A stretch of DNA of 50,082 nt, counting the filler, from Dimargaris cristalligena (Eukaryota): assembly GCA_003614675.1 (NCBI GenBank). It is 2 parts of 2 records of this genome, joined end to end, with 100 filler letters (N's around TTAATTAATTAA, not from the genome) between each part and the next. Parts side by side here need not be neighbours in the genome. Positions count along the whole stretch, not along the records: positions 1 to 25,113 come from ML002572.1; 1 more part is not named here. One strand, 5' to 3'. How positions within the stretch are numbered: position 1 is the first letter of the stretch; every line of letters begins with the position of its first letter. Shown here in pieces: positions 1 through 50,082 of the stretch. Both the position numbers and the translations under genes were made by a program. A model generated the notes under the pieces. It saw only the letters and a program-made list of their open reading frames with translations. It was not told the origin of the DNA and did no database searches.

Positions 1-1907
1 AGGAAGCGGGCGATTTTATTGCGCTGGACAGTGGCAATATTCGGCAGGAGCTGTTCGGCGGCCTCAAAGTCCCCTCGCACAATGGCGGTTTGGTACTCCA
101 CGACGGCTAAGGGCAGCAGGTAGCTCACCACATTCAAGTCCTTGTCGGCCAGATAGACGCGGTTGTCCTTGGCCACGTAGCCGAGCAGGTAGAGCGGGAG
201 GTCAAAGTGGGCAATGGTAAAGGTTTGGGTACCCACAACGTAGTTGAGGCGGCGGGCCGCGTTGGTGTAGATGAAGCAGTCCCCGATCCAGCAGCCACTT
301 TCGACCTTTTCGTTGAATTCGTGGACCACTTCGAAGGCCTGTTCCAGACCCTCCTCCTGGAGTTCGTCGGGTAAAGTTCCGCCGTGGGCGGCCAGTTCGG
401 CCTGGTACACTTCCCGGTCGAAGCGAAGAACGAAGAAGCCGTCTTCGGTCACAATAGCTAGGAGTTCGCCCGATTCGGACCAGTAGACGGCCTTGGGCAC
501 AACCTCGATACGGCGCACCAGGAGCCCCTGGTCCCAGTCGTAAAAGTCCAGGAACGATCCGCTACGGACCCCCAGTAACGTGCCCCCAAAAATGCCCTCC
601 ACACTGAAGGACAAGTTGGTCAGCGGGCCGGCCAGCTGGGTCTTCTCTTTGAAGGACTTGAACAGTTTGATCTTGCTGGAGGATTCCCGCACCGCGTATT
701 CGTTGGAATCCAGGGCCCAGACCACTTCGGAACCCCGGCCGAAACTCTTGTTGCGCCAGGCGAGTGCGGTGTAGATGATGTACTCGTCATCCCCGCAGAC
801 GGCGATGAATCGACCATTGGGGCTGTGCTGGAGGGAGTGGGGGTAGACCTCGCAGGTGCCCAGTTCCTTTACGGGCAGGGCCAGTTTTTCGCCGTCCTGG
901 ATGGCTTCCATGGCACTAGCCTTGACATTGGCGGTTTGGATATCGGTGTATTTGGCCCAGATGATCTTGCCGCTGGCGTCCATGCTAACTGCCGGCTCCT
1001 CCTGGCCCATTTTAATCACCACCACGCCCTCTTCGTAGCCAAAGGCCAGGTTGTTGGTTCCGGGTTGGAAGGCCACAGTCCAGGCCCGGTCCAGGCCGTA
1101 GCTGAGAGTGTTCTCGAGATGGTAGGTATTAGAGTTCCAAATCTTGACGGCACCGTCCTCGCTAGCGGTCATAATAATGGGCAGGTTGGGGTGGAAGGCC
1201 ACGGCGCTGATATTCTGACTGTGGCCCTCGAGGGTCTGGACGCAGGACTTGTTCTGGTAGTCCCAGACCTTGATTTGACAATCATCGGCACCGGAGACCA
1301 GGTACGGGCGGTCATTGCCGTAGTAGTAGCCCACGCAGTTGACCCCCTTGGTGTGGCCATCGAGGGTGTAATTTGCGACGGACGAGCCCATGTTCCACAC
1401 CTTGATGGTCTTATCCAAACAGGCACTGGCAAACGTGTTGGGGTCCTTCGGGTTGATAGCCAGGGACATGACGTAATGGGTATGGCCCTCGAATACCCGG
1501 GCGCATTTCCAGCCCTTGTCCCAGTCCCACAGACGGATGGTCATATCATCACTGCTACTGAGGATAAACGGCTGAGAGGGATGCACGGCGAGGGCGCGGA
1601 TGTAGTCCTGGTGGGCGTCGAATTCGGCCACCTTTTCGTGGGTATTGTAGTTGAAGACCCGGATGGTCATGTCATCGGAACCGGTGATAATCCAGGACTT
1701 GCGGGGCACGAATTTGGCGGCGCGCACGGGCAGATTGGTGACCTCGAAGGTTTTGACGAGGGCCTGGGTTTCGTAGTTCCAGATGTAGACGTTACCATTG
1801 TAGAGACTGGCCAGAACCCAGGGTTCGGTTGGGTGCATGTCGATGCATTTCACCCGGTCGCTGGTATGCGACAATAGTTTCCGCTTGATTTCCAATCGCA
1901 TACCCAT
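1..1907 (-). CDS. SEC27: Coatomer subunit beta' (COPB2/Sec27), 5' part; continues beyond the window start
   Basis: Manual minus-strand translation from ATG 1907 (CCACCATGG context): MGMRLEIKRKLLSHTSDRVKCIDMHPTEPWVLASLYNGNVYIWNYETQALVKTFEVTNLPVRAAKFVPRKSWIITGSDDMTIRVFNYNTHEKV...AHQDYIRALAVHP...FEGHTHYVM, the beta'-COP WD40 N-terminus. Missing from the ORF track, presumably because no stop falls inside the window. Confidence 0.97.
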   Translation of the reverse strand, partial: MGMRLEIKRKLLSHTSDRVKCIDMHPTEPWVLASLYNGNVYIWNYETQALVKTFEVTNLPVRAAKFVPRKSWIITGSDDMTIRVFNYNTHEKVAEFDAHQDYIRALAVHPSQPFILSSSDDMTIRLWDWDKGWKCARVFEGHTHYVMSLAINPKDPNTFASACLDKTIKVWNMGSSVANYTLDGHTKGVNCVGYYYGNDRPYLVSGADDCQIKVWDYQNKSCVQTLEGHSQNISAVAFHPNLPIIMTASEDGAVKIWNSNTYHLENTLSYGLDRAWTVAFQPGTNNLAFGYEEGVVVIKMGQEEPAVSMDASGKIIWAKYTDIQTANVKASAMEAIQDGEKLALPVKELGTCEVYPHSLQHSPNGRFIAVCGDDEYIIYTALAWRNKSFGRGSEVVWALDSNEYAVRESSSKIKLFKSFKEKTQLAGPLTNLSFSVEGIFGGTLLGVRSGSFLDFYDWDQGLLVRRIEVVPKAVYWSESGELLAIVTEDGFFVLRFDREVYQAELAAHGGTLPDELQEEGLEQAFEVVHEFNEKVESGCWIGDCFIYTNAARRLNYVVGTQTFTIAHFDLPLYLLGYVAKDNRVYLADKDLNVVSYLLPLAVVEYQTAIVRGDFEAAEQLLPNIATVQRNKIARF

Positions 1908-2835
1908 GGTGGAGGCTGGTATTGGGGTGGAAAAGCTAGAGAGATGAGCGAGGGCTGGGGATGCCGAGTGGCGAACTAAAGGAGGGAGATAATAATAAAC
2001 GGCAAAGTGTGGGGGAATCGAAGGTAAGAGAAGCGAGATAATAGAACGGAACGGAGCCGGGGGATGAACGAGAAATAGCCGGATGAGACGCTACCTGGAC
2101 CATGCAGTGGCTAAGAGAGTCAGATGAGAGCCTTGGGTGTAAAGGGGTGTGTGGTGGTGGTATCTGGGCCATATTTAATCCCCCCCCCCCCCATTTTGCC
2201 CAGTTGCCTTTTAAGTGGGTCATCGTGGATCAGTCGCTCTGTTCATGATACCGCAGTAGGTAGTATGTGGGCAATAGCAACAGGCCAAATCGCTCTAATC
2301 AATCAAAAGATATGGACACGTTGTCTATCTAATGGTCCTGTTCCGTCAACTAAGTAAAACAGTTGAAGGGGCTGGTTAATTACAGCTGGCCCGCGCAGAA
2401 AACAGCCCAAGAGTGGCTCTTTAATGGTCGGGGTTGCAATTTGAATTGAGCTGTCCCTTTGCGCCCAGAACTCAGCCATATGTCTAAGGGGTACGGGTAG
2501 GTATGATCCCAGTATTACACCTCTCCTAGTCTTGGACGGGTTGGCGGTGTGCGGTAGTACAACATCAAGTAAAGCGACCTAGGCGCGCGGGTGGGCTCTT
2601 GTTGTGCTTGCTTGTTTGGCTATGCTATCGTTCTATATACGCTGAACTATTGTGGATTATTTGGGTTAGCCAAAAAAAAGTACCCCTCACTACAGCACTT
2701 CTCTGTTTTTACCTAGAGGCTTTGACTGCCACTTCGCCTCTCGACTTGCCAACCAAAACTCCGTCTGTCTATTTACATTCCGTCTCTCTATTATTATTAC
2801 TAGTATTATTATTATTGGCTAACGCATTCCACCCA

Positions 2836-4896
2836 ATGGTCACTAAACTGAAAACCGAAGAGACTAGTACTCCCGCGGTCGAAGTCGGTTACCTCCGGCC
2901 CCGTCGCATGATAGTCAAAGTGCGCTTGCCCAGGGCTGAAGAAGTCGTATCCAAAGGCCGAGGCCGAGGCCGCGGAAGGGGTCGTGGTGTAAACACCCGC
3001 ACTGCCCGCTCCTCTACCACCACTACCGCCGCCACCACGGTACGGCGGACCAAGACGACCCGTGCAACCACCGTCGCCCAACCTATCCCTGCTACCCCAT
3101 CCCGACGGGGCCGCAACACTCGGATCCAGGGTCTGGAGCAGTCCATGTCGGTCACTGAAGAGGACCTGGCTGCCGATGCGGCCGGTGGTCTAAGCAAAGC
3201 TGCCGCCGATTCCGAAGGGCGGGACGATTGGCAGGATCTTCGGGTTAGTGCCAAGTACGCCCGCTCGACAACCAAGGCCCAGCGACGGACCCGGGGAGAG
3301 TCCGAGGTTCCACCCACCCCTACCTCCCGAAGAACGAACCGGCCTCCCGCGGAGTCTACCCCCGCCCGATCCACCCGGCGAACCACTCGGGCCCGCCAGG
3401 ACCACCCCCCCACCGATAGTCCGGACGGTGATTTTACCCACCTTTCCGACGACGGCTCATCCGGTTCCGATGAACCAGACGAGGACAGCTTTGACGTGGG
3501 TATGGCCGGTAAACAAATGTTCGGACTAGGGAGCGTCCGCAAAGGCCGGTCCGTCCTCCGTAAAAGCTCCACCCAGCCCGGTACCCCCCAGGCCTGTCGG
3601 GGTCGACTGCCCAAAACCCCCGCCGGTCAAACTAATGTTACGGACAAATATAATTTAGACGCCATGGAGGAAACCCTCAACGAAATTGACTGCATGGCTA
3701 AGCAATCCGGTTTCGTTATGAATTTTGGGCTCGAAGGGGATGGTGATAGCGATGCCGAAGAAGAAGAGGAGGAGGAGTTCAACCTCAAGGCTATCATCGG
3801 CGGCATGGCGGGTGACAATGAGTACCAGGCCGAATCCGCGGCGGCTCAAGGGACGGGGGATGCCGCCTACGGACGCTACTTCAATGATCTGCATAGCCAT
3901 AAGCTCAACCAAACCTCCAATCACACCCTGGCCAAGCTGCCCGTGCTCGAGCACAGCGATTTTCTGGAGTGTCTGCGGTCCGTTCCCCCCAGTCATGTTT
4001 CGGAACGGGAGATGCTCTGTCGGCTCCACGAGCACCATTTCCAACAATGGTATTTCGAGCTTCGGGCCGGCTTCAACATTTTATTCTACGGATTCGGTTC
4101 CAAACGACGCATCCTCACGCGATTTGTCACGGAGTATTTAGGCGATGCCCCCGTGGTAGTGATCAACGGCTATTTCCCCACCCTCACCGCCCGCCATATA
4201 TTCCAGAAAGTTTTGGTGGAAGGTTTGCAGCTACCGAGTGCCGGGCCGCCCCATCTCACGGACCAGTTGGCCCTGATTCGGGATTATTTCGCCCAACCAG
4301 ACTGCCCCTGGCCCTGCCTCTACCTGTTGATCCATAATATCGACGGGCCCAGTCTCCGCTCGGAACGGATGCAAAACACCCTGAGCCAATTGGCCGCGTG
4401 TAGTCCCCACGTGCACCTCATTGCGTCCATTGACCATATCCAGGCCCCCTTACTTTGGGACTCCGTCCGCCTGTCCCAGTACCAGTGGGTCTGGCATGAC
4501 CTGACCACTTACGATCCCTACACCGCGGAAACCAGTTTCGAAAACTCCCTCATGGTGCAACGCCAGGAGGTCAGCGCCACCGGTATCCAGTACGTACTGG
4601 CCAGTTTGACCAGTAATGCCAAGGGTGTGTTCCGCGTGTTGGCCAACTACCAAATTGACATTGAGCGGAGTTCCGGGTCAACAGCGGGGGGCAATGGCCT
4701 GTCGTACCCCACCTTCTACGCGAAATGCCGGGAGAAGTTCCTGGCGAGTAGTGATGTGGCTTTCCGGGCCCAGTTGACTGAATTCCGGGATCACAAGATT
4801 ATCCAGTCCCGTAAGGCGACCGACGGAAATGGGGATGTGCTGTATATTCCCCTTGACGTTGACACTCTAATGGCTATTCTCGAAAACATGCCGTAA
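2836..4896 (+). CDS. ORC2: Origin recognition complex subunit 2 with a long disordered basic N-terminus
   Basis: C-terminal half has ORC2 motifs FQQWYFELRAGFNILFYGFGSKR, VVINGYFP, LLIHNIDG, IASIDH..APLLWD, WHDLTTYDPY..E, LTEFRDHKII. First ATG at 2836 (MVTKLK); the track's TTG start at 2599 is unlikely. Confidence 0.96.
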   Translation: MVTKLKTEETSTPAVEVGYLRPRRMIVKVRLPRAEEVVSKGRGRGRGRGRGVNTRTARSSTTTTAATTVRRTKTTRATTVAQPIPATPSRRGRNTRIQGLEQSMSVTEEDLAADAAGGLSKAAADSEGRDDWQDLRVSAKYARSTTKAQRRTRGESEVPPTPTSRRTNRPPAESTPARSTRRTTRARQDHPPTDSPDGDFTHLSDDGSSGSDEPDEDSFDVGMAGKQMFGLGSVRKGRSVLRKSSTQPGTPQACRGRLPKTPAGQTNVTDKYNLDAMEETLNEIDCMAKQSGFVMNFGLEGDGDSDAEEEEEEEFNLKAIIGGMAGDNEYQAESAAAQGTGDAAYGRYFNDLHSHKLNQTSNHTLAKLPVLEHSDFLECLRSVPPSHVSEREMLCRLHEHHFQQWYFELRAGFNILFYGFGSKRRILTRFVTEYLGDAPVVVINGYFPTLTARHIFQKVLVEGLQLPSAGPPHLTDQLALIRDYFAQPDCPWPCLYLLIHNIDGPSLRSERMQNTLSQLAACSPHVHLIASIDHIQAPLLWDSVRLSQYQWVWHDLTTYDPYTAETSFENSLMVQRQEVSATGIQYVLASLTSNAKGVFRVLANYQIDIERSSGSTAGGNGLSYPTFYAKCREKFLASSDVAFRAQLTEFRDHKIIQSRKATDGNGDVLYIPLDVDTLMAILENMP

Positions 4897-5372
4897 CCAG
4901 CCGGTTGTTTCTTCATTAATTAATTAAGTTTGCTAAAGGTGATTTACAGCCCTTTTCTTTTTTTTTTCTTGCTCCGGAGATCATAAATTTTATATTTATA
5001 ATATATATTTCTGAGCGTGTATTTTACCGCCGTTTTCAATGGGCGTATTTTTCGACGGAGATGAACTGCTGATATGGTTTTTGAAGTTAATCCTGTCCCA
5101 TTCCTAATTTCTTATAATAAACCGTTGTAAACTACTCGGTATCCTTTGATCCTGTGCTAATTAATTAACCTTAAAAGGCCGTGTACCAGAGTGCTATAAA
5201 GCTGTCTACTCAACAACAATACCAATCCAGCATCAGCAAAGCTACTTAAAGAATAGTTATATGTATATTTATGTAGAGCGTAGTAGCACATGGAAGCGTG
5301 TGCGATATGTGCCCATAAAGATAAAATAGAGCCAACCAACTAGCCGCCCGGTAAGCGATGTGGAAATACCGA

Positions 5373-6395
5373 TCACACGGATGGATATTCGGGGAAGTAC
5401 GCAGTGGTCATTCGGTTGGTGTAGTCGATTAGATTCTGGTGCTTCCGAACTACCTCGGCCATCATCGGGCAACTTGGGACAGCCAAGGCGCGGATCAGAA
5501 AGGCGTAAACGGAGGCATCCAGGGTGGTGGGATACTCGAGGCTGAGGGCAAACTCATGCCGGTCCACTAAAACGGCCAAGGCCGCCACGGCCTTTTCCAT
5601 ACGGGCCACGATCACGGACTGCGGAGTACGGTCGAGGGCATCCGCAGCATAGCGCTGCTGCACGAGTTTACGCACATGGCTCCCAATCACGCCGCGGAGG
5701 GGAAACATGATAGAGCCGAACAGGGTCTTCTCAACCAAGGCCCAGCCCCGGGGGGTACACCAGCCCTCCCAGCCCATGAGGTATAACAGTTCCTGTTCCA
5801 CTAGGATTTTATAGGCCAGTGAATTGGCCCGCAGACGGGCGGATAGGTGCCGGTCGATATCGGGGGCCAGCTGAGCGTCGTGAGTGAGCCACTCGATGAT
5901 TTGGGAGGAGTCGGTGATGACCTGGCCCTTGTAGGCAATATAGGGCACCTTACCGAGCGGGGCCTGGCTATGATCAGCGATGACTTTCTTATAGGGAATA
6001 CGGGTCAGGCGGAGGAACGTTTCGAGTTTGACGCAGTAGGCGCTTAGGGTAGGCCCTTGGGGGCAGTCAGGGGTCTGGTATAGGGTGACCAGAGGACTGT
6101 CCCGCTGGCTCTGGGCGTGGCGTAAAAGTCGATGGGATATGAGAGCGGGCTGTTCATACTTGCCGGTGCGTGCCTGGGGATTGCGGACCAGTCGGTCTCG
6201 GCTGAACCAGCGGTAGATATGGAGAAGCACCAGGCCGGCGGTGAGCAGACCGGCGCCCAAGGCTAGATTCGGGTAGGCGTGGTACAGGGCCCGGTAGTTG
6301 TAGTTTTGGAGGTAGGTCAGGAAGACCAGGATGTGTTCCCGGGCCTCCTGGAGCTGGTGTTGAAGCTGAAGCTGGAATTCCTTTGGGTGGTCCAT
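5373..6395 (-). CDS. Failed-axon-connections (FAX)/metaxin-like glutathione S-transferase-fold protein with an N-terminal TM helix
   Basis: TLSAYCVKLETFLRLTRIPY, APLGKVPYIAYKGQVITDSSQIIEWL and PTTLDASVYAFL are FAX/metaxin GST-N and GST-C motifs; hydrophobic LALGAGLLTAGLVLLHIY segment; first ATG at 6395. Confidence 0.88.
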   Translation of the reverse strand: MDHPKEFQLQLQHQLQEAREHILVFLTYLQNYNYRALYHAYPNLALGAGLLTAGLVLLHIYRWFSRDRLVRNPQARTGKYEQPALISHRLLRHAQSQRDSPLVTLYQTPDCPQGPTLSAYCVKLETFLRLTRIPYKKVIADHSQAPLGKVPYIAYKGQVITDSSQIIEWLTHDAQLAPDIDRHLSARLRANSLAYKILVEQELLYLMGWEGWCTPRGWALVEKTLFGSIMFPLRGVIGSHVRKLVQQRYAADALDRTPQSVIVARMEKAVAALAVLVDRHEFALSLEYPTTLDASVYAFLIRALAVPSCPMMAEVVRKHQNLIDYTNRMTTAYFPEYPSV

Positions 6396-7577
6396 GCTGG
6401 GTCCGCTGATGGTATGCAGGTGTATGCTATCGGGAATAAGGGGCGAATCCTGGTTCAACAAGGACTGCCGGGGTTGACAATGGCCCGAAATACCTCCGAG
6501 TTATCGGGTATGGGCATATAGGGAGAGAGGGAGGAAGAAAGAGAGAGAGGGAAGGGTAGGAGGAGAGCGAAAAAAGGCCTAGGTAAATTGAATAGAGAAG
6601 GAGGGAGAGAGGACTGTTGGCCTGGAGGTGTATCATCTTTTCCCTTTAGCCCAGCAGCAGTTACGCATACACATACACGGGGCAGGTGCTTATGGATGGC
6701 TGTATTAGCACGGCGGAGTTTTTAGGGATGAGAGTGGCAATGGTAAATATATTATACAACTAACCGGCCGTCACCACCCCCGTGCTGTAAGCCAGCCTAT
6801 GGCACCTGACTCTCCTCTAATCATCGCTGGGTCAGGCCATCCCATAGTTCCAGTGTATCAACAGCGGCTATTTATACGCCCCGTGGGCTCAATGTCTAAT
6901 TCCCTTTGATTCGTATATATGCATACATACAAAATCTCTCTCCTCTCCATCGTGGACCTGCAATTTCACTACTTCCCGGGGCCTGGTTATCCTTCTCTGC
7001 TTGACTTTCTTTAACCCTATTATGCCCATTGCGTGCTCCCTCCTTTCTCACCTCTCTCTCTCTCTCTTTCCCTTTCTTTTATCATTTCCCTTCAATACAA
7101 TACCTATCGCTTCGGAGCTCCTCATTACCTCGACCTGCATTTAACCTTTTCTAGTCTACCGTATCTCTCTCTCACGTATTTAAAAAGCTTATTCTCCCCC
7201 CCTACATCTGCGCCCACCGGGGTCAAGACCATTCCACCTCGTTCTACCAGGCGGTGCTTGTTCTGCTCCCGTTCCTTCGCCCCGGGTCCCTCCTCCTCAC
7301 TGCAGGTCCCGTATTCTCCCAGTTTACCCCTCACCCCGTGCGATTGCGTGCGTGTTTCATACTTCAGGTCCCATTTACTTTGGTTCTGCCCCCCCACCCC
7401 TCCCCGCAAACTATTCCCCTCTTTGCATTTTATTCGCCTTCACTCCGTGTTTTATCTGCCGTATACCACTGTATTCTTCCGCCTCCCCTCATTCTCATTC
7501 TCCTTTTCGCCTAGTCTGGCCGTAGGCCCCAATCCCAAGCGTGTGGCTCATATAGTCCCCCCTGTCTCGTGGTAGCC

Positions 7578-10500
7578 ATGGGTCTCACTGGCTGGTTTTA
7601 TTCGGCTCCTAATAAGCCCGGCGCCGTCACTCCCGAGGCCGAAGCGGCTCCAACTACTGCCGAACCAGCTCCCGACGACCTCCCGACCCGTGAAACGAAC
7701 CAGTCACACTCCGAGCCGGAGGTGCCACAGTCCTTAAGCTCCGCCGACATTTCCTCTCCACCCACTCACCACGCGGCATTCAGTGAATCCATCCGCCCGA
7801 ACGAGCTCCCGCCTAATGGCGAGGGCCACGGGGTTCGCAGTCAGCCACAAACCCTGGTTGAGCCCCCAGTAGTTGTACCACCACCGACGCAACCGACATC
7901 CCTCATAATACCCAGCCTCCCTGCCTTGGTAGATGGGGTTCTCGTCGATTCACACACACAGGGTGCTCCACAGTCGTCGTCCCACCCGTCCGTTCCACCT
8001 GTATCAAACTCGCCGGCAGGGACTACCGCCTCAGACGAACCCCTGCCAGAACCTGAGGGTACCGAACCACCGGCTCCTCCTACTGGTCGGCAGTCGTGGT
8101 TTGGCTTCTGGTCGTCTGCCCCAGCTCCCGCTTCGGCTCCACTATCAGCCTCTTCTTCACCAACGGCCCCGCCCATAACTTCCTCCCCTCCACCCCAAAC
8201 TTCCTCCCAGACCCACTCGTTTTCGCCTGCGCATGTCTCTGGCCCCGAGCCCATTCCTCTCCCGTCACCAGAATCTGTACCCCAAACGGAGACTCCGCTT
8301 GCCGAACCGGACACTGCTGATTCCACTTCCCCTGTCCCCGGCCTCCCATTGACTGAGCACCCTAACGATTCCCCGGCCTCGACTAGTCCTGGGCAACCAC
8401 CTGCTTGTGAACCGTCTACCCCCACTTCGCCGGAGCGGTCAACTCCCAATCCCCTCACCGGTACCCTGCCCGTTTCCAGTTCAGTCTGGCGCTACCTTTT
8501 CTCCGGCTCCTCCCGGCTAATGACCCAGGGCCCCCGCTCTGTCTCTAACCGCCCGCCACCCGGTCTTATAACCTACACCGGGTCCAACCCGCAAAATCGG
8601 AATCCTTCGGCCTCAACTGGTACTTCGGAGGCCCCCGGTGCACCTGAATCCGTATCCACTACCCCATCCACCCCCATTCCTATCCAAACCATGGCCAAGG
8701 CCAATGGTTCGTCGGGCCGTCTTCAGGGGCCGCGGCGGTCATCGTCCGGAACCCCCGAGTCCCTTCCCGCCGTGGCCAAACTAGGGTCATCCTCGCCCTC
8801 CACTGCCGTACAATACTCCTCCGCCCATCAGGGTGGTCATAATAGTAAACCCTACGCCGCCTCCATATCATCTCGCAAGTCCAGTGCTAGTTTGCGATCC
8901 CACGCACTCTATTCGCTCCGGGCCATCACCGGGCAGGAGGGGGATGTCACTCCACCCCTCTCGACCCCGGGCCGTGAAGATAGCAGCGGTGCCCATACTC
9001 CCATGGGGGTCTCTCGCCCAAGCACCCCGCACCAGGGTGGTTCCCCCGACACCTTTACTATGGATCAGGACCCTCCGCCGGCCAATCCCGCCCAAGCCCC
9101 GCTTCCTGTGGCCACCAAGCCAACCCTCCGACCAGCAGGTAGTTTCTTCTCCCTTCGGCGCAAGAAACCGGCGGCGGACCCCTTCACCACTGACAACTTA
9201 ACCAAACGGCGGAGTGTCGGCCCCGAGACCTTCGCCCCGCGGCAAGAATCAACGCCGGCCCCGTCCGCACCCTCCACACCCGTTCATAAGACTACCCCAC
9301 CGTTGGCCCGTACCAATAATCACTCACCCGTACCCCGCCCGTCTCCTGTACAAACCACCACCGTCCAGTCGACCTCCAGTCGGGAGGCCCCTCGCCCCAG
9401 CGCCGGTACTGGTTCGGTTTCATCCCGACGTTCCTCGCTGGCGCCCTCTTCCACGACCCCCCGTAAGAATACCGCCCCATCGTTACTAACCACCGTGTCC
9501 CATTCACCCAAGGTCAATGGCACTACGGCGGTCGCCACTGTATCGGGCACTTCAACCACCAATGCCACGGCAGCAACCGCCTCGGCAGAGGCACTGGCTA
9601 CGGGGCCTAATTACGTCTTTCCGACCCCAGCTGACCTCAATCGGGTTATCTCTGCTCAGCGGCAGCACTGGGCCGACCACCTGGTTCTATGTCACCAAGA
9701 CCAGTCAGAAGGCAATAGCGATGCAGCCGAATCTCACTCTCCCACCCGTACCCTCTGGAACTCCGTGGTCCATACCCTGGGCCATTATTTACACCCCTGG
9801 GTGGCACCGCCCCCCCGCATCAGCCCGGATGGTTCCATCCAGGCCCCATCTGACCGCCGGCATAGTTTTGCCGTGGGTGGTCCTGGTAGCCCCTTTTCAG
9901 CTTCACCACCGGTTTCGGCGGGTACCCGACGCTCCCTGGATGGCTGTCATCCAGTACCTGATACGAAATCCTTCCCCCGCCTTAACCCATGGCTGTCAGA
10001 GTCTCCCGAATGGCAAAAGCCCATGAAGAACGTCGTCATTATTGGAGTTCACGGCTGGTTTCCAATGAAATTCCTTAACAAAAGTAAGTGATAGTTTAGA
10101 TATGCATACTACATGTATGCGTTGGTAGGCGGTGATGTTTTTTAGGGACCTGCCGTCGGACTAAGTGTAATTATGTGGGTATGCGTATGAAGGCATGCGG
10201 GTGTTTATACGCAGTATTGGTCAGATTCCATGACGATTAGAATAGCCAAATCAGTTTTTATCCCGTCTTTCCAACACTGTTTTCCCAGCCGCGTCCTGTT
10301 GCATCCGCCCGCGCCTTTTGTTTCACCCATGTGTTATTCAGCAGCTAGCGAGTCCAGCACCAGCAGTATCCTTTATTAACCCATATTTTCCCATCCAATA
10401 ACTATTCTATTATCCATCATCTCTGATCCACAGTCATTGGTGAGCCCACCGGAACCTCGAGCAAATTCTGTGAGAAGATGTACGAGGGCTTAATCACCTA

Positions 10501-12460
10501 CCTCAAGGATAAGCAGGCTACCTTGGAACGAACCTGCAACCACTGTGGCCACTGCATCGATCTGTCCGAACTTTCGACTACCGGTAGCTCGTCGTATTCC
10601 GAAGGGCTGGATATCGACCCCGATTTTTACACCGATTCCGACCACGAGTCCGATGGGACTGAGCGGGACTCCGCAACCGCCAGCGATCCGTATAGCCTGG
10701 TCAACCATCTCGAATCAGTGAGTCTCATCCCTTTGGTGGGCGAGGGTAAGATTGAGGATCGTGTCAATGCCCTATGGGACCAGTTGGTGGAGTCGGACAT
10801 GGCATTCCAGCACCAAGCCATGCGTACAATCCCGCTGGTACGTCGGGCTTGGCACCAGGACCCGGATGGTGACCTTGTTTGGCTACCGGCCACCGTGCGA
10901 GCCCAAATCCAGATACAACAGGTGAGTAAACAATCTCGACGAGTGGTCTCGACAACCACTCGATCTGCAACCGACCCCGGGGTCGCCAGCCCAACCCTGG
11001 GCTCAACCCCGGATTCAGGGAGTACGGCGGTGGCGGCATCCAGTGGAGAACCCTTCATGCGGTTCCCAGCACCCGGAGCGGGTGCCCTCCCTACTCCTCG
11101 GGACCACCGGCCGTCACCCTTGGAACCGACAGCCTCCCACTCTCGCTCAGGGTCCACCGTGGGTGACGACCCCTCCAAGGCTGGTCCCTCTCTTAAGCGC
11201 CCTCGGCGGTCCCCGCCCACCACAAAGCGACTCCTGTGCCCCAAGTGCCACTGCAGCACCATTATACTTCGCCAGGACTCCTCGTATTCGCAGCATCGGG
11301 ATATATTCCACACCCAACGCTCGTCCGACCGTAAACAGACGCCGCGGATCAGTATGATGCCCTGGCTGCCGGCCCTCTACCAGGCCGATACGGTCCTTAT
11401 TGCGACCCACTCCCAAGGTACTCCGGTATCCACATTGCTGTTGGATCGGCTCATCACCCAGGGCCTGGTTAATCCCCAGCGGCAGCGGGTGGGTATGTTA
11501 GCCATGGCCGGTATTTCGCATGGGCCCTTCTCCTACCTCCGGGATAACGTGGTGGTCAAATACTTTGAAGCCGAAGCGGCGCGTGAATTATTTACCCTTG
11601 CCAGCCCCGACTCGCCCGTGAGCGTTAAATTCCGCCAGGCCATGGACCGGGCGCTTAACGCCGGTGTCAAGGTGGTGACCGTGGGTAGTATGGTGGACCA
11701 GGTAGTGCCCCTATACTCTTCGATTGTGCACGGTCTCTCCCATATGAACGTGTACCGGGCCATTTATATCGACGGTGCCCACTTTAGTGGCGACTTCTTG
11801 ACCGACCTGCTCATCTTCGCCATCAAACTACGCAATTACGGGCTGCGGGATCACGACCTAGTGGTCCACATTAGTGAAATTATCGCCGGTTCGCTTTATA
11901 CGGGTACACCAGGCCACTCTACGATTTACAACGACGCCCAGGTCTATGAAACTGCGGCCCGATGGGTGATGGAATCCATTCCGTCCAGCCACCTGGCTGA
12001 TCCTACAGCGGCCTCGGCGGGCTTTTTCCAAAAATGGGCCACGTTCCGCAGTCGGTTCCCCACCCGCGAAACCCTTGTCGCTCCGATCCGGGCTAAGGTT
12101 CATGATCTTTTGGGCCACTCAAACGGGGCCTCCCAGCCCACCGAACCCACTATGAACCAGAGCGAGCCCATTCGCCCGGCTGATGATACCTCGCCGGGGA
12201 CCACACCCGACCCCAAAGACGTGGACCCCGCCCCATCGACCCCATCTTCCTTCCAAGATTTTCAGCTGGAATCGCGCAATAATCCGTATTACCTTCCCTG
12301 GATAATGCGCGGTCTCTTAGAGGACCCCCTCATTCTGAACCACCCCGAGCTTGGGCCAGATTTAGCCATCCTAAAGCAAAAATTCCTTCAGTGGAACCCC
12401 ATGCAAAAGAACCTCCGGGATCTGAAATTCCGACTGGAACCTTTACGGGCCAGCCTCTAG
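7578..12460 (+). CDS. YML020W-family uncharacterised protein (about 1510 aa); exons 7578-10083 and 10434-12460
   Basis: GCCATGG start. Intron GTAAGT(10084)...CAG(10433) joins the frames into [29 protein letters not shown]. Later motifs L.GEGKIEDRV, ATHSQGTPVS, AMAGISHGPF, GSMVDQVVPLYSS, GHSTIY and NPYYLPWIMRGLL match the fungal YML020W family as I recall it. Pro/Ser-rich N-terminal 800 aa. Confidence 0.85.
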
Positions 12461-13509
12461 TTCCCGTTTTGGAAGTAACAGAAGCCACGCATCGGCAACC
12501 TTACTTGATTCTGGCTCTTTGCCCACCATGCTTATTTATTATAATTTGGCCTAGTTTACCTGTCGCGCTGTCGGACAACATCGCGCTAAGCAATATACAA
12601 CCCTTTTCCACCAAGGTACACGGCTGGTGTTAACCTTGTTTTTTTTTGCCTGCTGGGCCATCATTCGTCTATTGTATCTATCCATGTAATATTACCATCC
12701 AATTCACTCTACCCTCATGCCCTGCGACTTCCTTTACCCTCGATGACAACCTACTACTTTTTTCCATTAGATTTCCTCACCCATCCCCCTTGTTTTTATT
12801 GTTTTGACGAACTATATATGGTGGTTGGCCCTCCGTTTCGGATAAATACTTGCCTAGCTCTCATATGTTATTTACATGTTTTTTGCCATCACCAGTCATG
12901 TACTCTAAAGACCAATTATTCAACTCTTCCTATTAAGGTACCCCCATTAAATACCCGACTCGGGTTCGAGTTCCCAGAAACCCCGTTTCTGTACTGATAA
13001 AATCCATTAGAATGCTGATGTATTATAGAGGTGCCTATCATACTAGTTGTAAGGGCTTTAAAACCTGCGACTGGTTATAGTGGTGTGGCTGAATTAAGTT
13101 ATGAGCTGCGTACTCCACGCAGAGCCAAGCTAGAAAGTCTCCAACTTTGGTTAATTGGAGGCGCCTCCTTATTCTTTAAGACACTCTAGTTGGATTTGGG
13201 GGTTCCTTGGAATACATAATTACACCTAATGAAAAGGGTTGCAGCTGGGAGTGTCCTTTATTATTCTTTATGTGGATTAAGAGGGATGGTCTAACCTCAA
13301 ATTTCTTCGAATAGTAGTGTTTAGTTTACCAGAAATATAGTATAGTTGAATGAGCGTCAAACCGGTTCTAAGTATTTGTCATTATTTCTAAATTACAGCT
13401 AACCTATTCTTTAAAAACGATATTATGTTCCTCGCAAATAAGTGTCTGGATTCTGGGCAAGCTGATTCTACCCAGTCGTCCATTTATCCATTGCACATAT
13501 CATATTGAG

Positions 13510-14009
13510 ATGGGAGAAGTTCATTCAGGCTGTATAACGAAAAATCCATTGGATGAGGCCAATATTACTGGTTAAAAGCTTTTCTCACATATATTCACCC
13601 ATACACGTATTATGTAAAACCTTATAGCTAGTTTGAATTTCATCCAGATGGAATGAAGAGCAAAAAAAAGTATTATAGTAAAGGCAATGGCTTAAATAAA
13701 ATAAATTGAAAAGGATAGAAGGGCATGGCGGTGGCTTGACTCAGCATGGCAGACAGCAGGCATAGAGAAAACTAGCTATCAATGCCAAGCAAAACATTGG
13801 TTAGAGTCATTCACCTGTAATAGTGGTGATTGTGGTTAATATGAGTAATGGGTGCCAGCGAGATTAAATATGGGTGAAATTCAGCCCAGCAATATAAGGG
13901 TTTACATTATATGTGTATGGGAGAATATATGGGAAATGTATTTTTAGAGAGTAATATTGGCCTTACCTAATGGATTTTTCATTATACAGCTTGGATGAAC
14001 TTCTTCCAT
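13510..14009. mobile_element. MITE-like non-autonomous DNA element with about 140-bp imperfect terminal inverted repeats
   Basis: 13510-13649 (ATGGGAGAAGTTCATTCAGGCTGTATAACGAAAAATCCATTGGATGAGGCCAATATTACT...) aligns with the reverse complement of 13868-14009 (ATGGAAGAAGTTCATCCAAGCTGTATAATGAAAAATCCATTAGGTAAGGCCAATATTACT...). No convincing TSD. Confidence 0.75.
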
Positions 14010-14439
14010 ATAGTTGATAAATAAGAATTATCTCTAAATAGTGATTTCTTGTCCTTGGAACTTGGTGCTGTGGTAGTTAAAGTATGGGGGATCATTGTAA
14101 TTAGGGAGAGGCCCGAATGGAGCTTGATTAAGTACACCAATCGACAAATAATAGTTTAGCACCTGTACCAATGATTATACACCCCTATTACTTGTGGGTA
14201 TAGTTTTTTTACTAAGTATGTGGAATCTATATAGGAGAAACTCAACCAGGTGGTATAACCAAAAATCAGTTTGATGAAAGAAAAGCTACTGATTAATAAT
14301 AAATTCCCCCTCTATTTCCTCATATATATATATATTAAAATCTTATTTGGTTAGACTAATTTTCACTGAAATGCTATAAATTATTATTACAGTTTCCAAA
14401 TACACCTCAGTGAGTGTGATCTGTATGGTATAGAGTCCA

Positions 14440-15023
14440 TGTCACCTGGGTTAACCACTCTTAGTCCATCAAGAGTCCCGAGGGTAGACTTCTAATGGTG
14501 GACAGGGCTTAGACTTAGCCAAGCAGGTCCTAGTACTAGGTAAGGGCATGGTACTAATCAATAAAGTTTTAGATAATCAGTTATGCAAGGGATGTGCAGT
14601 AGGCACACTTACTAGTCAGTATAAAGGGAGTGGGTATATATAGCATTTATTGGGGTAAACTAAGGGGTCAGAATAAGCTAAGGAATTGAACTGGTCCCAA
14701 TGGGGGGCCAGTTATATATACATAGGGGATGACTCCAAAGGGAGGTCCCCAGAGGAAGATACTACTAAGACTTAAGCTATGATGAATAGGCCAGCCAGAT
14801 AGCTGTAAGGACTTATAAGACTCTGTTGGGAATGGGAAGAGTTGTCCAATCAGCATGGGAGTGATTAGTGTAAACCACAGAGTCTGGAATGGGCACAGAT
14901 ATGTGATATAGGATGATCCCATAGTACCAGGGGTAACCATGGGAAGGTCAATATAGTACTATAAGGCCTAATGGGGATGGACAATTGTTATATCTAGATT
15001 AAGTTGGATTAGGAGGGCTGACA
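14440..15023 (-). mobile_element. Solo LTR (family A, 584 bp) with a perfect 5-bp TSD
   Basis: Begins TGTCA and ends TGACA; GTCCA on both sides (14435-14439 and 15024-15028). On the minus strand a TATATAA (about 14712-14718) is followed by AATAAA (14646-14651), which suggests the orientation. Six more copies occur in the window. Confidence 0.92.
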
Positions 15024-15889
15024 GTCCATAATATAAACTTGAAGAGTTTTTGTCTACCCTCTGCTTTCTTCAAGTATGTGGTTCATCCTAACCTCATCAC
15101 TACCATGTCTGCCTAGATTCAAGTAGAAAAACAAGTACCAGTGTAGATAAAAAACCCCACCATGGTAGCTATACCCCTAAATTTAGCTAACTTACAGGAT
15201 ACTAGGAAGACTTGAGACCACAGTTTAGTTTTTCTAATTTTCGAAAATGATCTGTGGGTTTTTATAGGAAGTTCATTATTCCATAGGGCTAAGGTTGTTA
15301 GTTAACCACATTTGATATACCACCTTAGTGGTCTCACTACTCAACTAGGCTTTTTTTATATTGTTAGTGAAAGATGATAGAAGTCCCCTTACTACCAACA
15401 CAAACCCACCAATAAGTGCCACTACCAACCTACCCAAACTCACAGACCCCCAGATGATTTCTGAAAAACAACAGCAGTCCTCTGGTAGCTCTAATCCTTC
15501 CACAAGACTTGTGGCAATTGTAGGGAACTGATTAACATACTCATATAGCCTTGACAACCTTGGTGAAACTAGATAGCAAATACATTAATAGTAATAATGA
15601 CTACTCATATCCAATTCATAATGGTACTGCTGGTTAGATGAGTCAATAGATTGCTATGCTAGCTATTGAAGGTATCAAAGAGAGCAGCCAGGATTCCGGT
15701 CATGATATCCCTTGCCAGTGTAATATCCTAATGTAAAATTATATAAATATATCTTAAGTCACACCATGATACCCTTGTAGTTGATAGTGATGCCGAGTAA
15801 TTGGCTAGCAATAAATCACACATAGACTACCTTGTAATTATTCCCACATTTCCTATGGGAAAAGATCCAGAGTTGTCAACTCTAGCCCT

Positions 15890-16519
15890 TGTTGTGGCCG
15901 GGCCTGCTTAATCTCTAATAGTATATCCTGGCTAAACTATTTTTAGTTTAGAAAAGATGAAGAACATCACTGAAGGCCAGTCTTCATCTTTTCCCACCCA
16001 TTTATAAGCCATTCGATGGCTAGGCCGTTTTTTCCAGTATTCCATATTCTATATTCAATATTCAGTATTCATAGTTTTTATTCATAACTCGAGGATCTGG
16101 TAGTTATAGAAGTCTGGGGCATATCCCCAGACTTAGTACCTTCAAAGCTGCCAACATTGGTGGACTTCTTTATTACATTTCATATAAATACCCATTGGGT
16201 ATTCTCCTAATAAACAGGCAGTTTCACATTAAGTATAGTTTACCAGTTAGTTATTTCAATCCACCAGTCTTGTTCTATCCCTATCATCTATTTGGCCCAA
16301 GCCCATTCATTGTGCCTTATCTGCTGTATACTAGAAGGATCCCTATGTGATCCCCGGTTACCCTAGTTGTCCCTATCTGAAGATCAGATAAGAATTGTCC
16401 CCGCTGAGTGTGTGTTTTCCTTAGTTAGTTAGTTTTTCCACCAGACTGAGACTGCTCCAGTTAGCCCTGATAAGGTTACCAGGCTATATTACCTTGTGGT
16501 ATTAAGTGCCACCACAACA
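15890..16519 (+). mobile_element. Candidate LTR of a second family (630 bp)
   Basis: 8-bp inverted termini TGTTGTGG...CCACAACA; internal TATAAATA (about 16184) and AATAAA (about 16209). No matching TSD and no second copy here. Confidence 0.45.
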
Positions 16520-17488
16520 CTGTCCTCATAAATAGTTACCTGATCCCGGAGAAAATGAAAAGCGAGATTTGATTTTAGTGATGTATTTCAGTTGGTATGT
16601 TGCCCTCGTTATATATGGTATCAGCTCACGCCAACATATTACTGAACTTTGCCCATTATTAAGCGGGCAGACAACCAACCATTGTAGAGGGGGGCATTGG
16701 GGTTATGAATAAGTCATTTAGCTGTAGTCTATAGCTGAGGAATCCCTCTTGGCGAACCAATACCTTCACCACCTCCATATAGCAGCAGGTCAATAGAGCA
16801 CGTACTATCTAACGAGATGGAAATGCCTGAAAACGAGCGGTTGGTACTATAATAGTACCGATGAAAATTGTGGGGTGTCAGCCGCACCGGATATTAACCT
16901 AAATTACTCCCTAATAGTTAAGTTGTTAAACCCCTCAACTAATACGATGATGAGCCGGGGGCGTCCCAGCTTCCCCTTCCACCGAATACCATGTTACGGT
17001 GGTAGACATGTCATAAAGTCGGTTATTATTACTTGATATATCTTATCAACAAAGCGGCAAACGAACACTAGAAAACTTCCTTAAAAGACAACAGGACCAA
17101 TCACAAAATACATCAACCTTTTGATTCGGCCAGTTGGTCTGATGAATCGGCACATTTGTAGTGAGAGAGTGAGGGAGAGAAAATAATACAAACACTTGGT
17201 TACACAGCGATGGTTAAAGATCTCGAAAATGAGGAAGGTCCTCAACATATGCATATAAAACTGACTCGCCTTTGGGATGGAATGTAAATAAGAGTGGAAT
17301 GAATAGTACAGAACGTATCACAAAATTAAACAGGGATAAATTAATCCAACTTGGGTTGATTGTTTTTTCTGGTTAGATTTTGATGAAAAAACAGCGGTTA
17401 TTGCAGCAGTAGCAGTAGCCAAATGCACCAGTTCCCATCGCGGACCCGGGCAAAAGACACAAAAGTAAAGAAACAATAGCCCCTCATT

Positions 17489-19393
17489 TTACTCGTCTAA
17501 GCTTTGGCGCATCCCCAATAATGGTTCCGATTCGGGTGCCACGAGGGAGGAGAGGTGCGGCCGGGGCGCAGTGATGGTCCATTTGCGCTTTTGCCGGTCG
17601 TACCAACCCCCGACACGGGAGGCGGATTCCCGGCACAGTGAAGCAACCAAACCGGCTTGAGTGCGACTGGCGGCTGGTCCCGGGACATCCGCGGGATAGA
17701 ACTCGTCCATGGTCCCACTCTCGATGGAGTCGACGGAGAAACGGGTCCGGCCCGTCCGTAGGGTCGGGCGGGGCTCGTGGACGTCGGGGGACGACGTATG
17801 GGACAGGGCCGTACCGCCCAAAGACGGTCCGGTGTTGCCGGCTGTAGTGGCTGACCCGGCCGCGGCCGAGAGTCCGACGGAGAGGATGCATACCCCAATC
17901 GAGAGGATCACAGCCCCAACCAGTACGAGGGCAAGCTGGTAGGGAGCTAGGGCCTGGAACTGATCGTAGTAAATCAAGCCATTGAGGAGAGTGGACAAAT
18001 TGTAGCTGCAGAAGGTCAAGGGGGCGATGACCAAGGTGCTACACAGCTCCAGACTCCGATTGAGGAAATAGAGCTGGGACAGAGATGTGACCACCAAGGC
18101 CAGCAGGATAAACCCGGCCAGGGGATTGGTGAATTGATTATTGCCCTGCTGGAGGGTGACAATGAGGAGCTCGATGCCGCTCTTGGCGAACAGCAAACTC
18201 TGGCTACAGAGCATCCCCGAAACGATGCCGTACAGCAATCCCCGGATCATGGTCCGGTGCTGGGCCACCCAGGTCTTGGTTCGGGTCCAAAAACGGGGGG
18301 ACTTGACGTCCCGGTGGAGGGCCAGTCCACTGAATAGGGAGGAGCGCCGGGAGGGGACCCGGTGGTGGCGGGCTTTGAAAGAATAGTTCGTGCTGGAGGG
18401 AAAGGGGAAGCGATTGATGGGGATAACGCCAGACGGTGGAATCGTCACTGCCTCGGCAAGGGGCAACTGTTCCGTCGAACTGGCCGCACTGGCATCACTG
18501 TAGATGGCACTAGGGCCATGGTTGGGGTCGGAACGACTTTCAGTAATGGACCTTGAATGGTAACTGGGGTGGTTGAGTTCGGTGTATCGGACACTGGGAG
18601 AGGTGTCCGACAATGTAGCTTCCGTGGCGGGGGCGGAGGAAGTGGTGGGGGACTTGGGTAACACCACCACGGGTGTAGGCAAGTGGGATTCTTCCTCCAG
18701 GATCTGGTCCCAGCTGGGGGGCCAGTGCGAGGCGGCACCGGTCGATAAGCTTGACCGCCTTCCCTCGCCCCCACTGACGGGCGGGTAGCGTGCGGCCCGC
18801 CGCTCCTGGACCCCCAGTAGATAAATAACGCCCAGTAGAGCGAGAACGAGCACTTCGGTCACGGTGAAGAACGCAATGAAAGCGGGGCGTTGGTACAGCG
18901 TAATAAGGGAGGCCAGGTCGTGGGAGGGCAAGGGCAAGGCACCGAAAATGCCAATGAGCAGGCCGCCCAGGACGACCAGAATAGTGGCTAGGAAAGCCTG
19001 CACGCTGAAGGGGTCGGCTAGGAGCCATTTGGCAAAGAGGGCGTTTGACACTAGGGTCACGGCCCCCAAGGGGGCCAGAATAGTAACGGGGAGCAGACTG
19101 ATGGTCACGGTAGAGCCTCCGAAACTGCTGGCCAGGAACAGGGCGAAGCCCGCCAGCCATAGGGGTCGGCGGTAATAGGGGAGGACGGGCGGGGACCCGG
19201 AGGTCAGCAGCGGGGCGGAAGGTTCAGCCGTTTCCAGCTGGGCGTCGGCCTCTGGGGGCGGACCAATAGTAGTGGTAAGCCGACAATGGTCCACATGACT
19301 CTTTCGCTGCAGGGTAAGGCCGAGTGATTGTGTAAACGAAGTAATAATGGAGGTAATGACCCCCACGGCAAAAAGGCCGGCTGGGTTGGTCAT
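17489..19393 (-). CDS. NIPA-family magnesium transporter (DMT superfamily)
   Basis: QSLGLTLQRKSH, YYRRPLWLAGFALF, LPVTILAPLGAVTLVSNALFAKWLL, SQSLLFAKSGIELL, SQLYFLNRSL, NGLIYYDQF; multiple TM segments; single 634-aa ORF. Confidence 0.92.
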   Translation of the reverse strand: MTNPAGLFAVGVITSIITSFTQSLGLTLQRKSHVDHCRLTTTIGPPPEADAQLETAEPSAPLLTSGSPPVLPYYRRPLWLAGFALFLASSFGGSTVTISLLPVTILAPLGAVTLVSNALFAKWLLADPFSVQAFLATILVVLGGLLIGIFGALPLPSHDLASLITLYQRPAFIAFFTVTEVLVLALLGVIYLLGVQERRAARYPPVSGGEGRRSSLSTGAASHWPPSWDQILEEESHLPTPVVVLPKSPTTSSAPATEATLSDTSPSVRYTELNHPSYHSRSITESRSDPNHGPSAIYSDASAASSTEQLPLAEAVTIPPSGVIPINRFPFPSSTNYSFKARHHRVPSRRSSLFSGLALHRDVKSPRFWTRTKTWVAQHRTMIRGLLYGIVSGMLCSQSLLFAKSGIELLIVTLQQGNNQFTNPLAGFILLALVVTSLSQLYFLNRSLELCSTLVIAPLTFCSYNLSTLLNGLIYYDQFQALAPYQLALVLVGAVILSIGVCILSVGLSAAAGSATTAGNTGPSLGGTALSHTSSPDVHEPRPTLRTGRTRFSVDSIESGTMDEFYPADVPGPAASRTQAGLVASLCRESASRVGGWYDRQKRKWTITAPRPHLSSLVAPESEPLLGMRQSLDE

Positions 19394-20597
19394 GGCGACT
19401 CAACGAGGAACCGGGGAAACACTATTAAAATTTATAAAGTCGAGTAACTTAACTAGCGAAGGGAACCGAGGCCATATGGTATAGATAAAATAGCGTAAGC
19501 GACTGTAAAGGTTGAAGTAAGCTGTACTGATAGAAGGGATAATACGGTGCTCTCTACACCTGAACTCGGCTTAGAAAAGAACACCACCTCCTGGCACTGG
19601 TAACCCGGAGAAATAGCCAAGGGTTGACGACAAGACCAGGCCTCCCCGTTTAGTATCTGACTAGACGGGTTGTACCGGTGGCGCTAGTTAGGATGAGGCA
19701 AGTTGGTTTAAACGACCGAGGAAACTAGCAAGAAAAGGCTAAGAGATGAAGAAGAATAGAGAGGGTCAGGTCATTACGAAATGCAAAGAGCAGGCCAGGA
19801 AGGTTTCAGGAATCAACCGCAGAGGGGCTTCTTTAAAAACGGCCCAGTGAGAACAAGGCGGGGGAGGAAATTAGTAGTGAAACAGGAGGCAAAAGGGGCT
19901 CAAGCAGGCAGAGTGACGAGGATTCGAGCCCTCTGCTACAGTGCCAAGCAGTGCACCCGCTTCTGCAGCCCTCTTCTTCCCTTGCTGAAAGTGAAGGTAA
20001 AGTGAAACCGCCCCTTCCCCCTCTCCCAATACACGGTAACGAACTCCGATTGATTCCTGCCGTTCGGTCGTCAGATAAACTCCTGAGCTCGGATATATCC
20101 ACCAATTAATTAATTCATTACCCACACCATAGCCTAGCCTAGCCTAGCATTCCGGTTGTTTATCCATGACGTACGGTAGACTCTACTGTAGCAGCACATT
20201 CCCTTCTACTCTATAGTACGCTGCACTGGCCAGTGGAGCTGCTTCAGTAAGCCAGCGGGAAAATAGTTTATTTATAGGATACGGTCACAGTCTATGGGAC
20301 TCGATAAACGAACCGGCAGCAAACGTGGCAACCGGCACCCTCCACAAGAAAAGACTGAGTAGGTTAGTGGGTTGGAAGGCTTCTCATCCCACCCCGCGAT
20401 AACCGAGGCAGCGGTGGGGTACTTACTTCGCGTGACAAACTGATATAGATGTATAGTATTGTTGCCGCCTTACTGGTTGGCGGGTAAAAGTCAGAAGGCG
20501 TGTGATGTACAATGGGTTCCGCACGTGACGAGGGCGAATGGCCCTCTTTCCCTCTTTCCTTGGCAGTCAAATCAAGACCGAGGAAAAATCCGGGGGT

Positions 20598-20699
20598 CTA
20601 CATAATAGAGCACTTGGAATCGTCGGTACATTTGGCGGAGGGGTTGGAGGTGTTATAGGATTTGGTGGATGGCCGACTAGCTGAATTGGATGAAGGTGC
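20598..20699 (-). CDS. Putative alternative terminal exon of the AN1 zinc-finger gene, ending in CaaX box CSIM
   Basis: Branch-like GACTGAC (20757-20763), pyrimidine-rich tract, then CTACAG acceptor and APSSNSASRPSTKSYNTSNPSAKCTDDSKCSIM-stop. Phase-0 compatible with donor CCG|GTGGGT at 21238/21237. Confidence 0.7.
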   Translation of the reverse strand, partial: APSSNSASRPSTKSYNTSNPSAKCTDDSKCSIM

Positions 20700-21153
20700 C
20701 TGTAGCGCGGGGAGTGGGTGTAGAAGTAGTACATTGTAAAGGAACATCAAAAAAGGGTCAGTCAATATAGGATCCCGTAGAACCAAGTTGGCCGCAAAGG
20801 TTGGTTAATATACAGCGTATTTATTATAATCGGGAAAATACAGGGCTAGTTTTGTACAACTGGTGTAGGCATATCGACCCAGACGTGGGTTCAGGCATTC
20901 TAAATGGGATCTTAGATATGACATGACATAACAATCTCCCCAATGCTCCAATGGCACAGATTCTATTCCGCCTCCATAAATTGAAGATGGGCAATATCAG
21001 TAAAAATGATATTACACTAAGACACGTCATTGCGGATTCCAAGTTCGGCAAAGTCGAATGACGACAACACACTGAACCGTCCCGTCTCCTCCACGGGACA
21101 AGTACCCCTTATGTGTATATATATATGAGTGGCAGTGGGTTCCAGAGAGCGGG

Positions 21154-22250
21154 TTATTCAATGGCAATGCACTCCGGGGGTCTTTTATCCTCGAGAGCAT
21201 CCAAATCAATAACAGTAATAGGAGAAGGGGTACCCACCGGAGTCTGCTGGCCCTTCGACTGAAGGTTTTTTTTCGGACCAGCCGTCGAGGGGGACCGGAA
21301 CTTATTAAGTAGAACCGACTGGATGACTTTGGACGGTGCTGATCGGGGTCCAGGGCACTGGTGGTCCGTCTCAAAACGGTGCTTCAGGCAAAACTGCACC
21401 TGGCACTTGGGGCATTTGGCCGACACAAAAACCTTGGCTTTACAGGTGCGGAATTGGCAAACGGGCTTGTAGGCCGGCGCCGACAAGGACGTCCCCGGGT
21501 CGGCACAGCGGTTGGCAATGTGAGTGTCCATTCGGAGGTTCGGGTCTTCCCCGCGTGGAACGGGAACGGGCTTGTGACAGAGCGGACACACAGGTACCCG
21601 GACGTCCCGGGCCTGGTGGCCGTTGGCGCACGGGTGGTCATCGACTTTCCAATGTGTCTCGCTATCGTGAATTCGAGGTTCAGTGTGGGGCAAGGCGCAG
21701 AGTCAGAATAGCAACTATCGGTTAGACCATGGGAGAGGGAGACTACAGTGTATATTGTATAGGGTCCAAGACGCGTATATATCATTTTTTTGGCAAACAA
21801 ATAATGAAGAGGGTGGCGCAATTGGTAGTCGGGAGAATTTCGACTAAACGTCAATAGAGGGATACTTACCAGTAGTCCAAATGGCAGAATTGACAACGGA
21901 ACGGCAGGAAGTCTAGTAACCGAGGTAGAACGCAGGAAAATATGGATAAACCGACAGCAAGGCATAGTGGGTAAGGGGTTAAATGAAAGCTATCTCAACC
22001 GTAATATATAGGCGGATAATGAGGGCGTAGTACCCCCTCTGCCTATCCAAACGAGGCTCAGGGTTCGCTATGGCGCCCCTGAGCCCATCAAGCACGGATG
22101 GCCCGGCTGGAGCAGGACACTTAGCAGATGAAGCCCGGAGACTCGCGCGAATGGGACATGTCCGACTAACATGGAGAACAACTTAAAAAACATACCAAGC
22201 TGGCGGCATTCGGCCAGGGCACATTGGCGACCGACATGGGGTAACTCCAT
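21154..22250 (-). CDS. AN1-type zinc-finger protein of the AIRAP/ZFAND2 type; exons 22250-22196, 21912-21870, 21661-21154
   Basis: Spliced product MELPHVGRQCALAECRQLDFLPFRCQFCHLDYCETHWKVDDHPC...DVRVPVCPLCHKPVPVPRGEDPN..MDTHIANRC...CQFRTCK...CPKCQVQFCLKHRFETDHQC: two AN1 fingers around a CxxC/H/C finger. Canonical GTATG and GTAAGT donors and TAG acceptors with matching phases. Confidence 0.93.
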
Positions 22251-23218
22251 GGCTTTAAAATAAACAGGCAATGAAAAACGAGTAGTAATAGTAGTAGTGG
22301 AATATGGAAGGCTAGTGAGAATGGGGGGAGAATGTGAATAGTCCAGTGAATACAGCATAAACAAAGTATGGCTCGGCTCTCCTGAAGCCGGCGGAACAGG
22401 ATTATTTAATGGTTTACGAAGGAAAGGCCTAGAATCCGCGATTATTAATCACAAAAAACTTACAAATAGAATAGTGGTCAAGATGTGTGTGGTTTCCCCA
22501 CCCCCTTCGGAAATATCCTTTCGGTCAAAAGGATGGCTTGGACACGCTTACCAATAGTACCTACCCCAATAAACGAATAGAAAGCACTTTCCTGGTGCTT
22601 TCTCCTGCATGGCAAAACGGGAGATGGGAGCTGTGGTTGGATATGGCCGCCAGCGGTTATTTTTAAAATGAGAAGTGGTGATGTGGCCGCCTGCTTATTA
22701 CAAATCGCTGTGACCCTGAACTAAAGTTTCTTTAAATTGCCAACCATCGGCTTTAATAGCATTTATATTTATAAGTGAATAATTAAAAAAAGGTATTACT
22801 AATAGCGATACAATTGATTTTATATCATAGTCAGCATCTAATAATGCCCTTCCAGCAAAAACTACAACATAGCCACAACTAGGTGAATAGAAAATCGTTA
22901 GGTAAGCTTTAATCAACAAGTTGTTGGAAATTCATTTCCCACGTCCCACCGATTCCTTTACTCTGATTGGCTCGTCCTATACTCGGGACTATATTCTAGC
23001 CCCTACTATATTATTCTATACCCGGGAATTCGTCCCAATCTTTATTACTACTATTATCTAACTCAATAAAACTAACCGTGAGCATTTAGCTCTGCCTTTT
23101 GCAGTTCTTTCTCTCTTCTTCAAAATATTTTAGTTGTATCCGAAGGGACTTGCATTTACTATAGAACTTATATTTCCAACATAAGTAAGGTCTCAAAATT
23201 TAAAATCAGTAACAAGCA

Positions 23219-23362
23219 TGCCACCTAGGTTAACCACTCTTAGTCTATTAAGAGTCCTGAGGATAGGTTTCTAACCATAGGTAGGGCTTGGGCTCAGCCA
23301 AGTGGGTCACTAGCATTAGGTATAGATATGGTACTAATTAATAAAGGTTACTTAATGCAGGT
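23219..23362 (-). mobile_element. LTR family A fragment, interrupted by the next copy
   Basis: TGCCACCTAGGTTAACCACTCTTAGTCTATTAAGAGTCCTGAGG matches the start of the 14440 copy and stops at AATGCAGGT. Confidence 0.85.
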
Positions 23363-23913
23363 TGTCACACAGGTTAACCACTCTTAGTCCATCAAGAGTC
23401 CTGAGGATAGGCTTCTAACAGTAGGCAGGGCTTAGACTTGGCCAAGTGGGCTACTAGTATTAGGATAGGGGTATAATACTAACCAATAAAAGACAAATGC
23501 AGATAAATGTCAGGGATATGCAGCAGGCACACTTATGAGTTAGTACAAGGGAGATGAGCATATAGAGTTTATTGAGGTAAACTGGGGGATATGAATTAGC
23601 TAAGGAACTGAACTGGTCCCAGAGGGGCCTAGTTATTTATATATGGGGACCACTCATAACAAGGGGTCCCTAAGGGAATAGGATGACTAAAGGAAAGGTG
23701 AGGGTCGGAGTCTCGACCAGGTGGGCTTGCTTTCAGAAGACTCTTTACTGAGAGAGGAGAGTTGTTGGATCAGCTGGTGGAGTATGGTGTGAGAAGTGTT
23801 AGGACCCAGACATAGTGGGTTATATAGTTGAGGGAGGGGTAATATAGCACTATAAGGTGATAGGATGAGATGATCAGTGTTCCCGTATTTAGGAAGGGTT
23901 AGGCAGGCCAACA
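23363..23913 (-). mobile_element. LTR family A, near full-length diverged copy
   Basis: TGTCACACAGGTTAACCACTCTTAGTCCATCAAGAGTCC...GGCAGGCCAACA; collinear with 14440-15023 with a more diverged distal half. No TSD seen. Confidence 0.85.
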
Positions 23914-24385
23914 AGAGCCAAAGGTCTTGGCATTTTTTTAGATTGAATATGTACCATTGATGTACTTGATTGGGCCATGCATGCAGGTAATTGGCACACT
24001 CATATGAGTGATTGGTGTATGCATTAGTATGCATATTTTTTACATATAAGGGATAACTTTTCCCCCTCTTTTTTTTTCTGTATGTCAATTTCTTTGTATC
24101 AGATTTTAGGTATCAATTTTCTTTTATCTTTCTTTTATAATAAAACTACATCTATAACTACTGTGGATATTTGGTTTATATACTTCAAGTTGTGGTTACC
24201 AAGGACCAACCTTTTGAGCTTCCAAATAAGTATTTTTCATATTGGATTACTTTGGTTAAAAACTTTATACAGTTGGTTTTATTAATATATTTTTCATTTG
24301 AGTGACAAACCAGTTCACCTGGAGAAGCCACCCTGCCCTTTTGATATAATTTTGTTATTCATTTTAGTGGCTTGATACTACCACA

Positions 24386-24490
24386 CTATGACACCAGGGG
24401 TAACTATGGGAGGGTTAATATGGTGCTATAAGGCTAAATAAGGACAGATGATCATTAAGTTGGGATTAAGTCAGATTAGGAGGGCCGACA
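24386..24490 (-). mobile_element. LTR family A terminal fragment
   Basis: CCAGGGGTAACTATGGGAGGGTTAATATGG...GATTAAGTCAGATTAGGAGGGCCGACA matches about 14920-15023. Confidence 0.85.
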
Positions 24491-24880
24491 GAGCTACAGG
24501 GTCAATTTTAATCATGGTAACTAACATAGGTTCCTCTGGATAACTATAGCTCATTTGCCCCATTCAACTCTTATTTTAGTAACTTTAGAGGTGGCCCTGG
24601 CATCATCAAATTTGTGCTATTGGCACTGCCTAATAAATATTGATAATGACTTATATATACTACCTTCATGTAGTCTGGGATTTAGATATTTTGCCTGGTT
24701 GTTTATTAACCTAAATAAAAGTATTTGAGAAGTGGCCCTTTATCCACCCATAACCAAGTAAATATAGCCATATTTCTGTAAACTCAGAAAACCCCATGAC
24801 TAGTGCATAGCTAAACCCACCTTGCCTATTAATTTAAACTAGCCATGGGATATCTATTATAGAATATTATATATGACAGC

Positions 24881-24962
24881 TATCAGCCCTCCTAATCTGA
24901 CTTAATCCAGACCTAATGATTGCCCATCTTCATTAGGCCTTATAGTGCCATATTAACCCTCC
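24881..24962 (+). mobile_element. LTR family A terminal fragment, opposite orientation
   Basis: TATCAGCCCTCCTAATCTGACTTAATCCAGACC...TATTAACCCTCC is an imperfect reverse complement of 24409-24490. Confidence 0.85.
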
Positions 24963-25113
24963 TGTAAAGAACTGAACTCAAATCCTTGAAAACTGAACTT
25001 TATTCAAAAAAATAGGTGATAAAAAGGGAAAGGTGATGATAGATGTAAAGAACTGAACTCAAATCCTTGAAAACTGAACTTTATTTGAAAAGATAGATAA
25101 TAAAAGGGAAAGG
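24963..25113. repeat. Tandem duplication, 81-bp unit, about 1.9 copies, running into the gap
   Basis: TGTAAAGAACTGAACTCAAATCCTTGAAAACTGAACTTTATT...AAAAGGGAAAGG starts at 24963 and again at 25044. Confidence 0.9.
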
Positions 25114-25213
25114 NNNNNNNNNNNNNNNNNNNNNNNNNNNNNNNNNNNNNNNNNNNNTTAATTAATTAANNNNNNNNNNNNNNNNNNNNNNNNNNNNNNN
25201 NNNNNNNNNNNNN
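25114..25213. other. Artificial contig/scaffold linker (44 N + TTAATTAATTAA + 44 N)
   Basis: Exactly 100 nt and symmetric; the palindromic 12-mer places stop codons in all six frames. Confidence 0.97.
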
Positions 25214-25640
25214 AGTAGGCACACTTATTAGTTAGTACAAGGGGGTGAGTATATATAGAGTTTATTGAGGAAAACTGGGGGATATGAATAAGCCAAGGAA
25301 ACTAACTGGTCCCAATAGGGCTCAGTTATATATATGTGGGGGACCACTCCAGAGGGAGATCCCTGGGGGAAGGTACCCTTAAGATTAATAATATGAGGAA
25401 TAAGCCAACCAGATGGCCATGAGGACCTGGAAGACTCTAATGGTAACCAAAAGAGTCTCTGGATTACCAATTGAGTAATTGGTGCAAAGAGGTGGAGTCC
25501 AGAAGGGGAAGGGTTATATGATATAGAAGGATCCCATAGTACTGGGGGGGAGACTATGGGAAGTTACATATGGCACTATATGGCCCAGTCAGGGTGGATG
25601 ATCACTACACCTGTATTAAGTCAGATTAGAAGGGCTGACA
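25214..25640 (-). mobile_element. LTR family A copy truncated by the gap
   Basis: AGTAGGCACACTTATTAGTTAGTACAAGGG...TTAAGTCAGATTAGAAGGGCTGACA is collinear with about 14598-15023. Confidence 0.88.
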
Positions 25641-25649
25641 GATGGGACA

Positions 25650-26300
25650 GTTATGTCAATAAAATGCCCATTACCTTGCAGTTTTGGCCTTTATACTATA
25701 TATCATAAATTCTAACATTTGTCAATATGGGTAGGATTTTAAATCCCATCTAATTAGGGGCAATAGGCATAATATATAGTGGAAATATGGGAAACCAATA
25801 GCATATAAATGAAGACTGCTCATAATACTGATAATGAAGTGATGATAGAAATATAATTTTGCTTGAATTATCTGAGAATTAAGGTAATTGCTTTTATAAT
25901 ACATACACAGGAGCTGTACTGCCAGGGGTTAAGACAATTTTCCCTTTCCGAGACTAACTTAACTAGTCATTATTCCTCACCCCATGATGCCTGCACACTC
26001 CAGATCAGTAGTTATGCCTTTGCTGCAAACAATGCTCACACTAGGATGAGCAAGTGACATCAAAGTCTTCTGTATCCTACTTTCAAGAATGCCCCAGCAG
26101 ATCCAAGGCAATTTTGTCTTCCATTTTCCATATTCTTTTCTTCTTCACTCTACTCTCAAGAAATGCCCCAGTGGATTCGAGGAATTTTTATCTTACATTT
26201 TCCCATATATCTTCTCTTTCCCTTTTGCACAGTGTTCAAACTTGAAGACCCAGCCAGTTTTTCCCTTTGTGGTTTTATAGTTATTAGTCCATCTGAAGAT
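25650..26300 (-). pseudogene. Possible decayed DNA-transposase remnant
   Basis: Minus-strand frame with stops: GWVFKFEHCAKGKEKIYGKM*DKNSSNPLGHFLRVE*, loosely BED-finger-like; CpG-poor like the neighbouring repeats. Confidence 0.25.
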
Positions 26301-26536
26301 GATGTCCTAAAAGTAGTAGTATAGTCCTAAGTTCATAGCATCAATTTGCACATATAGTCTCCCAGCCAGCCCTTAAAACGGCAAGTTATCTTTGAGATAA
26401 GTTTTTATTATTTGGAATAAATATCTATTTTTAACTCCATCCAGTGTTTTACCCAGCATCAGCCAAGGACTTCAACCAGAAGTCAATTTTTTCATTTTTC
26501 TTATTTTTATTATCTTATTTTCAGCACGTAGCCACC

Positions 26537-26770
26537 ATGGCTCCTCCAGTACCTAACTCCAATGACGGGAGCTTAGGATCATTTCATGTGGAGCATTTTG
26601 CACCATACCCCAGTTCGACCTCCGATAACAGCTCCAAGCTGATCCAACTAGCCAAAGGACTGTTTCCCAAGTTCTCCATGTTTCACCCAGGCGCCTTGAG
26701 CCCTCCAAACCTGATGTCCAGTGACCTTGCCGACCCCGGGGGGGGACAAGGGGTCCAACCCCAGCCCTAG
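26537..26770 (+). CDS. Small hypothetical ORF (77 aa) or gene relic
   Basis: Perfect GCCACCATGG context, abrupt rise in GC after an AT-rich tract; MAPPVPNSNDGSLGSFHVEHFAPY... with no recognisable family. Confidence 0.25.
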   Translation: MAPPVPNSNDGSLGSFHVEHFAPYPSSTSDNSSKLIQLAKGLFPKFSMFHPGALSPPNLMSSDLADPGGGQGVQPQP

Positions 26771-27144
26771 TCCCGGAAGGGAGGAGCCTCAAACCACTGG
26801 CCCAACAGGAGCCATTCCTCATATTGTTAAAAAGATTCGAGTTAGACGGTTATTGGTTAGCCTACCCAGCTTATAAGCATACTGTGGTAGATACTTTATA
26901 CTTCCTAAACCAGCATCGCCCTTTAAATCGAGAGAATAGCTGATGTGGATATATAGTGTACGAATCCGTGGCAGTAGAAAATGCCATTAAAAAGGTATAT
27001 TTTATTAGATAATACTAAATGGTATAAACGAGGAAGGCTAGAGGTTTAGCATCGGTTTCCCGATGGAAATGACGGGTGCATGATGGGTTTTTAAGGGAGG
27101 CTTGAGAAATATAGGTTGGCGGGAGGGGGGCATTAGTTAGATTC

Positions 27145-29496
27145 CTAGGCATCGGACTTGAGAATGATGGCCGTACGGGAAGGAATATAGACTTGGATGT
27201 AGTTGGGACGTCCGTTCCATTCCCCGGGGGTAGCTGTGAAAACCTGGTTTTGGTCCAAACGATTGTAACCAAAGAACTCGGGGGCATCCGAATTGAGCAC
27301 CATCTGGTAATTGCCGGACTTCGGAGCGCCAATGCGGTAGTCCGTAAAGCTTTGGGTGGGATGGAAGTTGATAATAAAGAGGAGGGGGCCCCGCTCAAAC
27401 GCCACCACCTTATCGCCTTCGTGTTTCGTCGACACCCAAGTGTGCTCGGATTCCAGCCAAGGATAGCGATTCTCGAGGTGATGCATAGCGCGATCCCAGT
27501 TCACGAGGTACTTATAGCGGAGCAGGGGGTCTTCGACCAGATTGAATTGCCGGCGGGCGTAGTGGAAGCTGTCGTGGTTGCCCTCGCGCGGGAAGTCCAG
27601 CCATTCAGGGTGGCCAAATTCGTTGCCCTCGAAGTTAAGATAACCCTCCCCACCCAACCCGTAGGTCACCAGGCGGATCAGTTTGTGTAGGGCCATACCA
27701 CGGTCGATGATGGGGGTGCGTTCAGTCAGGTCCGACATGTTTGTGTACATTTCCTTGTCCATAAGCCAGAAGGCCAGCGACTTATCGCCCACCAGGGCCT
27801 GGTCGTGCGACTCGGCGTAGGCGATGGACTTCTCCTTCCACCGCCGGTTGACCAGGTTGAAGGTGATATCGCCCATCTTCCAGTCCTCATCCCGCACTTC
27901 CTTCAGCAGCTTGATCCACATATCGGGAATGGCCATGGCTAAGCGGTAGTCGAAGCCCACGCCGCCCTCTTCGACCGGTCGGCACAAGGCAGGCATACCC
28001 GACACGTCCTCGGCGATGGTCAGTACGTGGGGATAGAGAGAGTGGAGCATGTAGTTGGCGATCATCAAGTACCCAAGGGCCTCACCGTCGACGGCGCCGC
28101 CAAAGTATTCTTCATAGTTGCCGCTGAACCCCGTGGCAATACCGTGGTGCAGGTAGAGCATCGAGGTGACTCCGTCAAAGCGGAACCCGTCCATACGGTA
28201 TTCGTCCATGTAGAAGCGGAGGTTGGATAGGAGGAATCGCAGTACTTCATGGTGGCTGTAATTGAACAGGCGGCTGTTCCACAGCTCGTGGCGCCCCCGG
28301 CTGCCTTCATGGAAGTAGCAGTGGTCGGTACCGTCGAAGTGATTCAGGCCATCCAGCACGTTGTTGCTGGCGTGCGAGTGGACAACGTCCAGTAGGACGG
28401 TAAGTCCCAGTCCGTGCGCGGTATCGACGAGCCGCTTGAGGTCCTCGGGGGTGCCATAGCGACTGGAGGCGGCAAAGAAATTGGTGACTTGGTACCCGAA
28501 ACTGGCGTAGTAGGCGTGTTCCATCACCGCCATCAATTGGATTGTGTTGTAGCCTAAATCTTTGATGTAGGGCAGCATGCGATCAGTGAATTCGTTGTAG
28601 GTGCCCACCCGGGGTTCGGGGGTCGAGATACCGACGTGGGCCTCGTAAACACGCAGGCTCTTCGGGCGGGGTGGAGCCGGGTTCTTCCACACGTAGGGCT
28701 GCGGCGGATCCCAGTACACAGCGTCATACACGGGACTGGTGTTCAAGTCCTGAGTAACCCGGGTGATCCAAGCTGGAATACGGTCGAAGCGTTCGCCGGA
28801 CTCGTTCGTAAACGAAACCTGTGGGTCAAAATCAAGGAAAATGGGGGTGGGATGGTAGATATGAGAAAGTGCAATCGCCAACCCAAGGACTGGGGGGGGG
28901 CATGAGTTGGCTGTTAAGTGCCAACGGAGAGTAGGATGGGGTGGTTTCTCAGACACCAACCAACTTCTGTAGAAAGACGACTTAGTGATAGTGACTGGAG
29001 GGACCGAATACCCTGAGAGATTACATACCTTAATTTTAGAGTCGTGCGGAATAGCGGGCTGACCGGGAGCGACGTGGGGGATGGCAATCTCCCAAACCCC
29101 AAAGCTGTTTTTGGTCATAGTATGGGCCGAGTGGTCCCAGTTGTTGAACTCGCCGATAAGGCAGGCGCTGGTGGCGCCTGGGGCCCACTCCCGGTAGATA
29201 ATATGGGTCTTGGTGCGGTTAAAGCCAAACTTCTCGTAGCCGCGGCTGAAGTCGTCGAGACTGCCTTCGGTCCGGTCAATAGTGTTGACCCAATTGCGGA
29301 AGTAGCCGTAACGGCCCCTCAGAGCGGCCCGGAAAGGGGCCAGGTACGGGTCCCTTTTGATGACCTCGAACTCCTCCTCGCCCTTCTCTCCTTCGGCGTT
29401 TTCGTGTTGGGTGGGTTCGGGGTGGGTCAGGGTAGTGCTGGCCATGGTGGGTGCAGAGTCGGCGTGGGCGGTGGGGGAAGAAGTAGCGTGCTCCAT
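27145..29496 (-). CDS. GLC3: 1,4-alpha-glucan (glycogen) branching enzyme, GH13; exons 29496-29029 and 28818-27145 (about 713 aa)
   Basis: [91 protein letters not shown] 210-nt GTATGT...CAG intron removes a non-homologous 70-aa stretch and restores HDSKIK|VSF. Confidence 0.98.
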
Positions 29497-30762
29497 TAGA
29501 AGGGGCTACTATGCGGACAGGAGAAATGGGGAAGGTTGTCGAGAATGCAGGATAGAACAGCAGCCGCTATATAGACGGGCGGTAGTGGAGGGGGGGTTGG
29601 TATATGCACTGAAGAACAGGCGTAGGGTGGTTGTTATATGAGGCAGAGAAACCTAGTAAGGGGGAGGTTTATAGCGTGGTGGTTATGTCGCGGTTGATGA
29701 AAGCGAGATAAGAGGGAAATGATATGTTCGTCACAGTTGATTCCCGCGGCTGTAGAGTGTGGGACAAGCGCATATGGAAGAGCATATATACTTATTATAT
29801 AATGGTATAATGTAGAAGTACCCTTTCGGTTTATGGTGGCTGGGAGAATAAGGCGGGAGAGGCTGTTCATTTCGTGTTCTTCCTTATCCGTCCTAATCCC
29901 CCCTCTTCCCTATGGATAATGAACATAATAGAACGCTCCCTGATCCAGCCCCACAGGAATACGAAACGAGGCCAATCAGGGTACGCGCCATCAACTAGAC
30001 GTCACTCCAATGTCCATCCTATCAATCTGTTCTTCAGCACTGTACTCGCCCCAGCCAAAGAGTGGCGCGGATTCACCTAGTCAAGGAATATCTCAAATCG
30101 AGTGCTAACCCCGTTTGTGGTGGTGCTTTATGTATACCCCCAAGATGTGTGTGGCAGTAGTTAGTTTAATAAAACCTGGTGTAGCTAGTATTAGTTATTT
30201 AAGGCATTAAACAGGCCATATAGAGTGTCTCTGGAAATACATCGGGCCCGCCCAGCAAGTCGCCGCAGGGTGGCATAAATATAACCCTTTCGAGCAACTA
30301 ATCGGGGGAATTTCTATGTACAGGGTCGGTTTCCTATTGTTCCATCCATAAATGTACCCACGATTAAATTATACTATCCCAGCTGCATTTTGATTGGGAA
30401 AATACTGTGGGAAACCCCCCCGTCTGGGAAGTTGTACCAAAAATATATGGCCGATATTTCCAAGTTGCCCACCTTCCCACTTAGTAAACCGTACTAATCA
30501 AGCAAACACCTCTAAACCTAAACGTGTTCGCCGGTTTTATCCTTTCCATGTCCTGCTCTGCAACCACCCCGTACACCAACTATACCCCAACTTGCCGGTT
30601 GATTAAACCAAGCCTTTTGTTGATAAATGCGATTTTTAATTAAACACTGATGATAAAGTATAGGGCCAGCTCACACTGGGCACCCTCATAAACATATAAA
30701 TAATTACAAAAAAAAATTACTGTACACGAATACGGCCACTAAGGCGGGCATATAGTGGTCCC

Positions 30763-33466
30763 TCAGGGCAAATGGTGCTGGTTATTCTCAACCCGGGCCC
30801 CAATCATACCCGGCATGGGCAATATTTGGGGGTTGTGCAGCTTAAGCGAGGGCCCGCTTCCGAAATCCAAAAAGTAGTACATCGCCACCGGATCCCACTG
30901 CCCCATAAAATCGTACGCCTGAATTTGGATGGAGGAGTGCCCATTTTGGACAGCAGGCTGTTTAGATTTGAAAGGTTTGGTGGGCATGTTGGCCAACCGA
31001 GGCAGCACGGACGCGCGCTGGAAGCGCCGTGGGGGCTTCGTAGCCGCAGGCACCAGGAGGGGCAGCCGCCGGTGTTGCCGACTTAAGCGAATCGTTAGAC
31101 TATTCCGGGGGCTCATCTTTTTTAGAGCCTTTGGAGTGCCCATGGCTGGCGTCTCCGGCGATGAAAGCGTGATGGGTGGTGGTGGTGATTCGACTTGGGG
31201 GGTTGTCGCCTGCAACGAAGTAGGTGGATAATAGGGGTGGTGGTAATGGGTCCTCCGGTTTAAGTCCGTAAGCATTTCACTGAGGAGGTCATCGATTTCG
31301 TCATCGTCAATCGGGTCCTGCGCGAGATCCAGCTCGGTCGGGATGATATGCTTGGTTAGTCGTTTAAGGGATTCCAAGCCCCCCGGCGTGAGTAGACGAC
31401 TGTCTCGCTGTCGGGGGAACGGTACGTTGGACCCACCACTGATGTTGGCCTTCAGTAGGTAGTTGAGAAACCGCGACGAGGTCAGTTTCTGTCGAGCGTC
31501 ATTCGACTGTCGCTGGGGGGACGATGAGTCGGAGTCCGTCCCGAGGCCCCAGGCACAGGTGGAGGTGAGGTTGGATGACCCCACACTGGACGACCCGGCA
31601 GAGGTACTGGACGAAGTGTAGCGACGGTGGGCCTTTTCGAGCTTCCGGAAAGGCGGTAAGGGCCGTAGACCTCCTGAACCCCCGCTCCATACACCCGAAA
31701 GTTCGGATAGGGTGGGTGATTGGATTTGCTCAAACGGTACGGTTGGATATACTGATAAATGGCCCATGTCCTGTCGCCGACCAATGGGAGACGCCAGTAC
31801 CGAGGTGGATTTACGGTGGGGATCAAAGGTGAGACGGGGAATACTGAGTTGCTCCATTGAAGCATCGGTGGAAAATGATGATTCCCAGTGGCCCGTTTGC
31901 CGGCGGCGCATTATCTTACTGATATAAGTGGACCGCTGGATCTCGCGGGCCCGGACAGTCTCAAGGTCCTCCTCGGGCTCCTCCGGTGCAGCCGAGTCCC
32001 GTCGATCCGAGCCGCCGGGTTCACCAGTTTTGGACTCAACCGTTGCGGCAGTGGAATCCTTAGGGTCCTGACTGGACTTCGAGTCGCTGGAAGTGGACGG
32101 ATTCGTTACAGTGGAACTTATACCTTTCTGTAGAAACGAAATGGTCCCATGGGTTACATTTTGCCGGCTAAGCAAATAGCCAAATGATAGGTAGTGTCCC
32201 TTGTCCCGGGGTGAAGTAGCAGTAGTAGTAGTAATGACCTTGTCGCTAACCACAGCATCCGGTGGTTGAGGACAATCCAAGTGCAGTACTTCCTTGGTCT
32301 GGCGGCCCTTGGTGAAGAAGTTCAGGGAGAAATAAATGAGGCAATTAAACAGCCCCCTCAGTGGGGATACCGCGCCGAAGTACAAGGCCACGGGGTACGA
32401 AAGGGTGCGGTCGTGAGCCATGGAATAGAACCGGGCTATTAGGGTAGGCGACCAGGAGACGAGGAACACCACCATATGCAGCGATGTGGTGATCGAATAC
32501 AGCCGCTTATACCGCAGGACTCGCTCCTGCTGGATTGCCGTCATATTTTGGGTTCGGGATTGAACGTCGTGGAAAATCACATACCCTACCACTCCAAAGG
32601 TGGCGAGAAGAAAAACAGTTACTAGGATTAGGGGCGCAAGCCATATAACAATCTGAAGGGCGAGATGTTGTGGTGGTATCCAGCACCTATTGGGGATTTG
32701 CATGAACCGACAGGGAGATGGCGAGTACAGCAACAGTGGAGATCATAAAGGGAGGTTAGTTGAATACCCGTCGGATAAAAATAATCGAAGCTAAACGGAG
32801 GGAGAGAACTGGCCCCATTCCCTGTGTTGTGCGTTTAAAGAATATCGACTATATTTAGAGCTGGTCGACAATAACGGGGTGCCAGTGGCAGGAGGGCATA
32901 TAGAGGCCCATCCTAATTACTGGCAGGGGGCCCAGGTCCAGCGGCCTTACTTACCATAGGTCAGCGTCGCCGTATCCGCGGACTCGATTTGGGTCCCGGG
33001 CAACCAGGGGGGTGACCGCGATGGCCAAGGGTAGTAGGAAAAAAGTGCCCAGCATAAACTGCTGGTTACGCCGAATAATGGATTTTTGGCGGTCCAACAA
33101 AAATACCGAGACCAGATTAACCGCCACCAAACCGGAACACAGAATGGAGGCCAAGGTGCCCCATTGTATTAAAATGGCTTGCAGCTGACAGATGGCGGAG
33201 TTGGGGCCGCCCCACTGGTCGAGCGGCTGGCGACTCAGGGCTTTGGCGCTAACGTCGATGAGATCGGCCAGGGTGACCACCAGGGTATACTTGAAGGAAT
33301 TGGTTCGGAGTCGGCGCATGAATGCAAGGCAAACTAGAACGGCTAGACAGCCTACTATACTTAAACCCGCGGTAATTCGAGTGGTATTTACAAGGATATT
33401 GAGGTGGGCGTTGTCATTGACATGGCTGTTGGCATCCTCAGTCGTTTGGTGAATCCCCTCGATCAT
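30763..33466 (-). CDS. cAMP-receptor/Git3-like 7TM G-protein-coupled receptor with a long cytoplasmic tail; exons 33466-32955 and 32686-30763 (about 811 aa)
   Basis: AGLSIVGCLAVL, LADLI, CQLQAILIQWGTLASILCSGLVAVNL, spliced YGDADLW|CWI, VFLVSWSPTLIARF, SPLRGLFNCLIYF. The GTAAGT...AATAG intron is phase-consistent. Confidence 0.88.
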
Positions 33467-36400
33467 GTTTTAGGAGGGTATTCAATGAATAAAAAAGCGA
33501 TTACACTCACAGTGACTGTAAGTCCAATCTCAGGGTAGATTTTAAAAATGGCCACTGCAAGAGAGTAAGTGCCGAAATAGGGTAAGGAGCAACCGATAAT
33601 AAGAGATACAAAAATAGCTTAGAATATAGGGATGTACACATGGGCAGCTACCGCCCATTGACTAGCCGAAGTGTATTAGAAGAGCGGGGAGTTGCTTGTA
33701 TCGGGGGGGCGGGTTAAAGGGGCGCCCAGAGGGCCTATGAAGGAGTTCCGACAATACTAGTTTATAGAAAAAAGGCACTGAGGAGAGCCCTTCAATACGA
33801 TAATTGGAAAGTAGGCCAAGTTGACTGAAGTATATTATACATGGGTTTGATAAACAGCAGGAATTCTGACAATAAAACATGGGCTCGACTCCACCATGGG
33901 CAGGACTAATAAATTCAATTTTAAGTTGCAATTAAGTTGGCGAATGTATGAAGGGGAAAGGTGGTGGTGGTATGGGGGGTGCCAAACTAGTCTGCAAAAA
34001 TTAGTTATAAATTATGTAAATTAGGCCTAAACTGGCGTAGTTTCGGGATATAGAGTTTGGCTGAGCGACCGACAGACCGTACGGGTGGCGCGAAGTTTCG
34101 AATTAAAATGTCTAAAGGATGGAAAATTAATTAGTGGCGAAAAGGCAGTCTAAAAAATGTATGCCGCCGGAAAACAAATATATATAGAGTAGTAGGGCAA
34201 ATTGTGGAACCTCTGTAGTAGAAGATGTAGGGGCAGGCTTATATAATTATATAAGCTGGTAAGAGAGGGTAGAGGGGGACTAGGTACAGGGGCGGCCATT
34301 AGCAGAGAAGGGGAGGGACGGGCGCCAAAACCCGACAGTACGGACCCCGCGGCTGATTGTACAATAGCTTCGAGGAAAGGGAGTAGCGCCGAGGGCCGAC
34401 CATTAAGGGAGGGGGAGAAGGGACGAGAGGGGTTTAAACACACTGTGCCTAGTTATCCGAAACGTATTTTGCCATTATATTAATACAAAGAGGAGTTGCC
34501 AAGAATGAAAGAGTACTATCGAGGTGACTTACTTCAATGGTTAAATAGACCAAAAATCGAAAATGGCGATTAGGCGATGGCAAACGTACAAAACTCTCCG
34601 CTGCGTATAAGCTGACCTAGGCCGATATGCCCCTATACTAATGTACTCTTGCCGTGTGCCCCACTGAGGGTATTGGTTAGTGTCATTTAGGAGAGTAAAG
34701 CGGCCTTTATTGCAATTAATAGTAGCTTCCATTGACTTTGAGGTACATCCTCTTTCCGTTCAATTATATTTTAATCCACCCACACCACCCCGTGTATGTC
34801 AGGGCAATGCCATAATCCAAAGGTCTACGGACTTTCCCGCCCGCCGCATTTATCCCTTTTCCTCCTACTTTCATTTACCCCATCCCCTACTCTCTCATAC
34901 TCTTGTTTTTTGGTCATTCATTTCAAAGTGCCTTGGCAATCCTATTTAGTTGGGATAAAGACCCCTCAATTAGAGGATCACCCGTATAGTCAGGGATAAA
35001 AAGGAAACCAGAATGTGAATCAATATAGAGCAGCATTGGCTGTAGCCACCTCTCGAAGCCCATTTAGCGACTGTCACTTCGTCAAACAGTCACCGGCTGT
35101 TACCTTTCCTACCCCGGGACAGTTGAAATTGCGACCCCCCCGCCCTTAGTTCAACGGCATCTATTTCTTGCCCTGTGCCCATGCACCCGTGAAAGCAGAG
35201 AAGCCGACGGGGGGACTACCTATCAAGCGAATAGACGCCCTTGTCACCGGCCTTCGCCCACTTTCTCTTAAATTGCTCAATAATTTCGGCAGTCGACATC
35301 GACTCCCCCCGCTATGTGTTCTTCACTCGTACCTCTATTGAGAATTATTTGGTCGTTCATATTAGTGTCCGACTATTTACTGGTATAGACATTTAGACAG
35401 CCGTGTCAGTTCTATTTTACCATGTTTTAAAGAAAATTTTAACGTATTAATTGGCCGGTGACCATATCAGAGCAGCTAATGGAGACACAATGGCTAAATG
35501 CAATATCCTTCTCAATACAATTCCTAAGTTGTCTATTATTTTTGCGGATTTGTTAATCGAGCCACTTTATTGAATAACAGGCTGTATGTGTCAGCAACAA
35601 AAGCTAACCCCTCAACTGCCACGCCTGGGTCCACTAGATAATGGCCTACTAAGCGGGGGCTGCATATATACTAGACTTTAATAGTGGTTAGGATAGATAT
35701 CCGAAAAATGGTGAGAATTTGCCTAGGTGCGGGATACGAGAGATGGGGGTGAGAGTATAAAGGTAAGGGGGTAAATTTCAGTATTGGCTTTTGGCCCTAA
35801 AGGCAGCCAAGCAAGGATTTTTATGGGCCTCGGATGGTTGGTGTAATTATATGGGTAGAAAATCGACATGGGTCTTGGGCAACCCACTGGGCTAATCAAG
35901 CCATAACTCTGCTTTAAATTATCGCATATCTAGTGTAACATCCGGTAAAATAGTTGTCCACTTCACTGCCAGCCAAGGAACATGTGGGGGATCGTCGTTA
36001 ATCAATTATTACCGTGGCCTAAGGTTCAGCCGACAAATACAGGTTTCTGATCTTATTGGTACGATTGCCATACATGATAAATAGGAGCGCCATGCCAATC
36101 GTGAACACTTATATCAAGGATGCGGTATAAAAGCTAGGTTGCCAATAGAGACATTAATCATCTTCTAGGTGACCGGTAGTAAGGGCAATTAATCGAAATG
36201 AAACCAATAAGATGCTGGCGGTCCCAGGATACATTATAAAGCCACTTAGATAAGGCGTGGGCTTAGGATAAGTATACCGAATCGCACCAACATTAAGATT
36301 TTGCAGTACCTTTTTTCTTTTTTTTGGAAATACGACACATATGGGGGACTACCCTATTAGAATAGTGTGTATCACAAATGTAGATAGTCGGCAATCACAT

Positions 36401-36747
36401 CTCAGAACTACCGGCTAGTATTCCAATCCACTAACGAATATTGAGGAACGATCGGGTTCTTTAATTGGTAATTCAAATAAAACTGTATAATTACAAATTG
36501 CGGAGATTAAAGAGCAAGTATAAAGGGGGTCGGGTTATTACGCCCTAGAAAAAAGTTTACAAATAGTCAGGTATATGACTGACCAGTCTGGACGACCGGG
36601 CTGGGCTAAAGCCCAAATGGTCCAATAATACATGTCCGAGGAGTACGAGGGAATAGGCTAGGCGCCGATTTGAGGGCTCCTTCAGAAATAATAATACTAA
36701 TAAAAAGTCCTATAAGGGAATCGGATAAGACCAACCACTATTTTGAT

Positions 36748-37143
36748 TTAAATCTGGTCATTAGCGAAAGTGGAACGACGGTTGAACACTTTGCCGCAAG
36801 GGCCGCTCAGACACCCAGTACCACAGTGGGCGTTGGTGAAGCCACAGAAACCCTGCTTGCTACAGCACGCACCGCTCTGGCAGGGCGTGGCGGCATTGCA
36901 ACTGCCGGAACCACTGGGAGGGGGATTGGGGGAAGCGGGAGTGGGGGCACCCTTGCAAGGACCGCTCTGGCAACCGAAGCCGCAGTGGGTATCGGTGGAA
37001 CCACAGAAGCCAAAACCGCTGCAGCAGGTGCCGTTGGCGCACGGCTTGGAAACACTGCAGGTTCCGTCGGAACCCTGGGCCAGGGAGGAAGCGACGAAAA
37101 CCGAGAGGGTGGCGAGGAGAGCGACGGTGAAGAACTTGACCAT
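36748..37143 (-). CDS. Secreted double hevein/CBM18 chitin-binding protein, copy 1
   Basis: Signal peptide MVKFFTVALLATLSVFVASSLA; two 8-Cys modules (C-x5-C-x4-CC-x5-C-x6-C-x3-C-x4-C) containing CCSGFGFCG and CCSKQGFCG, joined by a Pro-rich linker. Confidence 0.93.
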   Translation of the reverse strand: MVKFFTVALLATLSVFVASSLAQGSDGTCSVSKPCANGTCCSGFGFCGSTDTHCGFGCQSGPCKGAPTPASPNPPPSGSGSCNAATPCQSGACCSKQGFCGFTNAHCGTGCLSGPCGKVFNRRSTFANDQI

Positions 37144-37280
37144 GGTGGAAGTGTGGGGGTGGGTGAGGGTGTGTTGGGATGGGTAAAAGTTGGTCGGGGT
37201 AGGCGTGTCTGGTAAAAGTGTTGGCAGGTACTGACTGAAAGATGATGATAATGTTACTGGGGAAGGGTGGAGAGTAGCTA

Positions 37281-37286
37281 TTTATA
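37281..37286 (-). promoter_or_regulatory. TATA box of hevein copy 1 (equivalents at 39608-39613 and 41697-41702)
   Basis: TATAAATAGC is conserved about 140-155 bp upstream of the ATG in all three copies. Confidence 0.7.
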
Positions 37287-39080
37287 CCTTCGCACTTCTA
37301 TGGCTGACAGGCTAGTTGGGAAGAAAGTAATCAGTCGGTGATATGCGGATTGGCTTGCCCGCCTAAAGCCGTAGAGATATGCAGCAGATTCAAATCGCAC
37401 TCACAAGTCTGGCCTAAAAATTAGTGCTAGTGCTACAATGACCCAGGGATATAAGGATCAGGTGGCTTCAAAGTGAATCCCATAGCCCAGCTTTTGAACA
37501 ATAGGCCGCGCCATACTCATACTGATACTGCATCTGGCATACAATTCACACACAGGAGGGGTCAACTGAGCACAATAAGCACGGCCTGGGTGGTATTGTT
37601 TGGCGTCCACTGGTGGAAACCCAGGCTATCGGACTTGACTATGGGACAGTCACAAAGGTGTGTCAATGGCAATGGCTTTACGTAAAGGGTATTGGTCAGA
37701 CAATCAACGCAAAAGTGCCACTCGGTCTATAAGGGCTTGTTCAGGCCGACTATTGGAATGGCTGGATGGGAATAAAAAAATCCCCAAGCTCTAAAATATC
37801 CAATATTGAATTGGAACAATAGGTTTGGAGTTGTTGGGAAAACCAGCTAGTCAAGGTATATTGCCATACCCTTAATTAGGCAATCCAAACATAAATGAAT
37901 GTTCACAACCCCCACCCTCATAACCATTGTTCTGGTCATAAGTAAATGTTAACTGTGGAAGTCATCGAAGTTATAAAATCCTTTAGCGTACAATATCACT
38001 GAAAATGGTCAATACAATCGTTCATACAGTGTAGAACTACGTGCTTGCAGCTTCAGATTGGGATATCCAGACCTAATCTCGCACAAGGCGGCCCGTCAAA
38101 GGGTAGGGCGACCATTTCAACGATGAGAGTGGGCGTGATACTTTTTGTTAGTACAGCCGCTATTGTAGCAATCAAAGCACATACGCGATTCAGAAGAGCA
38201 CGCTAAGTACGGATGACAGGTGGGACCTCTGACAAACTGAAACGAGTCAGACCAAAGTCCAACGTCGAACTGTGTTAATGAACCGCGGGGCCTAGGAAAA
38301 AGCGAAAGTTGTTCTCTAAATTCAAGCAATGTCATATTCATCGGTGCATTGGTAGTAAGTGCAGTACCATTTTCTCGTACTAGATAGTAGGCATTGTAGA
38401 AATATCGTTTGGATTATCAGAATACCCAAAGTTAACCTCGCAGACGGAAGTAATCACCACAATGCGATAAATTATTGTTCACGAAAGCGAGAATATCTTA
38501 GAGCCAGTCCAATTAGCGACCCAACGAAGTGATAGTATAACCTTCTGCAGGGGAAGTGTGAGTGAGTTTGGTGCCAGACTCCAATATTTTAGACAGTTAA
38601 TCAGGCCGCCGGCTTGCGAATCGAGTGGCATTATGGTTTAGGGATTAACTGAGGATCTACAGCCTTCCCAATGAAGTACAGCTAATGCCGTACTTTTTTA
38701 TTTATGATTAATGATCCAATTTCTACAAATGATCAAAATTTGGCGCCAACATAGTAAACACCCAAGTTATTACTGGATTATCCAAATATTAGGGGGGAGT
38801 CGAAAGGTTTATTTACAGACTTAGGAGAAATACAGTTGGATTGGGAATTAAAGACCCAATGTCAATAGAGTGAATATAAAACAGGAGTGGTAAAAAGTAT
38901 GGTGGAAATACATACAGGATTGGTCAAATATATGGCTTCTGGGAAGTATTGGGTTTAAAGTGGCGAGTCGACTAATTATTCGAAGATGATTCGACTGCTG
39001 TGATAAGGTATTCGGGAAGTTGGGTGCGATGGTGGTCCCGACTAGTCATAGTCGGAGGCCTAGTTCATGGTTACTAAGAG

Positions 39081-39470
39081 TTAGTTGGTATGGGGGCTGG
39101 AGCGACGGTTGAACACTTGACCACAGGGTCCGCTCAGACAGCCGGTACCACAGTGGGCATTGGTGAAGCCACAGAAGCCTTGCTTGCTACAGCACGCACC
39201 GCTCTGACAGGGCGTGGCGGCATTGCAACTGCCGGAACCATTGGGAGGGGGATTGGGGGAAGCGGGAGTGGGGGCACCCTTGCAAGGACCGCTCTGGCAG
39301 CCGAAGCCGCAGTGGGTGTCGGTGGAACCACAGAAGCCAAAACCGCTGCAGCAGGTGCCGTTGGCGCACGGCTTGGAAACACTGCAGGTTCCGTCGGAAC
39401 CCTGGGCCAGGGAGGAAGCGACGAAAACCGAGAGGGTGGCGAGGAGAGCGACGGTGAAGAACTTGACCAT
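39081..39470 (-). CDS. Secreted double hevein/CBM18 chitin-binding protein, copy 2
   Basis: Almost identical to copy 1; tail QVFNRRSSPHTN. Confidence 0.93.
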   Translation of the reverse strand: MVKFFTVALLATLSVFVASSLAQGSDGTCSVSKPCANGTCCSGFGFCGSTDTHCGFGCQSGPCKGAPTPASPNPPPNGSGSCNAATPCQSGACCSKQGFCGFTNAHCGTGCLSGPCGQVFNRRSSPHTN

Positions 39471-41148
39471 GGTGGAAGTGTGGGGGTGGGTGAGGGTGTG
39501 TTGGGATGGGTAAAAGTTGGCCGGGGTAGGCGTGTCTGGTAAAAGTGTTGGCAGGTATTGGTTGAAAGAGAATTATGATGTTATTGAGGCAGGGTGGAGA
39601 GTAGCTATTTATACTTTCATCCGCCCATGAGTAACAGGTCAGCTCCAGCGAATGTAGTCAGCCGGCGATATGTGCATTCGCTTTTCCACTTACAGTTGTA
39701 CACACATACAGCAGATACAAATCACATCAATATGCCCCGCCTAAGAAAACTAGTGCATGTATCACAATGGCCCGGAGTATAGGCGCCGAATGGCTTGAAA
39801 GTGAATCATACGGCCTATTCTAGAACAATAGGCCACACCATACTCACAAATTGCCCAGGATTGGATTTTCGTTGTGAATAGGGTCGATGGGACACAATGG
39901 CCACAGGTGGAATGGTATTGTATGGTGCGCACTGGTGATCATCCAGGCTATTGGACTTGGAAATGAGACTGTTCCAAGGGGTGTAGGTGGCAGGACCTTT
40001 GCATAAAAGTCATTTTCCAAAAAATTGTCGCAAAAGAGTTATTCGGTCTATAAGTGTTTCTTCAGGCTGGTCATTCCAGTAGCAGAGTGGGAATAAAATA
40101 ACTCCCAACCTCTAAAATATCCGATATTGGACTAGGACAATGGATTTGGAGGTATTGGTATAATCCGTTAGTCATGCTATATTGCTATATCCTTAATAAG
40201 ACAGCGAAAACATATGTGATTATCGAAAGTCCTTCTACCTATTGTTCTACATAAAAAGCAATATTAACCGTGCCAATTGTTGCGGTCACAAAGTCCCCAT
40301 GCATTCACTGTCGCTGAATATGAACATATCACTAAAGAACAGGGCGACTCTGCCAATATATTGATTATATATGACGATATCTATTATATTTACCGCTACT
40401 GAGATTTTAAATACACAGTTGGGGACACCAGTAATATGGAGTAGGCCGGATCAGAGTATTTCTGGAAATTATGGCCATATAGCCAAGAGGACTAAGGAAA
40501 CGTGACGGTCGCCAACTAGGCCTTTAAGCAGGATATTTATCGGTGCTATAGTTATAGTCACATTGTTTAAATTAAAAATGCATGATTGGTTCCACATGCA
40601 GAGTTGTTAATGATTTAGAACTCCTGCCTGATTAATTATAAACCTCAAATGTGACCCTGCTATCTTGGAAAGATTCACTATGATATGATACCTGTTCACT
40701 AATGACAGCGCGATTACTATAAACCCGGCATATTTAGCGATAATATGAAGTTAAAGCTAATGGTATGCCATACTATTAGTGGCCACCCATCCAAAATCAA
40801 CGAATGGTAGAGATGTGGTGTCAATATAATACCCACTCAAGATGTCTGGGGATTAAAGTAAACATAGGAGGTGAAACTACAGGTTTATTTACAGACTTAT
40901 GAGTAACACAGTTGGATAGAATTTCCAGGGCCTACTGGTAATATAGTAAATTTAAGAATAAAAAAATGCGGAAAAGTAGTGCGGAAAATTATATAAATTG
41001 ATACAATATATATCTTGAGAAGTGTTAAGTTGAAAGCGGCGAATCAACTAATGGTACAGAAATGGGTCGACTAATGTGACAGGTATACGGATGGTTGGAT
41101 AGGACAATAGTCCTGCTCGGCACGGTTGGCAGTCCAGAACATGATCAT

Positions 41149-41544
41149 TTAGAGTTTTTTGGACTGGGGGCTGGAGCGACGGTTGAATACTTGACCACAG
41201 GGTCCGCTCAGACAGCCGGTGCCACAGTGGGCATTGGTGAAGCCGCAGAAACCTTGCTTGCTACAGCACGCACCGCTCTGGCAGGGCGTGGCGGCATTGC
41301 AACTGCCGGAACCATTGGGAGGGGGATTGGGGGAAGCGGGAGTGGGGGCACCCTTGCAAGGACCGCTCTGGCAACCGAAGCCGCAGTGGGTGTCGGTGGA
41401 ACCACAGAAGCCAAAACCGCTGCAGCAGGTGCCGTTGGCGCACGGCTTGGAAACACTGCAAGTTCCGTCGGAACCATGGGCCAGGGAGGAAGCGACGAAA
41501 ACCGAGAGGGTGGCGAGGAGAGCGACGGTGAAGAACTTGACCAT
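41149..41544 (-). CDS. Secreted double hevein/CBM18 chitin-binding protein, copy 3
   Basis: ATG at 41544; almost identical to copies 1 and 2; tail QVFNRRSSPQSKKL. Confidence 0.93.
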   Translation of the reverse strand: MVKFFTVALLATLSVFVASSLAHGSDGTCSVSKPCANGTCCSGFGFCGSTDTHCGFGCQSGPCKGAPTPASPNPPPNGSGSCNAATPCQSGACCSKQGFCGFTNAHCGTGCLSGPCGQVFNRRSSPQSKKL

Positions 41545-42895
41545 GACGGAAGTGTGGGGGAGGGTAAGGCTATGTTGAGGCGGAGTGGGGTGGGGTGGGT
41601 GAAGGTTGATCAAGGTAGGTGTGTCTGGTAAAGAAATTCACAGGTATCGGTCGAAAGGTTATGGTAATGTTACTGAGGGAGGGCGGGGAGTCGCTATTTA
41701 TATTACAGGGTAAACAAGGGGAACTGAGAATCAGGTCAGGGTACCTTGTTGCTGGGAATTTGTTTTCTAGTCAATGCAGTAGATGGGCTATTGACATTTC
41801 GGCACATTCTCGGTGATCCATCACAATCTGGTATTATCGGCGAAGTTTACAGGTATACATAATTCAATAAGCACAATGCAACCAATTGTTATGTTATCTC
41901 TATTACCCTTGAATCTAGGGTATGGAACAATAGCAGTGCCAATTTTCCCCATCAATATTGGGCTTTGGAAGTGATGCACGAGATCTTCACTTTGGACACA
42001 ATGGCTACTTTATGGTTCACGTCATCAATGATCCTGGTTTGCTGAAATTTTATATACTACAACCCCATTGTGGATATCAACTATACCGTTGAGAGTTTTA
42101 CCAAACGGCTGAAATATCACAGCAGTGGTTAAACAACTGTAGACAGCCGATAGACTAAATGCTTGTTTATTTTACTGTAAGTGGAACAATGGGTTTTTAA
42201 TATGGATAGGTAATTATAGCTAATACCCAGTACCTATTCAAAACTATAGCTTTACCATACGAGCTTTAACATGCCAGTGCTTATTGTTCCAGGGTGAATG
42301 TGGGCTTTCCAAATCAGGAATCATATTTGCACACGAGCTTAACATACTGGTTCCCATCATCGAATGTATGTACCTGGCTGGTAATGGTTCCAAATCACGT
42401 GTACTTGTTTCAGTATCGTTACTAGGCTCTGGTTTTATGGTGCTAGGCTGGGGAATGCTGATGGAACCTGCGAGCGCTTTTTCGGAATGACCTAATACCG
42501 ATGAGGTCGGCACTCAGATGGCAGATAGGGACATTGGTCGGAATTGCCATGGAGAGTTCGGGAGTGAGTGCACTGTAGATTGAAATACTCGAAGTTATTA
42601 ATATTCGGAGAGCGAAAGGTACAATGTATACGAAAAATATATATAAGTAAACAAAGAGTTCGGCATACCCTTAGAAATATATTAAGGGATTTTTAGTAAT
42701 ATTATGAACTGAACACAAGTTGCCATTTCAAAAAAGCATACTCTAACAAAGTGGGACTGGATATGGTTGGTCCTATAACTCATCTCCATTACAGGGTTTA
42801 TGGTGACGTTTAATAGTGGGTATGATGCATGCCCCAATAGTAAGTTATTAAATTATCATCCAGGATGGATACTTTCCAAAGGCCTCTAGGGTTTT

Positions 42896-43420
42896 TGTCG
42901 GCTCTCCTAATCTAACTTAATCCAGACCTAACAATTGCCCAACCCCATTAGGCCTTATAGTACCCTATTAACCCTCCTATAGTCACCCCTGGTACTATGG
43001 GGTCATCATTTATTATATAACCCTACTCATTCTAACCCTAATGCTTTGCACCCCAAATACTCAACTTACTGATCTAAGACTCTTCCAGTTCCTATGAGAG
43101 TCTTCCCAATGTGAAGCCATCTGGTCATACTCTTTAACTATCCCTACCTAAGTCATAGTAGTATTTCCCTTGGGACCTCCCTCTGGAGCTGTCCCTACAT
43201 ATATATAACCAGGCCCTACTGGGACTGGTCCAATTTCTTAGCTTATTCCTACCCCTTAGTTTACCTCAATAAACTCTATATACACTCACCCCCCTTGTAC
43301 TAACTAGTAAGTGTGTCTGCTGCATGCCCCTGACATTTACCTGCATTATCCTTTATTGGTTAGTACAATGCCCCCATCCTAATACTAGTAACCTGCTTGA
43401 CTGAGCCTAAGCCCCATCCA
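42896..43420 (+). mobile_element. LTR family A copy lacking its last roughly 60 bp, abutting CHMP7
   Basis: TGTCGGCTCTCCTAATCTAACTTAATCCAGACC...CCTGCTTGACTGAGCCTAAGCCCCATCCA aligns with the reverse complement of about 14499-15023; TATATAA at 43202, AATAAA at 43268. Confidence 0.9.
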
Positions 43421-43551
43421 AGAACTCGTATCCCCTTCCCCCGCCTGTATTGCTATGCCCAATGCGCTCTAGCAAAATCCTCTGAGACTTAATCTTAATT
43501 TGGGGATATTTTCACCCAACCTCTATACCCTCCACATCCTCCCCCTCCTAG

Positions 43552-45358
43552 ACCGAAATGGAACAAGGCGGTGAATTGATGACACTTACCGACTTCCATG
43601 CAACCCCGGCCGAAAGGTGGTCGTCGTGGCTTTTTGATAAACTCGTCACCGGACCCCTGATGTGGGGCTTGCAGCAACTTAATATCGTGGAGGAGGCTGA
43701 CCCATTGAGCGGCTCGTCCGAAGCATTCTCTTCTGGCGGACAGGTTTGGAATCAGGCCTACATTAGCCTATTGTTACTCAAGGTAAGTTAAAGTAAGTGG
43801 CCATTTATCTATACCAGGCGACGGTGAAACCCCGCTGGGTTCTAAGGACCTCCAAATATTCCTGGGTGATGAGGTATCAATATTTTGACACGTTGTCACT
43901 GGGCCTGTAAACACTAACCACTTTCATTTAACCCCTACACTGCGTCCCACACCCTAATCAATAATCAGAGAACATGCCAAAAGATTATCACGAAACAAAA
44001 AGAATTGTGCCATTATCCGGTAACGGATGGCCTCATGTCTGTCCGCGCCTTCCGAAGCCGTTTCGCAGACCTCTTAGTGGACGCACCTAGTAACAGAACA
44101 GACCTATATGAGCGACTAATGGCCGAGGTCGATGCGGCTGCCATTCTTAAATATCTCGAACGGGATTTGAAAGTAATCGTCACTCAGCCCGGAGCGGACT
44201 TTGATTCGGTAAGTTGGTTTATCCTATTGGGCCTATTCAGTTGCCTGCCCCCTTACCAAGTGACTGATTCTCCAAGATTATTACACCCGTGTCAGTGTGA
44301 TTACCAGTTAACCGTATCTAACGCTCAATAATCTAATTTCAACAAACTAATATGGTATTTCTTTAATGTCCGGCCCATAGAAGCTTATCAAATTCGTCAA
44401 TCGCACTACAAACCCGCAGATTGCCATCACTGATATCGACGGAGGGATCGTTCGGCTACTGGATTTCCAGGCTTCACTCGATAAGCAAATTCAGGCCCTA
44501 GAGAATCGGATTGCTGAGTAAGTAATTGTACATTTCATCGAACAGGCCATGCCATCTATTACTGCAATTATTAACCTCCATGGCCCCCTGGTATGCCAAG
44601 TATAATTTGATTTATAGCTGTGGTCCGCCATATTAATTAATCTACGCGATACCTTGTAATTACTCACTAATTTTAGTACGGGCCGACTGGCCAAGGCCGC
44701 TTTAGGACGCCAAAACAAAGGACAGGCGCTCATCTACCTTCGAATCAAAAAGGACATTACCGAAAACCACCTGCCCAACCGCATGCAGGCCTACGAAAAT
44801 ATATGCCAGATTATAAGTAAAATCCAGGAGGCCGACTCCGACGCTGATATTCTGGCGGCGTACAAAACGGGGGCCACCACCCTGCAGCAGGTGCTTTCCC
44901 ACCATGGCCTCACTCCCGATGCTGTCGAGGAGGCCCTCGATGAAGTCCAGGCTACTTTCCAGGACTACCAGGAGGTGCAGGATTCATTGCAGGCCGGAAT
45001 TCAAGGGATGACGACGACTGATGGAATGGGTAGACTGGCGGACCTGGACGGAACAATCGACCAGCAATTAGAAGAGGAACTGGCGGCTTTGATTTCACCG
45101 TCGGAGACTGAATCGCTGGTGAAGACCCCACCACCGATCGAACAGCCAGAGAAGGCCCAGCCGTCTCCCGATGCGGCAGTTCCGCACAAGGCGCCTGGTG
45201 AGGAAGCTCGGACGGAGTCCGCTGAATTGGCCCGCGTGACAAGTCTTCCCCCAGCACCCCAGCACTTGGCTTCTAGCCCGGAAGAGAAAGAAGAACCGGA
45301 GAGGAATTCACCAGCCGAGTCACCCAAGAAGATACAGCCAGAGTTGCAAGCGGCCTAG
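43552..45358 (+). CDS. CHMP7: CHMP7/Cmp7-like ESCRT-II/III hybrid protein, apparently lacking its 5' exon(s); exons 43552-43782, 43969-44208, 44381-44517, 44677-45358
   Basis: Spliced: TEMEQGGELMTLTDF...WSSWLFDKLVTGPLMWGLQQL...ILKYLERD...KLIKF...ITDIDGGIVRL...LDKQIQALENRIAD...KAAL..QNKGQALIYLRIKK...ISKIQEADSDADILAAYKTGATTL...EAL.EVQ: winged-helix region plus Snf7 domain. Three GTAAGT...YAG introns with consistent phases. Confidence 0.85.
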
Positions 45359-45742
45359 TCGTGTTCGTCGATTGGATAACCTGGACTTTTTACATACATG
45401 TTTATATTTGAAAGTCCTTATAAATATTAATGTCTACTACTTATCATTTATTATAAGCTGGGAAGTACGAGTGACAGGACTTGTTAGATGATCCAAAACT
45501 AGTTTAGCAATTTGGTACCGATAACTATATATAGGATAGGAACTTGTGTGTCTCACCAGTAACAAACCTCCAAGACCCAGTAGTTCATAGCCACACCTCC
45601 TTGGGCCTTGTAAGCTTTATTTTTCCTAGCCTCTTTGTTTACATAAACCTTTCATTCCACCCCGCCGCTTTTACAACACACTTTATTGTACTTTTACCAT
45701 TATACCCATCCAATTCCTTACAACTCTAAACTGCCCATCTCC

Positions 45743-45997
45743 ATGGACTCCCAATTTTCTTCGTCCACCCGTTCGTCTGCCTCTCAACACGGCCGCTCGG
45801 ACACCGTTCTTGAAGACAGGCGACTGCAGTCCCGGGAAACCGTCGACCTGCTCGACGACATGTCAGGGATCCTGAATACCGGACTGAGTCGGGAAGCCCT
45901 GGTACTATGTACCAAACTCTGTGAAATGGGCGTGAATCCCGAGGCCCTCGCTAGCGTAGTCAAAGAACTCCAACGGGAATGTGGTACCGGGCAGTAA
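45743..45997 (+). CDS. MZT1: MOZART1 / mitotic-spindle organizing protein 1 (gamma-tubulin complex)
   Basis: [49 protein letters not shown] is the MZT1 signature; ATG at 45743 (CCATGG). Confidence 0.95.
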
Positions 45998-46620
45998 AAT
46001 AGCGAAAACGGGCCCCAGAACCGGCGGAATAGTCTCTCCCCCGCTCCCCTCCCCTCTTCTAATTCTTGACCAACCCGTCCCTCTCTTAGTGGGGGTTGGA
46101 ATAAGACGTTTACGTTTAACATGGCATAATAAATCGGTACATATTTCGCGGTAGAGCAGGAACTCCCCAACTGAGGGAAGCTTGGTCCGTTTTTATGACA
46201 AGGGTATGTCGTGAAGTGCACATAAACTGGGTTATCTTGATACTGTCTGGCGCGATAGGAATAGGGTGGATAAAGGGGATGATAGTAAAGAGGAGGGGTC
46301 TTGGGCACTAGCCTGCAGCTCCTTCGGATATATAGGCTAATATAGTAGGGTGAACCAAAAGAACAGGTGCGTGGGGGGAGGAGAATCGCACCATCCTATA
46401 CCACGACTAACTCGATTGGGTGAATTGGCCAGCACCAACTTTTGGTACACTCTAACACATTGCCCAAGACCAACCTGGAGGAGCGCATGCTGATAGATCT
46501 AACTTGGATTGTCCACCTTTCCCCCCAGGCATTGTCCTTGAATCCAAACCCGTCGTCCATTGTGTGCCCTTGCTCTCTAATTTCCCATTTGTTTAACTTT
46601 CTTTAATACCATTTGTTACC

Positions 46621-47726
46621 ATGAGTCTGCTGCGAACCTGCTTCCGCCAACTCGCGGGTCTCCCAACCCCCGCCGTTCGATCTCAACCCTCCCACCGTAA
46701 GTGGGTCACATGCCACAGCCGGCCTTCTTGCCCTTACAATGACCCTGGGCGACTGGGATCTACTATACTGTGGGGTTCACGACCAGGGTGGGTTTAAACC
46801 CTCGACTAAACTCCTCACAACTAACCTTGTATTGATTTTCAATGTATATTGCATACCCCTAACTCTACTCTACTCTCCCTCACTCATTCATTCATGGGTG
46901 GGCCCTTCCCCAGAGATCCAGGCCGTCCGTTGGGCTACCAAGAAATCGGGTGGTACGACCAAAAACAATCGCGATTCACCCGGTCAGCACTTGGGTATCA
47001 AGAAATTCGGAGGTAAGCTGCAACCCAATGAGTCAGGGGTAGAAAGAAGTATAGGTTGGTTTAGCCTACGGCGTTGGACCTGAGCCCAATAATCTGGCTT
47101 GGTCCCAACCCGCCTGGTTTAATTATCTACGGTAATACCACCCCCAAAAACACCAGGGCATTTAAATCTGATGGCCAATTCGACCGCAACTTCGAACGCC
47201 AACTCACTAAAATCTCCATTATACCGATGCACCCTTAGACGAACACGTTATTCCGGGCAACATTATCATTCGCCAGCGGGGTACTCGATTCCACCCCGGT
47301 GAAAATGTAAGGAGTGGACTTATCATCTGATTTAATTCATATACTTGCGTATATGTGTTTTAATGACTTTGCGTATCGATATAAAAACAACATGCATTTC
47401 TAACCTGGGTTTAATCATTGCGGACTCTGTATCGGGATTATTATTATTGATTTTTTTGGGGGGGGTCTTGTTTGCTCTAGGTGGGTATGGGTCGTGACCA
47501 CACTCTGTATGCCAAGATTGACGGGTATGTGAAGTTTTACCGGCAGCGCGGTGGCAAGTACAACAAAGAACGCCGGTTTATTGCCGTAGCATACGACAAG
47601 GACGCTACTTTCCCGCGCGATCCTGACGCGCCCCGCGACCGCCGGTTCAAGCTGGTGGATGTTCGGGCCTTCGAAGCGGCCCAACAAAAGGCGCAGGCCG
47701 AATACCGGGCTGAGCATGAGTCTTGA
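46621..47726 (+). CDS. MRP7: Mitochondrial ribosomal protein bL27m; exons 46621-46696, 46914-47012, 47239-47306, 47481-47726 (162 aa)
   Basis: Basic presequence [14 protein letters not shown]..., then [71 protein letters not shown] (L27 signature). All three introns are GT-AG and in phase. Confidence 0.96.
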
Positions 47727-50004
47727 AACCACTTTGCGTGTAGGTGTGTGCGTGTGTGTAGTGGGATCAGTGTTGCCGGTGGCATCTAGACGGTTGGCCT
47801 AGAGAGTTAGCCATGATATATGGAGTATATATCCGGTTAAATTAGCAAAAATCGGGAAACTTTTATCTAGCTAATAAACATTTGAATGGCTCGACTAGTA
47901 GTAGTAGTGATTTTATGACAAGATGTGATTGGGCGTCCATTATAAATATACAAATTAATTGAATGCACTGACTAGGGATGTTTGTACCTCACCCTTGGAC
48001 AATCAGAAGTGAAGATTCCCAGTTCAGCCACCGATTTATTGTATTTTAAGGTTGAGTTATATCTGTCAAGTTGGGAAGCCGGCTGAATGAATAGTAAGAT
48101 TCGACGGATTATTCTATTCAGAAGCGGATCAGGGTGCATAAAGTGACGCGGTGGGCAATTCTAATTACCAGGAGCCCTATCCCAAATCTATGGAATACGC
48201 CAAGCAGCCCCCTTGCTAAATGGGCAGGCGGAGGGCTCAAGCCATTCGAAAGAACACAGACCCTGGCATAAATGAATATACACCCCACCAAATTCCGGAG
48301 TGTTGCTATGTGAGTTATTTTCGAATATGTGCAAAATAAAATAGTACTCTAGCGGGAAAAATTACGGAGTACTCCTTGCCAGAAAGAATCCTAGTGAGAG
48401 GGGGTGTGACGGATATGGTTGGCCTACATATGAATGGACTGAGTGCCTATCCATCTGTATTGAATGAGGGGCATTAGGCTGGGCAGGCCCATTTTGGGGC
48501 AGGATCACCGATGCCTGGGAATTAGTCATGCAGTCTCACTGGGAGTTGGACATGATCACTGGGAAGCAGGGAAAAAGGTAACTCCGTGGATACCATGACA
48601 TATATATATGTATAATGTATGAACAATTGCAATGAATGATGCGATCCCCACACCTCGATTTTAGTGCCTAGTATCGATGGTATTGGATCCGGGAAAATGC
48701 ACTTCCGGATTTGCACGACACAATGGAAGTAGGATACATAAAGTCATAACAAAAAAGACAAGACCCTATCCTTCACGTCCTCCAATGAACACGACTTGCC
48801 CTTGGTGGATACGTGGTGGGTCCCCAATCCAGATCAAATACCCTAAGCAACGAGCTTGTGCGCTGCGCTTAAATTGAGATGCGTGGTATGCCCCAATAAT
48901 GCCAGCGGTTGCTGGGGTTGATGGGAAATGGCCCAGCAGCCAGCAGATGGGTATGATAAAAGCCCGGCTAATCTTACACCCATTGGTATTGGTGTGTGGA
49001 CACATGCCGTGTGCACTGTGCTGCTCGTGGTTGCAGTGTATTAACCAAGCACACTCGAGTGGCTGCGTTTTTGCCAAGACCCACTAATGTGTAAGCACTG
49101 GCTGGCAGTATCAGCAGCTCATTGGGGTTGGATAGAAAAATTCATGGTCAAGGGCTACCTCGCACATCTATTAGATGAAGGGGGGGTCATTATGTTGAAG
49201 GAGGAAACCTGGTGTTTGGTAGCTCAGATGCTACTCCACGGGGAATAACACCAAAGTCAGTCAATTTGGCCGTGCTTTGGTTTGGAAGGAGCGCGCCGAA
49301 TCTGACGGGATGAATGGAGGGGGAGTAGATCAGTGCGGCCGTTAAAAAAGTCGGATGGCCTATCAATCAACTTCAACTTAGGGAGCAGTAGCCGCTGATT
49401 AGTGGCGGAGATGAATAATAGCAGGACTCTATAAGAAAGAGGACCCAGAGCTAATACGGGATGATCATAAATATAGCACATTCAGGGCAATTCAAAAGGG
49501 GATAATTGATGGGGTGAGTGATTGCCCCAAGCTTGATTGTAAGGAAGAGGTGCTGACGCATCCCCCAATGGATTTTACACTACACTGGCTATAGAGGTGC
49601 AGTCTATTCAGTCGCTCCTAATTATATCTTCTCTCTCCATCTAGTCTAGCACTGTTATTTTTCATAAGGCAATCGCCGCTCAACGACGGGCACTGCCAGC
49701 TAGGTTGCCTTGGCGGGGTTTTTATTACTCACCATCAGCCCATTTGCCCGCTTGACTGGGTGGCCTCTATATTAAGGCGAGTGTAGAGTAGGCAGGGACA
49801 GACTTCTCGGCCTTTTTACCACCCGGAGACCTGCTAGCGCCCCCCATGTTTACAATTCACTCTTCTAAACCATTGGCCACTGCTCTATATTCCCTGAAAA
49901 ATCCTCCCCATTTATAACTGGCTCTCCTGCCTTATCCCATCAACCCCACACACTACCACTTGCTGGCTGCTTTGGCCATTTATAGTTCTTTTTGGCGGAG
50001 GCGC

Positions 50005-50082
<78 letters not shown>
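50005..50082. repeat. Compound microsatellite (AT)11(AG)28 at the window end
   Basis: Directly visible; may mark a contig end. Confidence 0.97.

Follow-up and report, generated by a model that had tools for sequence, protein, structure and literature searches.

A ZFAND2-type gene of Dimargaris cristalligena with a probable composite 3' end and two candidate C-termini

The ZFAND2 locus and its gene model

The mould-parasitic fungus Dimargaris cristalligena carries a stress-related AN1 zinc-finger gene of the ZFAND2/AIRAP type on the minus strand of the window, which is the whole stretch of 50,082 nt that was analyzed. The locus is the single ZFAND2 (AIRAP/AIRAPL/AIP-1-type) gene of this fungus, with a probable composite 3' end, and the exons, donor, acceptor, branch point and AATAAA given in a preliminary description were all recovered in place on this strand, to which all features below belong. 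Exon 1 (22196..22250) opens with the ATG at 22250-22248 and supplies 18 codons plus 1 nt, within which the first AN1 finger begins. Intron 1 (21913..22195; 283 nt, GTATGT...TAG), the model of which matches the database protein P0003, is followed by the 43-nt exon 2 (21870..21912) and by intron 2 (21662..21869; 208 nt, GTAAGT...CTGAC...TAG). The common part of exon 3 (21238..21661) encodes the end of the first AN1 finger, the ZFAND2-type C2H2 finger and the second AN1 finger, and it closes with a disordered linker that ends in ...QQTP.

A candidate phase-0 donor, CCG/GTGGGT (21232..21237, with the GT at 21237-21236), lies directly behind this linker and is read as Val-Gly when the intron is retained. 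Left unspliced, exon 3 continues through the read-through tail VGTPSPITVIDLDALEDKRPPECIAIE and its TAA (21154..21237, with the stop at 21156-21154) and ends in ...QQTPVGTPSPITVIDLDALEDKRPPECIAIE; this tail contains a VIDL core resembling a SUMO-interacting motif (SIM), followed by acidic residues, and has a hydrophobic-acidic C-terminus. The in-silico translation of this read-through model is exactly the 201-aa protein P0003. The candidate alternative last intron (20700..21237) spans 538 nt and ends with the CAG acceptor at 20702-20700, upstream of which a CTGAC branch-point consensus (20757..20761) precedes an AG-free, pyrimidine-rich run. The CaaX terminal exon (20598..20699) comprises 33 codons that end in CSIM and TAG and translates from 20699 to 20598 into APSSNSASRPSTKSYNTSNPSAKCTDDSKCSIM followed by the stop; joined to the common part, it yields an in-silico isoform of 207 aa.

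Two further elements inside the candidate intron were considered as possible 3'-end signals. A TATATATATA run (21116..21125), approximately 30 nt past the read-through stop, is a possible but weak 3'-end efficiency element. The AATAAA noted in the preliminary description is indeed present (20820..20825), whereas its weight as a poly(A) signal did not hold up: AATAAA occurs 37 times on the minus strand and TATATA 66 times on each strand within 50 kb, so that the hexamer carries little weight and its frequency is compatible with chance. The combination of AATAAA and the TATATATATA run was consequently rejected as evidence of intronic polyadenylation, these motifs being too common in the window.

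The assignment of the protein to the AIRAP/ZFAND2 family was borne out by Pfam, which identified two AN1 stretches (PF01428, zf-AN1; E = 6.5e-21, 74.6 bits against a cut-off of 27.9) and, sitting between the AN1 fingers at residues 54-88, the ZFAND2-type C2H2 finger (PF25403, zf-C2H2_ZFAND2; E = 3.1e-17). The Cys and His columns of the AN1 fingers are all invariant or nearly so in an alignment of 50 sequences. In the AF2 model, pLDDT values are 84-96 in the fingers and 51-62 from about residue 141 to residue 201. Pfam detected no UIM in the D. cristalligena protein at E values up to 0.1, and a UIM-like pattern that is present in 65 of 160 homologues was found in none of the five Dimargaritales proteins tested. 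A description of the read-through tail as a degenerate UIM was rejected, as it had neither Pfam nor pattern support.

The CaaX ending and its candidate exon

The CSIM box appears in the D. cristalligena product only when the 538-nt intron is spliced out. By its sequence it is a farnesyltransferase-type CaaX box, for which prenylation is predicted. Such an ending is a trait of the family: a Cys at position -4 is the usual ending of the homologues (87 of 155 initially and 89 of 160 once cluster members were added), and 75 of these 89 terminate in S, Q, M, A or C. The relatives end in CCMW (Dispira simplex), CIIA (Linderina), CLIS (Basidiobolus) and CSVS (Hyaloraphidium), and one homologue has the identical CSIM ending. 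Judging from these termini, the CaaX ending is ancestral within the ZFAND2 family.

The splice signals around the candidate exon were compared with those elsewhere in the window. Its acceptor is in phase 0 and matches the phase-0 donor. The branch A of CTGAC is separated from the acceptor G by 58 nt with no AG in between; a run of at least 55 AG-free nt follows only 6% of the 150 CTRAC sites in the window, and the branch-acceptor spacing of other window introns is also long (41, 69 and 77 nt). The donor GTGGGT departs from, and is weaker than, the GTA-type donors of all six other introns, which were inferred from ORF continuity, and the intron is longer than the others inferred in the same way (159-350 nt). 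Two further possibilities were discarded. No other donor could bring the acidic tail and the CaaX exon together in one protein, since past the motif there is a single GT, whose phase (2) does not suit the phase-0 acceptor; additionally, a repeat or transposon origin of the candidate intron was rejected, with no second copy within the window.

The CaaX exon is more than is expected by chance. On both strands of the window (100,164 nt), 19 endings of the type Cys-aliphatic-aliphatic-X-stop are present, of which four, the candidate among them, are accompanied by a YAG acceptor, an upstream CTRAY branch and an AG-free run. A comparable pseudo-exon is expected approximately 0.03 times in the roughly 860 nt past the stop, or approximately 0.01 times when the phase is also required. 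The codon score of the exon is 0.25 per codon in frame 0, close to the coding mean of 0.28 (sd 0.18) and far from the off-frame mean of -0.43, and the segments of the candidate intron do not exceed zero even in their best frames (-0.00 to -0.29). The peptide encoded by the exon displays no significant similarity to six tails of relatives beyond composition and the CaaX box (shuffles, p 0.06-0.69). An apparent likeness to the Dispira tails (ASRPS/SSRPRP and DDSKC/DDDRC) was likewise rejected by the shuffle test (p 0.33-0.65).

Conservation and nature of the read-through tail

The possibility that the ITVIDLD tail is an unconserved intron read-through, which the preliminary description had left standing, can be set aside, because the tail is conserved in Tieghemiomyces and is of the same type in Dimargaris verticillata. 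In both Tieghemiomyces parasiticus copies, 11 of the 12 residues of the tail motif are identical, although the protein is only 58% identical to that of D. cristalligena and the intervening linker retains approximately 9 identities in 57 columns (counted by hand on the BLASTP alignment). The local alignment score of the tail, 57, was reached by none of 2000 shuffles. The tail of D. verticillata ends in ...VKVGEISATGPIYIDSSSDDDLSAPASAIVLD, and a MAFFT alignment of four sequences from three species reveals that V, G, I, D, D, P and I are invariant in the tail and that the stop is almost co-located. A second conserved element is the C-terminus of the form psi-x-psi-acidic (IAIE, IVID and IVLD). 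The tail has a codon score of 0.06 per codon in frame 0, which is the best of the three frames, against 0.10 for the body of exon 3.

In each of the three species the tail starts with Val-Gly, which forms an invariant column in MAFFT; this pairing depends on the aligner, in that MAFFT aligns the residues and BLASTP does not. An opening Val-Gly would be the reading expected of a conserved phase-0 GTNGGN donor. As judged from these alignments, the read-through tail stands out by its conservation within a diverged, disordered linker, and comparison of the predicted proteins shows it to be under selection at the peptide level in at least three Dimargaritales species. A protein search with tail residues 160-201 alone returned, among 2 candidates at E values up to 10, only the query.

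The resemblance of VIDL and its acidic flank to a SIM, suggested earlier, is supported by a match of VIDL to the PIAS1 SIM core, given as VIDLT in the accessible portions of PMC4907222 and PMC3901395. A hydrophobic core of the form psi-psi-x-psi or psi-x-psi-psi is present in each species, as ITVI/VIDL in D. cristalligena, VIDL and VVIVI in Tieghemiomyces, and IYI and IVL in D. verticillata, and it is flanked by acidic residues or serines (D-ALED, E-ALED and SSSDDD). The region is predicted to be disordered (pLDDT 51-62), a modelled setting such as that of short linear motifs. In D. verticillata, SSS-DDD follows the hydrophobic core, so that the type of motif is kept and its sequence changed; in PML, according to the excerpt of PMC4276917, the serines adjoining the SIM make it a phospho-SIM, and their mutation to alanine lowers the binding of SUMOylated proteins. 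The tail shares with PIAS1 and the phospho-SIMs a psi-psi-x-psi core and, behind it, acidic residues or serines, all within a stretch predicted to be disordered, whereas the Thr of the PIAS1 (I/V)DLT is replaced here by Asp or Glu, and the second position of the D. verticillata core is Tyr. Should the isoform exist, its tail may be a putative SUMO-interacting motif, to which we give somewhat less than even odds. Hydrophobic cores of the SIM type also turn up frequently in proteins by chance alone.

Two predicted isoforms and the alternatives

We favor, at a probability of roughly 0.6, a reading of the locus in which one gene would give rise to two proteins that differ only at their ends, one farnesylated and the other non-prenylated. 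Splicing of the last intron at its weak donor would compete with retention of this intron or with early 3'-end formation. Upon removal of the intron (21237..20700), the linker would be joined to the 33-codon CSIM exon, and the product would be the ancestral, membrane-anchorable form of a proteasome/p97 adaptor. If GTGGGT is not used, through retention or through 3'-end formation within the intron, 27 more codons would be translated, and the product would carry a conserved acidic short linear motif (VIDL-D-ALEDKRP...IAIE) in place of a prenylation site. Both reading frames and all splice signals exist: the internal donor, the in-frame stop in the retained part, and the downstream in-phase exon with its acceptor and branch are all present, which is the layout of a composite terminal exon facing a downstream one, as in LMNA or IgM. 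We infer that both mRNAs are produced in a ratio set by the weak donor; polyadenylation may compete with splicing as proposed in the preliminary description, and regulation by stress is conceivable.

Both public annotations of D. cristalligena contain only the 201-aa read-through form, and the five Dimargaritales gene models of this locus, apparently all built without transcripts, disagree in their C-termini. The two D. cristalligena annotations appear to have been made without transcripts. The low-coverage genomes were annotated ab initio with Funannotate, according to the accessible part of PMC9866270, and the terms "transcriptome" and "RNA-seq" are nowhere present in the main text of the single-cell genome paper (PMC6784888). 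With ab initio annotation, read-through of a weak donor is expected by default, and the functionally decisive CaaX exon is probably missing from the public D. cristalligena proteomes.

The same annotations, both of which stop at the read-through TAA, are the starting point of an alternative in which only the 201-aa protein is made, the acidic tail has replaced the CaaX box, and the CSIM frame represents either a relic in decay or an ORF that arose by chance in the 3' UTR. The Tieghemiomyces and D. verticillata models likewise end in the acidic tail, and both the non-consensus GTGGGT among the window donors and the lack of significant similarity between the CaaX-exon peptide and other tails are in keeping with this view. 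However, a CaaX exon that was dropped before the split of genera whose proteins are 58% identical should have decayed, whereas this exon retains an intact frame, CaaX box, acceptor, branch and AG-free run as well as coding-like codon usage. An exon of this kind is moreover expected by chance only approximately 0.01-0.03 times, and the agreement of the annotations loses force when ab initio models would by default read through the weak donor; we regard this alternative as quite improbable. The opposite view, that the intron is always spliced, that only the 207-aa CaaX protein exists and that the tail is never a meaningful product but an artefact that ab initio prediction generated in three genomes, draws on the CaaX box as the family norm, on the complete splice signals and on both Dispira models, which end in or at a CaaX-type tail. 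It appears very improbable to us, as a purely intronic stretch would not keep 11 of 12 identical residues, an open frame and a nearly equal distance to the stop, and the adjoining exonic linker has diverged almost completely while the tail was kept. The codon score of the tail, best in frame 0 and equal to that of the exon 3 body (0.06 and 0.10 per codon), also argues against it.

A further alternative concerns function only: both isoforms would exist, and the tail would be a short linear motif other than a SIM. It might, for instance, act as a degron, as a localization signal, or in docking to Cdc48/p97, to the proteasome or to a chaperone. Hydrophobic-acidic motifs serve many partners, the psi-x-psi-acidic C-terminus (IAIE, IVID and IVLD) lies outside the classical definition of a SIM, and no paper in the library searched joins AIRAP with the SUMO-interacting motif. 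Set against these points, VIDL with its acidic residues fits the core of the PIAS1 SIM, VIDLT, as quoted in the excerpts cited above, and D. verticillata keeps the hydrophobic core followed by SSS and DDD in the manner of the phospho-regulated SIMs described there; additionally, neither a UIM nor a VIM nor another Pfam motif was detected in the tail. We consider a non-SUMO role possible, if on the unlikely side.

The two-isoform reading can be compared with the animal members of the family, for which the earlier statements (CaaX in ZFAND2B and AIP-1, absent in ZFAND2A) agree with the table of PMC11799193, where ZFAND2B is listed with two UIMs and a CAAX box, AIP-1 with a UIM and a CAAX box, and ZFAND2A with neither. 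In accessible passages, localization of AIRAPL to the ER membrane requires the CAAX box (PMC4626058), and a human prenylome study (PMC12315405) found ZFAND2B to behave like a farnesylated protein. AIRAPL/ZFAND2B and AIP-1 of Caenorhabditis elegans share with the present protein the two AN1 fingers around a ZFAND2-type C2H2 finger and, if the predicted 207-aa isoform is made, the CaaX box. In contrast to them, the Dimargaritales proteins have no detected UIM, no VIM was seen in D. cristalligena, and in D. cristalligena a stop-containing intron sets the candidate CaaX box apart on an exon of its own. The 201-aa isoform would be the functional counterpart of the vertebrate AIRAP/ZFAND2A, the soluble paralogue listed without CaaX and UIM in that table; a SIM-like acidic tail of ZFAND2A is not on record in the literature examined. 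Vertebrates split AIRAP and AIRAPL between two genes, whereas D. cristalligena would do so with one gene and two 3' ends. If this is true, a single gene of an early-diverging fungus provides both an AIRAPL-like adaptor anchored in the membrane and a soluble one of the AIRAP kind, for which vertebrates need two paralogues. A SUMO-reading member would also be added to a family so far tied to ubiquitin, p97 and proteasome contacts.

A similar arrangement is known from LMNA: in the available text of PMC6523539, the last six residues of lamin C are specific to it and the CAAX box belongs to prelamin A, so that a short isoform-specific end without CaaX stands beside a farnesylated CAAX protein made by splicing downstream. 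LMNA belongs to an unrelated animal family, and its isoforms were shown experimentally, whereas those of D. cristalligena are deduced from conservation. Isoforms of human NAP1L4b, CRACR2A and others also differ in a C-terminal prenylation motif (PMC12315405); these belong to other families and organisms, and none of the cases in the available part of that study pairs the loss of CaaX with the gain of a SIM-like tail.

A wider proposal, which we consider unlikely, would extend the two-isoform reading to the Dimargaritales as a whole. The deliberately weak, conserved phase-0 donor (Val-Gly) of the ZFAND2 gene would switch between a farnesylated, membrane-bound proteasome/p97 adaptor and a soluble, tandem-SIM-like reader of poly-SUMO (a SUMO-targeted AIRAP), and would link the proteotoxic response to arsenite and heat directly to SUMO chains in a lineage that has lost the ubiquitin-binding UIMs typical of the family. 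A pattern scan of metagenomes gave five loci from 375 matches, with no close relative among them. At the metagenome locus L005, whose best segment reached 59%, the homologue has many introns, UIMs and a CSIA exon.

Gene structure and splice signals

The minus strand of the window carries a gene with three exons, exon 1 (22250..22196, with the ATG at 22250-22248), exon 2 (21912..21870) and exon 3 (from 21661), separated by intron 1 (283 nt, GTATGT...TAG) and intron 2 (208 nt, GTAAGT...TAG). When read through, exon 3 ends in ...QQTPVGTPSPITVIDLDALEDKRPPECIAIE, with the TAA at 21156-21154. Models built from the coordinates are 201 aa (read through) and 207 aa (with a candidate last intron removed) in length, and the 201-aa model is an exact match to the database protein. 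This protein contains two AN1 stretches and a ZFAND2-type C2H2 finger. Two hypothetical proteins, H4R33_002326 and BJ085DRAFT_41183, match it at 100% identity; both come from Dimargaris cristalligena, which belongs to the Kickxellomycotina and parasitises other fungi. The read-through form is the one given in both public annotations. Both annotations were apparently made without transcripts. Ab initio annotation by Funannotate is described for the low-coverage genomes in PMC9866270, and the paper on the single-cell genome (PMC6784888) nowhere uses "transcriptome" or "RNA-seq" in its main text.

The sequence features named in the preliminary description (donor, acceptor, branch, both reading frames and AATAAA) are all present. 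The phase-0 donor CCG/GTGGGT has its GT at 21237-21236, and the CAG acceptor, at 20702-20700 and 538 nt beyond the donor, opens an exon that reads APSSNSASRPSTKSYNTSNPSAKCTDDSKCSIM*. A CTGAC branch (20761..20757) precedes the acceptor by 58 nt that are free of AG. Six comparison introns in the window, inferred from ORF continuity and not from RNA, have the donors GTAAGT (four), GTATGT and GTAAGG and range from 159 to 350 nt, so that the candidate intron would be longer than all of them; its donor is also weaker, with GTG where the six have GTA. The 58-nt AG-free spacing is long, as in other introns of the window, for which the branch-to-acceptor distance is 41, 69 or 77 nt where a CTRAC is evident. 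A weak donor that is obliged to encode Val-Gly fits partial use.

The intron with the 77-nt spacing (GTAAGG donor, CTAAC branch) lies in a ribosomal protein gene at 47307-47480 on the plus strand, which we take to be bL27-like from our own reading of the peptide rather than a search, and illustrates the unusual length of branch-to-acceptor spacing in this genome. The AATAAA is found inside the candidate intron (20825..20820, minus strand) as had been described, but it fails as evidence of polyadenylation: the hexamer occurs 37 times per 50 kb on the strand of the gene. A TATATATATA run about 30 nt past the read-through stop is rejected on the same ground, with TATATA occurring 66 times per strand in the window.

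The candidate CaaX exon

A CaaX box is clearly the usual ending of the family, as judged from homologous sequences. A full HMMER search returns 2047 matches (E up to 0.001), and a Cys at position -4 is present in 87 of 155 homologues, or 89 of 160 once cluster members are added, with eight later-fetched proteins standing outside both counts. Of those 89, 75 terminate in S, Q, M, A or C. Relatives end in CCMW (Dispira simplex), CIIA (Linderina), CLIS (Basidiobolus) and CSVS (Hyaloraphidium), and the CSIM of the candidate exon recurs in one other homologue.

The two strands of the window (100,164 nt) contain 19 Cys-aliphatic-aliphatic-X-stop endings, only four of which, including the candidate exon, have a YAG acceptor with a preceding CTRAY branch and an AG-free run; another of the four is the genuine acceptor of exon 3 in the wrong frame. 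By our own arithmetic, about 0.03 such pseudo-exons are expected in the ~860 nt past the stop, and about 0.01 with a phase match. With codon log-odds derived from eight long ORFs in the window, the CaaX exon reaches 0.25 per codon when read in the proposed frame, compared with means of 0.28 (sd 0.18) for coding windows and -0.43 (sd 0.30) for off-frame windows; intron segments are at or below zero (best frames -0.00 to -0.29 per codon). The exon peptide has no significant similarity beyond the CaaX to the tails of six relatives (p 0.06 to 0.69), and a likeness to the Dispira tails seen by eye was rejected because it failed this test.

In a metagenome scan, none of the returned loci is a close relative. 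One of them, L005 (3195-4655 of a 30-kb contig), is a distant ZFAND2 homologue with many small exons and two UIMs, and its CaaX (CSIA) is on a separate last exon; this arrangement is therefore not unique to Dimargaris. In Basidiobolus ranarum, another early-diverging fungus, two isoforms of K7432_008011 (P0014 and P0159) differ at the N-terminus and also by one residue just before the CaaX (KEKSGKSK versus KESGKSK), which points to a choice between alternative splice sites close to the 3' end. In the annotated 150-aa Dispira simplex model P0034, the sequence between the beginning of the first AN1 finger and mid-C2H2 finger is missing, which probably reflects mis-splicing in an ab initio prediction.

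The read-through tail and the two proposed ends

The preliminary description had allowed for a tail that is unconserved read-through. Instead, the tail motif is identical at 11 of 12 residues in Tieghemiomyces parasiticus, both gene copies of which end in ...EVIDLEALEDKRPVVIVID, and Dimargaris verticillata, a third species with a partial model, ends in ...VKVGEISATGPIYIDSSSDDDLSAPASAIVLD, a tail with other letters and a like build: hydrophobic core, acidic/serine run and hydrophobic-acidic C-terminus. The linker before the motif retains about 9 identities in 57 columns (our count from the BLASTP alignment with Tieghemiomyces), the whole proteins are 58% identical, and none of 2000 shuffles reaches the score that the tail obtains in local alignment. 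In a MAFFT alignment of four sequences, V, G, I, D, D, P and I are invariant in the tail and the stop is nearly co-positioned. Of 160 homologues, three carry a simple SIMb-like pattern in their last 60 residues: the D. cristalligena protein and both copies from Tieghemiomyces. D. verticillata was fetched after this count and would fail the strict pattern. Residues 141-201 are disordered in the AF2 model (pLDDT 51-62). Judged by these comparisons, the tail is more than a translated intron.

The Tieghemiomyces copies (P0005 and P0158) are probably alleles or homeologues, since 66% of the BUSCOs of the assembly are duplicated according to the accessible part of PMC9866270. They are on different contigs and differ by several linker substitutions and one 5-residue indel, with a single difference across the 37-residue tail, which is consistent with the suggested non-haploid state of that genome.

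The tail opens with Val-Gly in all three species as placed by MAFFT, a placement that BLASTP does not reproduce, and in D. cristalligena the two codons coincide with the GTGGGT donor. Any phase-0 GTNGGN donor must be translated as Val-Gly when the intron is retained; the persistence of the pair in a scrambled linker is therefore as expected if the splice site and a downstream exon are conserved in the relatives. From the MAFFT placement, we estimate the chance of Val-Gly in two further lineages to be of the order of 1-2%.

The proposed switch between a CaaX tail and a SIM tail is supported in part. We favor, with a probability of roughly 0.6, splicing of the last intron in part of the transcripts, with the rest retaining it or ending within it. 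Splicing would give the ancestral CaaX protein, and retention, or a transcript end inside the intron, would give a soluble protein with an acidic tail. It is improbable that the read-through product alone is made and the CaaX frame is a relic or chance, as the exon is still intact although the lineage is old enough for the linker to be scrambled. Constitutive splicing, with the acidic tail as an annotation artefact, is slightly less probable still, given that the tail is conserved at the peptide level.

If both isoforms are real, SUMO binding is the best functional guess for the tail, and a tentative one: VIDL followed by acidic residues in D. cristalligena matches the VIDLT core of the PIAS1 SIM (excerpts of PMC4907222 and PMC3901395), and the D. 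verticillata tail has an SSS-DDD flank reminiscent of phospho-regulated SIMs (excerpt of PMC4276917). That both isoforms exist and the tail is not a SIM, an alternative that bears on function alone, appears rather unlikely. No UIM is detectable in the five Dimargaritales proteins examined (65 of 160 homologues have one), so it is conceivable that reading of ubiquitin was exchanged for reading of SUMO.

The ZFAND2A, ZFAND2B and AIP-1 endings cited in the preliminary description agree with a review table (PMC11799193, in the part available). In animals, the CaaX end of AIRAPL is required for ER-membrane localisation (PMC4626058, excerpt), and in human T cells ZFAND2B showed the behavior of a farnesylated protein (PMC12315405, excerpt). 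The latter is one of three papers retrieved on ZFAND2B isoforms and CaaX endings; its accessible text reports isoform-specific prenylation of human proteins and describes no such switch. A search of open-access main texts found no paper on AIRAP and a "SUMO-interacting motif". LMNA has the same architecture: lamin C carries a short end of its own, and the CAAX is found on prelamin A (PMC6523539, excerpt). If true, a CaaX/non-CaaX split inside the ZFAND2 family, the pairing of CaaX loss with a SIM-like tail, and the conservation of such a tail across an early-diverging fungal order would be new.

Genomic surroundings

The neighbors of the ZFAND2 gene are housekeeping genes, encoding a COPA/COPB-type coatomer WD40 beta-propeller protein, ORC2, a Tom37/GST-like protein, a NIPA transporter, a glycogen-branching-type amylase and Snf7. 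At 7515-12457 (plus strand), two long coding-like ORFs are linked by a 350-nt GTAAGT...CAG intron (10084..10433), and their ~1500-aa product has no Pfam match (E up to 1e-5). Two runs of 44 N (25114-25157 and 25170-25213), which are record-joining filler, fall within AT-rich sequence (GC 0.34 over 24001-26000). Three similar ORF sets spaced by about 2.0-2.5 kb at 36600-41650 (for example 36610-37212, 39078-39539 and 41080-41628, plus strand) point to a putative tandemly repeated unit; the last 20 residues are identical in two of these three ORFs and similar in the third.
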